NCBI GenBank assembly: GCA_963704325.1
Contig: OY969885.1
Location: 1,868,293 to 1,932,292 of the forward strand
Length of the DNA stretch: 64,000 nt
Direction of reading: 5' to 3'
DNA from: an uncultured Chloroflexia bacterium
GTDB taxonomy: Bacteria; Chloroflexota; Limnocylindria; Limnocylindrales; CSP1-4
Positions 1 through 64,000 of this stretch are shown piece by piece. A program made the translations under genes and the position numbers. The number at the start of each line of letters is the position of its first letter. Position 1 is the first letter of the stretch. Below the pieces are notes generated by a model. The model ran no database searches and was not told where the DNA came from. It was given only the letters and a program-made list of their open reading frames with translations.

Positions 1-547
1 CGCGCAGGTGGGCCTCCAGGCTGGCTTCGCCGAACTGCGGCTGGATGATGTCGACCGGGGTCAGAAGGAGAGCGTTCGTGCCGCCGCGAACGTCCGACGC
101 GGCTATGGCCACCACGGGCCGGCCCTCACCGGCAGCGAGCGCGGCATCCGCGCCGTCGAGCAGACCATCGAGCGCGCCAAGCGTGATCAGCGGCAGGTCG
201 GCGGGCAACAGGAGGATCGCCGAGGCACCGGCTGCGACGGCCGCGTCACGCGCCGCGCGCAGGGCCCCGTTGAGCCCTCCATCCAGCGGCTGGCCAACGA
301 TTCGCACCTGCGGCCGTGCGAGACGCACGAGCTGGGTGGTGCGTTCGTCTTCGGTTACCAGCCACGTGTCACGCACGGCCGGCCACGAGGCGAGCACGTC
401 CAGGGTGCGCGACAGCATGCCCAGCACGAGCGCCTCGCGCTCCTCGGCGTCGAGCGCCTCGCCCAGCCGGCTCTTGCCTGATCCGCTCCCGCGCAGTGGC
501 ACGATTACGTGCAATGACGCCAGGTCGGCTGCTGCGCTGTCGGTCAC
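1..547 (-). CDS. cofC: 2-phospho-L-lactate/PEP guanylyltransferase (F420 biosynthesis), truncated by window edge
   Basis: Not in the ORF track. Manual translation from GTG 547 (GTGA overlap with cofD stop) gives MTDSAAADLASLHVIVPLRGSGSGKSRLGEALDAEEREALVLGML...GGTNALLL...PQFGEASLEAH, with the CofC motifs KSRL, GGTNAL and FGxxS. Confidence 0.9.
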   Translation of the reverse strand, partial: MTDSAAADLASLHVIVPLRGSGSGKSRLGEALDAEEREALVLGMLSRTLDVLASWPAVRDTWLVTEDERTTQLVRLARPQVRIVGQPLDGGLNGALRAARDAAVAAGASAILLLPADLPLITLGALDGLLDGADAALAAGEGRPVVAIAASDVRGGTNALLLTPVDIIQPQFGEASLEAHLR

Positions 548-1509
548 CCGTTGGATGGTAGCCGCGGGCCGGCGTCGAGCAGCGTCTGGGCCAGCGCGCG
601 CCGATCAGCGGCGGCCGCGATGACGGTGCGCGTTACTAGCGGCTCGATGCCCGCCTCGCGGATCGCGCCGGCATCTCCGGCGTCAGACTCGTCCACGGCC
701 ATCGCGTCCACAAGGCCGGGATAGCTGGCCGCGTAATGCTCGGCAACGGCGGCCGAGGTGGCGGGCCGGCCGGCGAGCGTCTGCAGCATGGCCGCTGCCG
801 GCCCGCGCAGCGCGACGCCGCCCACGATCGGGCTGACGGCCACGACCGGCGCGTTGCTTGACCGGAGCGCATCGGCAAGTCCGGCCAGGCCCAGGATGGG
901 TGCCACGCTGACGAATGGGTTGGAAGGCGCGATGACGACCAGGTCCGCGCCGTCGATGGCGGCCAAAACCTCGGGCGTTGGCCGGGCCCCGGCGATGCCG
1001 TCGAAGCGCAGCTCGAGCACGGGATCGGCGTGCCGGCGGCGCACGAAGTAGTCCTGGAAGTCGAGCCAGCCGTCCGCTGTGCGCACCTTGGTACGGACCG
1101 ATTGATCGGACATCGGCAGGAGCGTGGCCTGAACCCCGAGTGATTTCACCAGGTGGGCGGTGACCTGGGTCAGTGATTCGCCGGCCGCGAGACGAGCGCT
1201 GCGCGTGATGTGCGTGGCCAGGTCGCGATCGCCCAGGCCGAACCAGGTCGGCTGCCCGTATCCGCCGAGCATCTCAGCGGCAGACCATGTCTCGTCCGTC
1301 ACGCCCCAGCCCGTCGCGTCATTGGCCACGCCGGCCAGCGTGTACATCACCGTGTCCAGGTCGGGCGAGATGCGCAGGCCGTGCATTTCCAGGTCGTCGC
1401 CGGTGTTGCCGATAACGGTCAGCCCGACCTCCAGTTGAGCGAAGCCGTGCGCCATGCGCGCACCGCCGAATCCGCCGGCGAGGACAGTTACGCGGGTCGG
1501 TTCTGACAC
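544..1509 (-). CDS. cofD: 2-phospho-L-lactate transferase
   Basis: VTVLAGGFGGAR, NTGDD, ISPDLDTVMYTLAG, WFGLGDRDLATH, APSNPFVS motifs; start trimmed to GTG 1509. Confidence 0.95.
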   Translation of the reverse strand: MSEPTRVTVLAGGFGGARMAHGFAQLEVGLTVIGNTGDDLEMHGLRISPDLDTVMYTLAGVANDATGWGVTDETWSAAEMLGGYGQPTWFGLGDRDLATHITRSARLAAGESLTQVTAHLVKSLGVQATLLPMSDQSVRTKVRTADGWLDFQDYFVRRRHADPVLELRFDGIAGARPTPEVLAAIDGADLVVIAPSNPFVSVAPILGLAGLADALRSSNAPVVAVSPIVGGVALRGPAAAMLQTLAGRPATSAAVAEHYAASYPGLVDAMAVDESDAGDAGAIREAGIEPLVTRTVIAAAADRRALAQTLLDAGPRLPSNG

Positions 1510-1567
1510 GCCCAGAGTGTGTGCTATAAGGGCCCCGCCCGTACTGATCGACCGAATGGAGGGGAAT

Positions 1568-2122
1568 GTGGTCAAGCTGAGTGTGGCGCCCGGCGCGTTG
1601 CTAATCGCCGCAACCTTGTTGCTGGGAGCGTGCGTCAGCCTTGACGTGCCGCCCGCGAACTCAGCGGCACCTACCGCCGCGGCGACGGCTCCGACCGCCG
1701 CTTCCCCGACCGGCGCCCAGGCGACGCCGGCTGGTGAGCAACCGGCCGGAAACCTGTGCCACATCGTGACGGTGGACGAGGTTTCAGCTGTCGCAGGGCT
1801 GCCGGCCAGGTACGGCGAGGACTACGACCTCGAGGACCTGTGCCGGTGGGATGTCGGTGGACCGACTGACCTGGGCCTGCCCTTCGGCACCGTTGAGCTG
1901 CGGCGCGACTTCAGCAACGCCCTCGACGACGCACGCGAGCTCTTTCCCGATGGCGAAGAGGTCGCGGTCGGCGAGGAGGGCTACTGGGTGCCCCTGGTGT
2001 ACACGCTCACGTTCCGCCAGAACGGAGAGATCTACACCGTGCAGATCGGCGTCTACGACAGCTCGGTCGACCCGCGCGCCCTGGCAATCGGGGTGGCCAC
2101 TGCCGCGGCTGCGCGGCTCTGA
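1568..2122 (+). CDS. Putative lipoprotein (DUF3558-like)
   Basis: GGAGGG before GTG 1568, lipobox LLGAC, Ala/Pro/Thr linker, C-terminal domain with two Cys. Confidence 0.65.
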   Translation: MVKLSVAPGALLIAATLLLGACVSLDVPPANSAAPTAAATAPTAASPTGAQATPAGEQPAGNLCHIVTVDEVSAVAGLPARYGEDYDLEDLCRWDVGGPTDLGLPFGTVELRRDFSNALDDARELFPDGEEVAVGEEGYWVPLVYTLTFRQNGEIYTVQIGVYDSSVDPRALAIGVATAAAARL

Positions 2123-3051
2123 AGCTCGACCTCGTCACGGGCGCGTTCGGCTTCACCGGTAGCCGCGTCGCAGCGCGGCTGCTCGCCGCAGGGCGCGAGG
2201 TGCGAACGCTCACCCGCCGCGCACCCGGAGGACACCCGCTCGAGCCGCGTGTCAGCCGCCATCCATACGACTTCCAGCCAGGCCCGCTCGGGGCAGCTAT
2301 GGCCGGCGTCGACACGGTCTATCTGACGTACTGGATGCGCTACCCGCGCGGTGACGTGACCTGGGCGCACATGATCGACAACGTCGCGCGAATGGCGGTC
2401 GCGGCCTCGGCAGCTGGCGTCCGCCGCTTCGTCTACTTCAGCGTAACCAATGCTCGACACGACTCGTCCACGGCGTACTTCCGCGCCAAGGCGGCGGCCG
2501 AAGAAGCGGTCCTGGGCGCCGCTGGGGGCGGGTCCATGTCGGCCGCGATCATCCGGCCGACGCTCCTCTATGGCCCAGGCGACATCCTGATCAACAACAT
2601 GGCCTGGACGCTGCGCCGATTGCCCATTTTCGGCATCCCCGGCGACGGGCGGTACCGCGTCCAGCCGGTCCACGTCGACGACGTCGCGGACCTGGCCATC
2701 ACTTTGGGCAACAGCGACGCCGTCGCCGATGTGGATGCCGCCGGGCCGGACATCCTGACCTTCAACGAGCTGGTGGGCTCTGTTCGCGCTGCGGTCCGCA
2801 GTCGGGCGATCGTCACCCACATGCCAACGGCTCTCGTCCTTGCCGCGACGCGACTACTGGGCACCTTCGTTCGCGACGAGATCCTCACCGGCGACGAGAT
2901 CCGCGAGCTATCGGAGAGCTTGCTCGTTGCGCGCGACGAAACTGCCGCGTGCCCGACCCGCTTCACGGATTGGATCGCCATCAACGGCGCGTCACTTGGC
3001 CGGACGTACTCGTCGGAGATGGCGCGCAACTTCAGACTCGGTGTGAGGTGA
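2119..3051 (+). CDS. NAD(P)-binding epimerase/dehydratase (atypical SDR, NDUFA9-like)
   Basis: The Rossmann motif LVTGAFGFTG lies upstream of the track start 2200, so the start is placed at CTG 2119 (CTGA overlap). YFRAK and IRPTLLYG motifs. Confidence 0.8.
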   Translation: MKLDLVTGAFGFTGSRVAARLLAAGREVRTLTRRAPGGHPLEPRVSRHPYDFQPGPLGAAMAGVDTVYLTYWMRYPRGDVTWAHMIDNVARMAVAASAAGVRRFVYFSVTNARHDSSTAYFRAKAAAEEAVLGAAGGGSMSAAIIRPTLLYGPGDILINNMAWTLRRLPIFGIPGDGRYRVQPVHVDDVADLAITLGNSDAVADVDAAGPDILTFNELVGSVRAAVRSRAIVTHMPTALVLAATRLLGTFVRDEILTGDEIRELSESLLVARDETAACPTRFTDWIAINGASLGRTYSSEMARNFRLGVR

Positions 3052-3095
3052 GCCCGGCGACGCGATCACCGCGAAAAAGGCCCTGAGGCGCGCCC

Positions 3096-4085
3096 TCAGC
3101 GCGTGATCTTGGGCAGCACCTCGCGCCCGAACGCCTCAATCCACTCGCGCTGGTTGCGGCCAACGTTGTGCAGGTAGATGCGGTCGAAGCCCATGTCGGC
3201 GAATTTCTGGATTTCGCGCCGATGCGCCTCCAGGTCGGACGAGATGAGCATCCGGCCCTCGAAGTCCTCGGGCCGCACGAGCTTGGCCATCTGCTCGAGC
3301 TCGAACGGTGAGCGGATGTCCTGCTTGGGGAATTTCATGCCGCCGTTTGGCCATTCGGTCATCGCGTTGGTCAGCGCCTCGTCGTCCGTCTCGGCCCACG
3401 AGAGGTGGAGCTGGAGGATGAACTTGAACGTGTCCGGATCGAGACCCGCTTCCTGCCGTCCGGCACGCGCGCGCTCGCGGACCATCTCGATCTTGCCCTC
3501 GGGTGCGCCGACGGTGATGATCCCGTCTGCGGCCTGGCCGGTGCGCCGCGCCGTGATCGGACCAGCCGTCGCGACGTAGATGTCCGGTGGAGTCTCCGGC
3601 GCGGTCCACAGGCGCACCGTCTCCATCTTGAAGAAGCGGCCGTCGTGCTTGACGTCCTTGCCCTCGAACAACCGGTTGAACAGCTCGATTGCCTCGAACA
3701 TGCGATTGATCCGCTCGGGCGCCTCCGGCCAGTACTGGGCCACGACGTGCTCGTTCAAGGCTTCGCCGCTGCCCAGACCAAGCCAGAAGCGACCGGGGTA
3801 CATGGCCGCCAACGTTGCCGCTGCCTGGGCGATCACGACGGGGTGGGTACGGAACGAAGGGCAGGTGACGCCGGGTCCGACGTCGCCCTTGGTGCGCTCG
3901 GCCACGGCGGCCATGAACGCCCACACGAAGGCCGACTGGCCCTGCTGCGGAACCCATGGCTGGAGGTGGTCGGCGGCCATGACGCCGCTGAACCCGTGCT
4001 CCTCGGCCAGGACGCAGTAGTCGATCAGCTCTGTCGGGTGGAACTGCTCGAGCATCGCCGCGTAGCCGATCTGCAGCGCGGCCAT
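3096..4085 (-). CDS. F420-dependent LLM-class oxidoreductase (TIGR03557/Fgd-like)
   Basis: EQFHP, DHLQPW, GVTCP, GLGSGEALNEH motifs. Confidence 0.9.
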   Translation of the reverse strand: MAALQIGYAAMLEQFHPTELIDYCVLAEEHGFSGVMAADHLQPWVPQQGQSAFVWAFMAAVAERTKGDVGPGVTCPSFRTHPVVIAQAAATLAAMYPGRFWLGLGSGEALNEHVVAQYWPEAPERINRMFEAIELFNRLFEGKDVKHDGRFFKMETVRLWTAPETPPDIYVATAGPITARRTGQAADGIITVGAPEGKIEMVRERARAGRQEAGLDPDTFKFILQLHLSWAETDDEALTNAMTEWPNGGMKFPKQDIRSPFELEQMAKLVRPEDFEGRMLISSDLEAHRREIQKFADMGFDRIYLHNVGRNQREWIEAFGREVLPKITR

Positions 4086-4513
4086 CAGCGCGGATCTCCG
4101 TGGATGTGAATGTCGGTGGTTCGGAGCACGAACGAGACGCGGCGCTGGGTGCTGAAGCGGCTGATTGCCTGCTCGGCTCCGTCCGGCTGGTAGAAGCGCC
4201 AGGCCATCTCGGCAATGTCCGCCTGGGCGCGCTCACCCTCGTAGCTGTCGGTGACCGTGACGTCCAGCGTCACGGCGTCGTCGCCCTCGTAGACGCACAG
4301 GTTGGCTCGTCCTTCGCGGCGCAGGTTGGACGGCCAGCGCCGGCCGTGGAGCGAGTTGATGACGATCTCGTCGCCGCGCAACAGGAACCAGATCACGATC
4401 TGGTGCGGGCTCCCGTCGGGGTTGACGGTCGCGATCGTCGTGTGGCGCACCTCGTCAGCCAGGAAAGAGCGGACGTTGGGCGCAAGGACCGGGGCTTCGG
4501 CATCGATTGTCAC
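4085..4513 (-). CDS. PPOX-class (split-barrel) probable F420-dependent protein
   Basis: IATVNPDGSPH...WF...NLRR pattern; 1-bp overlap with the LLM gene. Confidence 0.8.
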   Translation of the reverse strand: MTIDAEAPVLAPNVRSFLADEVRHTTIATVNPDGSPHQIVIWFLLRGDEIVINSLHGRRWPSNLRREGRANLCVYEGDDAVTLDVTVTDSYEGERAQADIAEMAWRFYQPDGAEQAISRFSTQRRVSFVLRTTDIHIHGDPR

Positions 4514-4535
4514 GGTGCGATGTTAGACGGCCGCC

Positions 4536-5186
4536 TCAGCGCAGTCGTTCGCCGGCCTCGATGCGCAGTGAGAGCCGGCTCTGGGCTGGCGCAAGTGGGC
4601 AGCTCCAGGCGGGGTCGTATGCACATGACGGGTGAAACGCGAGGTTGAAGTCGAGCACCATCTCGCCACTGGTGGGGTCGCTGCCCAGGTCGGCGCCCTT
4701 GACCGTGTCGAGCAGATAGCGCCCCGCGCCGTAGGTCTCGCTGCCGGATGTTGCGTCGCGCAGCGGGACGAAGATGCCGCCCGCATAGCCCTCCATCCAG
4801 TACACGGGCAGCACGGCGCCATCGAGCGGCCCGCCCAGGCGTACCCGGCCAACGACGCGGAACGCGAATTGCTCGGCGCCGCTCGAGGGCAGCTGGAGCC
4901 AGCCTGCGCCGACGTCTTCTGCATCGTCCCTGTCGGTCACCGGCTCGACCACGGCGCGCAGCCGGTAGTCGGGGTCGTAATCAAAATAGGAGAGCCCGCC
5001 GAAGCGGGCTCTTTCAGGTGCGCGGATTGGCGACTGAGGGTGCGACCGGAACAGCTCGTCCCGGTCGGCCCTCCATTGGAGCGTCGCCTGCTCCGGATCC
5101 GTGTCCGAGTCGCGCCGCCAGCGGGCGTACATCTCGGCGACTCGACGTCGCCAATCGGCCAGCTGGAGCGCCTCGGACGCGTCCAT
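4536..5186 (-). CDS. DUF1684 family protein
   Basis: HPQSP, RDATSGSETYGAGRYL, LDFNLAFHPSCAY...CP motifs. Confidence 0.9.
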   Translation of the reverse strand: MDASEALQLADWRRRVAEMYARWRRDSDTDPEQATLQWRADRDELFRSHPQSPIRAPERARFGGLSYFDYDPDYRLRAVVEPVTDRDDAEDVGAGWLQLPSSGAEQFAFRVVGRVRLGGPLDGAVLPVYWMEGYAGGIFVPLRDATSGSETYGAGRYLLDTVKGADLGSDPTSGEMVLDFNLAFHPSCAYDPAWSCPLAPAQSRLSLRIEAGERLR

Positions 5187-5199
5187 GGACCTCAGCCGG

Positions 5200-6144
5200 C
5201 TACTGCGCCGGGACGAGGTTGTTGGTCTGCAGGAACTCACGCGCAACGTCAGCCACGTCGCGCCGGTCGACGGAAACCTGCTTGTACAGGTTGGCCATCG
5301 TGACCGTGTCGATCTTGGCTGAGATGTCGTTCAGGATCTTCTCGAACGCCGTGCGGTCGCTGACGCGGGTCAGCAGGTCGTTGCGCACGATCGGCGCAAC
5401 GTTGTCCGCGGGTTGCGTCAAGAGGTCGTCCTCGAGCGTGACCCAGCCATTGACCAGGATGTCCGGCTGCGTCGAGCACAACTCGGCAACGTCGATCGTG
5501 CCCGCCCGCAGCGCATCCGCCATTGGCGTGGTGCACGCGCCGAGGAGCGTTGAGGCCGCGATCGTGGCCTGGGTGATGCCGTACTGCTCCAGCGCGCCAC
5601 CGGGCGCACCGCACAGCGCGTTGGTCGGACAGTCCGCGGCCAGGCCCCAGTTGAGCTGGTCCTGGACGGCCGCCGTGTCGCCCAGCGTGGTCAGGCCGAA
5701 CTGGTCGGCCGTCTCCTGGCGCACGACAAAGGCGTTGGTGTCCACGCCCGGCGTGAAGTTCAGCACGGTCAGGTTCTTGCCTGCGAGCGCCTGCTGGAGT
5801 GCGCTCAGGTTGGCTGCCGAGTCGCCAGTAGGGCCGGTCGAACCGGTGTAGCCGCTGGTGATCTCGTAGCCCAGCCTGCTGCCGATGTACTCCGGCTGGA
5901 GATCGATCTGGCCGCTCTCGATGGCCGGCGCCAGGACGGGCCTGTCGCCCAGGCCGATGCCCGCACGATCGACGGTATAGCCGTTCGCCTCCAACGCCTG
6001 GGCATACGCCTCGGCGATGACACGGGCCTCGTCAAATCCTACGGAGCCGACCTTGACTGTCGTGTTGCCGCCCCCACCCAGGCTGCACGCGCTCACAAGC
6101 ACGGCCAGCACTGCCCCGAGGGCCAGCACGCGGTTTAGCCGCAT
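5200..6144 (-). CDS. Osmoprotectant (OpuAC/OsmF-like) ABC substrate-binding lipoprotein
   Basis: Lipobox VSAC, VGSVGFDE, IDLQPEYIGS; GAGGAGG ribosome-binding site upstream. Confidence 0.9.
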   Translation of the reverse strand: MRLNRVLALGAVLAVLVSACSLGGGGNTTVKVGSVGFDEARVIAEAYAQALEANGYTVDRAGIGLGDRPVLAPAIESGQIDLQPEYIGSRLGYEITSGYTGSTGPTGDSAANLSALQQALAGKNLTVLNFTPGVDTNAFVVRQETADQFGLTTLGDTAAVQDQLNWGLAADCPTNALCGAPGGALEQYGITQATIAASTLLGACTTPMADALRAGTIDVAELCSTQPDILVNGWVTLEDDLLTQPADNVAPIVRNDLLTRVSDRTAFEKILNDISAKIDTVTMANLYKQVSVDRRDVADVAREFLQTNNLVPAQ

Positions 6145-6205
6145 TTGGGTAACCTCCTCATGTGCTTTATCCGGTTAGTCCAGATGTATTCGGACTATAC
6201 CGTCC

Positions 6206-6916
6206 TTACGCACCTGACGCCGTTACGGATGCATGTAGACGGAGGGCACGTGGCGTCATCAGACGCTGCACGACGGCGAAACCGAGCTCGGTCACCATCA
6301 CCAGGCCGGCCACCAGCGCGACTCCGCCGAAGATCTGTCCGGTGTCGTTCTGGGCAATGCCGTCAACCAGGTAGCGGCCGAGCCCGCCGAACCCGAAGAT
6401 GGCCCCAAGCGTGGCCGTGGCCAGAATCTGCACGGCGGCCGAGCGGATGCCGGTGACGACGACAGGCACTGCGAGAGGCAGCTCCACGCCGGTCAGGATC
6501 TGCCGGCCGGCAACGCCCTGGCCGCGCGCCGCCTCGACGATGTCTGGCTGGACCTGGCTGATCCCGGTGTAGGTGTTGACCAGGATGGGCGGCACGCCCA
6601 GCACGACCATGGCCACCACCGTGGGGTAGACCCGGAAGCCGGCTTGCGGGTCGATCGCGGCGGTGATGGGCAGGACGATGGCGATCACCGCCAGCGAGGG
6701 CAGTGCCCGGCCCAGGTTCGCGACGTTGACCGCGATCGAGGCACCACGCTTGGTGTGGCCGATGTACAGCCCGACGGGCATCGCGATGGCGAGCGCGATG
6801 ACGAGCGACACGGCCGAGATGGAGACGTGCTCGAAGAGCCTGATTGCGATCCCGTTCGGTCCGCTCCAGTGGGTGGCATCGGTGAGCCACGCGATCGTCT
6901 CGCTGACGAGGTTCAT
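6206..6916 (-). CDS. Osmoprotectant ABC permease
   Basis: RALPSLA, EAARGQG...VELPLA EAA loop, GGLG. Confidence 0.9.
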   Translation of the reverse strand: MNLVSETIAWLTDATHWSGPNGIAIRLFEHVSISAVSLVIALAIAMPVGLYIGHTKRGASIAVNVANLGRALPSLAVIAIVLPITAAIDPQAGFRVYPTVVAMVVLGVPPILVNTYTGISQVQPDIVEAARGQGVAGRQILTGVELPLAVPVVVTGIRSAAVQILATATLGAIFGFGGLGRYLVDGIAQNDTGQIFGGVALVAGLVMVTELGFAVVQRLMTPRALRLHASVTASGA

Positions 6917-7593
6917 GTCGCGCCGCGCAGGTTCGGCGCCGTATCAACGGCTGACGCCCATGGCGTCAGCCGGCGCTGGACGCGCAGCAGCAGCGCGTCG
7001 ACGGTGATGGCCAGCGCGATCGAGGGTATGGCGCCGAAGTAGAGCTCGGCCGGGAAGCTGCGCCGATAGCCCTCCAGGATGAAGAAGCCGAGCCCTCCGA
7101 ACGAGTCGCCCAGGATGGAGGTGACGGTGACCAGGCCGATCGTTGACACGGACGCGAGGCGCAGCCCGGCGACGATCAGCGGCAGCGCGAGTGGCACCTC
7201 CACACGCCACAGCCGCTGGGTGGAGCTGTAGCCCAGTCCGTTCGATGCCTCGATCACGTCGGTCGGCACGGAATCCAGTCCGGCGGCGATGTTGCGCACG
7301 AAGATGACCAGCGTGTACATCACGAGCGGAATCTCCACGGTCAGCAGCGAGATGCCGGTGACCGAGATGAGCGCCGCGAACAGGGCCAGGCTGGGGATTG
7401 TGTACAGCACGTCCGAGACGGCCAGGATGGGTGCATACGCGATCCGGCGGCGCACCGCGACGATGGCCAGCGCGAACGAGATGACGAAGCCCACGCCCAC
7501 CGCGATGCTCGCCAGGAGCAGGTGCTGGAACGTTCGGTAGGCGAGCTCGTCGAGGTGATCGACGATCCAGAGCAGGTCGGCCGACAGCTCCAT
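6913..7593 (-). CDS. Osmoprotectant ABC permease
   Basis: YTIPSLALF, EASNGLG...VEVPLA. Confidence 0.9.
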   Translation of the reverse strand: MELSADLLWIVDHLDELAYRTFQHLLLASIAVGVGFVISFALAIVAVRRRIAYAPILAVSDVLYTIPSLALFAALISVTGISLLTVEIPLVMYTLVIFVRNIAAGLDSVPTDVIEASNGLGYSSTQRLWRVEVPLALPLIVAGLRLASVSTIGLVTVTSILGDSFGGLGFFILEGYRRSFPAELYFGAIPSIALAITVDALLLRVQRRLTPWASAVDTAPNLRGAT

Positions 7594-8696
7594 CAGCGCA
7601 GCGCGGCGGCGATGTCGTCGAGTGTCACCAGGCCCAGGACGCGCTCGTCGCGGTCGACCACGATGCCCGCCATCACGTCCGCGTCAAGCAATTGCGACAG
7701 GGCATCCTTGAGCGTCGTGCGCCGGTCGAGGAGAGGGGAGGTGGGCTCGGCCATCTCGGCTGTCAGGGTGCCCTCCTCGGGCACGTTGGCGGCGCGCACC
7801 CAGCCAACCGGCCGGCCGCCGTCATCGACCAGGAGCAGATAGCCCAGGCTGTCCGAGCGGGCAAGCTCGCGCGCCGCTCCGGAGGGCTGGCCGATCGTCG
7901 CGCTCGGCGCAGGGCTGAGGCTGAGATCACCGACACGCCTCAGCGAGAGGCGCTTCAGCCCGCGATCGGCGCCCACGAAGCGTGCCACGAACTCGGACGC
8001 GGGATTGGCCAGGATCTCCTGGGGCGGCCCGAACTGCTCCACGTCGCCGGCACGCATGACCGCGATCAGGTCGCCCATCTTGATCGCCTCGTCGATGTCG
8101 TGGGTCACGAACAGGATCGTCTTGGCCAGCTCTTCCTGGAGCCGCAGCAGCTCGTTCTGGAGCCGCTCGCGGACGATCGGGTCGACCGCGCCGAAGGGCT
8201 CGTCCATGAGCATCAGCGGCGGATCGGCGGCGAGCGCGCGAGCCACGCCCACGCGCTGACGCTCGCCGCCTGAGAGCTGACTGGGGTACCGATCGCGATA
8301 GGTGGCCGGTGCGAGCCCGACCAGTGCCAGGAGCTCCTCGACCCGTGCGTCGATCCGCGGCCGATCCCAGCCCAGCAGGCGCGGGACGGTGGCCACGTTG
8401 GCGCCGATGGTCAGGTGCGGCAGCAGCCCCACCTGCTGGATCACGTAGCCGATCCCCCGGCGCAGCTCGATCGGGTCCTGGCTCATCACGTCCGTACCGC
8501 CGACCAGGATCTGGCCGCCCGTCGGCTCGATCAGCCGGTTGACCATCTTGAGACTGGTCGTCTTGCCGCAGCCGGATGGCCCGACGAAAACGCAGATCGC
8601 ACCGGCGGGCACGGTCAGGCTCAGCCCCTGAACCGCAGCGACCTCACCGTAGCTGCGCGACACGTTGCGGAATTCGACCTCGACCGCGTTGGCCAT
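7593..8696 (-). CDS. Osmoprotectant ABC ATP-binding protein with CBS domains
   Basis: GPSGCGKTT, LSGGERQR, LMDEPF, VTHD; C-terminal CBS pair. Confidence 0.92.
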   Translation of the reverse strand: MANAVEVEFRNVSRSYGEVAAVQGLSLTVPAGAICVFVGPSGCGKTTSLKMVNRLIEPTGGQILVGGTDVMSQDPIELRRGIGYVIQQVGLLPHLTIGANVATVPRLLGWDRPRIDARVEELLALVGLAPATYRDRYPSQLSGGERQRVGVARALAADPPLMLMDEPFGAVDPIVRERLQNELLRLQEELAKTILFVTHDIDEAIKMGDLIAVMRAGDVEQFGPPQEILANPASEFVARFVGADRGLKRLSLRRVGDLSLSPAPSATIGQPSGAARELARSDSLGYLLLVDDGGRPVGWVRAANVPEEGTLTAEMAEPTSPLLDRRTTLKDALSQLLDADVMAGIVVDRDERVLGLVTLDDIAAALR

Positions 8697-8721
8697 GGCG
8701 GCACCGTATACGCTTCGGACA

Positions 8722-9246
8722 ATGGAGGGCGAGAGCGCGATCATCGTCCCTGTCCAGGTCCCAGTCGCCGTGGCTCGACTGCGCGACCGGATGGATCCCT
8801 CTGCCGCCCAGGGCGTGCCCGCGCACGTGACCCTGCTCTATCCGTTCATGCCGCCGGCGAGCCTGACCGACGAGGTGCGCGCCACGATCGAGCGCATCAT
8901 CGCCGCGCAGCCCTCGTTTCCCTTGCAGCTCAGGAGCGTGGTGCGCTGGTCGAACGTCGTCCACCTTGCGCCGGAGCCGGCCGAGCCGTTCCGCAAGCTG
9001 ATCACCGAGCTGGCCGCCGCGTTCCCTGACTATCCGCCCTACGGCGGCGCGCACCCGGAGGTGATCCCGCACGTCACGATCGCCCAGGACGTGCCCGAGG
9101 ACTACTACGCCGCGGCCGAGCATGCGCTGCCGGCGATGCTTCCCATCCGCGACGTTGTCCGCGAGGCGTGGCTGATCGGCCACACTCCGGAGCAGCCGTG
9201 GCACACGCTCTGGCGGATGCCGCTCGGACCGGGCGAGCGCGGCTGA
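8722..9246 (+). CDS. 2H phosphoesterase (2'-5' RNA ligase family)
   Basis: Two HxT motifs: PAHVTLL and PHVTIA. Confidence 0.85.
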   Translation: MEGESAIIVPVQVPVAVARLRDRMDPSAAQGVPAHVTLLYPFMPPASLTDEVRATIERIIAAQPSFPLQLRSVVRWSNVVHLAPEPAEPFRKLITELAAAFPDYPPYGGAHPEVIPHVTIAQDVPEDYYAAAEHALPAMLPIRDVVREAWLIGHTPEQPWHTLWRMPLGPGERG

Positions 9247-9290
9247 CCGTCGCTGACCGCGGCCGCGCGGCCCGCGGCTAGACTGCCGCC

Positions 9291-10055
9291 ATGCCCCAGA
9301 TCCACCTTCGTGCCGAGCAGGGTGACTACGCCCCGCTCGTGCTGCTGCCCGGCGATCCAAACCGGGCCAAACTCGTCGCCGGCATGCTCGACGGCGGCGT
9401 TGACGGCGCTCGCCAGGTCAACGACAACCGGCTGATGCTCGGCTACACGGGCACCTACAACGGCGTCCCGGTCAGCGTCCAGACGAGCGGCATGGGCACG
9501 CCGTCCTTCTCAATCGTCATGGAAGAGCTGCTGATGCTGGGCGTGAAGCGCTTCATCCGCATCGGTACATGCGGCGGCGTCGAGCAGGGCCTGCGCACCG
9601 GGGATGTGGTCGTTGCCACCGCGGCGGTCCCGTCCGACGGCGCCACACGGACGTACCTGCGTGGCGATCCATTCGCACCGGCGGCCGACTTCGAGCTCAC
9701 CCGGGCGCTCGTCGACACGGCTCGCTCGCGCGGCGTCGAGCCGCATGTCGGCGTCGTGCAATCCGTCGACGTTTTCTACAACAGCGAACCGGACTATGCC
9801 GCCAAGATGCGCAGCCGGAACGTGGTCGCGGTGGAGATGGAAGCTGCGGCCCTCTTCTACCTGGCCATGCGCGAGCGTGGCCGAGGTGAAGACGTACGTG
9901 GCGCGTGCATCCTGACCGTGGGCGACACGCTGGTGAAGGACGACCAGTCTTTCGGCGCCGACTTCCTGTCGCCGGAGGAGATGGAGCGCGCCGTGCAGGC
10001 GATGATCGAGATCGCGCTCGAAGCCGGCACGGCGGAGTTCCGAACCGGGTCGTGA
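9291..10055 (+). CDS. deoD: Purine nucleoside phosphorylase (DeoD type)
   Basis: LLPGDPNRA, SGMGTPS, IRIGTCG, VEMEAAALF. Confidence 0.85.
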   Translation: MPQIHLRAEQGDYAPLVLLPGDPNRAKLVAGMLDGGVDGARQVNDNRLMLGYTGTYNGVPVSVQTSGMGTPSFSIVMEELLMLGVKRFIRIGTCGGVEQGLRTGDVVVATAAVPSDGATRTYLRGDPFAPAADFELTRALVDTARSRGVEPHVGVVQSVDVFYNSEPDYAAKMRSRNVVAVEMEAAALFYLAMRERGRGEDVRGACILTVGDTLVKDDQSFGADFLSPEEMERAVQAMIEIALEAGTAEFRTGS

Positions 10056-10906
10056 TCCCGATCGGGCTCAATCTCACGTCGATCGGCGTCACGTCGGCGT
10101 GGTGGCTGGAGTCCGCGCGCCAGGCCGAGCAGGCCGGATTCAGCAGCCTCTGGTGCTGGGATCACTTCGTCACCCGCGGCAGGCGCAAGACCGATCCTGT
10201 CCTGGAGTGCTGGACGACGCTGACGGCCGCCGCGGCGCTGACGTCCCGGATCCGCGTCGGCAGCTTCATCAGCAACGTCATGAATCGTCATCCGGCCGTT
10301 CTGGCGCGGATGCTGGCCACGATCTGGGACCAGTCCGGCGGGCGTGTAGAGCTGGGCATCGGCGTCGGCGGCTCCGGCCGGGAGCTGGACATGTACGGCA
10401 TCGCCAAGCCAGATCCGCCGGTTCGGGTGCGCGTGCTGGAGGATGCCGTGGCGGTCCTGCGCAAGCTGTGGTCGGGCGGTCCGGTCTCCCATTCGGGGGA
10501 GTTCTTCTCGCTCACCGACGCTTGGGCACATCCCGCGCCCCAGCCGCCGCCGCGCATCATCGTCGGCGGCGAGAAGCCGGGCGGGGCGCGACTCGCCGCG
10601 CGCGTCGGCGACGGCTGGACGACGAACGCCGAGGACTACGAGCGGCTGCTGCCGCTTCACCTCGAGGAGCTCGCCGCGCACGGGCGATCGCGCGCGGAGA
10701 TGGCCCACCTGCTGGCCGTTTCGCTGGCGCGCGACGTGCCCCTCGAGCGCCAGCCGCTGATCGCCGACATGGCCACCTTCCTGGGTGAGTGGCACGAACG
10801 CGGCGCCGACGAGGTCATCGTCTCGTGGGTGCGCCCGGCGGAGCTGCCGGCGCTCCTGGACGCGGCGGCCAAGGCGGGCCTGGCGACCGGGGCCGGTACA
10901 GCCTGA
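10052..10906 (+). CDS. LLM-class flavin/F420-dependent oxidoreductase
   Basis: WCWDHF, ECWTTL, RHPAVLA, SGGRVELGIG; GTGA overlap with deoD. Confidence 0.88.
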   Translation: MIPIGLNLTSIGVTSAWWLESARQAEQAGFSSLWCWDHFVTRGRRKTDPVLECWTTLTAAAALTSRIRVGSFISNVMNRHPAVLARMLATIWDQSGGRVELGIGVGGSGRELDMYGIAKPDPPVRVRVLEDAVAVLRKLWSGGPVSHSGEFFSLTDAWAHPAPQPPPRIIVGGEKPGGARLAARVGDGWTTNAEDYERLLPLHLEELAAHGRSRAEMAHLLAVSLARDVPLERQPLIADMATFLGEWHERGADEVIVSWVRPAELPALLDAAAKAGLATGAGTA

Positions 10907-10935
10907 ACTGGCGATTGGTCGTACGCTGACGGCTG

Positions 10936-11427
10936 ATGTCCAGACGCCTCAGCCCCGCGCCCGCCCTTGCCGGAGACCAGCCGCACGACACGTGTTTCCG
11001 CTGCGGCCGTCCCACGCCAGCCGGCGTGTCGCTGTGCGCGCAGGACAATCCGGCGCGCATCAAGTCACCCAGTGCGACCCAGGTTCACGGCACGATCGTG
11101 ATCGGCGTCCTGGCTGGCTTCCTGCTGCTGGCGGCGCTGCTGGCTGCCGCCACGGCCGGCGTGGGCCCCTATCCGGCATCCGTTTCCGGCGCGGCGTCGC
11201 GCGCCGACGGCGGCCTCGACGTGGTGATCCAGGTCACCAACCAGGGCACGCGCACGGCCGGCGCGAGCTGCCGTGTATCGGCCGGCGGCTCGCCCGACTA
11301 TCGCGACCTGGTCTTCTTCACGGAGCCGATCCCGGCCGGCGAGACGCGCTCCGTGAGCCACACGATCGTGCCGCGCACGGACGGGGTCACGCTTCAGACA
11401 GGTTCGGTCGCCGTCCGCTGCAACTGA
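10936..11427 (+). CDS. Hypothetical membrane protein with Cys-rich N-terminus
   Basis: CFRCGRP...LC, one transmembrane helix, small Ig-like domain (VTNQG...C...C). Confidence 0.6.
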   Translation: MSRRLSPAPALAGDQPHDTCFRCGRPTPAGVSLCAQDNPARIKSPSATQVHGTIVIGVLAGFLLLAALLAAATAGVGPYPASVSGAASRADGGLDVVIQVTNQGTRTAGASCRVSAGGSPDYRDLVFFTEPIPAGETRSVSHTIVPRTDGVTLQTGSVAVRCN

Positions 11428-13004
11428 GCGTCTGACCCGGCCTCCTCGTCGTCATCGTCGGGCGCGGCGGCCTGGTCGTTGCGGATTCCCAGCCAATTGA
11501 CGGCCGCGCCCAGGGCGAGCAGGCCGGCCGAGGTGACCATGGCCAGGTGGAAGGCCTCCGTGGATGCTTCGCGCGCGGCGATGACCTGGTCGGGCGGGAC
11601 TTCCGGCGCGGGCGCATTGAGCGGCGGTATCGCTGCGCGCACCTCGCTCGAGCCTACGTCGAGGCCCGGGACGCGCGCCGCCAGCGACGCGTAGAAGGAC
11701 GCGGTCACGACGATGAAGATGAGCGCACCGGCGAGCTGCGGACCAACGCGCGAGATGGCGTTGTTGATGGCCGACCCCACGCCCGCCTGGCGGCCGGGAA
11801 CTGAGCGCATCAATGCCGTGGTCAGCGGGGCCACCATCATCGACAGGCCCAGGCCGAAGATGAGCGAGTTGGGCAGCACGTCGACGAAGTAGGCGCTGGT
11901 GGGCAGCCACGTGGACGGATCGCCCACGTTGAGCTGCCACGGAGCGCTGTCGGCCGGGATGCGCGCCAGCCACAGGACACCGAGGGCCATCAGCGCCGGC
12001 CCCACGGTCATGAAGATGCGCGGCCCGTACCTGTTGGCCAGCGCGCCGAAGCGCGTCGAGAGGAATATGAGCGCGAGCGAGCCGGGCACGAAGCCGAGGC
12101 CGACGGCGGGCGCGCTGTAGCCCAGCGTGCCCTGGAAGAAGATGGGCTGGAACAGGATCAGCACGTACAGCGAGCCGTAGATCAGCAGTGTCGAGATGTT
12201 GGTCACGGTGAAGTTGCGCGACCGGAACAGGCCCAATGGCACGAGCGGGTTGCGGGCACGGGCGAAGTAGACCGGCATGATCACGGTCGCCAGGGCGCCC
12301 AATCCAATGGCCACGAACGCAAGCGGGTCCTGCCACTGGCGCTGCTGGCCGTAGATCGCGCCGAACGACAGGCCGCCCACGGCGACCGCCACCAGGACGG
12401 CCCCCAGCCAGTCGAAATTGCCCTTTGCCCGCGGGTCACGCGACTCGGTGATGTAGCGCCGAGCGGCCCAGATCGCGATCGCGATCAGGGGCAGGTTGAG
12501 CAGAAATATCCAGCGCCACGAAAAGTCGTCGACCAGAACGCCACCCACGAACGGGCCCAAAATCGGCGTGACGCCGGAGGCGGCGGCCCAAACTCCGAAC
12601 GCGCGGCCCTGCTGCTCGCCCTGGAACGAGGTTGTCAGCATTGCCAGCGAGCCCGGGATCAGCACGGCCCCGGCGGCGCCCTGGAACAGCCGGGCGACGA
12701 TGAGTGTCTCCAGGTTGGGCGCCAGGCCGCAGGCGAGCGAGGTAATCGCGAACCCGACCAGGCCGATCAGGAACAGCCGAACCCGGCCGAAGTAGTCGGA
12801 CAGCGCGCCGGCCAGCACTAGGAAGGCGCTCAGCGTCAGCAGGTAGCCGTACTGGATGTAGTTCTGCCCTTCGAGCACGTCCACGAAGATGCGTGGCTCG
12901 CGGCCGATGGCAGGCAGCGCCACGGGCAGCACGGCCGAATCGAGGAAGACGATGCTCGAGCCGAGCACGGCCGCGATCAGAGTCCAGCGCTGGCTGGTGT
13001 TCAC
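11394..13004 (-). CDS. MFS transporter, DHA2 family
   Basis: FLDSAVLPVALP, GALSDYFGR, ARLFQG, WRWIFLLNLP. Confidence 0.93.
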   Translation of the reverse strand: MNTSQRWTLIAAVLGSSIVFLDSAVLPVALPAIGREPRIFVDVLEGQNYIQYGYLLTLSAFLVLAGALSDYFGRVRLFLIGLVGFAITSLACGLAPNLETLIVARLFQGAAGAVLIPGSLAMLTTSFQGEQQGRAFGVWAAASGVTPILGPFVGGVLVDDFSWRWIFLLNLPLIAIAIWAARRYITESRDPRAKGNFDWLGAVLVAVAVGGLSFGAIYGQQRQWQDPLAFVAIGLGALATVIMPVYFARARNPLVPLGLFRSRNFTVTNISTLLIYGSLYVLILFQPIFFQGTLGYSAPAVGLGFVPGSLALIFLSTRFGALANRYGPRIFMTVGPALMALGVLWLARIPADSAPWQLNVGDPSTWLPTSAYFVDVLPNSLIFGLGLSMMVAPLTTALMRSVPGRQAGVGSAINNAISRVGPQLAGALIFIVVTASFYASLAARVPGLDVGSSEVRAAIPPLNAPAPEVPPDQVIAAREASTEAFHLAMVTSAGLLALGAAVNWLGIRNDQAAAPDDDDEEAGSDAQLQRTATEPV

Positions 13005-13064
13005 CGCGCGATCGTACAGCGCGAAGCGTGGCTACCATCCCCCGATGAGCGGCACGGTGTTGAG

Positions 13065-13877
13065 CTGAGCGAGTACGAGGCGGAGCTCGACGTTGCGGTC
13101 GAGGCGGCGCGCCGGGCGGGGCGACTGCAGATGGAGCGCTACGAGCGCCTCGAGCGGATCGTCCACAAGTCCGATCACGACGTCGTGACAGAAGTTGACG
13201 AGATGTCCGAGCAGCTCATCATCGCTGCGCTGCGTGACGCGTTTCCGCACGACGCCTTCCTGGCCGAAGAGGGCGGCCGGATCGACGCGGTACCGCCGGC
13301 CGGTGGCGTGGGCACTGCGCCAGGGTCGGACGGGCGAACCTGGATCATTGACCCGCTCGACGGCACGGTGAACTACGCCAACGGCATCCCGGTGTTCTGC
13401 GTGTCCGTAGGGCTGGCCGTGGGCAACAGCGCCGTGGTCGGAGTGGTCTACGACCCGGTCAGAGATGAGATGTTCACCGCGCGGGCGGGCGGCGGCGCGC
13501 GGCTCGACGGGGCGGCCATCAGCCACCCGGTCAAGGACAAGCTGTCCGATTGCGTGGTGTCACTCGCCCTGCCCAGGCGTGGCTGGGCCACGCGCGAGAC
13601 GAAGGTTCGGCGCGCGATCCGGGTGTCGCGCTCGATGGGCAGCGCCGCGCTCGCACTGACCTACCTGGCCAACGGCCGCTTCGACGGCTTCGTGCAGGCC
13701 GGCGGTCTCTCGCTGTGGGACATCTGTGCCGCCGGCCTGATCGCGACCGAGGGTGGCGCGCGACTTACAACGCTCGAAGGCGGACCGTGGTTCGATATCA
13801 GTCGCGCGAGCCGGTCGATCGGACTGGTGGGTGCCGCGCCGGCCCATCACCAGACAGTCCTGGAGCTGCTCCAATGA
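13065..13877 (+). CDS. Inositol monophosphatase family protein
   Basis: WIIDPLDGTVNY and WDICAAGLI. The first helix (ELDVAVEAARRAG) lies upstream of ATG 13131, so the start is placed at CTG 13065. Confidence 0.88.
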   Translation: MSEYEAELDVAVEAARRAGRLQMERYERLERIVHKSDHDVVTEVDEMSEQLIIAALRDAFPHDAFLAEEGGRIDAVPPAGGVGTAPGSDGRTWIIDPLDGTVNYANGIPVFCVSVGLAVGNSAVVGVVYDPVRDEMFTARAGGGARLDGAAISHPVKDKLSDCVVSLALPRRGWATRETKVRRAIRVSRSMGSAALALTYLANGRFDGFVQAGGLSLWDICAAGLIATEGGARLTTLEGGPWFDISRASRSIGLVGAAPAHHQTVLELLQ

Positions 13878-13914
13878 ACGAAGGCTGCAGCGGCCTCGCG
13901 CGGCCCACGGGAGC

Positions 13915-14778
13915 GTGAGCGAGGCTGACATTGCGTCCGCGCTGCCCAAAGGCTGGCAGCCGTACGCCAGCGTCCACGGGACGGACCACACGGTCGTCGG
14001 CAACGTCTGCGTGTGGCCCACGCTGGACTCACCGGCCGAGCTCGGCGCGCGCGAGATCGTCGCCTACCTCCCGCCGTCGTACGGGCATGAAGACGCCTCG
14101 TCACGCCGCTATCCGGTGCTCTACTTCCACGACGGACAGAACGTCTTCGACGAGCGCACCTCGTACGTCGGCAAGTGGGCCGCGGACGAGACGCTGGAGG
14201 CGCTGTCAAAGGAGGGCATTGAGGCGATCGCCGTGGCCGTGCCCAACCGGGGCGCCGAGCGCATGGACGAATACAACCCGTGGCGCGAGCCGAGCCGCTT
14301 CACGAGCGGAAGGCTGAGCGGCGGCAAGGGCGACGCCTACATGGAGTGGCTGGCGGGCACCGTCAAGCCGCTTGTTGACCGCTCGTTTCCGACGCTCACA
14401 CAGCGCGAGGCCACGGGCCTCGCCGGTTCCTCGATGGGCGGTCTGATCAGCCTTTACGGGCTGGTTGCCCAGCCGCAGGTGTTCGGCCTATCTCTTGCGA
14501 TGAGTCCCTCGATCATGTGGCACGACTACGGCATCGTCCAGCTCATCGAGCAGGGCCGCATGCCCGCCGCGCGCATCCACGTCGACATGGGTGGCCGCGA
14601 ATGGCGCGGTGGTCTGGCCGATGGCCGGCGGCTGCGCGACGCGCTGGTGGGCGCCGGGTTCGTGGAGGGCCGCGACCTCAACTACGTCGAGGAGCGTTTC
14701 GCGCCGCACAACGAGACCGCCTGGGCGCGCCGCCTGCCGGACGCGCTGCGATTTCTGCTGGCGCCCTTCCGCCGCTAG
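13915..14778 (+). CDS. Alpha/beta hydrolase (putative esterase family)
   Basis: YLPPSY, YPVLYFHDGQNVF, GSSMGG, HNETAW. Confidence 0.88.
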   Translation: MSEADIASALPKGWQPYASVHGTDHTVVGNVCVWPTLDSPAELGAREIVAYLPPSYGHEDASSRRYPVLYFHDGQNVFDERTSYVGKWAADETLEALSKEGIEAIAVAVPNRGAERMDEYNPWREPSRFTSGRLSGGKGDAYMEWLAGTVKPLVDRSFPTLTQREATGLAGSSMGGLISLYGLVAQPQVFGLSLAMSPSIMWHDYGIVQLIEQGRMPAARIHVDMGGREWRGGLADGRRLRDALVGAGFVEGRDLNYVEERFAPHNETAWARRLPDALRFLLAPFRR

Positions 14779-15659
14779 TCCGCCCAGCGGTGGACGCGGC
14801 GGACAAGGTCGGGCGCGGCGAGCTGCTCGGCAAGGGCCTCGAACGGAGCACGATGCGCGCCCTTCCAGTGGATGTCGTCGAGCGTCTCGGTGATGACGGG
14901 CACGTCCGACACGAGCGTGGCCAGCTCACGGAACAGGAATGCCTCCTCGCGGTGATCGCGCAGCGAGGCGGCCAAGGTGGCTGCGCCGCGCACGCTCAGG
15001 TCCCAGTGCGCGACGCGCTCGGGGATGTCCTCAAGGTGCCCGTAGCGCGTCAGCACGGCGCCGGCGGACACCTTGCCCCAGCCCGGAATGCCCGGGTATC
15101 CGTCGGCCGAATCGCCGACCAGGGCGAGGAAGTCGGGGATCGATTCGGGCGCCACGCCAAAGCGCTCGCGCACCCCGTCGGCGTCGATCAGCTTGCGCTG
15201 CCGGCGGTCGTACATGACCACCGAGCCGTCCTCGCGCACGAGCTGGGCCATGTCCTTGTCGGGCGTCATGATCACCACCCGCTCGACTGACGGGTCATCT
15301 GCCCAGCGCGCCACGCCCGTCGCCAGGCCGTCGTCAGCCTCCCACTCGACCAGCGGCCAGACCACCACGCCCAGCGCGCGCAGCGCGTCCTCGCCCTGCT
15401 GGAACTGGCGCCTCAGCGCGGGATCGATGCCGGCGCCCGTCTTGTAGCCCGGCCAGCGCGCGTTGCGCCACGACTCGATCACGTGGTCGGATGCGCAAGC
15501 GAGATGGGTGACACCGTCCTCGCGGGTCAGGTAGAGGACGTTGTCGATCAGCCCGATCGTGGCATTGGCCGGGTTGCCGTCGCGGTCCAGGTGCTGCGGC
15601 CGCGGCGCGAAATGGGCGCGAAAGAGCTCGTAGGTCGCGTCGAGTAGGTGGACCTGCAT
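14775..15659 (-). CDS. Stand-alone 5'-3' exonuclease / flap endonuclease
   Basis: HLLDATYELFR, EADD, DKDMAQL, LVGDSADGYPGIPGWG. Confidence 0.92.
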   Translation of the reverse strand: MQVHLLDATYELFRAHFAPRPQHLDRDGNPANATIGLIDNVLYLTREDGVTHLACASDHVIESWRNARWPGYKTGAGIDPALRRQFQQGEDALRALGVVVWPLVEWEADDGLATGVARWADDPSVERVVIMTPDKDMAQLVREDGSVVMYDRRQRKLIDADGVRERFGVAPESIPDFLALVGDSADGYPGIPGWGKVSAGAVLTRYGHLEDIPERVAHWDLSVRGAATLAASLRDHREEAFLFRELATLVSDVPVITETLDDIHWKGAHRAPFEALAEQLAAPDLVRRVHRWAD

Positions 15660-15679
15660 GCGGGCCGCGGCGGGCTGAC

Positions 15680-16447
15680 TCAGTCCTTGCCGGGCTGCTC
15701 GGAGGCGTAGATCGCAGCGCCGATGATGCCTGCCGTGTTGAGATGCTGCGCGGCCACGATCGGGGCGCGGCTCTTCAGGTGGTCGCGGTACTTGGGCATT
15801 ACCTTGCTCACGCCGCCGCCAAGGATGATCAGGTCGGGCCACAGGTACGCCTCGAGGCGGGCGAGGTACTCGTTGAACTCGACCGCCCATGCCTTCCAGC
15901 GCAGCTTGCGCCTGTCGCGCGCCACGCCGGAGATGCGCGTCTCCGCGTCGCGCCCGGCGAGCTCGATGTGGCCCAGCTCAGTGTTGGGCACCAGGCGACG
16001 GTCCACGAACACGGCGCTGCCGATACCCGTGCCGATGGTCAGGATGAGCACGGTCCCGGCGCACTCGCGGCCGGCGCCCAGGCGCATCTCGGCGATGCCC
16101 GCCGCGTCCGCATCGTTGAGCGCATGGACGCGCCGGCCGAGTGCCGCACCGATGACGTCGTCGGCGGACTGCCCGATCCATGAGTTGTCGATGTTCGCGG
16201 CGGTCGTCACGACCCCGTTCTTGACCACGCACGGCAGACCGCAGCCGGCGGGCACGCCATCCGGGATCTGGGTGTCGCTGTTGATGCGGCCGACGATCTC
16301 GGCGACAGCCTTGGCAACTTCCTCCGGCGTCGACGGGCGCGGCGTGTTCACCCGAATGCGACGCGAGGCCAGCTCGCCGGTCGCCAGATCGACCAGCGCC
16401 GCCTTCGTGCCGCTGCCTCCGATGTCTATGCCCAGTCCAACCGCCAC
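15680..16447 (-). CDS. ppgK: Polyphosphate glucokinase (ROK family)
   Basis: [37 protein letters not shown]. Confidence 0.9.
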
Positions 16448-16500
16448 ACGTCAAGCATAAAGGCGGCCGAATCGTCGGCTCGCCGTACCATGTGTGGCAC

Positions 16501-19212
16501 ATGTTCGATCAGTTCGGCGATTTCAAGCGCCAGCTGCCGGATCGCGATCCGCAGGAAACCTCAGATTGGGTCCAGTCCCTCGACTCCATCGTCGACGCGG
16601 ACGGTCGTTCGCGCGCCCAGTTCATCCTGTATCGGCTGCTGAAGCGGGCGCGCCAGCACAACCTGGGCCTGCCGCCGCTGACGGCGACGCGCTACATCAA
16701 CACCATCTCGCCCGAGCAGGAGCCGGAGTTCCCCGGGGACGAGGCGCTCGAGCTGCGCATCCGGCGCATGATCCGCTGGAACGCGGTGGCGATGGTCCTG
16801 CGCGCCAACACGCGCGCGCCGGGCATCGGTGGACACCTCGCCACGTACGCATCGGCAGCGACCCTGTACGAGGTCGGCTTCAACCACTTCTTCCGCGGCA
16901 AGGACGCGGAGGGCATGGGCGACCAGGTCTTCTTCCAGGGCCACGCCGCGCCCGGTGTCTATGCCCGGGCCTTCCTGGAGGGCCGGCTGACCGAGGACCA
17001 GCTCGACCACTTCCGCCAGGAGGTGCAGCCGGGCAAGGGCTTGAGCTCGTACCCGCACCCGCGCCTGATGCCCGACTTCTGGGAGTTCCCCACCGTGTCG
17101 ATGGGCCTCGGGCCGCTGGCCGCGATCTACCAGGCACGCTTCAACCGCTACCTCCAGGCGCGCGGCATCAAGGACACCTCGAACAGTCGCGTGTGGTGCT
17201 ACCTGGGTGACGGCGAGACGGACGAGCCGGAGGCAATGGGCTCGCTCTCGATTGCCGCGCGCGAGGGGCTGGACAACCTGACCTTCGTCGTCAACTGCAA
17301 CCTGCAGCGGCTTGACGGCCCGGTGCGCGGCAACGGCAAGATCATCCAGGAGCTCGAGTCCGTCTTCCGCGGCGCTGGCTGGAACGTGATCAAGGTCATC
17401 TGGGCGCGCGAGTTTGACGAGCTCCTGGCGCGCGACGTGGACGGCGCGCTGGTGGACAAGATGAGCGAGACGCTCGACGGCGAGTACCAGAAGTACTCGG
17501 TCGAGAGCGGCGCCTACATTCGCGAGCACTTCTTTGGGCCGGACCCGCGCCTGCAGGAGCTCGTCGCCCACCTGTCGGACGATGACATCCGCAAGCTGCG
17601 CCGCGGCGGGCACGACTACAACAAGGTTCACGCGGCGTACGACGCGGCGACGAAGTTCAAGGGCCGGCCCACGGCGATCCTGGCCAAGACCGTCAAGGGC
17701 TGGACGCTGGGCACGGGTGTCGAGGGGCGCAACATCACCCACCAGGCCAAAAAGATGACCGAGCAGGAGCTGAAGGTCTTCCGCGACCGGCTCCAGCTGG
17801 ACATCCCCGATGCGAAGCTCAAGGACGCGCCCTACTACCACCCCGGCGACAAGGCACCGGAGATCGAGTACCTGCGCGAGCGCCGCGCGGCGCTCGGCGG
17901 GCAGATGCCCAAGCGGGTCGTGCTGACCAAGACGCTCGAGTTGCCCGGTGACCCGGTCTACGGCGAGTTCATGACCGGCTCTGGTGCCCAGGAGGCCTCG
18001 ACCACGATGGCCTTCGCCAGGCTCCTGCGCAACCTGCTGCGCGACAAGGTCGTGGGCGATCGGATCGTGCCGATCATCCCGGACGAGGCGCGCACGTTCG
18101 GCATGGACCCGCTCTTCAAGGAGGTCGGCATCTACTCGGCGCTGGGCCAGCTGTACGACCCGGTCGACTCGAACCTGGTGCTTTCATACCGCGAGGCGAA
18201 GGACGGCCAGGTGCTCGAGGAAGGCATCACGGAGGCCGGCTCGTCTGCCTCGTTCCAGGCGGCGGGCACTGCATACGCCACGCATGCCGAGCCGATGATC
18301 CCGTTCTACATCTTCTATTCCATGTTCGGCTTCCAGCGCACGGGTGACGAGTTCTGGGCCTTTGCCGACGCCCGCGGCCGAGGCTTCCTGCTGGGCGCCA
18401 CGGCCGGTCGGACCACGCTCAACGGGGAGGGGCTCCAGCACGAAGACGGTCACTCGCTGGTGCTCGCCTCCACGATCCCGACCATCCGCCTGTACGACCC
18501 CGCCTTCGCCTACGAGACCGCGGTCATCGTGCGCGAGGGCATCGAGCGCATGTACGGCGCCAACCCGGAAGACGTCTTCTACTACCTGACCCTGTACAAC
18601 GAGAACTACGCCATGCCGGCCCGTCCGGAGGACGTCAGCGACGAGGACATCATCCGCGGCCTGTACCGCTTCAAGGCGGCGCCCGAAGTAAGTGGCGACG
18701 GCCACGCGCCGTTGCGCGCGACGCTCCTGGCCGGCGGCTCGATCATGCAGCAGGCGCTGCGCGCCCAGCAGCTGCTCGCCGAGCGCGGCGTGGCGGCCGA
18801 GGTCTGGAGCGCGCTGTCGTACCAGCTGTTGCGCAACGAGGCGCTCGAGGTCGACCGCTGGAACCGGCTCCACCCGGCCGGCCAGCCGCGCTCGCCGGTG
18901 GTCACGGAGCTGCTACGCGAGCCGGCCGAGCAGGGCCCGGTCATCGCCGTGAGTGACTTCATCACCGCCTGGCCGGACATGATCAGCCGCTGGGTGCCGG
19001 GTGGCTGGTGGCGCTCGCTGGGCACGGACGGCTTTGGCCGGAGCGACACGCGCGAGGCACTGCGCCGCTTCTTCGAGATCGATGCCGAGCACATCACTGC
19101 CGCCACCCTGGCCGAGCTGGCGCGCTGCGGCCGCATCGATGGGCGCGAGGCCGAGAAGCAGATCAAGGAGCTGGGCATCGATCCGGAGGCATCATTCGCG
19201 CTGCGCTCCTGA
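16501..19212 (+). CDS. aceE: Pyruvate dehydrogenase E1, homodimeric type
   Basis: [56 protein letters not shown]. Confidence 0.96.
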
Positions 19213-19523
19213 TCCTGCTCCTGCTGGCCTTCGCGCTCGGCGCTTGCCAGCCGCCCGCCGCACCGGCCAGTACGCCGTCGGCGACCGCGACCGGCGTGGT
19301 GATCACCGCCGACGGACCCAGTGCGGCGCAGGTCGACACGTTCAGCCTGCGCACCGCGAGCGGCGACGTCCTCCAGTTCAGCGTCGGCCGGCTGGATCTC
19401 TCGAACGGCGGCCTGCCCGCGCCGCACCTGCGCGAGCACCTTGTCAGCGGCGACCCGATCGAGGTCGGCTACCTCGTTGACGGCTCCGCCCTGATTGCCG
19501 TTCGCTTCGTGGACGCGCCCTAG
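19209..19523 (+). CDS. Small putative lipoprotein; start uncertain
   Basis: Hydrophobic stretch with LGAC lipobox. No nearby canonical start; candidates are CTG 19209 (CTGA overlap with aceE) or ATC/ATT at 19191-19196. Confidence 0.55.
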
Positions 19524-19601
19524 CCACTCACTCCTGTTCGTTGGGTTGCGTCGCGAGCGGCTCCGTAAGCACCAATCAGGCTGATGGGTCACCATCCCCG
19601 G

Positions 19602-20942
19602 GTGAACAAACTCGCTCTACTGACCCTTCTCCTGCTGGCCGCCTGCACCTCGTCTCCGACGGTGACGCCGACGCCATCCGCCGCGCCAGCCACACCGGCG
19701 GGAGGCACGTCCAGCCCGAGCGGGCAGCCGAGTGCCAGCGGGCAGCCCACGAGCAGCCCTCAGCCCAGCCCGACCTCGCCGGCCGAGTCGCCGACCGTCA
19801 GCCCGACCGGCTCGTCCACGCCGTCCGACCCGGCGTCCAGTCCAACGCCGCCCCAGGGCGCATTCGATCCCGACCGCGTTGCGCTCTCAGTCGAGCAGGT
19901 GGCCTCGGGCTACCCGCCGCTCACCCTGTTGACCAATGCCGGCGACGGCTCGGGCCGCATCTTCCTCGTCCAGCAGCGCGGCGTGGTCGTGACGATCGAC
20001 GCGGCGGGAGTCGAGACGGGCCAGTTCATGGACATCAGCGAGCGCATCAGGTCGGGCGGCGAGCAGGGTCTTCTGGGCCTGGCCTTCCACCCCGACTTCG
20101 AATCGAACGGCCGCCTCTTCGTCAACTACACCAATCGAGGTGGCGACACGATCGTGTCCGAGTTTGGCCTGGGAGCCGATGGCAACGTCGATCCCGCCAC
20201 GGAGCGTTCGCTCCTGGAGGTCAGCCAGCCATACCCGAACCACAACGGCGGCATGATTGCGTTCGGCCCGGACGGATACTTCTATATCGCCACCGGTGAT
20301 GGCGGGTCAGGCGGCGACCCGCTGAACGCGGGCCAGAACCTCAACACGATGCTCGGCAAGATGCTGCGCATTGACGTGGACAGCGGCGATCCGTATGCGA
20401 TCCCGCAGGACAATCCGTTCGCGGATGGGGGCGGCCTGGGCGAGATCTGGTCGTACGGCCTGCGCAATCCGTGGCGCTTCTCATTCGATCGCGCAACCGG
20501 CGGCATGTTCATCGGCGACGTTGGCCAGAACGCACGCGAGGAGATCGACGTCGAGCCGGCCGGAGAGGGTGGCCGCAACTACGGCTGGCGGATCATGGAA
20601 GCCGACCGCTGCTACGAGAACGCCAACTGCAACCGCCGGGACCTGACGCCGCCCGCCGTGGCCTATGGACGCGACAGTGGCAGCTGCTCGGTCACCGGCG
20701 GCTACGTGTATCGCGGCGCACAGTTCCCCAGCCTCTTTGGCGCGTACGTGTTTTCCGACTACTGCAGCGGCGTGCTCTGGGCGTTCGACGCCGAATCCGC
20801 GCTGTCCAGCGGACGGGCGCGCCTGGCCGAGCTGGGCCAGTCGGGCGTCAGCCCGTCCTCGTTCGGTGAGGACGAGGCGGGCGAGATCTACCTGGTCGGG
20901 CACGGAGGTGCCGTATACCGGCTCATTGCCGAAGACCGCTGA
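19602..20942 (+). CDS. PQQ-dependent sugar dehydrogenase (beta-propeller) lipoprotein
   Basis: LAAC lipobox, Ser/Pro/Thr linker, GEQGLLGLAFHP, NHNGG, GDGG, YGLRNPWR. Confidence 0.9.
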   Translation: MNKLALLTLLLLAACTSSPTVTPTPSAAPATPAGGTSSPSGQPSASGQPTSSPQPSPTSPAESPTVSPTGSSTPSDPASSPTPPQGAFDPDRVALSVEQVASGYPPLTLLTNAGDGSGRIFLVQQRGVVVTIDAAGVETGQFMDISERIRSGGEQGLLGLAFHPDFESNGRLFVNYTNRGGDTIVSEFGLGADGNVDPATERSLLEVSQPYPNHNGGMIAFGPDGYFYIATGDGGSGGDPLNAGQNLNTMLGKMLRIDVDSGDPYAIPQDNPFADGGGLGEIWSYGLRNPWRFSFDRATGGMFIGDVGQNAREEIDVEPAGEGGRNYGWRIMEADRCYENANCNRRDLTPPAVAYGRDSGSCSVTGGYVYRGAQFPSLFGAYVFSDYCSGVLWAFDAESALSSGRARLAELGQSGVSPSSFGEDEAGEIYLVGHGGAVYRLIAEDR

Positions 20943-20980
20943 CGCCTGCGCCTGACGATGGGGCACGTGATCAGCCGCCG

Positions 20981-21835
20981 GTGAGCGGGATCGTCGCGCG
21001 CTACGACGCCGACGCGGCCGACTATGCCCGCTACTGGGGCCCCGTGCTGGAGCAGACCGCGCGCCAGCTTCTCGACGCTGTCGAGCTGGCCCTGCCGGTT
21101 GCGGCACGTCGCGCACAACTGCGCGACGTGCGCATCCTGGACGTAGGTGCTGGCACGGGCACGCTCGCCCTTGCGGCGCTCGAGCGGTGGCCGGCGGCGC
21201 GCGTGATCGCCACTGACGCCGCGACGGGCATGCTCGAGCTGGCTCGCGAGCGCATCGCGCAGCTGCCGGCACAAACGGGCGAGCGGCTCGAGCTACACGT
21301 CGGTCCGGCCGAGAGCCTGCCTCTGCCCGACGCATCGGTCGATGCGGCGATGTCCTCGTTCGTGCTCCAGCTGGTGCCCGACCGGCGCATTGCGCTAACG
21401 GAGATCCGGCGCGTACTGAAGCCTGGTGCGCCCCTCGTCTACGTCACCTGGCTGGACCGCGAGGCGCGCGAGCCGTTCGTGGCCGCGGACGAGTTCGACG
21501 AGGCGGTCTATGACCTTGAGATTGACGAACCCGAGCACCCGGAAGAGCAGTTCGCGGGCGACGTTCCGTCGGCGCGTGATGCGGCAGACGAGCTGCGCAG
21601 GGCCGGCTTTGTGCGTGCCTCTGCGCGCGAGGAGACGCTGGTCCACGATTGGACGCTCGACTCGTATCTCGAGTACAAGCTCGCCTACGACGAGCGATCG
21701 CTGCTCGCGCTGCTCACGGACGACCAGCAGGCAAGCCTCGAGCGCAACGCGCGCGAGCGACTCGGGAGGCTGCGTCCGAGCGACTTCCGCTGGCACGCAC
21801 CGGTCGTCTTCGCGCGCGGCTACGCGCCGCATTGA
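20981..21835 (+). CDS. Class I SAM-dependent methyltransferase
   Basis: ILDVGAGTG, LPLPDASVD, RVLKPGA. Confidence 0.88.
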   Translation: MSGIVARYDADAADYARYWGPVLEQTARQLLDAVELALPVAARRAQLRDVRILDVGAGTGTLALAALERWPAARVIATDAATGMLELARERIAQLPAQTGERLELHVGPAESLPLPDASVDAAMSSFVLQLVPDRRIALTEIRRVLKPGAPLVYVTWLDREAREPFVAADEFDEAVYDLEIDEPEHPEEQFAGDVPSARDAADELRRAGFVRASAREETLVHDWTLDSYLEYKLAYDERSLLALLTDDQQASLERNARERLGRLRPSDFRWHAPVVFARGYAPH

Positions 21836-21839
21836 GGAG

Positions 21840-22832
21840 CTAGGTCGCAGGCACCCCGTAGGAGAGGGCCCTGAAGAGCGTTGCCAGGACCATGCAATGG
21901 TCGCTTGGCCGCGAGCAGTCGACGTGGGTGGAGACGGCCTCGAGCGTTTCGCTCGTGAGCACGTAATCAATCCGGATCAGCCCGAACGGAAGCGCCCGCA
22001 GGGCCGGCGGCCGCCAACTGAAGCCGGGGCCTATACCGGCGCTGCCATGGGCATCCTTGAGGTCTCGCGCGAGGCTCGCGTAGGCCGGCTCTCGCTCGGT
22101 GACGTTGAAGTCGCCCAGGACGATCACGTCGCGCCGCTCCAGCAGGTCGGAGTCGATCAAGGAGCGCACGAAGGCGATGTCCGCATCGCGTTGGGTCGTG
22201 TCCAGCCCGATGGGTACGCGCAGCACTGACTGGAAGCGAGCCGGAAGCGGATGTCCAACGTAGACGACGGCGGAGCCGATCCCGGTTGCCACAACGGCCC
22301 GAATGAGCGGCGGCTCACTCCACGTCTGTTGCTCGAGGATCGTGTGCCGGCTGAGCAGGCCCATGCCCAATACCGTCTGCTCCGGCGCCAGCACTCGATG
22401 CGGATAGCGCGCGGCCAGGGCCGGATCGGACTCGAGCGCGCGCGCCGCCTCGATCCTCAGCTCCTGGATCGCGACCAGGTCAGCGTCGACGCCGGACACG
22501 CCGGCGACTGCTCTGCCCGCCGCGTCGTCGGCGGACAGCATGTTCCAGGTGGCGACGCTCAGTGTTGGGCCTCCGGCGCCACTGCGCGGCAGTGACAGGA
22601 GCGGAGCCCCGTAGCGGATGACGACGACCACGATCAGTACGGACGCGAGCAGCGTGCGCCAACCGACTCGACGCCGGAGCGCGAAGGGGAGCGCAAGCAG
22701 CGCGCTCAGGACGATGTAGGGCTCGAGCACCTCGGTGAGCGCTATCACGCCCGCAGGCTGGGGCAGGAGCATGTGCACGCCGAGCAGAACAAGGACGGCC
22801 GCCACCCACGCGGCGGCAACTCGCGCCAACAC
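21840..22832 (-). CDS. Membrane-anchored endonuclease/exonuclease/phosphatase (EEP) protein
   Basis: TWN, DLVAIQE, GDFN, RIDYV, SDH; N-terminal transmembrane helices. Confidence 0.9.
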   Translation of the reverse strand: MLARVAAAWVAAVLVLLGVHMLLPQPAGVIALTEVLEPYIVLSALLALPFALRRRVGWRTLLASVLIVVVVIRYGAPLLSLPRSGAGGPTLSVATWNMLSADDAAGRAVAGVSGVDADLVAIQELRIEAARALESDPALAARYPHRVLAPEQTVLGMGLLSRHTILEQQTWSEPPLIRAVVATGIGSAVVYVGHPLPARFQSVLRVPIGLDTTQRDADIAFVRSLIDSDLLERRDVIVLGDFNVTEREPAYASLARDLKDAHGSAGIGPGFSWRPPALRALPFGLIRIDYVLTSETLEAVSTHVDCSRPSDHCMVLATLFRALSYGVPAT

Positions 22833-22846
22833 GGCGCGAGGCTACT

Positions 22847-23689
22847 TCACGCGGCGCGGAAGGGCGCGTCCACGGGCCGGCACACGCGGCACGGCCGGTA
22901 GCCGCCGCCGCGCGCCTCGTCGGCCGTGCGCAGAGAAACCCGGTGCGCGGCCGTGATCCGTCGCGCATTGCGACACGACGGGTAGCAGAAGACACCTGTG
23001 GTGTCGGACGCCATGAAGCGCACGCCGTGAGCGGGCAGCCGCTCCAGCTCGCTCGTGTCAAGCCCCTCCGATTCGAGCACGGCGCGTTTCGCCTCCGGCC
23101 CTCCGGCGCCGTATTGGCCGATTCGCCCGTCAGAGCGGACGACGCGGTGGCAGGGCACGACGAACGGCACCGGGTTGCGCGCGAGGGCATTGCCCACCGC
23201 GCGCACGGCCAGCGGGCGACCGATCTCGGATGCCACCCAGGCGTACGGCCTGACTTCGCCGCGCGGGATCTCGAGCGTCTTGAGCAGGACGCTGCGCTCA
23301 AAGTCGGGCAGCTGGGCCAGGTCGAGCGGCACCTTTGCGCTGCGCGCCGGGCGACCCCAGACGCGCGCGTTGATGACCCGCTCGATCAGCTCCGGCGCGC
23401 GCTCGATGAGTCGCACGGGCCGTCCGAAGGCGGAGCGGAACGCCTCCTCGAATTCGCCAGCGTCAGCGGCGCGCTCCACGAGCGAGATGCCGTTGCGCCC
23501 GAAGGCGATGAATAGCGGCCCGATCGGGCCGTCCACCTTGACGTAGGCGTCGCCCAGCCCGAGCCGGTCCAAAACAGCCTGTGCCAATCCATCCGGTGCC
23601 CGGTCGCGAAGGCGCCCCAGGCCTGCGCTGACCACCTTGTCGTGAGCGTCGTCGGGCCTGGTCCGCGAAGTCGGCTGGCGCTGCATCAC
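22847..23689 (-). CDS. Methylated-DNA-protein-cysteine methyltransferase with C-terminal Ada Zn-binding domain
   Basis: RAVGNALARNP...VPCHRV active site, then TTGVFCYPSC...GYRPCRVCRP. Confidence 0.92.
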   Translation of the reverse strand: MMQRQPTSRTRPDDAHDKVVSAGLGRLRDRAPDGLAQAVLDRLGLGDAYVKVDGPIGPLFIAFGRNGISLVERAADAGEFEEAFRSAFGRPVRLIERAPELIERVINARVWGRPARSAKVPLDLAQLPDFERSVLLKTLEIPRGEVRPYAWVASEIGRPLAVRAVGNALARNPVPFVVPCHRVVRSDGRIGQYGAGGPEAKRAVLESEGLDTSELERLPAHGVRFMASDTTGVFCYPSCRNARRITAAHRVSLRTADEARGGGYRPCRVCRPVDAPFRAA

Positions 23690-24279
23690 ATTGCCTCCTG
23701 GCGAAAGGTGTCGCGCTGCTCGGCGTCGTACGCCGCGCGCAACAGCTGGGTTCCTCTATGAACATCCGACTTGACGCTGCCCAGCGGCCTGTGCAGCGTC
23801 TCCGCCAGCTCCGCGTAGGACAGCCCGTCGATGTGGCGCAGGGCGACGGCAAGGCGATAGCGCTCGGGCAGCCCGGCCAGCAGGCGCGACCACATCTGCC
23901 GTTCTTCGCCCCGTTCGGCGACCCGCGACGGGCCGTCGTCAGTGGCGGCAATCGAGTCGCCGAGCTGGGTGATGTCGCTCGTCTGGCGGACGGTGCGAAG
24001 GCTGTTGCGCGCCGCGTTGAGGGCAATGCGCGCCAGCCACGGCCGCGGCCGGAGGGCGCGGACCCGTTCGGGCGGATATCGCCGCAGAGCACGATACGCG
24101 CGCACGAACGCGTCCTGGAAAACGTCCTGGGCCCGGGCGTGGTCGCCCACTACGCGTAGCGCCACTCCGAAAACGAGATCCTGGTGGGCCGCCATCAACT
24201 CGGCGAAGCCGCCGTCCAGGTCGTCCGCAAGCCGCGCGCATAGTGCATCCTCGGCCGGCCGGTCGACTACCTGCTCCAT
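23686..24279 (-). CDS. ECF RNA polymerase sigma factor
   Basis: AQDVFQDAFVRAY, WLARIALN (region 2); LPERYR...LSYAELAETL...SVKSDVHRG (region 4). Confidence 0.92.
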   Translation of the reverse strand: MEQVVDRPAEDALCARLADDLDGGFAELMAAHQDLVFGVALRVVGDHARAQDVFQDAFVRAYRALRRYPPERVRALRPRPWLARIALNAARNSLRTVRQTSDITQLGDSIAATDDGPSRVAERGEERQMWSRLLAGLPERYRLAVALRHIDGLSYAELAETLHRPLGSVKSDVHRGTQLLRAAYDAEQRDTFRQEAM

Positions 24280-24440
24280 GTGCACATCGGAATAACACAG
24301 CGCGCGCGTCAGGGGTTGCACCCTGCGCTGCAAAGCTCAACTTCCGTCACGTTCTCCGAATTCGCAGCCCGTTCTCCGCCGCGGTCGCCGTTTCCCGTCA
24401 ACGCCGCGAGTTTCCACGCAACCGAACCAAGATGGGTCAT

Positions 24441-25090
24441 TCACGAGGCAACGCGGTTCGAATTCGGCACTTCTGACAGAAACCAGATGCCGGCCAGCGG
24501 CCCTGCGGGCTGCCTCAGCCAGGCGCGGACCTCGCGACTGCGCGCCGGGTAGAGCTGGTGCATCGTCTGGGCATGGCGATGGCCACGTGACGCGCCGAAA
24601 TGCCGAACCGGTCCTGGCAAAGCTTGCGCGCCAGCCGAACCTTCACATCGAGCATTCGATTCGTCGCCTCGAGCGAGCCCAGCACAGTCTTCACTTCGCA
24701 TACTGCAACGACCGCCGACTTCTCGTGGAGGCCGAGCAGGTCGATTGAGCCTCGCTCGCCGTATTCCGAGAAGGTCAGCTCGATCGCGATCTGCCAGCCG
24801 CGCGACGCAAATATGCGCGCGGCTCGTTCGACCAGGGCCGCGTGACGCTCATCGAGCAACCGATCAGCTGCGGCGCCGTTGATCAGCGAAACGAACCGGC
24901 CTCGACCACCGGCAGCATCCAGCACTCGCCGCAGGCGGTCGAGCCGGATCTCACCGGCGCGACCGCTCTCGATGCGCATCAAGTCCCGGACTGGCACTCC
25001 GGCCAAGCGCGACAGGTCAATCTGGCGCAGCTGGCCGCGGCGGCGGATCGCGCGCAGCAGCTGGCCGAGGCGTTCGTCATCAGGATGCAC
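24441..25090 (-). pseudogene. XRE HTH plus PD-(D/E)XK nuclease-like fusion, frameshifted near the 3' end
   Basis: HTH LRQIDLSRLAGV...RIESG; E...GSIDLL...EVK. A protein-like tail YPARSREVRAWLRQPAGPLAGIWFL lies in a second frame from about 24580 to 24441. Confidence 0.6.
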
Positions 25091-25175
25091 CCACCAGAGT
25101 CTGGTGTCAGGAGCACATCGGCGGCTTGACGGCGGCTTGTCCGCCGCTTATCGGCTCGCTGCCTGTCTCTCAGCT

Positions 25176-26552
25176 TCAGCTGAGCAGGAAGCCTCCGCCA
25201 AGCGGATCGTGGCTGTCGATCACGAGCGTGGAGTAGCCGGTGACGTGGGCGGTTCCAGCCACGCTGGTGCTGAGCGCGCGATACGGGCCGAGCGCGGTCT
25301 CGGCCTCGATCCGGCCCAGGAAGTGCTCGCCGGTGATGCCGGCGTTGACGATCTGCTGGCCCACGGCCAGTCGCCCCCGGGCGTGGAGCTGGGCGAGGAT
25401 CGCGCTCGTGCCCGAGCCGCACGGTGAGCGATCCAGCTCGGCGTTGGCGAAGATCGTCGCGTTGCGGATGTGCGCGTCGCCGGCCCGTCCGTCGGGTGAC
25501 GATCGCGGATCGAAGTCGACGATGATCGTGCCGTATACGAAGGCGAGTGCCGCGTCCGTTGGATGGGCAGGGGTGTGGTCGCGGCGCAGAACGTCCGTGA
25601 TCGCTGCGCCGGCGCGGCGCAGCGCCTCGGCCTGGTCGGGCACGATGCGCAAGCCAAGGTCGGCCGCGTTGACGATGCCGTAGTAGGCGCCGCCGAAGCA
25701 GATGTCCACGCTCAGGCCGCCCAGCTGGGCGGCGTCTCCATGGAGCGCGAGGCCGTCCGGCCGCACGGTCAGCGACTGCGCGGCGAGATAGGCGGGCACG
25801 TTCGTGAAGCGCACTCCCTGGACCTGCCACGAGCCGTCCGCGGCACGTGCCGTTGTGGCGCTGGCCGTTACGAGGCCGGCCGGCACCTCGTAGCGGATCG
25901 TCGTCAGCGGCTCGCTCGCCGGGTAGAGGCCGTCCTCGATCAGCGCCGTGGTGATCGCGATGATGCCGTGGCCGCACATCGTGCTGTAGCCCTCGTTGTG
26001 CATGAACAGCACGCACACATCAGCCTGTTCGCCGTGCGGCGGCAGGAGGATGGCGCCGTACATGTCGCGGTGGCCGCGCGGCTCGTGGATCACCGCTCTT
26101 CGGATGTGATCGGCGTTGTCGCTCACCCATTGGCGCCGCTCGAGCACCGGCAGATCGGGCACGGCTGGAAAGCCGGAACGGATGATGCGCAGCGGCTCAC
26201 CGGCGCAATGAAGATCGAGCGTCTCGATCGTCGTCCTGGTTCGCGCGGGCGCGCCGCCGATCACAGTGGCCCCATCGCGGGCGGGCGCGGCCTCTTGCGC
26301 GGGTGCGGGCGCGGCCACTGGCGCGCTCCCTGGCGCGGCCTCTCGACCATTCGAAGCGGAGGACTGCTGGTAGCCAACGACGAGCAGCTCGCCGTCATCG
26401 CGCGTCAGCCAATGGTGGCTGACCGGGACATAACCGGCGCCCGCAGCTCGCTGGGCATCGCGCCGGTACCACTCCTCGACCTCGAAGCGCGTGGCTCCCC
26501 GGTAGTGGCGCACGACCCTTTCCTGGCGATCGGCGGTCACGCCCGTGTCCAT
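25176..26552 (-). CDS. Proline racemase/hydroxyproline epimerase family protein with N-terminal extension
   Basis: HCAGEPLR, EPRGHRDMYGA, MCGHG, DRSPCGSG. Confidence 0.9.
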   Translation of the reverse strand: MDTGVTADRQERVVRHYRGATRFEVEEWYRRDAQRAAGAGYVPVSHHWLTRDDGELLVVGYQQSSASNGREAAPGSAPVAAPAPAQEAAPARDGATVIGGAPARTRTTIETLDLHCAGEPLRIIRSGFPAVPDLPVLERRQWVSDNADHIRRAVIHEPRGHRDMYGAILLPPHGEQADVCVLFMHNEGYSTMCGHGIIAITTALIEDGLYPASEPLTTIRYEVPAGLVTASATTARAADGSWQVQGVRFTNVPAYLAAQSLTVRPDGLALHGDAAQLGGLSVDICFGGAYYGIVNAADLGLRIVPDQAEALRRAGAAITDVLRRDHTPAHPTDAALAFVYGTIIVDFDPRSSPDGRAGDAHIRNATIFANAELDRSPCGSGTSAILAQLHARGRLAVGQQIVNAGITGEHFLGRIEAETALGPYRALSTSVAGTAHVTGYSTLVIDSHDPLGGGFLLS

Positions 26553-26561
26553 CGCGAAACC

Positions 26562-27077
26562 CTACGGCCTGATCGCGAATCGCACCCTGCGCCCGATGAC
26601 GAGCCCGGCCGCCAAGCCAACGAGCACGACGAACGCCCACGCCCCTCCGGGCGCTGGCTCGCGGCCGGCGACCGGGTCAATGGCCGAGGCCGTGTCGTTG
26701 AGCGCGACGCGGAACGAGACCGTCGCCTGGCATCCGTCCTGCTCGGAGAACGTTGCCGTCCACCTGCCCGCATCGCCTGTGCGCGATCGAACGGTGAACT
26801 CCCATGGATCGTCAGCGCCCAGGTCGAGCTCGTGGGTGGTGCTCATGGGGCCGCCCTCGAGGGTGACCACGGTGGGCGTGAAGCCGGAGCCGGTGAAGTG
26901 GAAAGCGGTACCGCCTGCGCCCGCGCGCGGCGAAACCTCGACTTCGCAGTGCCCTTCATGGGCGGACGTGGACGCGGCCCCGACGAAGCCGAGCACGAAC
27001 ATGAAGCCCAGGAAGGCCAGCCAGCGGAGGCCCCTCGCTGAGCCGAAAGTACCATCGAGTGTCGCCAGAGGTCCCAT
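26562..27077 (-). CDS. Hypothetical exported protein with C-terminal membrane anchor
   Basis: Signal-like N-terminus, short beta domain (FTGSGF) with two Cys, C-terminal transmembrane helix and basic tail; start uncertain. Confidence 0.6.
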   Translation of the reverse strand: MGPLATLDGTFGSARGLRWLAFLGFMFVLGFVGAASTSAHEGHCEVEVSPRAGAGGTAFHFTGSGFTPTVVTLEGGPMSTTHELDLGADDPWEFTVRSRTGDAGRWTATFSEQDGCQATVSFRVALNDTASAIDPVAGREPAPGGAWAFVVLVGLAAGLVIGRRVRFAIRP

Positions 27078-27196
27078 AACGAAGCGAGGGTAACCCGGAT
27101 TCGTCCTCGAACGCCATGGCTGGACTGGTGCAGAGAGCGCTTTGCGTTGACGGCGGGCACCTTGTCGGGCGCCTGGAGGCGCCGACTCGAGTGGGC

Positions 27197-27925
27197 CTAG
27201 CGGCGTGCGCCCAGAATCCGGCCGACCGCCGGTCGTCCGGCCAGGCGCAGCATCCTGCGCAGCGTCCCCGGCGGAAGGCGAGCGAGGATCTTGACCAGGT
27301 CAGCCAGCTCATCCTCGGGAATGCCGGCCACGGTTTCCAGCAGGCGGTCGAGCGTCTCGTCCTCCTGGCTGCCCAGGACCACGAACAGCTTGCGCAGCGC
27401 GTCAGTGTTGGCGCGCACGACGGCCGACAGGGCGTGGTCGAACTGGCGCACGAATCCGAGCAGCGACTCGACGCGCACGATCAGATCCTCGGCCTGGTCT
27501 GCGGCGCTCAGTCGACGTGCCTCAATGAGGCACTCCTCCAGGATCGCGATTACGGGGTCGCCCTCGCGCTCCTTGCGCGACTGGATCACGCGGCGGAACC
27601 ACTCCCAGTGATCGTCGAGCGCCATCCACGCTCTCCCGGCCGGACCACGCCGACCGCTGCGCCGCGGCTCGTCCGCGCGGCGCACGATGCCCCACTCCTC
27701 GCAGCTCGCCAGCGCGAGGCGAATTGCGCGGTGGCTCAGGCCGAGTGCCTCGCGCAGCTCCGCGTCCGTGACCGGGCCGCCGTGAACCAGCAAGTAGCCC
27801 TGCACGGCCGCAGTCGAGGGCGCAATGCCCCATGCCGCGCCCATCTCGCTCCAGCCCTGCGCGAAGCGGCGGCGTATCTGCTCGACCTCGAGCTCAGTCC
27901 CTGGGTTGGTACCTGTGGGGCTCAT
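27197..27925 (-). CDS. GbsR/MarR-family transcriptional regulator
   Basis: WSEMGAAWGI, ELREALGLS...EEWGIVRR, RKEREGDP. Confidence 0.8.
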   Translation of the reverse strand: MSPTGTNPGTELEVEQIRRRFAQGWSEMGAAWGIAPSTAAVQGYLLVHGGPVTDAELREALGLSHRAIRLALASCEEWGIVRRADEPRRSGRRGPAGRAWMALDDHWEWFRRVIQSRKEREGDPVIAILEECLIEARRLSAADQAEDLIVRVESLLGFVRQFDHALSAVVRANTDALRKLFVVLGSQEDETLDRLLETVAGIPEDELADLVKILARLPPGTLRRMLRLAGRPAVGRILGARR

Positions 27926-27994
27926 TCTGTGTACGCCATGGTATGCAGTTTTGGCTTGCGGACGGACGCGGCACGACGGCTATGCTCGACTGCC

Positions 27995-28864
27995 ATGACT
28001 GACAGAAGCCGAACTGCTCACGACGTAGACCAATACCTCACCGCCACGCTCGGTCTGCACGACGAGGGCTTGAATGCGGCCCTGCGCGCGAGTGACGAGG
28101 GCGGCTTGCCCGCGATCGCCGTGTCGGCGCCGCTGGGCATGCTGCTCCACGTCCTGGCCCGAGCCATTGGCGCGCGGCGCATCCTGGAGATCGGCACGTT
28201 GGGCGGCTACAGCGCGATCTGGCTGGCCCGGGCGCTGCCCGCTGACGGGCGCCTCGTGACCCTGGAGCTGGACGCGCACCACGCGGAGGTCGCTCGCGCG
28301 AACCTTGAACGCGCCGGCCTGACGTCCGTTTCAGAGGTCGTGGTCGGCCCGGCGGGCGAATCGCTACAGCGCATGGCGACCGAGGGCGCGGAGCCATTCG
28401 ACCTGGTCTTCATCGATGCCGACAAGGAGGGCTATCCCGCGTACCTTGAGGGCGTAATGCGCCTGGCGCACCCGGGAACGCTGATCGTGGCCGACAACGT
28501 GGTGCGCGGGGGCCAGATCGCCGATCAGGGCAACACGGACAGTCGTGTGCTCGGCGTGCGCACGTTCATCGAGCTGCTGGCGGCCGATCCGCGCGTCTCA
28601 GCCACGGTCATTCAGACGGTCGGCGCGAAGGGCTACGACGGCGTGGCCGTCGCGGTGGTTCTGCCGCCGACTAGGTGCGCAGGCCGGTGGGGAGCGGCGG
28701 CAGCTCCGTGTAGCGGCGCGCCGGGCGCACGGCGCGGACACCAGCCGGCCGCCGCCGGTCGGGCCGGAAGATGGCCAGCACGCGGCCACCGGCGTGCGCC
28801 GCGGACGGGGCAATCAGGCCACGCCGGCCAGCGCGCCAGAGTGATTCGCCCACGGCCTGGGTAG
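27995..28864 (+). CDS. O-methyltransferase (caffeoyl-CoA OMT-like); C-terminus runs on
   Basis: ILEIGTLGGYS, FDLVFIDADK, ADNVVR, KGYDG; family-like sequence ends near 28665. Confidence 0.88.
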   Translation: MTDRSRTAHDVDQYLTATLGLHDEGLNAALRASDEGGLPAIAVSAPLGMLLHVLARAIGARRILEIGTLGGYSAIWLARALPADGRLVTLELDAHHAEVARANLERAGLTSVSEVVVGPAGESLQRMATEGAEPFDLVFIDADKEGYPAYLEGVMRLAHPGTLIVADNVVRGGQIADQGNTDSRVLGVRTFIELLAADPRVSATVIQTVGAKGYDGVAVAVVLPPTRCAGRWGAAAAPCSGAPGARRGHQPAAAGRAGRWPARGHRRAPRTGQSGHAGQRARVIRPRPG

Positions 28865-29174
28865 CCGGCCACTGCCGCCTGGTAGGGGAGAGGTTGCCCA
28901 GCCCGAGTGCCACCAAGGCTCCGTCCGCCGTCAGATCAGCGATGTTCTCAAGATCGACCGTGAAGCGCCAGGCGTCGCGCGGCAGGCGCGACTGGGGCGG
29001 TACGCCCAGCTCAGACGAGTGGCGATACCACTCGGCCCAGGCGGTCTGCTCGCTGTCAGCGAGATACAGGGCGCGCACTATCTCGCCACGCTGCCAGCGG
29101 CCGTCAGCCGGCTCCGGCGTAAGTGCCAGCGGATCTGTGCCCGGCCGAGCCACGCGCCACCATGTTCCAGCCAC
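28671..29174 (-). CDS. RES-domain toxin
   Basis: WWR, GRW, ALYLADSEQTAWAE, APSAA; lies downstream of an Xre-type antitoxin. Confidence 0.8.
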   Translation of the reverse strand: MAGTWWRVARPGTDPLALTPEPADGRWQRGEIVRALYLADSEQTAWAEWYRHSSELGVPPQSRLPRDAWRFTVDLENIADLTADGALVALGLGNLSPTRRQWPATQAVGESLWRAGRRGLIAPSAAHAGGRVLAIFRPDRRRPAGVRAVRPARRYTELPPLPTGLRT

Positions 29175-29218
29175 CCGAACGACGGGCGGACCGGCTGCGC
29201 GTGTGCGCGGCGACCCGG

Positions 29219-29560
29219 TCAGGAGAAGGAGTCGTTCTCGAGCTCGGCCACGAGTCGCGAGACATCGCGGTAGCGGCCGCCGGCGATGGCATCGAGCGGG
29301 CGCGCGTCATCCAGGCCCACGGACGGCTTCTGCAGCCACAGGCCGATCTGGTCGTCGTCCATCACGGCCGTCAGCCGATCGGCGATGGCCACCAGCTCCA
29401 GCAGCCGGTCGCGATGTTCGGCGCGCGGGCGGCGCGTCGCACGCATCCACGAATTTACCGTGGCCCGCGCGGCGCCGGTCGCTCGAGCGATGGCGGCACT
29501 GTCTATGCCGAAGTCACGGACGCGCTTGATCTCGTTCGAGTAGACAGCCATGGCGCTCAT
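29219..29560 (-). CDS. Xre/MbcA/ParS-type antitoxin
   Basis: HTH IARATGAARATVNSW; C-terminal WLQKPSVGLDDARPLDAI. Confidence 0.85.
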   Translation of the reverse strand: MSAMAVYSNEIKRVRDFGIDSAAIARATGAARATVNSWMRATRRPRAEHRDRLLELVAIADRLTAVMDDDQIGLWLQKPSVGLDDARPLDAIAGGRYRDVSRLVAELENDSFS

Positions 29561-29588
29561 TTGTCACCGAATTGTAGCCGCGGCATCG

Positions 29589-30881
29589 TCAATGGGTGAC
29601 TTCGAGCAGCCGCCGCTGCAAATAGGAGCGCTCGACCTCGTTCGTGGCCAGCTCGATTGCCCGCGAATAGGCCGCTGCTGACTCGCCGCTCCTGCCAAGC
29701 CGGCGCAAGAGATCCGCGCGCGTCGAATGGAACAGGTAGTAGCCGTCGAGATCGCCCGTGGCGCCGATCTCGTCCACCACCGCCAACCCACGTGCCGGGC
29801 CGTGCGCCATGGCGACGGCCACGGCGCGGTTAAGTGCCACGACCGGGCTGGGCACGGCCACCAGCAGCAGGTCGTACAGGCGGACGATGCGTGGCCAATC
29901 GGTCTGTTCCGCGACAGGTGCGCGGGCGTGCTCGGCGGCGATGGCGGCCTGGAGCTGGTACTGGCCGGGCGCGCCCAGGAACGCCGCGCGTTCCAGGACT
30001 GCCAGTCCCTCGTCTATGCGCGCGCGGTCCCAGCGCGAGCGGTCCTGCTGCGACAGCAGCACGAGCTCGCCACTCTCCGCCTGGCGCGCGTCCCGCCGCG
30101 AGTCCTGGAGCAGGAGCAGGGCCAGCAGTCCGAGTGCCTCCGGCTCGGAGGGCATCAACGCCACCAGGACGCGCGAGAGGCGGATCGCTTCAGCGGCCAG
30201 CTCGCGTCGCACGAGCGTTGCCCCGGCCGTTGCCGAGTAGCCCTCGTTGAAGACCAGGTACAGCACGTGCAGGACCGAATTGAGGCGCCCCGGCAGGTCC
30301 TCGGCAGGCGGCACGCGATAGGGAATGCCCGCATCGTGAATCTTGCGCTTGGCGCGCACCAGCCGCTGGGCAAGGGTCGGCTCGGGAAGAAGGAAGGCCC
30401 GGGCGATCTCGGGCGTGCGCAGCCCGCCCAGCAGGCGCAGCGTCAGCGCCACCTGGGCATCGGGCGCGAGGGCAGGGTGGCAGCAGGTGAAGATCAGCCG
30501 GAGTCGGTCGTCCTCCACGGCGGGTCGGTCCATCGCCTGCTCGACCTCGGTGGCAACGTCGGGTGAATTGGCTGCAATCAGCTGGGCGAGCGCGTCGGTC
30601 TTCTGGGTCAGCCGGCGTGCGCGGCGCAGCCGATCGATCGCCTTGCGCCGCGCGGTAGTCGCGATCCAGGCGCCGGGGTTGGGCGGCAGCCCATCGCGGG
30701 GCCAGTGCTCGAGTGCGCTGATGAAGGCGTCCTGGACCGACTCCTCGGCCAGGTCGATGTCGCCGACGGCCCGGATCAGGCCGGCTACGACGCGCCCCGA
30801 CTCCTCACGGAAGATGCGATCGACGGCATCGAACGCGTGCGGACCACTGCGCCCGATGCCGCCGCCAGTGGCGTCAGCCAG
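29589..30881 (-). CDS. ECF42-type sigma factor with C-terminal TPR extension
   Basis: The frame stays open upstream of the track start: [12 protein letters not shown]...[11 protein letters not shown]...[33 protein letters not shown]. Probable CTG start at 30881. Confidence 0.92.
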
Positions 30882-31272
30882 CCGCCATGCTCGCTGGGAG
30901 GTCGTCCGGAACGCCCTCCTGCGGATCGGGGAAGTCGACGATCGGCCGAACCTCGATCGTGCCGCGCATCGCGCCCGGAATCTTGGCCGCCCACTTGATG
31001 GCTTCGTCCAGGTTCTCCGCCTCGACCATGTAGAAGCCGCCGAACTCTTCCTTGGTCTCGGCGAAGGGACCGTCTGTGACGAGCGTCTGGCCGTTGCGGA
31101 CGCGGACGCTGGTCGCCATCTTGGCCTCGTGCAGCGCCTCGCCGCCGCGCATCGCGCCGGCCTCAGCCACCTCGCGGCTGAACGCGTTGTACGCCTCCAT
31201 CACCTGCGCGTTTTCCTCGTCGCTCGGTGCCTCGGTCGGCGGCTCGACGTAGATCAACAGTGCATATCGCAT
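30874..31272 (-). CDS. YCII (DGPF) family protein
   Basis: [23 protein letters not shown]; GAGGAGG ribosome-binding site. Confidence 0.93.
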
Positions 31273-31362
31273 GTCTGTATGCCTCCTCAATCGGGATAGT
31301 CGGCTAACTGGTCGCCGTCATCAAGTGCAACGAACGGCGACGAGCGAAATCGACAACCACTG

Positions 31363-31719
31363 TCAGTTGGCGCCGGCGACTTCCTCGACTCTCACCTTGA
31401 TGATGGTCTCGACCATCGCCCTGGTCAGCGGCTTGGCGTCCGTGAAGCTGATCGTGCCCTTGCCGGTCACGAACGGCTCGATCTCCGTGCCGAGTGTCTT
31501 CTCGACACCGTCACTGGCCGGGAAGAGGCTGTAGTGGCTCTTGAAGGCGTCGTACGAGACCAGGAACTTCCCGTTCAGCTTGAAGCCGGGCATCTTGTAC
31601 GTGATGACCTCGTCCGCTTCCGGCGCGGCGGCGCGGATCCACTCGCGCAGCTCGCTCATGCGCGCTTGCTTTGCCGGAGCCAGTCCGGCTATGTACGAGT
31701 CCACCTCAGCGCTGCTCAT
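31363..31719 (-). CDS. DUF1801 (YdhG-like) protein
   Basis: VDSYIA, APEADEVITYKMP, HYSLFP, KGTISF. Confidence 0.85.
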   Translation of the reverse strand: MSSAEVDSYIAGLAPAKQARMSELREWIRAAAPEADEVITYKMPGFKLNGKFLVSYDAFKSHYSLFPASDGVEKTLGTEIEPFVTGKGTISFTDAKPLTRAMVETIIKVRVEEVAGAN

Positions 31720-33292
31720 CGACCTCGACGGTAGCACCGAGCGCCTCGTAGCGCGGCTTGACGATGGACACCGCCCAGCGGAAGAGCAGTGAGCCGGGCT
31801 CAGGGTCGAAGTGGACGAGTGATCGCCTCCGGTCGAGAAGCCTGCTCACCAGCCAGCGCGCTCGCAGCCGATGTGCGAGCTTGATCAGCGCCCGTTGGCG
31901 CCGGCCAATCGCGGGTCGCGCCGGAAACCTCAGCCGCGCTCCTTCGCGCGCGGCGAACGCGTTGACCACTTCAAGCGTGGCAGGTGCAAAGGCTGCCGGA
32001 CCATCTCGATGCAGTGTTGCGTTGGCCGCACGCTTGCTGATCGCGAACGAGCCGCGGGCGATGCCAGCCTCCTCCGCCAGGCGGCGCGCCACCGGCCGGT
32101 CGTAGCCGCCGCCGACGGTGAACGGCTGCATGTCGGGATCCAAAGCCATGCTGCTCATGCGTGGCGTCTGGATGGCACCGAAGTAGGGCAGGGGGAAGTG
32201 GAAGAAGTCGGTACGCAGCCGGAATTCGGTCATCGAGCAGCCGGCAACGTCGACCGGCGCCGATTGCCAGCCGAATGGCGTCGTGAACTTGTGCCACATG
32301 TGGCCGGCCCAGTAACCGGTCAGGAATACCGACCCGGCGAGTGCGGCTTCGAAGGCGGTAATGACCACGTCCTCACCCGACATTCCTGTCGCGAGGAACT
32401 CGGCCTCAGGCAGGTCCGCGCGGCTCAGATAGGCGAGCCGATCGAACGTCTCAAGCTGTAGGCCCAGCGCCGCAGCGGCCGCCATGCCACTGTCGTCCAT
32501 GGGCCGGCCGTCAGCGGCTGGCTTGGCTCGGCTGAAAGTGACGGCTCGCCGGCAGCCGAGCTGCGCGGCCACGGCGGCTGTGGCTGTGCTGTCGTAGCCG
32601 GACGACAGGGCCACGACCGATGTGCGCGGTCGTGCGTTGGCGAACACGGACTCGGTCGCCTCGAACAGACGCTGCCGATAATCGGCAAAGGAGTTGAAAG
32701 TAGGTTCACGCGGCTTGGCCGAAATGCTCGTCGCCAGGTCAAGCCCGATGACCACGTTCTCGTAGAAATAGGCCGACACCGGCTGGCCGCTGGTCGGGAT
32801 CGCGACTCGCGCGCCGCGCAGCGGTCCATCCGCCGTGTCCTGCGGGAACCATTTGAGATCGGCGGCCTGGAGGAGGATCGGCGGGTAGAGGAATCCCGGA
32901 TCCAGCTCAAGCCGGGCGCGCGTGAGCAGCCCGGCGAGCGAGTTGGAGACGAGAACCTCATCCCGGCGCTCGACGGTGTACACGGCCTCCAGGCTGTGGC
33001 TGGGGCCGACGACGACCAAACCGTCGCCCACTACGATCACGCCCGAGCCGAAGACGGTCGTTGCGCTGACCACCGACGCCAGGTCCGGATCGCCCGCCCA
33101 GGTGCCCTCGAAGACCCCGTCACGTTCGACGCGGACCGATCTGCCGCAATCGACCTCGACCGTACTGGGGCGCACCGTCGCGATCCACGCCAGCGCCGGC
33201 AGTCGGTCTGACTGCACGGTCGAAAACGTCCACACAGGCTCAGTCGTCACTTCGACCCTGGCGGCGTCGACCCTGGCGCGGTAGTCAGGCAC
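31706..33292 (-). CDS. Hypothetical protein with asparagine-synthase-like PP-loop
   Basis: VVALSSGYDS, YDRPVARRLAEEAG. Confidence 0.65.
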   Translation of the reverse strand: MPDYRARVDAARVEVTTEPVWTFSTVQSDRLPALAWIATVRPSTVEVDCGRSVRVERDGVFEGTWAGDPDLASVVSATTVFGSGVIVVGDGLVVVGPSHSLEAVYTVERRDEVLVSNSLAGLLTRARLELDPGFLYPPILLQAADLKWFPQDTADGPLRGARVAIPTSGQPVSAYFYENVVIGLDLATSISAKPREPTFNSFADYRQRLFEATESVFANARPRTSVVALSSGYDSTATAAVAAQLGCRRAVTFSRAKPAADGRPMDDSGMAAAAALGLQLETFDRLAYLSRADLPEAEFLATGMSGEDVVITAFEAALAGSVFLTGYWAGHMWHKFTTPFGWQSAPVDVAGCSMTEFRLRTDFFHFPLPYFGAIQTPRMSSMALDPDMQPFTVGGGYDRPVARRLAEEAGIARGSFAISKRAANATLHRDGPAAFAPATLEVVNAFAAREGARLRFPARPAIGRRQRALIKLAHRLRARWLVSRLLDRRRSLVHFDPEPGSLLFRWAVSIVKPRYEALGATVEVDEQR

Positions 33293-33321
33293 ACTCGCAA
33301 GATATGTGAGCAGCCGTCGCC

Positions 33322-33350
33322 TTGTCAGCCTAACGAGCGCTAGTTAGACT
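33322..33350 (+). promoter_or_regulatory. Leaderless paaR promoter with overlapping TetR/PaaR operator
   Basis: TTGTCA-17-TAGACT-6-ATG; palindrome CTAACGAGCGCTAGTTAG (33330-33347, 16 of 18 positions symmetric). Confidence 0.8.
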
Positions 33351-33356
33351 GATCGC

Positions 33357-33965
33357 ATGGTCGATACCATTCCGCGCCGACTGCAGATCGAGGAAGCCGC
33401 GTCAGCGCTCTTCCGTGAGCGCGGCTACGCCGCGACGAGCGTGCGCGACATCGCCCAGTTGCTCGACATCCAGGGGCCCAGCCTGTATGCCCATGTCGCC
33501 TCCAAGGAGGACGTGCTGTGGTCGATAGTCCTTCGCGCGGCTGATCGGTTCAACCAGCAGGTCGGCCCAATCGCTGCCTCCGATGGCCCGCCGCCGCACA
33601 GGCTGCGCGCGATGATCCGTGCCCACGTCGATGTGGTGACCGGCCAGCAGAAGGACGCCGCGGTCTTCCTGCACGAGTGGCGCTTCCTTTCCCAGGAGCG
33701 CCGGGATCAGATTGCAAGGCGGAGGGACGAATACGAGGCGCTTTTCCGTCGCGTGATATCGGAAGGAATTGTCGCCCGAGCGTTCAACCCGGTCGAGCCG
33801 CGCATGGCGGCGATGGCCATCCTGGCCGCGCTCAACGGCATTGCCACCTGGTACTCCGCCGACGGCTCATTGAGCGCTGAGGCGATCGCCGATCAGTTCG
33901 CCGACCTTTTTCTCGACGGCCTGTCCGATTTGCAGCCCAACTTCATGATGAGGACGTTCTCATGA
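33357..33965 (+). CDS. paaR: TetR-family regulator (PaaR-like)
   Basis: LFRERGYAATSVRDIA...SLYAHVASKE; coupled to paaA. Confidence 0.8.
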   Translation: MVDTIPRRLQIEEAASALFRERGYAATSVRDIAQLLDIQGPSLYAHVASKEDVLWSIVLRAADRFNQQVGPIAASDGPPPHRLRAMIRAHVDVVTGQQKDAAVFLHEWRFLSQERRDQIARRRDEYEALFRRVISEGIVARAFNPVEPRMAAMAILAALNGIATWYSADGSLSAEAIADQFADLFLDGLSDLQPNFMMRTFS

Positions 33966-34954
33966 CCGATCCGCTCTCCCTTGCTCCCATTCTTGCGCCT
34001 GAGGAAAGGCCCACGCCCGCCTTCGCGGACCCGGCGCTCTCTCACGAGGCGCGCTACGACGCGTTCGTGGAGCACGTCCACGCAGGCCTCAAGGTGGAGG
34101 CGCGCGACTGGATGCCGGACGAGTACCGGACCGGCGTGCTGCGCTTCGTGGAGATGCACGCCAATAGCGAGCTGATGGGCATCCTGCCCGAGCGCGAGTG
34201 GATCATGCGTGCGCCAACGCTCAAGCGGAAGCTGGCCCTGACGGCCAAGGTGCAGGACGAGGCCGGCCATGCCCAGCTGCTGTACCGGGTGGCTGAGGAT
34301 CTGGGCAAGCCACGCGAGCAGATGTACCAGGACCTGCTCGACGGCAAGACCAAGTTCCACAACGTCTTCCACTACCCGACCAAGTCGTGGGGCGACGTGG
34401 GCATCATCGCCTGGCTGGTGGACGCAGCGGCGATCGTTGCCCAGCAGGCGCTGCGTGAGTCCAGCTACGGGCCCTACAGCCGGACGATGAAGAAGATCTG
34501 CTGGGAGGAGTCGGTCCACATCATGCACGGCCGCGACGTGGTCGTGACGATGATGAACGGCAGCCAGATGCAGCGCGACATGGTCCAGGAGGCGCTCGAT
34601 CGCTGGTGGGGGCCGCTGATGCAGATGCACGGCCCGCGGACGGATCCGGCCAAGGACCGTGACCTGTACTGGCGCATCAAGGAGAAGACCGGCGAGCAGC
34701 TGCGCCAGGAGTTCCTGTCTACGTACGTGCCGCGACTGTGGGAGATCGGGCTGTTCCCGCCCGACACGGAGCTGCGCCTGGACGAGGCGAGCGGCGAGTG
34801 GCGCTACTCCGAACCGGACTGGCAGGAGCTGCGCACGGTGGTCACCAACAACGGGCCGAAGTCCCAGGAGCGGCTCGCCTTCCGGCGGCTCAACCACGAG
34901 CAGACGGCATGGGTGCGCGACATGATCCTTGTCGCCCCTGCGGCCGCCGCATGA
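33962..34954 (+). CDS. paaA: Phenylacetyl-CoA epoxidase subunit A
   Basis: HANSE, APTLKRK, KVQDEAGH, EESVH, ALDRWW. Confidence 0.95.
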   Translation: MTDPLSLAPILAPEERPTPAFADPALSHEARYDAFVEHVHAGLKVEARDWMPDEYRTGVLRFVEMHANSELMGILPEREWIMRAPTLKRKLALTAKVQDEAGHAQLLYRVAEDLGKPREQMYQDLLDGKTKFHNVFHYPTKSWGDVGIIAWLVDAAAIVAQQALRESSYGPYSRTMKKICWEESVHIMHGRDVVVTMMNGSQMQRDMVQEALDRWWGPLMQMHGPRTDPAKDRDLYWRIKEKTGEQLRQEFLSTYVPRLWEIGLFPPDTELRLDEASGEWRYSEPDWQELRTVVTNNGPKSQERLAFRRLNHEQTAWVRDMILVAPAAAA

Positions 34955-34974
34955 CGCTGGCTGACGTCGCGTGG

Positions 34975-35042
34975 CTCGTTCGCGACGCGCCGGCACGTCG
35001 CGGGCTCGTTCGCGACGCCTCGGCGCGACTCGTTCGCGACGC
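34975..35042. repeat. Three direct copies of CTCGTTCGCGACGC
   Basis: Copies at 34975, 35005 and 35029 inside the paaA-paaB spacer. Confidence 0.85.
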
Positions 35043-35267
35043 GCGGAGCCTGCCTGACGCGCGACTTTTCAACGTCAGTGAACACACTGCCATGCGCGCG
35101 AGCACTTCGAGCCAGAGACGGGCCGCGCTGGCCGCCTCAGCTTCCGTTGCGAGTCACCTCTGTGACTCAAATCGGGGCGCGGGCATGGCAAACGAGGTTG
35201 CGCGCACGGCCAGACCGGCACTGGGTGTCGCGGGACGCTGGACCTGCTCACTCGCAGTGAAATCCTG

Positions 35268-35756
35268 ATGACGAAGCAGGAATCTGCGACGCCCGCGCCC
35301 GAAACGCCCGCGCCCGAGACGCCCGCGCCTGCCGCGCCTGCGCCTGCCGCGCCCACGTCGGCCCAGCCACCCAAGCCGGAGGGCCGCATTGCCGAGGAGG
35401 GTCGACTGGGGGAGGGCGCCGACCCGGACGTGTGGGAGGTGTTTCGCCAGGAGAAGGACGGCGATCCGCTGCGTCATGCGGGCAACGTGCGCGCGCCGGA
35501 CCGTGATCTGGCCGTGGACTACGCGCGCGAGCTGTACAGCCGGCGCCAGGAAAGCGTTCGACTCTGGGTCGTGCCGCGCTCGGAGATCAGCGACCTTTCC
35601 GATCCCGACCTGCTCCAGCCGCCGCTCGATCGCTCGTTCAAGAAGCCCGGTGGCTACGTGATGCGCGACAAGCTCGAGGTGGCCAAGCAGCGCGCGGCCG
35701 AGGCGAAGCCGAAGGAGCGGACCGCGGAGCGGACCACGGAGACGACCGACAAGTGA
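35268..35756 (+). CDS. paaB: Phenylacetyl-CoA epoxidase subunit B with Pro/Ala N-terminal extension
   Basis: WEVFRQ, HAGNVRAPD, YSRRQESVRLWVVPR. Confidence 0.9.
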   Translation: MTKQESATPAPETPAPETPAPAAPAPAAPTSAQPPKPEGRIAEEGRLGEGADPDVWEVFRQEKDGDPLRHAGNVRAPDRDLAVDYARELYSRRQESVRLWVVPRSEISDLSDPDLLQPPLDRSFKKPGGYVMRDKLEVAKQRAAEAKPKERTAERTTETTDK

Positions 35757-36589
35757 CCACCGAGGCCCGACGCCCGACTCGCCAGCTGATCCAGCCCGAT
35801 GTCCCGCAGTTCGACCTTCGGACACTCAGGCCGGAGGCGCGCGACGCGCTGACCGGCCTCCTGCTGACGATGGCCGATGACGAGTTCGTGATCGGTTTCC
35901 GCGACTCGGAATGGACCGGCATAGCGCCCATGCTTGAAGAGGACGTGGCCTTCAGCTCGATCGCCCAGGACGAGATCGGCCATGCCCGGGTCTGGTACGA
36001 GATGCTCGCCCAGCTCACCGGCGGCGACGCCGATCGCCTGGCCTTCCATCGCGAGCCGCACGAGTACCGCCACGCACGGTTGATCGACCAGGAGCGACAG
36101 GGCTGGGGCTACACCATCACCCGCCGCTGGCTATACGACACGGCCGACTCGGTCCGCCTCGCGGCACTTGCCAACTCGTCGTTCGAGCCACTGGCCGAGG
36201 TGGTCGCCAAGGTCCGCCGCGAAGAGCGCTACCACCTGATGCATCTCGACAAGTGGCTTGAGCGGCTGGCGGCACGGCAGGGCATGCCGCGCGGCAAGGT
36301 CCTTTCCGCGCTCAAGCAGCTTGGGCCAATGGCATTGTCGGTCTTCACGCCACTCCCCGGTGAGGAGCGGCTGGTCGACGCGGGCATCATCGCCGCGCCC
36401 ATGTCAGAGCTTGCCGATCGGTGGCTTGCGACGGTCAATCCGCGGCTCACGGAGCTGCGCCTGCGCTCAATCGCCGAGGGCACCCCGCCGGCGGATGGTC
36501 GGGATCACGCCGTTCCCTCGGCCGCCTTCACCGCGCTGTGGGCAGATTTCACGTCCGTCGCGCGGCTGGAGGAGGGCGTCGAGTGGTAG
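35753..36589 (+). CDS. paaC: Phenylacetyl-CoA epoxidase subunit C
   Basis: ADDE, SEWTGIAPMLEEDVA, DEIGHAR, EERYH. Confidence 0.93.
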   Translation: MTTEARRPTRQLIQPDVPQFDLRTLRPEARDALTGLLLTMADDEFVIGFRDSEWTGIAPMLEEDVAFSSIAQDEIGHARVWYEMLAQLTGGDADRLAFHREPHEYRHARLIDQERQGWGYTITRRWLYDTADSVRLAALANSSFEPLAEVVAKVRREERYHLMHLDKWLERLAARQGMPRGKVLSALKQLGPMALSVFTPLPGEERLVDAGIIAAPMSELADRWLATVNPRLTELRLRSIAEGTPPADGRDHAVPSAAFTALWADFTSVARLEEGVEW

Positions 36590-37140
36590 CCCAGCAGATC
36601 GCCACGCGGCGGGTCGCCACGCAGCAGATCGCCACGCACCCGGCCGCGCGCCCGCTCGAGTCGGCCGTCTGGGCGGCCCTCCACGACGTGCACGATCCGG
36701 AGATACCGACCATCTCGGTGGTCGATCTCGGCGTCGTGCGTGGCGTGCAAACCGGCCCGGGCAGTGTCCGGGTCGAGCTGCTGCCCACGTTCGTGGGCTG
36801 CCCGGCGATCGAGGTCATGCGCTCATCGGTTGAGGATCGGCTGCGCCAGTTCGCGGACGACGTGAGCGTCGAGATCAGCTTCGCGGAGCCCTGGACCAGC
36901 GAGCGCATCACGCCCGAGGGCCGTCGCGCGCTGCGCGCTTCCGGCTTTGCCCCGCCGCCGGCAGCAGCTCCGGGCCAGGACCGCGAGCTGTCCATACTGC
37001 CGCTCATGCCCGTCGCCGATTGCCCATACTGCGGATCGCGCAATACGACGCTGGAGAATGCGTTCGGCCCAACCCAATGCCGCGCGATCTATCACTGCGC
37101 CGATTGCCGCCAGCCGTTCGAGCAGTTCAAGGAGGTCTGA
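36583..37140 (+). CDS. paaD: Phenylacetyl-CoA epoxidase subunit D
   Basis: DPEIPTISVVDLG, PTFVGCPA, CPYCGS, CADCRQPFEQFK; three 15-bp tandem units at the 5' end (36592-36636). Confidence 0.93.
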   Translation: MVAQQIATRRVATQQIATHPAARPLESAVWAALHDVHDPEIPTISVVDLGVVRGVQTGPGSVRVELLPTFVGCPAIEVMRSSVEDRLRQFADDVSVEISFAEPWTSERITPEGRRALRASGFAPPPAAAPGQDRELSILPLMPVADCPYCGSRNTTLENAFGPTQCRAIYHCADCRQPFEQFKEV

Positions 37141-37508
37141 TGCCGATCCGCCACAGGTTCGCGCTGGGGCTGACCGGCGTGAGCGTCACCGGCCTGACCA
37201 CGTTCGGTGCGCTGGCCATGGCCGAGCCCACCCCGCGCTCGATCGATGTCGTCGTGCTGTGGCTGTCCGGTCTGCTGACGCTGGGTCTGCTGCTGACCTG
37301 GATCTTCGTCCCGCGCCTGCCGCGCTGGATCGCGGCCGGCTTTGGGCTGATCCTGCTCGCCACCGGCCTGGGCGTGATCATCACCGTGCCCGTGCCGGCC
37401 GGCGCGGGGACCGTCCCGTGGGCCCTGATCGGGCTCATCGTCGCCGGTTTGGCGATCATCATTGCCACGCTGGCCCACGGCTCGGACGAGGTCAAGCCGA
37501 TCGCCTGA
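37140..37508 (+). CDS. Small four-helix membrane protein
   Basis: TGATG coupling to paaD; four hydrophobic segments. Confidence 0.65.
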   Translation: MPIRHRFALGLTGVSVTGLTTFGALAMAEPTPRSIDVVVLWLSGLLTLGLLLTWIFVPRLPRWIAAGFGLILLATGLGVIITVPVPAGAGTVPWALIGLIVAGLAIIIATLAHGSDEVKPIA

Positions 37509-37570
37509 AGTTCGCTTCGCGCGGTCGCGGGTTCTTGGCTATCCTCCGCCACCACGAGGAGGAATAAAGA

Positions 37571-38617
37571 ATGAGCATCATCCGACCCTTCGCCCTGGCG
37601 GTCACGGCCATCGCGATGGCTGCCTGCGCGGCCCCCGCGGCCACGCCAACCACCGCTCCCACGGCCACCAGTGCGCCGTCGGCAAGCGCGGCGCCGACCG
37701 CGAGTGCCGCCCCGACCGACGCCCCGACTGAGACCCCGACCGAGGCGCCTACGGCGTCGCCGACCGAGGCACCTCTTGCCTGCGGCCCTGACAGCCCGCA
37801 CCTCAAGAACCCCGGCCGCCTGACGCTGAGCACGGACATCCCGGCCTTCCCGCCGTGGTGGGGTGGCGACGCGGCCGAGCAGTACGACAACGAGCCGGAC
37901 GGCGGCTCGGAGTGGAGCACCGCGGACTTCAGCGCTGAGCCGTATTCCGGTGAAGGCCTCGAGAGCGCGACCGCCTACGCCATCGCCGACGCCCTCGGCT
38001 TCGGCGCCGACCAGGTCGACTGGCTGGCCAACGCGGTGTTCGAGCAGGCCTTCGCGCCGGGCGCCAAGCCGTTCGACTTCCACATGGCCCAGATCTCCAT
38101 CCGGCCCGAGCGGGCCGAGGCGGTCGACTTCAGCGATCCGTACTTCGACGCCAACCAGTCGATCCTGGCGCTGAGCTCGAACGCGATCACCGGCGCTGCC
38201 TCTGTCGCAGACCTCAAGGAGTTCAAGCTCGGCGCGGCGGCCAACACGACCAGCTTCGAGCTGATCGACAGCGTCATTCAGCCGACCCAGGAGCCGGGCG
38301 TATACCCGGACAACACGGCCGCGCTGACGGCGCTGCGCAACGGCCAGGTGGACGGCCTGATCGTCGACGTGGGCACCGCGTTCTACATGCGTGACGCTGA
38401 GCTGGAAGATTTCGATACGCCCGATCCGGAGGGCAAGATCGTCGGCCAGTTCGGCGAGGGCGTGCAGGTCGACCAGGTCGGCGCGGTGCTCGCGAAGGAC
38501 AGCCCCTTCACCGACTGCGTCAACCAGGCGCTGGCGCAGCTGCGCACGGACGGCACCCTGGACGCCATCCTCGACGAGTGGATCGTCAGCGGCCAGGAGA
38601 TCCCGTTCCTGGAGTAG
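37571..38617 (+). CDS. Polar amino acid ABC substrate-binding lipoprotein
   Basis: GAGGAGG ribosome-binding site, MAAC lipobox, PAFPPW, VDFSDPYF. Confidence 0.9.
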   Translation: MSIIRPFALAVTAIAMAACAAPAATPTTAPTATSAPSASAAPTASAAPTDAPTETPTEAPTASPTEAPLACGPDSPHLKNPGRLTLSTDIPAFPPWWGGDAAEQYDNEPDGGSEWSTADFSAEPYSGEGLESATAYAIADALGFGADQVDWLANAVFEQAFAPGAKPFDFHMAQISIRPERAEAVDFSDPYFDANQSILALSSNAITGAASVADLKEFKLGAAANTTSFELIDSVIQPTQEPGVYPDNTAALTALRNGQVDGLIVDVGTAFYMRDAELEDFDTPDPEGKIVGQFGEGVQVDQVGAVLAKDSPFTDCVNQALAQLRTDGTLDAILDEWIVSGQEIPFLE

Positions 38618-38639
38618 TTGCTGATCGGTTGGTAGTCGC

Positions 38640-39503
38640 ATGAGCGGGGTCGCGCCCACGACCCCGCCAGAGCTGCTGGGCAGCCGAAGCTCACGGCTGA
38701 TCGGCCGCCTCAGGCCGAGCGGCGTGCTGGTCGCCTCCCTGAGCACGCTGGTCGTCTTCGGGCTGATCGGCTATGCCGTGCTCGCATCGCCCGGCTGGCC
38801 GCTCGTGCAGCGCACGTTCTTCAGCGCCAGCCACTTCGCCAGCTCGTTCCCGGACCTGGTTGCGGCGCTCTGGAAGAACATCCAGCTGTTCGTCCTGGCG
38901 GAGGGCTTCATCCTCGTCTTCGCCATGCTCCTGGCGGTCATGCGCAGTCTGCCCGGGCCGGTCTTCTTCCCCTTCCGACTGATGGCCGTGGTCTACGTCG
39001 ATCTCTTCCGTGGCGTGCCCAGCATCCTGGTCATCTATCTGCTCGGCTTCGGCATTCCCGGCCTGGGGCTCGAGGGCGTCACCAACGACGCCTTCTTCTG
39101 GGGCCTGGTGGCGCTGGTGCTGGTCTGGTCGGCCTACGTTTCGGAGGTCTACCGCGCCGGCATCGAATCGATCCACCCGTCGCAGGAGGCCGCGGCGCGA
39201 TCGCTCGGCCTGTCGCGCGTCCAGGGCCTGCGCCACGTGGTCATCCCGCAGGCGGTGCGGCGCGTGATCCCGCCGCTGCTGAACGACTTCATCGGCCTCC
39301 AGAAGGACACCGCGCTGGTCTCCACGATCGGCGTGATCGAGATCTTCCGGCGCGCCCAGATCGAGGGCGGAGCGGCCTTCAACTTCACCGCCCATGTCGC
39401 AACCGGGCTGATCTTCCTGATGATGACCATCCCCACCGCGCGCTTCGTCGATTGGCTCAGCGCCCGCTCGCGCCGGCGCCAGCTTGCCGGTGTGGCCCGA
39501 TGA
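38640..39503 (+). CDS. Polar amino acid ABC permease
   Basis: FRGVP, AYVSEVYRAG, EAAARSLG, QKDTALVS. Confidence 0.92.
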   Translation: MSGVAPTTPPELLGSRSSRLIGRLRPSGVLVASLSTLVVFGLIGYAVLASPGWPLVQRTFFSASHFASSFPDLVAALWKNIQLFVLAEGFILVFAMLLAVMRSLPGPVFFPFRLMAVVYVDLFRGVPSILVIYLLGFGIPGLGLEGVTNDAFFWGLVALVLVWSAYVSEVYRAGIESIHPSQEAAARSLGLSRVQGLRHVVIPQAVRRVIPPLLNDFIGLQKDTALVSTIGVIEIFRRAQIEGGAAFNFTAHVATGLIFLMMTIPTARFVDWLSARSRRRQLAGVAR

Positions 39504-40246
39504 CGGAGGCGCTGCGCATCGAGAGCCTGACCAAGTCCTACGACGACCTGCTCGTCCTGCGCGACATCGATCTCGTCGTGCAGGAGCACGAGGTGGTCGC
39601 GCTGATCGGCGCGTCCGGCTCCGGCAAGTCGACCCTGCTGCGCTGCATCAACCTGCTCGAGCCGATCAACGCCGGCCGGATCTGGATTGAGGGCGACGAG
39701 ATCACCGGGCGGGGCGTGAACGTCGATCGCGTGCGCCGGCGGATCGGCATCGTCTTCCAGGCCTTCAACCTTTTCCCGCACATGACCGTGCTGCGCAACA
39801 TCACCCTCGCCCCGCGCAAGGTCCTCAGCCTGGGCCGGCGCGAGGCCGAGGCGCAGGCGATGGAGCTGCTCGAGCGCTTCGGCTTGGCGGACAAGCGCGA
39901 CCAGTACCCCGACCGCCTGTCGGGCGGCCAGCAGCAGCGCGCGGCGATCGTCCGCGCGCTGGCCATGAAGCCCGACCTGCTGCTGCTCGACGAGATCACC
40001 GCCGCGCTCGATCCGGAGCTGGTGGCCGAGGTACTCGACGTCATCCGCGAGCTGGCCCAAGAGGGCATGACGCTTGTCATAGCCACGCACGAGATGGGCT
40101 TCGCGCGCGACGTGGCCAACCGGGTCTGTTTCCTGGACGACGGCGTGATCCTGGAGCAGGGACCGCCGTCCGAGATCCTGAGCACGCCGCGCGAGGAGCG
40201 CACGCAGCGCTTCCTGCAGCGGGTCATTCGCGCCGGACGACTTTAG
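39500..40246 (+). CDS. Polar amino acid ABC ATP-binding protein
   Basis: GASGSGKST, LSGGQQQR, THEMGFA. Confidence 0.93.
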   Translation: MTEALRIESLTKSYDDLLVLRDIDLVVQEHEVVALIGASGSGKSTLLRCINLLEPINAGRIWIEGDEITGRGVNVDRVRRRIGIVFQAFNLFPHMTVLRNITLAPRKVLSLGRREAEAQAMELLERFGLADKRDQYPDRLSGGQQQRAAIVRALAMKPDLLLLDEITAALDPELVAEVLDVIRELAQEGMTLVIATHEMGFARDVANRVCFLDDGVILEQGPPSEILSTPREERTQRFLQRVIRAGRL

Positions 40247-40279
40247 TCGCGCCCGGCGCACAGCGGAGGGCCACAACCC

Positions 40280-40588
40280 ATGTACTGCCTGGTCGCCCGT
40301 CTTGTTGCTCGCGCAGGCAATGAGGAGGCGGTTGCCGCCGGACTGGCGCTCAACGAGGCCGACTCGCGCCTGGAGCCAGGCGTCGTCGCCTGGACTGCGT
40401 ACCGATCGGCGGACGATCCGCGCCGCTTCCTGCTCTATGAGCTGTACAGATCCCAGGCCGATCTCGCGGCGCATCGCGCGACGCCTCACTTCGAGCGCTA
40501 CGTGCGCGAAGTGGTGCCGCTGCTGGAGAGTCGCGAGTTCGACGCGTGGGAGCCACTCAGCGGGGAGACCGCCGTCACGACGCGTTGA
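40280..40588 (+). CDS. ABM/putative quinol monooxygenase family protein
   Basis: SRLEPG, FLLYELY, AHRATPHF. Confidence 0.85.
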   Translation: MYCLVARLVARAGNEEAVAAGLALNEADSRLEPGVVAWTAYRSADDPRRFLLYELYRSQADLAAHRATPHFERYVREVVPLLESREFDAWEPLSGETAVTTR

Positions 40589-42152
40589 CGCGAACCTCGT
40601 GATAGCCGCGCGCCCCATCCGGCGCGGGAGTGGTGCGCTCGATGGCCTGGGTCGCACCTGTCCCGTCGGTGGCCCGCACGCGCAGGGTGTGACCTCCGGC
40701 GGCGAGATCGGCGGCGACCCGCCACTGCACCCACGAGTAGTCGGAAAGCGGCACTGACAGCTGGGCCGGCAGCCATGCTCCGTCGTCCACCTGGACCTCG
40801 ACGCCAGAGATGCGCCGCGTCGGCGCCCATGCCACGCCGGCCACGGATATTGAGCCGGCAGCGACGGATGACCCGTGGCGGGGCAGGTCGATCCGCGACT
40901 GGGTCAGGATGGGCGCCTCCTTGGACCAGCCGAGGGGCACCCAGTAGGCATCGAACGCGTCAAGCGTGGTCATCTCGATGTCTGTCAGCCACTTCGTGGC
41001 CGACACGTAGCCGTACAGCCCGGGCACGATCAGCCGCGCCGGAAAGCCGTGCGCGGCAGGCAGTGGCTCGCCGTTCATCTGCAGCGCGATCATTGCCTCT
41101 GACCCGGCACCGGCCAGATGCGCGGTGGGGAAGCCGCACGTCCAGCTGTACGAGCGGCCCACGAGCTGCGTCGCCTCCGGCCGGACGCCTGCCTGCTCCA
41201 ACACGGACACGAGCGACACGCCCGTCCACTTGGCGTTGCCCACGAGATAGCCGCCCACCTCGTTGGAGACGCAGGCGATCGTCACGTAGCGCTCGTAAAG
41301 CGGCATGGCCAGCAAGTCGGCGTAGGTCAGCGTCAACTCGCGCTCGACCATGCCGTGGACGCGCATGCTCCACGTCGCGGCATCTATGCGCGGCACGGTC
41401 AGCGCGGTGTCGATGCGGTAGAAGTCCTCGTTGGGCACCACGATGGGCGTCAAGCCGTCGAGCGCGAAATCGGTGCCGGCGGGAATGGGCCCGAGCGTCT
41501 CGGCCGGCGGCGGGATGGCGACCGGCGGTCGTGAGGTTGGCGCCTGCGATCCGATCAACCGGCCCACGAAGGCGCCCAGCGCTCCGATGGCCACGACCAT
41601 CGCGCCAAGGGCCAGGAACGAGCGGCGCGCCAGCCCGGCACTGGTCCCGCTCGGGCCAGCAGCGGAATTCTGGCTCGCCGCGGAAGCGTCCTGGTCGGGC
41701 TCCGGTCCGGTCGTTGTAGACGTCTTCCTGAGCAGGCCGCTCAGCCAGGTAAGGGTGAGCATGCCGGCCAGCACGGCCAATCCGGCGCCGATCGCCGAAG
41801 GAAGAAGCTCCGCCAGGGGATCGTTCGCGACCAGGAAGAGGCCCACGACTCCGAACGCCGCGAATCCGGCCAGCCCTGTTCGCCCGTTGGAGCGAGAGGC
41901 GAGGCCGAGCAGAGCGCCCACGAGCAGCCCGCCCGTGCCGACCATGATCTCGAGCACTGCCTTGTCGTTGGTGCCGAAGAGGGCAACCATGAGGTCCTTC
42001 GCGCCCGGCGGCTGGAGCGCGATCACGACGGATCCAACCGCAGCGATGATCGAGCTACCACCGATGAGCGTCGCGCCCAACTCGGCCACGCCGATCGCTG
42101 CGGCGGCCGCGGCGACACCGGCCAGTGCCCATGTCCAGCGCGCCGAGTCCAT
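40575..42152 (-). CDS. Membrane-bound molybdopterin oxidoreductase (sulfite oxidase family)
   Basis: FYRIDT, CVSNEVGG, GNAKWTG, HGFPARLIVPGLYGYVSATKW. Confidence 0.92.
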   Translation of the reverse strand: MDSARWTWALAGVAAAAAAIGVAELGATLIGGSSIIAAVGSVVIALQPPGAKDLMVALFGTNDKAVLEIMVGTGGLLVGALLGLASRSNGRTGLAGFAAFGVVGLFLVANDPLAELLPSAIGAGLAVLAGMLTLTWLSGLLRKTSTTTGPEPDQDASAASQNSAAGPSGTSAGLARRSFLALGAMVVAIGALGAFVGRLIGSQAPTSRPPVAIPPPAETLGPIPAGTDFALDGLTPIVVPNEDFYRIDTALTVPRIDAATWSMRVHGMVERELTLTYADLLAMPLYERYVTIACVSNEVGGYLVGNAKWTGVSLVSVLEQAGVRPEATQLVGRSYSWTCGFPTAHLAGAGSEAMIALQMNGEPLPAAHGFPARLIVPGLYGYVSATKWLTDIEMTTLDAFDAYWVPLGWSKEAPILTQSRIDLPRHGSSVAAGSISVAGVAWAPTRRISGVEVQVDDGAWLPAQLSVPLSDYSWVQWRVAADLAAGGHTLRVRATDGTGATQAIERTTPAPDGARGYHEVRVNAS

Positions 42153-42186
42153 CAGGTCAGGTTACGCGCGGCACGTGACGTTCGGA

Positions 42187-42885
42187 TTACGGGAGCCGAC
42201 CCGGCAGGAAGCGGTAACCGACCCCACGCTCCGTGGCGATGTATATGGGCTGGTCGGGATCGTCGCGCAGCTTGTCGCGCAGGCGCCTGATGTAAACCCG
42301 CACGTAGTCGACCTCGTCGACGTACTCCCGGCCCCAGACCTTGGCCAGGAGCGATGCGTGGGGCAGAACGTGTCCAGCGTTGCGGACGAGGTGATAGAGC
42401 AAGCGGTACTCGGTCGGAGTCAGCTCCAGCCGCTCACCTTCGAGCCGCGCCTCGTGGCGCGCGAAGTCCACCTGCAGCGCCCCGGACCGGAACGAGGGTG
42501 CGCGGCTCGCTGGCGGCGGCATCTCGTGGCGGCGCATGACGGCCTTGACGCGGGCGATCAGCTCGAGGTGGTTGAAGGGCTTCGTGACGTAGTCGTCCGC
42601 GCCGAGCTCGAGTCCCTTGACCTTGTCCAGCGCATCGTCGCGCGCGGTGAGCATCACAACGGGCACGTCCGAAAAGGCGCGTGTCCGGCGCAGCACCTCG
42701 AAGCCGTCGATGTCGGGCAGGCCCACGTCGAGCAGAACGATGTCCGGGCGCTCGCGCTCGATCATGTCGAGCGCCTCTTCGCCGTTCGCTGCGCCGAGCA
42801 CCTCCACGTCGCGCCATTGCAGGTTGAAGCCGATGCTCACCGATTCGGTGACGTCAGGCTCGTCATCCACGACCAACAGGCGCAT
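42187..42885 (-). CDS. OmpR/KdpE-family response regulator
   Basis: VVDDE, LLDVGLP, GADDYVTKPF, TERGVGYRF. Confidence 0.95.
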   Translation of the reverse strand: MRLLVVDDEPDVTESVSIGFNLQWRDVEVLGAANGEEALDMIERERPDIVLLDVGLPDIDGFEVLRRTRAFSDVPVVMLTARDDALDKVKGLELGADDYVTKPFNHLELIARVKAVMRRHEMPPPASRAPSFRSGALQVDFARHEARLEGERLELTPTEYRLLYHLVRNAGHVLPHASLLAKVWGREYVDEVDYVRVYIRRLRDKLRDDPDQPIYIATERGVGYRFLPGRLP

Positions 42886-42889
42886 CGCT

Positions 42890-43870
42890 CTAGTCCTCGG
42901 GACCGGCGACCGGCACAGCCAGGGTGAACGTGCTTCCGGCGCCGGGCCGGCTGCGAACGTGGATGGAGCCGCCGTGGGCCTGGGCGATCGCGAGCGCCGT
43001 GGGCAATCCCAGGCCGACGCCGTCGCGCGGCGAGTTGCGGTCGCTGCGGCCGACGAAGAAGCGCTCGAACAGGCGGCGCCGGTCGGCGACGGGAATGCCC
43101 GGGCCGTCGTCGGTGACGCTCCAGCGCATCGTTTCGGCGTCGCGGCGGACGCGCACGGTCACGTGCCCGCCCTCAGGCGCGAACCGCTGCGCGTTGGAGA
43201 CCAGGTTGAGGAGCGCCTGTTCGAGGCGGCGATGGTCGCCGAAAACGGTCGTGTCCCCGCGCGCCGGACGCAATTCGAGCGTCTGGCGACGGCTTTCGGC
43301 GAGCGGGCGGATGCCTTCGACCACGCCATCGGCCATCTCCCGCGCGTCAAACCGACGCGATTGGAGCCGGATCGTGCCCGCGCGAAACCGGCTCAGGTCG
43401 AGAATGTCGCCGACCAGCCGCTGCATCCGCTCCGCGTTGCGCTCGATCACGTCGAGCAGCGCCTTGGTCTGGTCGGCGGAGGGCCTGGCGGAACCGTCCT
43501 GGAGCAACCCGACGCTCGTCCGCACGGCGGTCAGCGGCGTGCGCATCTCGTGCGCGATGGTGGACAGCAGGTCGGAGCGCAGCCGCTCCAGATCCTCCAG
43601 CTGCGCCGCGGCCTCACCCGCCCTGGTGCGCTCGGCGATCTCACCTCCAAGGCTCGTGGGCACGTAAGTCGCTTCGCCGCTGGCCCCGCGTGCCACGCGG
43701 ACAAGCCCCAGGTCGGCGAGCTGCGTGAGCAGGTCGTGCGCCACATCTGTGCCCAGCGCCGCTCCCACGCTGGAGAAGCGCTGCTCGAGCGACGCGCGAT
43801 CGGCTTCCTTGCCAACCAGGCCCAGAGCGGTGAATGCGAGCGGGGACAGGCTCACGCGGCCGTCGGACAT
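42890..43870 (-). CDS. Soluble sensor histidine kinase with N-terminal winged-helix-like domain
   Basis: AHEMRTPL, NLVSNA, DDGPG, GLGL; no transmembrane segment. Confidence 0.9.
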   Translation of the reverse strand: MSDGRVSLSPLAFTALGLVGKEADRASLEQRFSSVGAALGTDVAHDLLTQLADLGLVRVARGASGEATYVPTSLGGEIAERTRAGEAAAQLEDLERLRSDLLSTIAHEMRTPLTAVRTSVGLLQDGSARPSADQTKALLDVIERNAERMQRLVGDILDLSRFRAGTIRLQSRRFDAREMADGVVEGIRPLAESRRQTLELRPARGDTTVFGDHRRLEQALLNLVSNAQRFAPEGGHVTVRVRRDAETMRWSVTDDGPGIPVADRRRLFERFFVGRSDRNSPRDGVGLGLPTALAIAQAHGGSIHVRSRPGAGSTFTLAVPVAGPED

Positions 43871-43940
43871 CGCGCAGAGCATAGGCCCGGATCCGCGCTC
43901 GACTGATCGACCATCCACCAGTCGTGAGCCACGCGGGCGT

Positions 43941-43984
43941 ATTCACGTTCTGTTCACGCTCGTCTACCCGAATGTTCACTCGCT
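43941..43984 (+). promoter_or_regulatory. Phased direct repeats, candidate OmpR-family binding site
   Basis: ATTCAC 43941, GTTCAC 43952, GTCTAC 43962, GTTCAC 43974. Confidence 0.55.
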
Positions 43985-44001
43985 TGCATCACGGTAAGTT
44001 G

Positions 44002-45303
44002 GTGACCACTTCAGGCGTTCATCCAGACACGGCCGACGGCGCGACGAATGCCGCAACTCCGGGCCAGCGCGCGCTCGCATCGGCCGTGACCCAGTTCGAG
44101 GCCGCTGCCGATCACCTGGGCATCGAGCCCGGCATTCGTGCCGTTTTGCGTGTGCCGAAGCGCGAGTGGACCGTACGCTTCCCGGTCACTCGCGACGACG
44201 GCACAGTTGAGGTCTTCACCGGATATCGCGTGCAGCACAACGTGGCACGTGGTCCGGCGAAGGGCGGTCTCCGATACCACCCGCACACGGACATCGACGA
44301 CGTCCGTGCGCTGGCGATGTGGATGACCTGGAAGTCGGCCCTGGTGGATGTGCCGTTTGGCGGCGCCAAGGGCGGCGTGACCGTCGACCCGCGTTCGCTC
44401 AGCTCACGCGAACTCGAGGCGCTCACGCGGCGCTTCGCGACTGAGCTCGAGGGGATCATCGGGCCCGACTCGGACATTCCGGCGCCGGATGTCGGCACCA
44501 ACGCGCAGACGATGGCCTGGATCATGGACACGGTCTCAATGCACCGCGGCTATTCCGTGCCCGGTGTGGTGACCGGCAAGCCACTCGCCATTGGCGGCTC
44601 GAACGGCCGCTCGGACGCGACCGGGCAGGGCGTGCTCTACACGATCGAGCACGCGGCGCGGCGCATGGGTCTCAAGCTGGCCGGTGCCACGGTCGCCATC
44701 CAGGGCTTTGGAAACGTTGGCGAGGCCGCCGCTCGTCTGCTCCATGCCGCCGGCGCCCGCATCGTGGCCATCACCGACGTCGGCGGCGGTGTCGCGAACC
44801 CGGCCGGATTGGACGTGCCCGGCCTGTCGCGCGCGCTGCGTGAGAACGGCACCATTGCCGGCGCAGATGGCACGCAGCCGATCGACAACGAGGCGCTGTT
44901 CGCGCTTGACGTGGACGTGCTCGTGCTCGCCGCGCTGGAGGGCCAGATCACTGCCGCTAACGCTGCGACCGTCCGCGCCCGGATCCTGGCCGAAGCGGCC
45001 AACGGGCCGGTGTCACCGGACGCTGATCCGATCCTGCGCGAGTCGGGCGTGGTCGTCATTCCGGATGTGCTGTGCAACGCCGGTGGGGTGATCGTCAGCT
45101 ACTTCGAATGGGCCCAGAACCGTGCCGCCCTGGCCTGGACGCTGGACGAAGTCAACGACCGGCTGCGGCGCCAGATCCTGGCAGCGGCTGACGCGGTCTG
45201 GCTGCGCGCCGAATCAGACGAGATCGGGCTGCGACTGGCAGCCCACGCAATTGCCGTCGAACGCGTCGCCGAGGCGACACGCGTCCGAGGCCTCTACCCA
45301 TAG
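44002..45303 (+). CDS. gdhA: Glu/Leu/Phe/Val dehydrogenase (glutamate dehydrogenase)
   Basis: [49 protein letters not shown]. Confidence 0.92.
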
Positions 45304-45316
45304 CAGGAGTCATCCG

Positions 45317-45592
45317 ATGATCAGCTACCGCCGCGGCCGAATGTGCCCTGCCTGTCTGCGCGACTTCAATTCGGCTCCGGTCTTCGAGCACGACCGCGGC
45401 TTCTGCTGCGGGCCATGCGCCAACGGCCATCTGTGCACGTGCCTCGTCGAAATCGATGCCAATGACGACGGCGTGGACGGGCTTGGTCGACCGTTCGCGT
45501 CCACGCCGTCGGAGGCGATTCGGCCACTGGGCAGTGCCCCCGCGGACTACCTCGATGCGGCCAGGCTCGTCAACTCGCGTGACAGGTCGTAA
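45317..45592 (+). CDS. Small Cys-rich protein, SmtA/metallothionein-like
   Basis: AGGAG ribosome-binding site; CPAC-x16-CCGPCANGHLCTC. Confidence 0.6.
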   Translation: MISYRRGRMCPACLRDFNSAPVFEHDRGFCCGPCANGHLCTCLVEIDANDDGVDGLGRPFASTPSEAIRPLGSAPADYLDAARLVNSRDRS

Positions 45593-45656
45593 TCGACTGG
45601 TTCCATTGCTGCGCAAAAGTCCACTCGGCTCGCCCTCTTCAGGCTGCCCTTTCTAA

Positions 45657-46103
45657 TCAGGCGCCTTCTCGGCATTGCCGGCAGCGGCCCGAGATGGACA
45701 GGTGCGAGAGATCCGTCTCGAAGCCGCGGCCGGCCGCCAGCGCGGCGACGAGACCTGACGCCTCGGGCGCATCTATCTCCCACGATCGTCCGCATTGCCT
45801 GCAGTACAGGTGACCGTGCTCGGACTCGGGCAGGACGTGAAACTCCTCGCGTCCGTCCGGGCCGTGGCCGTGCCTGACCAGGCCGATCTCCTCGAGGACG
45901 TCCAGTGTCCGGTACACGGTTGATGGGATCGTCTGCGGATCGGCCGCGCGGCAGCGCTCGAGCAGATCAGTCGCGGTCACATGGCCGTTCGACTGGGCCA
46001 GGGCATTGAGCACCAGCCGGCGCTGCGGCGTCCAGCGCAGTCCGCGAGCGCGGAGCGCCTCCCGGGCCACCTGCCAGGTTGCCGAGTCGGACGTCTTGGC
46101 CAT
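45657..46103 (-). CDS. Fur-family metalloregulator (Zur/Nur-like)
   Basis: GLRWTPQR, STVYRTLD, HGHLYCRQCG, CRQC. Confidence 0.92.
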   Translation of the reverse strand: MAKTSDSATWQVAREALRARGLRWTPQRRLVLNALAQSNGHVTATDLLERCRAADPQTIPSTVYRTLDVLEEIGLVRHGHGPDGREEFHVLPESEHGHLYCRQCGRSWEIDAPEASGLVAALAAGRGFETDLSHLSISGRCRQCREGA

Positions 46104-46125
46104 GGGCGAACGCTAGCACGAATAC

Positions 46126-46158
46126 GCGACTTGTCGCAATTGCAACGCCATGCAACAA
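46126..46158. promoter_or_regulatory. Palindromic candidate Fur-family operator between divergent genes
   Basis: GCGAC-TT-GTCGC (46126-46137) overlapping the near-palindrome GTCGCAATTGCAAC (46133-46146). Confidence 0.5.
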
Positions 46159-47111
46159 TGCCCGGCAAGATGCCAGAAGCTGACGCCGGGGCCATTGGCC
46201 TGTTGCTCACCGCCCTCGTCCTGGGGCTGCGCCACGGCATCGACTGGGACCACCTGGCGGCCATCACGGACATCACCAGCACGACCGGTGCAGCCCAGGC
46301 CGCCGAGGCGGAGCACCAGGACGAGCATCTCCAGCGCGACGGTCACCACCACGGCCACGGCGGTGAGGATGAGCTGGATGCGCACGGCGCGGACGGTGGC
46401 TCACACGACGCTGCGGGCGAGCACGACCCGCCCAGCCTGCCCGCACGACGCTGGTTCGACCTGGACCGCCGGCCGGTAATGCTGGGCACTCTCTACGCCC
46501 TTGGCCACGCCTTCGTGGTCATCGTGCTGGGCGCCGTCGCACTGCTCATCGGCGCCCAGCTGCCCGACTGGATTGACCCGATCATGGGCCGCATCGTTGG
46601 CTTCACCCTGGTCGTGCTGGGTGTGTGGGTCTTCGTTTCGCTCTACCACTACGTGCGCCACGGAACAGCCTTCAGGCTGCGCAGCCGCTGGATGGTCGTC
46701 TTCGACGGCGTTCGCTACGGCTGGCGACGTTTCCAGGGCTGGCTGCACGGCCATCAGCACGTGGAGCCGCTGGAGATGAGCTCGTACGGGCCACGGACGG
46801 CGTTCGGCGTCGGCATGATCCACGGCGTCGGCGCAGAGACCGCGACCCAGGTGCTGTTCATCGCCGCGATCGGTGGAGCCGGCTCGGTCGGCCTGGGCAT
46901 CCCGATGATGCTCGCCTTCGTGGCCGGACTGGTCATCACCAACACGTTGATCGTGGTCGTCTCCGCATCGGGCTTCATGGCCAGCCAGGCGCGCCGCAGC
47001 CTGTACGTGGTGGTGGGCGGCGTCGCCGGACTGTTCAGCCTGCTCATCGGACTTGCCTTCCTGTTCGGCCGCGAAGACATTCTGCCCAGCCTGGAACGCC
47101 TGTTCGGCTAG
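46158..47111 (+). CDS. NiCoT/HoxN-like metal transporter with His-rich loop
   Basis: LGLRHGIDWDHLAAI, GHAFVV, GMIHG, HHHGHG insert. Confidence 0.8.
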   Translation: MPGKMPEADAGAIGLLLTALVLGLRHGIDWDHLAAITDITSTTGAAQAAEAEHQDEHLQRDGHHHGHGGEDELDAHGADGGSHDAAGEHDPPSLPARRWFDLDRRPVMLGTLYALGHAFVVIVLGAVALLIGAQLPDWIDPIMGRIVGFTLVVLGVWVFVSLYHYVRHGTAFRLRSRWMVVFDGVRYGWRRFQGWLHGHQHVEPLEMSSYGPRTAFGVGMIHGVGAETATQVLFIAAIGGAGSVGLGIPMMLAFVAGLVITNTLIVVVSASGFMASQARRSLYVVVGGVAGLFSLLIGLAFLFGREDILPSLERLFG

Positions 47112-47222
47112 GCTTTGGCTGCGACCGACCGCGCGACCCACAGGACGATCGGCGGGTTGACCGGTGGTGCGCGGACGCGCCACAGTCCACTTTGCAAGCC
47201 AAACAAACATCGGGGGAGTGCC

Positions 47223-47951
47223 GTGTTCCGTGGCCGCCGCCAGAGATCCGCAGTAGCCCTGTTCGTCGCGCTCAGCCTGGCGTTGCTGAGTGCGCTGAGC
47301 CCTGTCGCGGCGCGCCCCGCGGCCGCCGCCGGGGCATTGCCCGCCTGCCGCTACGACGACGTCATGACCCAGCACACCAGCACCAGGCAGTGGCGCATGA
47401 CGCTGCTCGACACGATCTACATGGTCTCGCGCTCGTACGTCCCACCCGGCCTCGCCTCAACCAACGGCGCGGGCATCAGCGGTGGCGGCCGGGTGCGCCG
47501 GATGATGCTCAACGATCTCGCCGCGCTGGCGTCGGCCGCGCGCCAGGCGGGCAACCCGCTGCGCGTCGTGTCCGCTTACCGCAGCTACGGCCAGCAGCAG
47601 ACCCTGTATCGGCGCGAAGTGGAGCGCTACGGCGTGGAGCAGGGCCGCCTGCGCGTCGCGCGACCGGGTCACTCCGAGCACCAGCTCGGAACGACACTCG
47701 ACTTCGGCAGCGGTGGCTCGAGCAAGAAGGGCTGGCACTACAGCGACTGGGCGCAGACGCCCGCCGGTGGCTGGATGAAGGCCAATGGCTGGCGCTACGG
47801 CTTCGTGATGAGCTACCCGAAGGGAATGAAGTCAGTCACCTGCTACAGCTACGAGCCGTGGCACTGGCGCTACGTGGGCCGCGATATTGCCGCCAACGTG
47901 CGCGCCAGTGGATTGACCCTGCGCGAGTACCTCTGGCGCAACTTCCACTGA
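47223..47951 (+). CDS. M15B D-Ala-D-Ala carboxypeptidase (VanY-like), exported
   Basis: SAYRS, RPGHSEHQLG, YEPWHWRYVG; signal peptide. Confidence 0.9.
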   Translation: MFRGRRQRSAVALFVALSLALLSALSPVAARPAAAAGALPACRYDDVMTQHTSTRQWRMTLLDTIYMVSRSYVPPGLASTNGAGISGGGRVRRMMLNDLAALASAARQAGNPLRVVSAYRSYGQQQTLYRREVERYGVEQGRLRVARPGHSEHQLGTTLDFGSGGSSKKGWHYSDWAQTPAGGWMKANGWRYGFVMSYPKGMKSVTCYSYEPWHWRYVGRDIAANVRASGLTLREYLWRNFH

Positions 47952-47961
47952 TCTGCGCCGG

Positions 47962-48004
47962 GCTGACCTGCCCGGCCGGCTTGACCTGCCCGGCCGAGGT
48001 CAGC
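47962..48004. terminator. Tandem repeat and hairpin between convergent genes
   Basis: TGACCTGCCCGGCCG at 47964 and 47982; GCTGACCT...AGGTCAGC inverted pair; no U-tract. Confidence 0.4.
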
Positions 48005-49166
48005 TGTCGTTGAGCCGGTAGACGCCACCACCCAGGGCCATCAGGTAGATCCGGCCGGCCGCGTCCTCTCCGAACGAGCCAATCGAGTGGCCGGTCATGG
48101 CCAGGACCGGGCCTACGGAGCCACCGCGCGCCATGTTGGCCGGGACGGACCAGACGCGGCCCGAGCACAAGTCGCCGTAGATGTACTTGCCGAACAGTGC
48201 GGCACCGGTCCGGCGCGACACGTACCCGCCCGTGACCGAGCAGTTGTCGTCGCCGCTGACCGAATGCTTGTACTCCAGGATGGGCAGCGTCTTGCAGCTG
48301 CTGTTGCACAGCGATCCGGACGGGTAGTTGTGCCGGCCCTCGAGCAGCGGCCAGCCGAAGTTGCGGCCCTTGCCGTTGCCCTTCCGATTGACCTCTTCGA
48401 ACTTGTTCTGGCCGACGTCGGCGCACCACAGGTTGCCCGTGGTCATATCGTGCGAGCAGCGCCACGGGTTGCGCAGGCCGCGTGCCCAGATCTCATCCAG
48501 CCCGGTCTTGCCGACGTAGGGATTGGAGCTGGGGATGCCGTAGTCGAGCGGCCCGCTGCCGTCCGGGTCGGCCGGGTCGATACGCAGGATCTTGCCCAGC
48601 AGACTGGACAGGCTCTGGGCGTTGCTCGGGTTGCTCCCCCCATCGCCGACGGAGATGAACAGGTTGCCGTCCTTGAAGCCGAGCCAGCCGCCGTTGTGGT
48701 TGCTGGCCGAGGAATGCTCGATCGTGAGCAGGATCCGCTCGCTCGTGTCGTCGGCCACGTCTGGACTGGCCGACACCTCGAACTCGGCGATGACGATGTC
48801 ACCGTCGGCGCGCGTGTAGTTGACATAGAAGAGACCGTTGGACGCGTAGCCCGGATGGAAGGCAAGCCCGAGCAGGCCCCGCTCGCCGCCGTTCGCGACC
48901 TGGCCCGAGATGTCCAGGTACGTTGTCACCGACTCATTCGGGTGGATGATCTTGATCAGCCCGGCCTTCTCGACCACGAAGAGTCGGGCGTCACCGGCAT
49001 GGGTGAGGTACAGCGGCTGGTTGAAGCCGTGGCTGGCAGCGACCTGGGTCAGTGGCAGCGCCGCGGCCACCGGGCCGGGCAGCGCGGCCACGAGTGCCAG
49101 CACAGCGCTGGCGACTGTGCCCCGCCGGAACATGGCGCCCAGTCGGTCAGTAAATGGTCGAGCCAT
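48000..49166 (-). CDS. PQQ-dependent sugar dehydrogenase paralog, exported
   Basis: GERGLLGLAFHP, NHNGG, GLRNPWR; start ATG 49166 after AAGGGGG. Confidence 0.9.
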   Translation of the reverse strand: MARPFTDRLGAMFRRGTVASAVLALVAALPGPVAAALPLTQVAASHGFNQPLYLTHAGDARLFVVEKAGLIKIIHPNESVTTYLDISGQVANGGERGLLGLAFHPGYASNGLFYVNYTRADGDIVIAEFEVSASPDVADDTSERILLTIEHSSASNHNGGWLGFKDGNLFISVGDGGSNPSNAQSLSSLLGKILRIDPADPDGSGPLDYGIPSSNPYVGKTGLDEIWARGLRNPWRCSHDMTTGNLWCADVGQNKFEEVNRKGNGKGRNFGWPLLEGRHNYPSGSLCNSSCKTLPILEYKHSVSGDDNCSVTGGYVSRRTGAALFGKYIYGDLCSGRVWSVPANMARGGSVGPVLAMTGHSIGSFGEDAAGRIYLMALGGGVYRLNDS

Positions 49167-49343
49167 GTAACCCCCTTGTGCCGCACATTTGCGTGCTGGC
49201 AGACATCTTCCGGCCAAGTTATCACGCACCAATGGCCCCGGACGGTGAATGAAACCTCGTCTTGACGCCTGGGCGCTGTGGGGCGGGTGGACCGATCCCG
49301 CGCCGTCGGTCAGGATTGAGCCAAGCATGGCACTGCTCCACCC

Positions 49344-52300
49344 GTGACCTTCGAGTTCCACGTTTCGCGCGCCGCGCGCGATCGTTACCTCTTCGACGAG
49401 GCACTGTTCAGCCTGCGCGGCAACGTCGTCTTCGCTGATTTCGCCGCCGCGCGCCGCTTCGCGCAGCAGATCAACGCGCAGCGTGACCTCACCGCAAACC
49501 CGGGCGCCGCGGCACGCGCCGGCGACATCAACGCGATGGGCCTCGTCGACGAGGTCCTCCATTTCGTGATCGAGCGCTACCGCCGAGAGCGCAACCCGGC
49601 CGCGATCTCGGGCGCCCTCGCCCAGTTGAGCGAGAACCTCGGCGCCGAAGCGCTGGACCGAACACTGGTTGCCTTTGCCGAGCAGTTCCCGGCCATCGCT
49701 GCCTACCGCGGCGAGGTCGGCGCCGCCGAGTACCTCGCCCGCGAAACGGGCGGCGTGGCCAATCGAGAGATCGCGTTGGAAGAGCTGCTCCTGGTCTGGC
49801 TGGCCAACGGCAACGCCGCGTTCACGCCCTACCGCGAGCTGTTCGACGACGAGGCCCTGGCGGGCGCGACCGACTACCGGCCGGTCATCGATCAGCTCCA
49901 GGCGTACTTCAGCGCGCAGCCCGGCTTCGGCCCGGATGACGAGGACCTGATCACCATGCTCCGCCGGCCCGGGCTGGAGGCTCCCGGCTCGCTGACCGAG
50001 CAGCTGCGCTGGATGAATGAGCGCTGGGGTTTCGCGGCGGAGAAGTTCGGCGATCGCTTGCTCGTCTCGCTCGACGTCCTGACGGAAGAGGACCGGGCGG
50101 TCTGGATGCGCTTCCACGCGACTCAGGGCGGCGCCACAGAAGCTGCTCACGCCACGGCCGATACAGCAGCCCAGCACGCTTTTGCGGACGACTATGCCGG
50201 CGGCGATGGCCTGGACCCACGCGAGGAGGTCGAGAACTTCAGCGCCGACCTGGATTGGATGCCGCGCGTCGTGCTGCTGGCCAAGAGCACCTACGTCTGG
50301 CTGGACCAGCTCTCGCGCTCGTACGGGCATCCAATCTGGCGGCTCGACCAGATACCGGACGATGAGCTGGATCGCATCGCGGCGCGCGGCTTCACCGGTT
50401 TGTGGTTGATCGGGCTGTGGGAGCGCAGCCAGGCGTCGCGCACGATCAAGCAGATGCGCGGCAACCCTGAAGCGGTCGCCTCCGCCTACTCGCTGATGGA
50501 CTACCGCATCGCGGACGACCTGGGTGGCGACGAGGCCTACCGCAACCTGCGCGACCGCGCCTGGCAGCGCGGGGTGCGGCTTGCATCCGACATGGTCCCC
50601 AACCACATGGGCGTCGACTCACGCTGGGTCGTCGAGCACCCCGACTGGTTCGTGCAGCGGCCCGATGCGCCGTACCCGGTCTACTCGTACAACGGCCCCA
50701 ACCTGGCCTCCGACGAGCGCGTCGGGATCTACATCGAGGATCACTACTTCGACAACTCGGACGCGGCGGTGACGTTCAAGGTGGTCGACCGGTGGAACGG
50801 GCAGGAACGCCACGTCTACCACGGCAATGACGGCACCTCGATGCCCTGGAACGACACGGCGCAGCTCGACTACATCAAGCCGGAGGTGCGCGAGGCGGTC
50901 ATCCAGACCATCCTCCACGTCGCGCGCCAGTTCCCGATCATCCGCTTCGACGCCGCGATGACGCTTGCCAAGCGCCACATCCAGCGCCTCTGGTACCCGG
51001 AGCCGGGATCTGCCGGTGCGATCCCTTCGCGCGCCGAATACTCGATGAGCAAGCGCGACTTCGATCGGGCGATGCCCGAGGAGTTCTGGCGCGAGGTGGT
51101 CGACCGGGTCGCTGCGGAGGCGCCCGACACGCTCCTGCTGGCTGAGGCGTTCTGGCTGATGGAGGGCTACTTCGTTCGCACCCTGGGCATGCATCGCGTC
51201 TACAACAGCGCGTTCATGCACATGATGCGCGACGAGGAGAACGCCGAGTACCGGCTGGTGATCAAGAACACGCTCGAGTTCGACCCGCAGATCCTCAAGC
51301 GCTACGTCAGCTTCATGAACAACCCCGACGAGAAGACCGCTGTCGATCAGTTCGGCAAGGGCGACAAGTACTTCGGCGTGGCCACGCTGCTGGCAACCAT
51401 GCCCGGGCTGCCCATGTTCGGCCATGGCCAGGTGGAGGGCTTTGCCGAGCGCTACGGCATGGAGTATCGCCGCGCGTACGTGGACGAGACGCCCGACGCG
51501 GAGCTCATCGCCCGCCACGAGCGCGAGATCTTCCCGCTCCTCCATCAGCGGCACCTGTTCGCGGAGGTGGACGACTTCGCGCTGTACGACTTCGTGACCG
51601 ACGACGGCGCGGTCAACGAGGACGTGTACGCGTACTCGAACCGGCGCGACGGGCAGCGCACGCTGGTCGTCTTCCACAACAGGTTTGGAGAGACGAGCGG
51701 GCGGTTGGTGACTGCGGTCGCTACCGGCCGGTCACTGGCCGATGGACTCGGCCTTGCCGCTGGCGCGGACGACTACCTCGTGATGCGTGACGAGCGCTCC
51801 GGACTGACGTACCTGCACTCCCAGCGAGCACTGGCCGAGGAAGGGTTGCGTGTCGAGCTGCGCGCCTACTCGTGCCAGGTCTATCTCGAGCTGACAGACG
51901 TGCATGACTCGGACGGTCGGATCGGCCGGCTCTTCGCGTGGCTGGCCGGCCGGGGAGTGCCATCGATCCAGGACGCGCTGCGCGACATGGAGCTGGCACC
52001 GTTCCACGACGCGTTGCGTGCCGGTGACAGGGATGCGGCGCTGCGCGAGGCGGCGACATTGCTCGGCGTGGAAGGGGCTTCGTCCACGGACAAGGGCGAA
52101 CCTGGCGAGATGGTCGACGCGATTGAGTCGCTCGTCGCGGAGCATGCAGCGACACTGGACCAAGGGCGCTGGATCGCCGAGTGGCGTGCCGATCGAGTCA
52201 TCCCCGAGCCGGAGCTGGCCGCGCTCAAACTTGACGGGACGAAGCGTGGCGGAACCAAGCGTGACGTTCGCACTCTGCTGACCGACGAGCGTTTCCGTCG

Positions 52301-52604
52301 CGCGATCGGCGTCCACGAGCAGGACGGCGTCGCCTGGTTCAATCGTGAGCGCTTCCAGAATGCGGTGAGCGCCCTGGATCTACCGCGCCCCGCCGACCTG
52401 TCTGCCGCGGCAGAACGTGCGGGCTACCGTCTCGATCGGTTGGAGCCGGAGCTGACCGGGAAGCAGCCGCCCGACGCGGCATCGGCCGCGTGGGTGTCAA
52501 CGCGCCCGGCACGGAAGCCCCCGCGGCCCAAGGGTCTGCTGCTGCCCGTCGCCAAGCCCGCCTCGCGTCGGCGCCGGCCGCCCAGCGCGTCGGACAAGAA
52601 GTGA
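49344..52604 (+). CDS. Large GH13 alpha-amylase family protein
   Basis: DMVPNH, RFDAAM, AEAFW, NNPDE. Confidence 0.9.
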   Translation: MTFEFHVSRAARDRYLFDEALFSLRGNVVFADFAAARRFAQQINAQRDLTANPGAAARAGDINAMGLVDEVLHFVIERYRRERNPAAISGALAQLSENLGAEALDRTLVAFAEQFPAIAAYRGEVGAAEYLARETGGVANREIALEELLLVWLANGNAAFTPYRELFDDEALAGATDYRPVIDQLQAYFSAQPGFGPDDEDLITMLRRPGLEAPGSLTEQLRWMNERWGFAAEKFGDRLLVSLDVLTEEDRAVWMRFHATQGGATEAAHATADTAAQHAFADDYAGGDGLDPREEVENFSADLDWMPRVVLLAKSTYVWLDQLSRSYGHPIWRLDQIPDDELDRIAARGFTGLWLIGLWERSQASRTIKQMRGNPEAVASAYSLMDYRIADDLGGDEAYRNLRDRAWQRGVRLASDMVPNHMGVDSRWVVEHPDWFVQRPDAPYPVYSYNGPNLASDERVGIYIEDHYFDNSDAAVTFKVVDRWNGQERHVYHGNDGTSMPWNDTAQLDYIKPEVREAVIQTILHVARQFPIIRFDAAMTLAKRHIQRLWYPEPGSAGAIPSRAEYSMSKRDFDRAMPEEFWREVVDRVAAEAPDTLLLAEAFWLMEGYFVRTLGMHRVYNSAFMHMMRDEENAEYRLVIKNTLEFDPQILKRYVSFMNNPDEKTAVDQFGKGDKYFGVATLLATMPGLPMFGHGQVEGFAERYGMEYRRAYVDETPDAELIARHEREIFPLLHQRHLFAEVDDFALYDFVTDDGAVNEDVYAYSNRRDGQRTLVVFHNRFGETSGRLVTAVATGRSLADGLGLAAGADDYLVMRDERSGLTYLHSQRALAEEGLRVELRAYSCQVYLELTDVHDSDGRIGRLFAWLAGRGVPSIQDALRDMELAPFHDALRAGDRDAALREAATLLGVEGASSTDKGEPGEMVDAIESLVAEHAATLDQGRWIAEWRADRVIPEPELAALKLDGTKRGGTKRDVRTLLTDERFRRAIGVHEQDGVAWFNRERFQNAVSALDLPRPADLSAAAERAGYRLDRLEPELTGKQPPDAASAAWVSTRPARKPPRPKGLLLPVAKPASRRRRPPSASDKK

Positions 52605-52811
52605 CGCGCCTCATTCGCCGCCTCACCCCGCTGGGTGTGACCGTGAGCGTGCAATTTCGCCACCGCCTGGCTCAAAGCGCCAGGCACCGTTCGTGATCGC
52701 CACGAGAACTCGCGCGCACCGGTCAAATCTGCACGCCAGCGGTCGCTTCTGCCCGCAGCGTGGCCAGAATGCACGCCCAGGCTCACATGCGGCGGCGCGG
52801 CGGTCGGCACG

Positions 52812-54791
52812 TTGATCGAGCAGGACGGCGCCGCACCACTAGGGAACGGCGAAGACGGCCGGCGGCGCGTCATCGTCGAGAACGTCCGGCCGCGCGTCGA
52901 CGGCGGACGCTTCCCGGTCAAGCGCGTCGAAGGGGATCGGCTGACCGTCCAGGCCGACGTGTTCGGTGACGGCCATGACGAGGTGCGCGTCGTCCTGCGC
53001 TGGCGCGGCCCGGATGCGGGTGACGGCCCCTGGAACGAAACCGAGATGGAGCCGCTGGGCAACGACCTGTGGCAGGCCGGCTTCACCTGCGAAAGGATCG
53101 GCCGCTACCAGTACTCCGTCAGCGGCTGGGTGGATCGGTGGCGGACGTGGGTGCACGACCTGGACAAGCGCGTCGAGGCCGGCCAGGACGTCACCGTTGA
53201 CCTGCAGATCGGCTCCGCGCTCATCGAAAGCGCCGCCGCACGTGCGTCGGCGGCAGACGCAGCGAGTCTGCATGCCGCGGCCGCCGCGCTGACCGCCGCG
53301 CGGGCGCTGGACGACGAACTGGGCGCGCTGGTCGACCGCTACCCGGATCGGGAGCTGGAGACCGAGTTGGGCGAGCCGCTCGAGGTGGTGGTCGACCCCA
53401 CTCACGCCCGATTCTCGGCGTGGTACGAGTTGTTCCCGCGGTCGACATCGCCTGACCCCAATCGGCACGGCACATTCGGCGACGTCATCAACCGGCTTGA
53501 CTACGTCGCGCGACCTGGGCTTCGACGTGCTGTACATGCCGCCCATCAGCCCGATCGGCCGCCAGTTCCGCAAGGGCGCCAACAACCAGCCGTCCACCGA
53601 GCGCGGACGATCCCGGCGTCCCGTGGGCAATCGGTGGCCCGGAGGGCGGCCACGACGCGGTCCATCCCGACCTGGGCACGCTCGCCGATTTCGACGCGCT
53701 GGTTGCAGGCGGCCGACGGCGTGACATGCGCGATCGCGCTCGACATTGCCTTCCAGGCTTCGCCCGACCATCCCTGGGTCAGCGAACACCCCGAGTGGTT
53801 CCGCGCCCGGCCCGGACGGCACGATCCAGTACGCCGAGAACCCGCCCAAGAAATACCAGGACATCTACCCGTTCGACTTCGAATCGAGCGACTGGCGCGG
53901 CCTGTGGCAGGCGCTGAACGGCGTGTTCCGCTTCTGGATCGGCCACGGCGTGACGATCTTCCGCGTCGACAACCCGCACACCAAGGCGTTCCCGTTCTGG
54001 GAGTGGTGCATCGACGACATCAAGCGCGACCATCCCGAGGCGCTCTTCCTGGCCGAGGCATTCACCCGGCCCAAGGTGATGTACCGGCTGGCCAAGGCGG
54101 GCTTCAGCCAGAGCTACACGTACTTCACCTGGCGCAACTCGGCGGCCGAGATGCGCGAGTACCTCGAGGAGCTGACCGTACCGCCGGTGAGCGACTTCTT
54201 CCGCCCCAACTTCTGGCCCAACACGCCGGACATCCTGCATGCCGATCTGCAGCGCGGCGGACGAGCCGGCATTCGAGGCGCGCTTCGTGCTGGCCGCGCT
54301 GCTCTCGTCCAGCTACGGCATCTACGGCCCGGCCTTCGAGCTCCTGCAGGGCACGCCGCGCGAGCCGAACAGCGAGGAGTACCTGGACTCGGAGAAGTAC
54401 CAGCAGCGGACGTGGAACCTGGACAGCCCGGATTCGCTGCGCGACCTCATCACGGCGGTCAACCGTGCCCGGCGCGACCATCCGGCGCTGCACGACTAAC
54501 GAGCGGCTGTGGTTCCATCCGACCGGCAACGACGATCTGCTCGCCTTCACCAAGCACAGCGAGGACCTGTCCGACATCGTGCTGACGATCGTGAACATGG
54601 ACTACCGGCGCGCGTCAGTCGGGCGTGCTCGAGCTGGACGACCTGACCGGCCTGGGACTGCCCGCCGATGAGCCGCTCGAGGCCATCGATCTGGTGCAGC
54701 GGCGCGACGTTCAGCTGGCGCGGCAAGCGCAGCGCGTGACGCTCGACCCGGCCGGCCGCTCCACGGCCGTGCTGGCGCTGCGTGCGGCTCA

Positions 54792-54795
<4 letters not shown>
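52812..54795 (+). pseudogene. glgE: Alpha-1,4-glucan:maltose-1-phosphate maltosyltransferase, multiply frameshifted as sequenced
   Basis: [43 protein letters not shown] and FWPNTPDIL are spread over three frames. Confidence 0.88.
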
Positions 54796-58204
<3,409 letters not shown>

Positions 58205-58476
58205 CAGGCCCCGCCGCCCTGCCTGATCCATGACACGCCAGGCGTATCTCCTGTCCGCCGGACGGCATACGCCGCGGCCAGCCGGGGCTCAACGCGGCGA
58301 GGCGGGCCCATCACCGGACGTTCGAACCGCCGGACGGCTCATCGGACCGATGCGCCGGGCCCCGGCGAAGGTCTCTGAGGCCAAACCGGACAGGTGATAC
58401 GTCCTGCGGGTCAAACAATGTCGCCGCGCTGGTCCTTCGCCGGTACGCTGAGGCTGATGAGCGGTCATCGGACGCC

Positions 58477-59616
58477 GTGAACGTGCCCCGCCCGATGTCC
58501 GCCGCTGCGCGCTCGGCGCTGGTCACATCCGGCATTGCCGCGCTGGCGGTTGCCGCGGCACTGGCGGCCAAGTACGGGTTGCTCGTCGTGACCGGCGAGA
58601 ACGCCGGGTTCACGATCTACATCCCGGCCGTGGCACTTGCCGCCTGGTATCGAGGCATGCTCGGCGGATCGATCGCAACGGCTCTCGCTGCACTGGCCGA
58701 CCCGGTGCTCTTTACGCCGCCACTGGCCGGGCTGGCCGTGGACGTTCGCGAATACGCCGTTCGGCTGGCGGCTTACGTGACCGGCGGCATCGCCGTCTCC
58801 TACTTCTCATTCAGGCTGCGCCGAGAGCGGGGCAGTGCCCAGCGCGATGCCGCCGAGCGCCGGCGCGCCCTGGAGGACGCGGGCGAGATGCGCGAGGAGC
58901 TGGACAGGGTCGTCGCCGCGGAGCGCCGCGCGGCCGAGCTGCGCGAGGCGTTCAACAGCATCGTCTCGCACGAGCTGCGCACGCCGATCACGGCGATCTA
59001 CGGCGGCGCCAAGATCCTTGCCCGGCGCGACCGGGTGATGGAAGACTCGACGCGTCAGGAGCTGCTTGACGACCTGGAGGAGGAGGCCGACCGGCTGTAC
59101 CGGCTGGTGGAGGACCTGCTCGTGCTGTCCCGTTCGGAGCGCGGCACGGTCGAGCGGGCGGACGACCCGGTCCTCGTGCAGCGCATCGTCGAGCGCGTCG
59201 TCCGCTCGGAGGGCGCGCGCTGGCCGGCAGTCAAATTCGAGAGCGAGCTGACCGCGGCGGCCACTGCGCGCGGCGATGAGACGTACGTGGAGCAGGTGCT
59301 GCGCAACCTGCTCAGCAACGCGGCCAAGTACAGCCCCGCCGGCTCAACGGTGCGCCTCATCGTCGACGAGACGAGCGAGGGCATTCGAGTGCGCGTGCTG
59401 GACGAGGGCGCCGGAATTAATCCGGGCGAGGCGCCGCGCCTGTTCGAGCTGTACTACCGCTCACTCGCGACGTCGGCCAAGGTGGCCGGCGCAGGCATCG
59501 GGCTGTACGTCTGCCGCGCGCTCGTGGAAGCGATGGGCGGCCGGATGTGGGCCGCCCCGCGCGCACATGGCGGGTCCGAGTTCGGCTTCATCCTGGCACG
59601 CTTCGAAGAGTCCTAG
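58477..59616 (+). CDS. Membrane sensor histidine kinase (DUF4118/KdpD-like transmembrane region), orphan
   Basis: About four transmembrane helices, SHELRTP, NLLSNAAKYS, DEGAG, GIGL. Confidence 0.9.
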   Translation: MNVPRPMSAAARSALVTSGIAALAVAAALAAKYGLLVVTGENAGFTIYIPAVALAAWYRGMLGGSIATALAALADPVLFTPPLAGLAVDVREYAVRLAAYVTGGIAVSYFSFRLRRERGSAQRDAAERRRALEDAGEMREELDRVVAAERRAAELREAFNSIVSHELRTPITAIYGGAKILARRDRVMEDSTRQELLDDLEEEADRLYRLVEDLLVLSRSERGTVERADDPVLVQRIVERVVRSEGARWPAVKFESELTAAATARGDETYVEQVLRNLLSNAAKYSPAGSTVRLIVDETSEGIRVRVLDEGAGINPGEAPRLFELYYRSLATSAKVAGAGIGLYVCRALVEAMGGRMWAAPRAHGGSEFGFILARFEES

Positions 59617-60359
59617 AACGGCGGCCACGGAACGGCCGGACGGGTCGGGCTGGGCTGCGGATAGCGTCCCCCGGCGACGAGCTCGCTCGCCCGCCGGGCA
59701 GTGGCGGCCACCTCGTCCGGCTCGAGCAGCTCGCGCAGCGCGCGGCCCAGGGCACCGTCCATCGCGTCGCAGATTGAGCGGGACACTTCGAGCAGCTCGG
59801 GCTCGATCGGATCGCCGCGCCACGCCCAGAGAACGGTGCGCAGCTTGGGGTCGGCCGAGAAGCAGATGCCGTGGTCAACGCCGAAGACGTGCCCATCGGG
59901 CGTTGGCAGCAAGTGGCTGCCCTTTCGGTCGGCGTTGTTGATCAGCGCGTCGAAGACGCACACGGCGCGCAGCCGATCGTCCGCCGCAAGAACCAGCTCG
60001 TATGCATCGACCGTTTCGTCGACCTCGATCCAGGCCTGGACCATGCCCACGCCGAACGGCCCGTCACGCAGGACGGTGGGCGGCACGATGTTCCAGCCGG
60101 TCGCCTCTGAGACGAGGTACGCGGCCAGCTCCCGGTTGGCCAGCGTTCCGTACGCAAAGTCGTCGAGTGGCCGCTCGCCGCGCGTGGGCTTGTAGATCGC
60201 GAGCTGCGCGGTCGTGTCCTGCTCGTTCTCCGGCCACGCGTCAAGGTCGTCGGCGGCGATCGGGGCAACGCGGCACAGGAAGGTCGCGTTCGACGCGTCA
60301 GTGACCCGGCCGACGATCTCCAGCTCGCCGTTGCGCAGCAGCTCGAGCGAAGCGGTCAG
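59613..60359 (-). CDS. SCO1664-family PI3/PI4-kinase-like protein
   Basis: ASNATF, YKPTRGERPL, PPTVLRDGP, NNADRKGSH, DHGICF, KLRTVLW, PWPPF. Confidence 0.88.
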   Translation of the reverse strand: MTASLELLRNGELEIVGRVTDASNATFLCRVAPIAADDLDAWPENEQDTTAQLAIYKPTRGERPLDDFAYGTLANRELAAYLVSEATGWNIVPPTVLRDGPFGVGMVQAWIEVDETVDAYELVLAADDRLRAVCVFDALINNADRKGSHLLPTPDGHVFGVDHGICFSADPKLRTVLWAWRGDPIEPELLEVSRSICDAMDGALGRALRELLEPDEVAATARRASELVAGGRYPQPSPTRPAVPWPPF

Positions 60360-60973
60360 TGGGTGTAGCCGTTGCGGCGCGGGCAGAAGTGGCCGCCCGG
60401 ATCGAGCGGTATCCCACACTGCGGGCATGGCGGGCGGCCGGCCTGGACCACGGCCAGGGCGCCGCTGGCGAATGCCAGCGCGGCGGGCGGCTCGAGCTGG
60501 ACGCGGACAACGTCGAGACCCTCGCCGACGTCCGTGGCGATGAGCAGGGGCAGTGCCGCGCCGGCCTCGACGGCGGCCTCGATGGCCGGGTCGTCCTCCT
60601 CGACCGGGTCCTCATCGTCGTCCTCATCGTCGTCCTCGTCGCCCATCTCGCGCGCCTCGATCACGACGCGGCTGCGCTCGGCGTCCCAGCCCAGGGTGAG
60701 CGTGCCAACCCGGAACTGCTCGATGATCGGCTCCGCGAGCTTCGGCGGCGCGGGCGGCAGCTCGTCGCCCACGTTCACGCCGCCCTCGCGCAGGGTGAGC
60801 AGGAGCGTGGCCATCCGTTCGGCCAGCACGGCGACCTGCGCCTTCTCCAGCGCGACCGATACGACCCGAGCTCCCTTCGCCGCCTGGAGGAAGAACGTAC
60901 GCTGGCCGGGCTCGCCGATGGCGCCACAGATAAAGCTGTCGGGCTGGTCGAAACTGAACACGCGACGCGGCAT
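60356..60973 (-). CDS. DUF3090 family protein
   Basis: GAIGEPGQRTFFLQA, LEKAQV, GRPPCPQCGIPLDPGGHFCPRRNG. Confidence 0.9.
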   Translation of the reverse strand: MPRRVFSFDQPDSFICGAIGEPGQRTFFLQAAKGARVVSVALEKAQVAVLAERMATLLLTLREGGVNVGDELPPAPPKLAEPIIEQFRVGTLTLGWDAERSRVVIEAREMGDEDDDEDDDEDPVEEDDPAIEAAVEAGAALPLLIATDVGEGLDVVRVQLEPPAALAFASGALAVVQAGRPPCPQCGIPLDPGGHFCPRRNGYTH

Positions 60974-61032
60974 GGCACTGACTCTAATACTCTTTGGCTT
61001 CCCGCCCCGCCAATCACTGGAGGTCGTTCCGC

Positions 61033-62520
61033 GTGCAGTTCCGTCCCGTGTCCTCGCTCGAAGGCGAGCCGCTGGATGCTCTGATCGTGCCCGTGTTCAA
61101 GGACGCGGACCCGGCCAGCACAGCATCAAATGACCTCCGCGAGATGGTTTCATGGGTGGCCCAGCAGGGCGGCGCCACGAAGCTGTTCACGGCCACCACG
61201 CATCTGCAGCAGGACGGTGACAACCGGCCCACGCGCCTGGTCGTGGTTGCTGCCGGGGCGCGCGACGAGCTGGACATCCAACGCTCGTGGCAGATCGTCG
61301 CTTCAGGCGTGAAGGCACTCTGGGAATCGACCGCGCGGCGTATCGGCATCGTGCTGGACATCGAGCAGCTCGGCGCGAGCGAGGCCGTCCAGAGTGCCGT
61401 GGAGGGCGTGACCTTCGCGATGTGGCGCCCGGAGGCGCATCGCTCGGGCAAGGAAGAGCGACGCCTGCCGCCGCTTGAAGAGGTCCTGCTCCTGTGCGGC
61501 GAAGAGGGTATCGAGGACGACGGGCCGGTCAAGCGCGGCACGGCCGTGGGCGAGGCAGTCAACTGGGCACGCAGGCTGTCCAATGAGCCGGGCAACCTGA
61601 TGACCCCGACTCGTGTCGCGGAAGAGGCAACCCAGATGGCCGGGCGGGTGGGGCTGGATGTCGAGGTACTCGGCGAGGAGGCGTGCCGCCAGCTGGGCAT
61701 GAACAGCTATCTGTCGGTCGCCCGCGGCAGCGACGAGGAGGCACAGTTCATCATCACCCGCTACCGCGGCCGCGAGGGCGACGGCTACGACCTCGGGCTT
61801 GTGGGCAAGGGCATCACATTCGACTCAGGCGGCATCTCGATCAAGCCGTCAGCGGACATGCACCTGATGAAGTACGACATGTCCGGCGCGGCTGTGGTTC
61901 TGGCCGCGGCGGGCGTGATCGCGCAGCTGGGGCTGCCGATCAACGTCATCACTGTCGCGCCGTGCACGGAGAACCTGCCCGGCGGCCATGCCACGAAGCC
62001 GGGCGACGTGTTCACGAGCATGAGCGGCAAGACGGTCGAGGTGATCAACACGGACGCCGAGGGCCGGCTGGTGCTGATCGACGGCGTTACCTTCGTTCAG
62101 CGCGAGGGGGCGGGGCGCGTGGTGGACGTGGCCACCCTCACCGGCGCGATCAGCATCGCCCTGGGCAACCACTACACGGGGTTGTTCGGCCGGCCGGAGG
62201 GCTTCGTTGACGCCGTCCGCCATGCCGGCGAGCTGGCCGGCGAGCGACTCTGGCCGATGCCGCTTTCGGACGAGTACCGCGACGCGGTGAAGAGCGACAT
62301 CGCCGACCTCAAGAACAGTGCCGGCCGGCCGGGCGGCGCGATCATGGGCGCCGCGTTCATTGACGCGGTGGTCGATCCGGAGACGGAGTGGGCGCACCTC
62401 GATATCGCCAGCACGGCCTGGTTCGAGGAGGATCGAGCGTTCTCGCCCAAGGGTCCGCAGGGGCCCATGGTCAGGACGATTGTCGAACTTGCCACTAACA
62501 TCGCAGCCCGCAGGGGGTAG
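61033..62520 (+). CDS. pepA: Leucyl aminopeptidase (M17)
   Basis: GKGITFDSGG, MKYDMSG, NTDAEGRL, WAHLDIA; GGAGG ribosome-binding site. Confidence 0.93.
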   Translation: MQFRPVSSLEGEPLDALIVPVFKDADPASTASNDLREMVSWVAQQGGATKLFTATTHLQQDGDNRPTRLVVVAAGARDELDIQRSWQIVASGVKALWESTARRIGIVLDIEQLGASEAVQSAVEGVTFAMWRPEAHRSGKEERRLPPLEEVLLLCGEEGIEDDGPVKRGTAVGEAVNWARRLSNEPGNLMTPTRVAEEATQMAGRVGLDVEVLGEEACRQLGMNSYLSVARGSDEEAQFIITRYRGREGDGYDLGLVGKGITFDSGGISIKPSADMHLMKYDMSGAAVVLAAAGVIAQLGLPINVITVAPCTENLPGGHATKPGDVFTSMSGKTVEVINTDAEGRLVLIDGVTFVQREGAGRVVDVATLTGAISIALGNHYTGLFGRPEGFVDAVRHAGELAGERLWPMPLSDEYRDAVKSDIADLKNSAGRPGGAIMGAAFIDAVVDPETEWAHLDIASTAWFEEDRAFSPKGPQGPMVRTIVELATNIAARRG

Positions 62521-62704
62521 GCGCGAGCACTGAGGAGCCGCGCGCAAGATCTCTTGCACAGATGAAGAAAATGCCATCAGCTGCTTGCACGGTTGCAACG
62601 CTGGTGAGCGACCATACGGCCGGCGCGGACCAACGCTGCTCATCGGCAGCCCGTTGCGGACCTCCGCCCGCCGTGAAACCAATAACGATGGGAGTGTCGT
62701 GAAC

Positions 62705-63865
62705 ATGCGCCTAGTTGGTGCCGTACTCAGCACATCGCTGCTACTTCTTCTGATCGCACCGTCAGCCGCGCTGGCCCAGGTGACGTCGCTGACCACGCCA
62801 TTCCCGGCGGTCGTCGCCGATCCCGGCGCCACGGCGGAGTTCAACGTCACGGTCACCACGGACGTGTCGCAGCGGGTGGACCTGTCAGTGCTCAATCAGC
62901 CAGAGGGCTGGACCACGAGCCTGCGCGGTGGCGGTTCCACGATCGCCGCCGTATTCACCTCTCCCAACGCCGAGCAGGGCGACCGGATCATGGCCGAGTT
63001 CACGGTCGAGGTCGCGATCCCTGAAGACGCGGCGCCGGGCTCCAACCAGGTGGTGCTGCAGGCCAGCGCCGCGGGCGCGACCCAGCAGCTGACCCTGGAC
63101 ATCACCATCGCGGCTGTTGACGCAGGCTCGGTCACGATGAGCACAGATTTCCCCGACCGGAGCGGCACGGCAGCCGATACGTTCTCGGTCGATCTCGAGG
63201 TGCGCAATAGCACGAACCAGCAGCTGACCCTCTCGTTCCAGGCGGAAGGACCGGCAGGCTGGCGCATCTCGGCCCGGCCGAGTGGCGATTCGGACGCCTC
63301 CACCGCGATTGTCGACGCAGGCGGCCTGTCCGCGGCGTCAGTGACGATCGACCCGCCGGACGATGCTGCGGCGGGCAGCTACATCGTCATCGTGCGCGCC
63401 CTGGGTGGCCCGCAGCCCGTCGAGGCCCAGGTGGGCGTAGAGATCACGGGCTCATTCGCGATGAGCATGTCGACGGATGACAACCGGCTGTCGACCAATC
63501 TGACCGTGGGCAGCTCGGCGCAGGTCAACGTCGTGATCTTCAACGAGGGCAGCGCCCCGCTGGAGAACGTGGCGCTGAGCGCTACTCCGCCGCGCAACTG
63601 GACGGTGGCTTTCGCGACAGAGACGATCCCGGTCATCGAGCCCAACACGCAGGAGACGGTCACGGCGACGATCACCTCTGCCGGCAATGCTGTGGCCGGC
63701 GATTACGTGGTCACTCTGCGCGCCAACGCCGGCGACCTGAACGAGAACATCGAGATCCGCACCACGGTTGAGTCGTCGCCCATCGGCGGCCTGATCGGCG
63801 TTGCCGTCCTGGCCATCGTTGCCGTGGGCCTGTTCTTCGTCTTCCAGCGTTATGGCCGTCGCTGA
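62705..63865 (+). CDS. NEW3-domain (Ig-like repeat) membrane-anchored protein
   Basis: Signal peptide, three PxGW/PxNW Ig-like repeats, C-terminal transmembrane helix ending YGRR. Confidence 0.8.
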
Positions 63866-64000
63866 GCCCCGGGTCGAGCAGGCGCCCGACTCGGCCGGGC
63901 CTCCGGCGATCCGAGCAAAGGCGCTCACCAAGCGCTACGGCGAGTTCACCGCGGTTGACAAGCTCGACCTGACCGTTCGCCACGGCGAGGTGTTCGGCCT
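63852..64000 (+). CDS. ABC transporter ATP-binding protein, truncated by window edge
   Basis: Manual translation MAVAEP...[30 protein letters not shown]. Confidence 0.85.

Follow-up and report, generated by a model that had tools for sequence, protein, structure and literature searches.

Among the routes of bacterial signalling, ECF sigma factors are a major one, and several of their catalogued groups are without a known regulator. The adaptive response to alkylation of DNA is known mainly from the AraC-type protein Ada. Both subjects meet on the reverse strand of the DNA analysed here (a stretch of 64,000 nucleotides, referred to as the window), where an ECF sigma gene overlaps a gene for an alkylation-repair protein that occupies the slot of an anti-sigma factor. 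The locus raises the question of whether the repair enzyme itself holds the sigma factor in check and reports its own consumption. Profile matches, gene neighbourhoods and structure prediction suggest that the two genes probably encode a sigma factor and its anti-sigma factor, the latter being a suicide alkylation-repair enzyme that carries a truncated anti-sigma domain and would act as the sensor.

The sigma gene (23686..24279, reverse strand) encodes a protein of 197 aa; 35 orthologues were aligned. Sigma70_r2 (PF04542) matches residues 28-97 with 60.5 bits and Sigma70_r4_2 (PF08281) matches residues 129-176 with 52.2 bits, and the TIGR02937 model for sigma70-ECF proteins gives 89.3 bits against a cut-off of 42.9. 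The profile search returned regions 2 and 4 only and no match to region 3, and the protein is an ECF (group 4) sigma-70 factor. The sigma gene may alternatively start at an in-frame GTG (24285); TTG 24333 is unlikely to be a start, since it lies upstream of the promoter. The downstream gene (22847..23689, reverse strand), whose product is termed the partner, encodes 280 aa when read from GTG 23689 and 279 aa when read from ATG 23686; partner residues are numbered throughout in the 280-aa reading. In the first-pass annotation, an ECF sigma gene was described as overlapping a downstream 280-aa protein by the sequence ATGA. Profile matches and coordinates place both genes where they were drawn, but the junction of the sigma stop and the partner start reads ATGTGATG, so that the overlap is GTGA with the GTG start or TGATG with the ATG start. 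A ribosome-binding site AGGAGG (23694..23699, reverse strand), read from the sequence inside the end of the sigma gene, is located 7 nt 5´ of ATG 23686, and the database copy of the partner protein (P0001) has 279 aa, which fits the same codon. ATG 23686 is thus the more likely start of the partner.

Profile matches divide the partner into an N-terminal extension, an MGMT enzyme and an Ada-type zinc domain. The N-terminal (ribonuclease-like) domain of the MGMT comprises residues 47-128 (23306..23551, reverse strand); the alignment to Ada-C (1SFE) begins at residue 48, and β-strands are observed at residues 47-73 of the monomer model. The DNA-binding and alkyl-acceptor domain, residues 129-209 (23063..23305, reverse strand), matches PF01035 with 98 bits (cut-off 27), and M. 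tuberculosis OGT (4BHB) matches the partner with an E value of 2.5e-18. The acceptor residue C180 lies in an intact PCHR motif (residues 179-182; 23144-23155, reverse strand). Seven residues (Y149, R163, N172, C180, H181, R182 and E208) are invariant across 74 sequences, and by their spacing we take Y149, R163, N172, C180, H181 and E208 to be Y114, R128, N137, C145, H146 and E172 of human AGT. Judged by its sequence, the partner is an O6-alkylguanine-DNA alkyltransferase (MGMT/Ogt).

The zinc domain, residues 221-272 (22874..23029, reverse strand), is joined to the MGMT by a short linker. It matches PF02805 with 37.3 bits (cut-off 23) over positions 14-64 of the 65 in the profile, and aligns with 1ADN (E 5.5e-8) over N-Ada residues 24-77. 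The partner has exactly five cysteines. Besides C180, these are C235, C239, C267 and C270, which the alignment pairs with residues C38, C42, C69 and C72 of E. coli N-Ada. All four ligand cysteines are present, and the domain reads as the methylphosphotriester zinc domain found at the N-terminus of Ada. No AraC-type HTH was detected in the partner by profile search, and the Ada equivalog model NF011964 gives 86 bits, below its cut-off of 345. These matches bear out the architecture proposed at first reading, namely an intact PCHR acceptor followed by a C-terminal four-cysteine Ada domain, in reversed Ada order and without AraC. In the genome that contains the window, a single contig of 2.43 Mb that is 90% complete by marker genes, the partner is the sole match to PF01035 and the sole match to PF02805, which suggests that it is the working alkyltransferase of the organism rather than a spare copy. 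The partner has 5964 database homologues, and the named relatives nearest to it are MAGs of Chloroflexota and 'Candidatus Limnocylindrales'.

An ECF-type promoter sequence, TGCAAC-N16-GTGTT (24294..24320, reverse strand; an exact match), is located upstream of the sigma gene and ends 14 nt 5´ of the sigma ATG, leaving a short leader or none. The same sequence is found upstream of sigma in 20 of 35 loci without mismatch and in 31 of 35 with at most one mismatch, compared with 0/35 on the reverse strand and 2/700 in shuffles. Of 30 additional metagenome loci with a short-form partner, 26 have it too, as do the loci of Pseudonocardia. Loci with longer partners mostly carry GAAC-N17-GTGTT (10/13, in a biased look). 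From this pattern, the sigma-partner module looks positively autoregulated. The exact motif has a single site in the 2.43-Mb genome, that of the operon itself; by this exact-motif search the module regulates only itself, and the 'response' would comprise little more than the enzyme. The one other GCAAC-N16-GTGTT site (G000 625603) was rejected as a regulon member; it lies antisense inside a 398-aa ORF. No match to AlkB (PF13532) was detected in the genome at its 90% completeness, and one PF02245 glycosylase and four HhH-GPD matches are located far from any relaxed match to the motif. The earlier suggestion that the sigma factor replaces AraC-type activation holds as a fair analogy, but an Ada-like regulon is not apparent, as the only promoter of this kind found in the genome is that of the operon.

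A membrane EEP-family gene (21840..22832, reverse strand; PF03372, 72.9 bits, with a weak VanJ-like match) begins 14 nt past the partner stop and is found downstream of the partner in three of the five closest loci (L001, L002 and L005). Terminator-like sites occur only inside the 5´ end of this gene, at a frequency no higher than in shuffles. It is possibly a third gene of the operon, although this assignment is uncertain. The six ORFs that were scanned at the window encode the sigma factor, the partner, the EEP-family protein, a SAM methyltransferase, an XRE-type HTH protein and a proline racemase.

The pairing of sigma and partner is conserved. A sigma gene lies directly upstream of the partner in 35 of 36 informative genome loci and in 58 of 59 informative metagenome loci, the latter being loci with at least 500 nt upstream on contigs that were fetched with a long-form relative. 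An arrangement that recurs in nearly all related loci is far from chance, and the neighbourhood check proposed in the first-pass annotation comes out in favour of the pair. Among eight loci on genome contigs, the sigma orthologue is immediately upstream on the same strand in all seven that are informative, and the eighth runs into the end of its contig; this set includes two Pseudonocardia, whose partner is without the zinc domain. The relatives L007 and L008, which are without a zinc domain, retain both the sigma pairing and the promoter. Within a phylum sample of 401 genomes, a full-length relative (E <= 1e-44) is present in 69 of the 396 that are published (a count that includes G000 and omits the unpublished G038 and G227), and sigma is upstream in 28 of the 29 best loci fetched. 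The sole exception is L035, whose match is interrupted by a stop codon and begins only at residue 47. With start codons assigned by our own rule, every one of the 34 intact pairs has a junction between -20 and +17 nt, and a 4-nt overlap is found in 19 of them.

One contig encodes a fused protein of sigma, MGMT and Ada-Zn (P0071, 463 aa). Used as a query, this protein is the sole fused form among its best 120 matches, and as a singleton it is too weak to count as Rosetta-stone evidence. The open frames of 421-449 aa in G285, G381 and G261 are not fusions, since both matches lie in different frames in L017, L023 and L025. Eight of the 20 lower-scoring MGMT loci carry a more distant ECF sigma upstream (56-117 bits vs 219-271) together with a different N-terminal extension of 25-65 aa, and represent a second type of the same arrangement. 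The 20 loci were therefore not taken together as sigma-free controls, and the remaining 12 alone serve as the contrast.

Approximately 47 additional residues precede the MGMT N-domain of the partner, and model, motif and alignment all point to residues 13-45 (23555..23653, reverse strand) as a candidate sigma-binding segment. In the monomer model (pLDDT 92.9, pTM 0.85), this extension forms two helices, residues 13-26 and 35-42, with pLDDT values of 79-92; this confident fold is compatible with a docked as well as with a free state. The motif L..L....aP..L...VL...GL.D.Y is kept in the extension with or without the zinc domain among cluster representatives at 50% identity. No solved structure was matched by sequence to residues 1-47. 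An HMM of the extension matches 28 of 29 sigma-linked loci (E <= 1e-7) and none of the 20 other MGMT loci, and the only miss in the sigma-linked set is L035, a locus that itself has no sigma gene. By the longest open frame, the MGMTs of the 12 sigma-free loci carry 4-28 additional residues, a stretch of 51 aa in the case of L059, or, in L044, the canonical Ada architecture.

The window partner gives no zf-HC2 match at E <= 0.01 and no other Pfam anti-sigma match; it has no H-x3-C-x2-C motif and no cysteine before residue 180, and its extension has only two helices. It is not a class I (ZAS) domain, which combines the zinc motif with a four-helix domain. Eight relatives of about 300 aa (P0137, P0155, P0158, P0163, P0178, P0207, P0257 and P0269) carry an N-terminal Pfam zf-HC2 match of 22.2-33.2 bits (cut-off 22.2), and in 19 of 20 informative loci a long form of this length directly follows a related ECF sigma. 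In a joint alignment of the short and long forms, residues 16-45 of the window partner fall immediately after the H-x3-C-x2-C of the long forms, so that the extension corresponds to the C-terminal portion of a class I anti-sigma domain that has lost its zinc half. By this alignment, the extension is a candidate remnant of such a domain. The anti-sigma likeness that had been proposed for the N-terminal segment is upheld to the extent that the segment aligns behind the ZAS motif; the zinc motif itself and the first helices are absent.

Structure prediction of the pair, another of the checks proposed earlier, supports the interaction. Complex models of sigma and partner score 0.79, 0.79 and 0.75, compared with 0.58, 0.23 and 0.01 for the controls. 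The margin over the best control is +0.21 where +0.20 was required, a marginal pass, and the value of 0.58 came from one unrelated control. The score mark is reached by 116 of 157 solved complexes and by 2 of 215 mismatched pairs, counts that hold only roughly here because our own alignments were used. At least 89% of contacts are common to the runs, and the pLDDT of the partner is at least 83. In the modelled interface, partner residues 16-45 and residue 65, which account for every confident contact made by the partner, pack against sigma residues 22-62 (region 2) and 123-185 (region 4), and the conserved hydrophobic positions of the extension coincide with the predicted sigma interface. Since many sigma/anti-sigma complexes have been solved, the pass may reflect likeness to them rather than binding. 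On the basis of the model, it is likely that the extension binds sigma. The placement of the partner in the anti-sigma slot, with an N-terminal segment that is anti-sigma-like, is favoured by the zf-HC2 long forms behind sigma, by the confinement of the extension to sigma-linked loci, by the complex model and by the conserved promoter of the autoregulation type; the partner itself offers no Pfam anti-sigma match.

We lean towards a self-regulated module of two (perhaps three) genes, in which the partner is both the sole suicide methyltransferase and the anti-sigma factor. The ECF sigma would transcribe its own operon from TGCAAC-N16-GTGTT, and the co-translated O6-alkylguanine / methylphosphotriester suicide methyltransferase would double as its anti-sigma factor. 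The helices at residues ~13-45 would wedge between regions 2 and 4 and keep sigma off RNA polymerase. Consumption of the enzyme would then free sigma, and the operon would be expressed again, a step that we infer. Consumption may consist in the irreversible alkylation of C180 and/or C235 followed by a loss of stability, or alternatively in the engagement of the partner on damaged DNA. An adaptive response like that of Ada would result, with no AraC domain involved.

That alkylation is what triggers the release of sigma is a tentative proposition, to which we give somewhat less than even weight. Alkyl transfer to alkyltransferases is irreversible. Alkylated alkyltransferases are described as losing stability because the connection of their N- and C-domains is perturbed (PMC4605297), and methylation of C38 in Ada is described as an electrostatic switch that raises its affinity for DNA (PMC10779285); the proposed release leans on these three properties. 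In the complex model, the acceptor cysteines do not touch sigma and nothing joins C180 or C235 to the interface, so that the release step is without structural support. The full scheme, in which the repair enzyme is the anti-sigma factor, irreversible self-alkylation is the signal, and one spent molecule frees one sigma and thereby orders its own replacement, is a little more doubtful still.

The position of the acceptor cysteines away from sigma is also what one would expect if the partner restrained sigma and alkylation were not the signal. The pair would then form a constant negative-feedback (dosage-buffering) loop, or would respond to another release cue, for instance if the Cys4 zinc site were oxidised or attacked by electrophiles, or through regulated proteolysis. 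The evidence for binding (the complex model, the extension HMM and the zf-HC2 long forms) is shared by this explanation. In the related long forms there is a zinc motif of the ZAS type, which senses thiol stress in known ZAS anti-sigma factors. However, what is fused to the extension is in every case an entire suicide alkyltransferase whose catalytic residues are invariant, and it mostly has the Ada phosphotriester domain as well. A fusion to a complete alkyltransferase is hard to explain if alkyl transfer is irrelevant to signalling, and we regard a loop that ignores alkylation as unlikely.

We assign a similarly low probability to an explanation in which the partner does not bind sigma at all. 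The partner would be a bifunctional repair enzyme that is co-transcribed with a dedicated sigma factor, the extension would serve the enzyme in folding, DNA binding or oligomerisation, and the activity of sigma would be set by transcription or by an unlinked factor. The extension is already confidently folded in the monomer model and could thus be a structural part of the enzyme. The lack of a Pfam anti-sigma match in the window protein and the marginal score of the complex point in the same direction, as do the group descriptions in the classification papers, which call ECF122 and ECF203 anti-sigma-less. Conversely, an extension that served the enzyme alone would not be expected to be confined to sigma-linked MGMTs (28/29 vs 0/20); the 12 sigma-free MGMTs have the additional residues or the Ada architecture listed above. 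The homology of the extension to the stretch of a genuine anti-sigma domain located behind the zinc motif, and the coincidence of its conserved hydrophobic positions with the predicted interface, also argue for a role in sigma binding.

It is very improbable that the partner is instead a positive cofactor, in which methylation of the zinc cysteine tightens DNA binding while the extension recruits sigma-RNA polymerase to the promoter or keeps it there. An intact Ada zinc domain with the equivalent of C38, whose methylation raises DNA affinity in Ada, speaks for such a cofactor, but the partner has no sequence-specific DNA-binding domain, the zinc-domain-less L007 and L008 keep the sigma pairing and the promoter, and the predicted interface on regions 2 and 4, the core- and promoter-binding surfaces of sigma, is that of anti-sigma domains and fits inhibition rather than recruitment.

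If the full scheme, with the partner as an anti-sigma factor that alkylation consumes, is correct, the locus would represent a stoichiometric, consumption-sensing adaptive response. It would descend from zinc anti-sigma factors whose domain lost its zinc half, and would be spread over Chloroflexota, Actinomycetota and other uncultured lineages. The adaptive response to alkylation would gain a second, sigma-based solution, and anti-sigma factors would gain a new type of sensor domain, an enzyme that takes its own consumption as input. The module is small, with one promoter, two genes and five cysteines, and is directly testable in vitro and in a heterologous host.

Compared with catalogued ECF groups, the window pair shows both likeness and discrepancies. 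The group descriptions of Casas-Pastor et al. 2021 (PMC7826278) give ECF122 a 6-O-methylguanine DNA methyltransferase gene at +1 and a promoter of CTCAC (-35) / CGTCTAC (-10), and ECF203 an MGMT with Ada_Zn_binding domains at +1 and conserved TetR and MFS neighbours; both groups are described there as 100% Actinobacteria, with no putative anti-sigma factor. ECF122 is placed under 'unknown mechanism' in a 2022 review (PMC8999054). The window pair resembles ECF122 in having an MGMT at +1. Its promoter, TGCAAC/GTGTT, differs from the CTCAC/CGTCTAC of ECF122, whereas five second-type sigma-MGMT loci of the same phylum (L053, L054, L055, L057 and L060) show CTCAC-N17-CGTTT. The closest named relatives of the window are Chloroflexota, which sets it apart from both groups. 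Membership of the window sigma in ECF122 was rejected on promoter and taxon, as judged by the description of the group. The resemblance to ECF203 extends to the Ada_Zn_binding domain of the MGMT at +1; TetR and MFS, which belong to the description of that group, are not among the six ORFs scanned at the window.

A literature search returned no study of an alkyltransferase as an anti-sigma factor, and the word 'sigma' occurs 0 times in a 2023 review of alkyltransferases. The gene pairing is already known, and what would be new is the proposed anti-sigma mechanism. If the alkyltransferase is the anti-sigma factor, two catalogued ECF groups would gain a mechanism.

Among anti-sigma factors, CnrY is a short member of class II. 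RsbN is described as a short class III anti-sigma factor (PMC6101532). The likeness of these proteins to the extension lies in the idea that a short helical peptide would suffice to block an ECF sigma.

The window partner also resembles zinc-binding class I anti-sigma factors (ZAS, zf-HC2), of which RsrA-SigR is the textbook case. The partner gene directly follows a co-translated ECF sigma, its long-form relatives carry zf-HC2, and the extension aligns past H-x3-C-x2-C and is placed by the complex model between regions 2 and 4 of sigma. Unlike the ZAS proteins, the window partner is without the zinc motif and the first helices, with no cysteine before C180, and its output domain is an enzyme rather than a membrane or redox sensor.

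Compared with E. coli Ada, the partner has both acceptor domains, the Cys4-Zn phosphotriester domain and the O6-alkylguanine domain, in reversed order and without the AraC HTH. No alkA, alkB or aidB-type regulon was observed, and the promoter is unique to the window operon. In both systems the repair protein plausibly controls its own synthesis; Ada does so by binding DNA, whereas the partner would do so by sequestering sigma.

Two genes on the minus strand lie upstream of the ECF sigma gene (23686-24279, minus strand). Directly upstream of the sigma promoter (TGCAAC-N16-GTGTT, 24294-24320, minus strand), a gene on the same strand (24515-25090) encodes a protein of 191 aa whose N-terminal region contains an XRE / HipB-like HTH. 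The other (25176-26552, minus strand) encodes a member of the proline racemase family (PF05544, 312.7 bits), with approximately 110 additional N-terminal residues ahead of the PF05544 domain when counted from the longest ORF. On the downstream side, the partner gene (22847-23689, minus strand) is followed after 14 nt by a gene (21840-22832, minus strand) for a 330-aa endonuclease/exonuclease/phosphatase-family protein, which has a weak VanJ-like match and a hydrophobic N-terminal third. A downstream counterpart of this gene was observed in three of the five closest loci, and it may be part of the operon.

In metagenome loci L062-L086 and L095, a related ECF sigma is followed by the long form of the partner, which carries zf-HC2, MGMT and the Ada-type Cys4 zinc domain (Ada-Zn). 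GAAC-N17-GTGTT was found in most regions 5´ of these long-form loci; compared with the window promoter, its -10 element is identical, whereas the -35 element differs. A 463-aa protein from one contig (P0071) joins the sigma, MGMT and Ada-Zn in a single frame. No further fusion of these three parts was found among the 120 best matches, and P0071 may be a rare fusion or an assembly error.

The translation of locus L044 (G045:C4), from another genome of the same phylum as the window, reads as a Cys4 zinc domain, an AraC-like region and MGMT, which is the canonical Ada architecture, and a sigma gene is absent beside it. Judging from this translation, Chloroflexota therefore contain both solutions, canonical Ada and the sigma-paired MGMT. 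Another type of ECF sigma and MGMT pair was observed in eight Chloroflexota loci (L042, L047, L049, L053, L054, L055, L057 and L060). Their sigma factors are more remote, scoring 56-117 bits with the HMM of A1, the alignment of 35 orthologues of the window's sigma. The MGMT proteins lack the zinc domain, and their N-terminal extension of 25-65 aa is unlike that of the window partner. CTCAC-N17-CGTTT lies 5´ of the pair in five of the eight (L053, L054, L055, L057 and L060), and resembles the promoter CTCAC / CGTCTAC reported by Casas-Pastor 2021 (PMC7826278) for ECF122, a catalogued ECF group with MGMT at +1.
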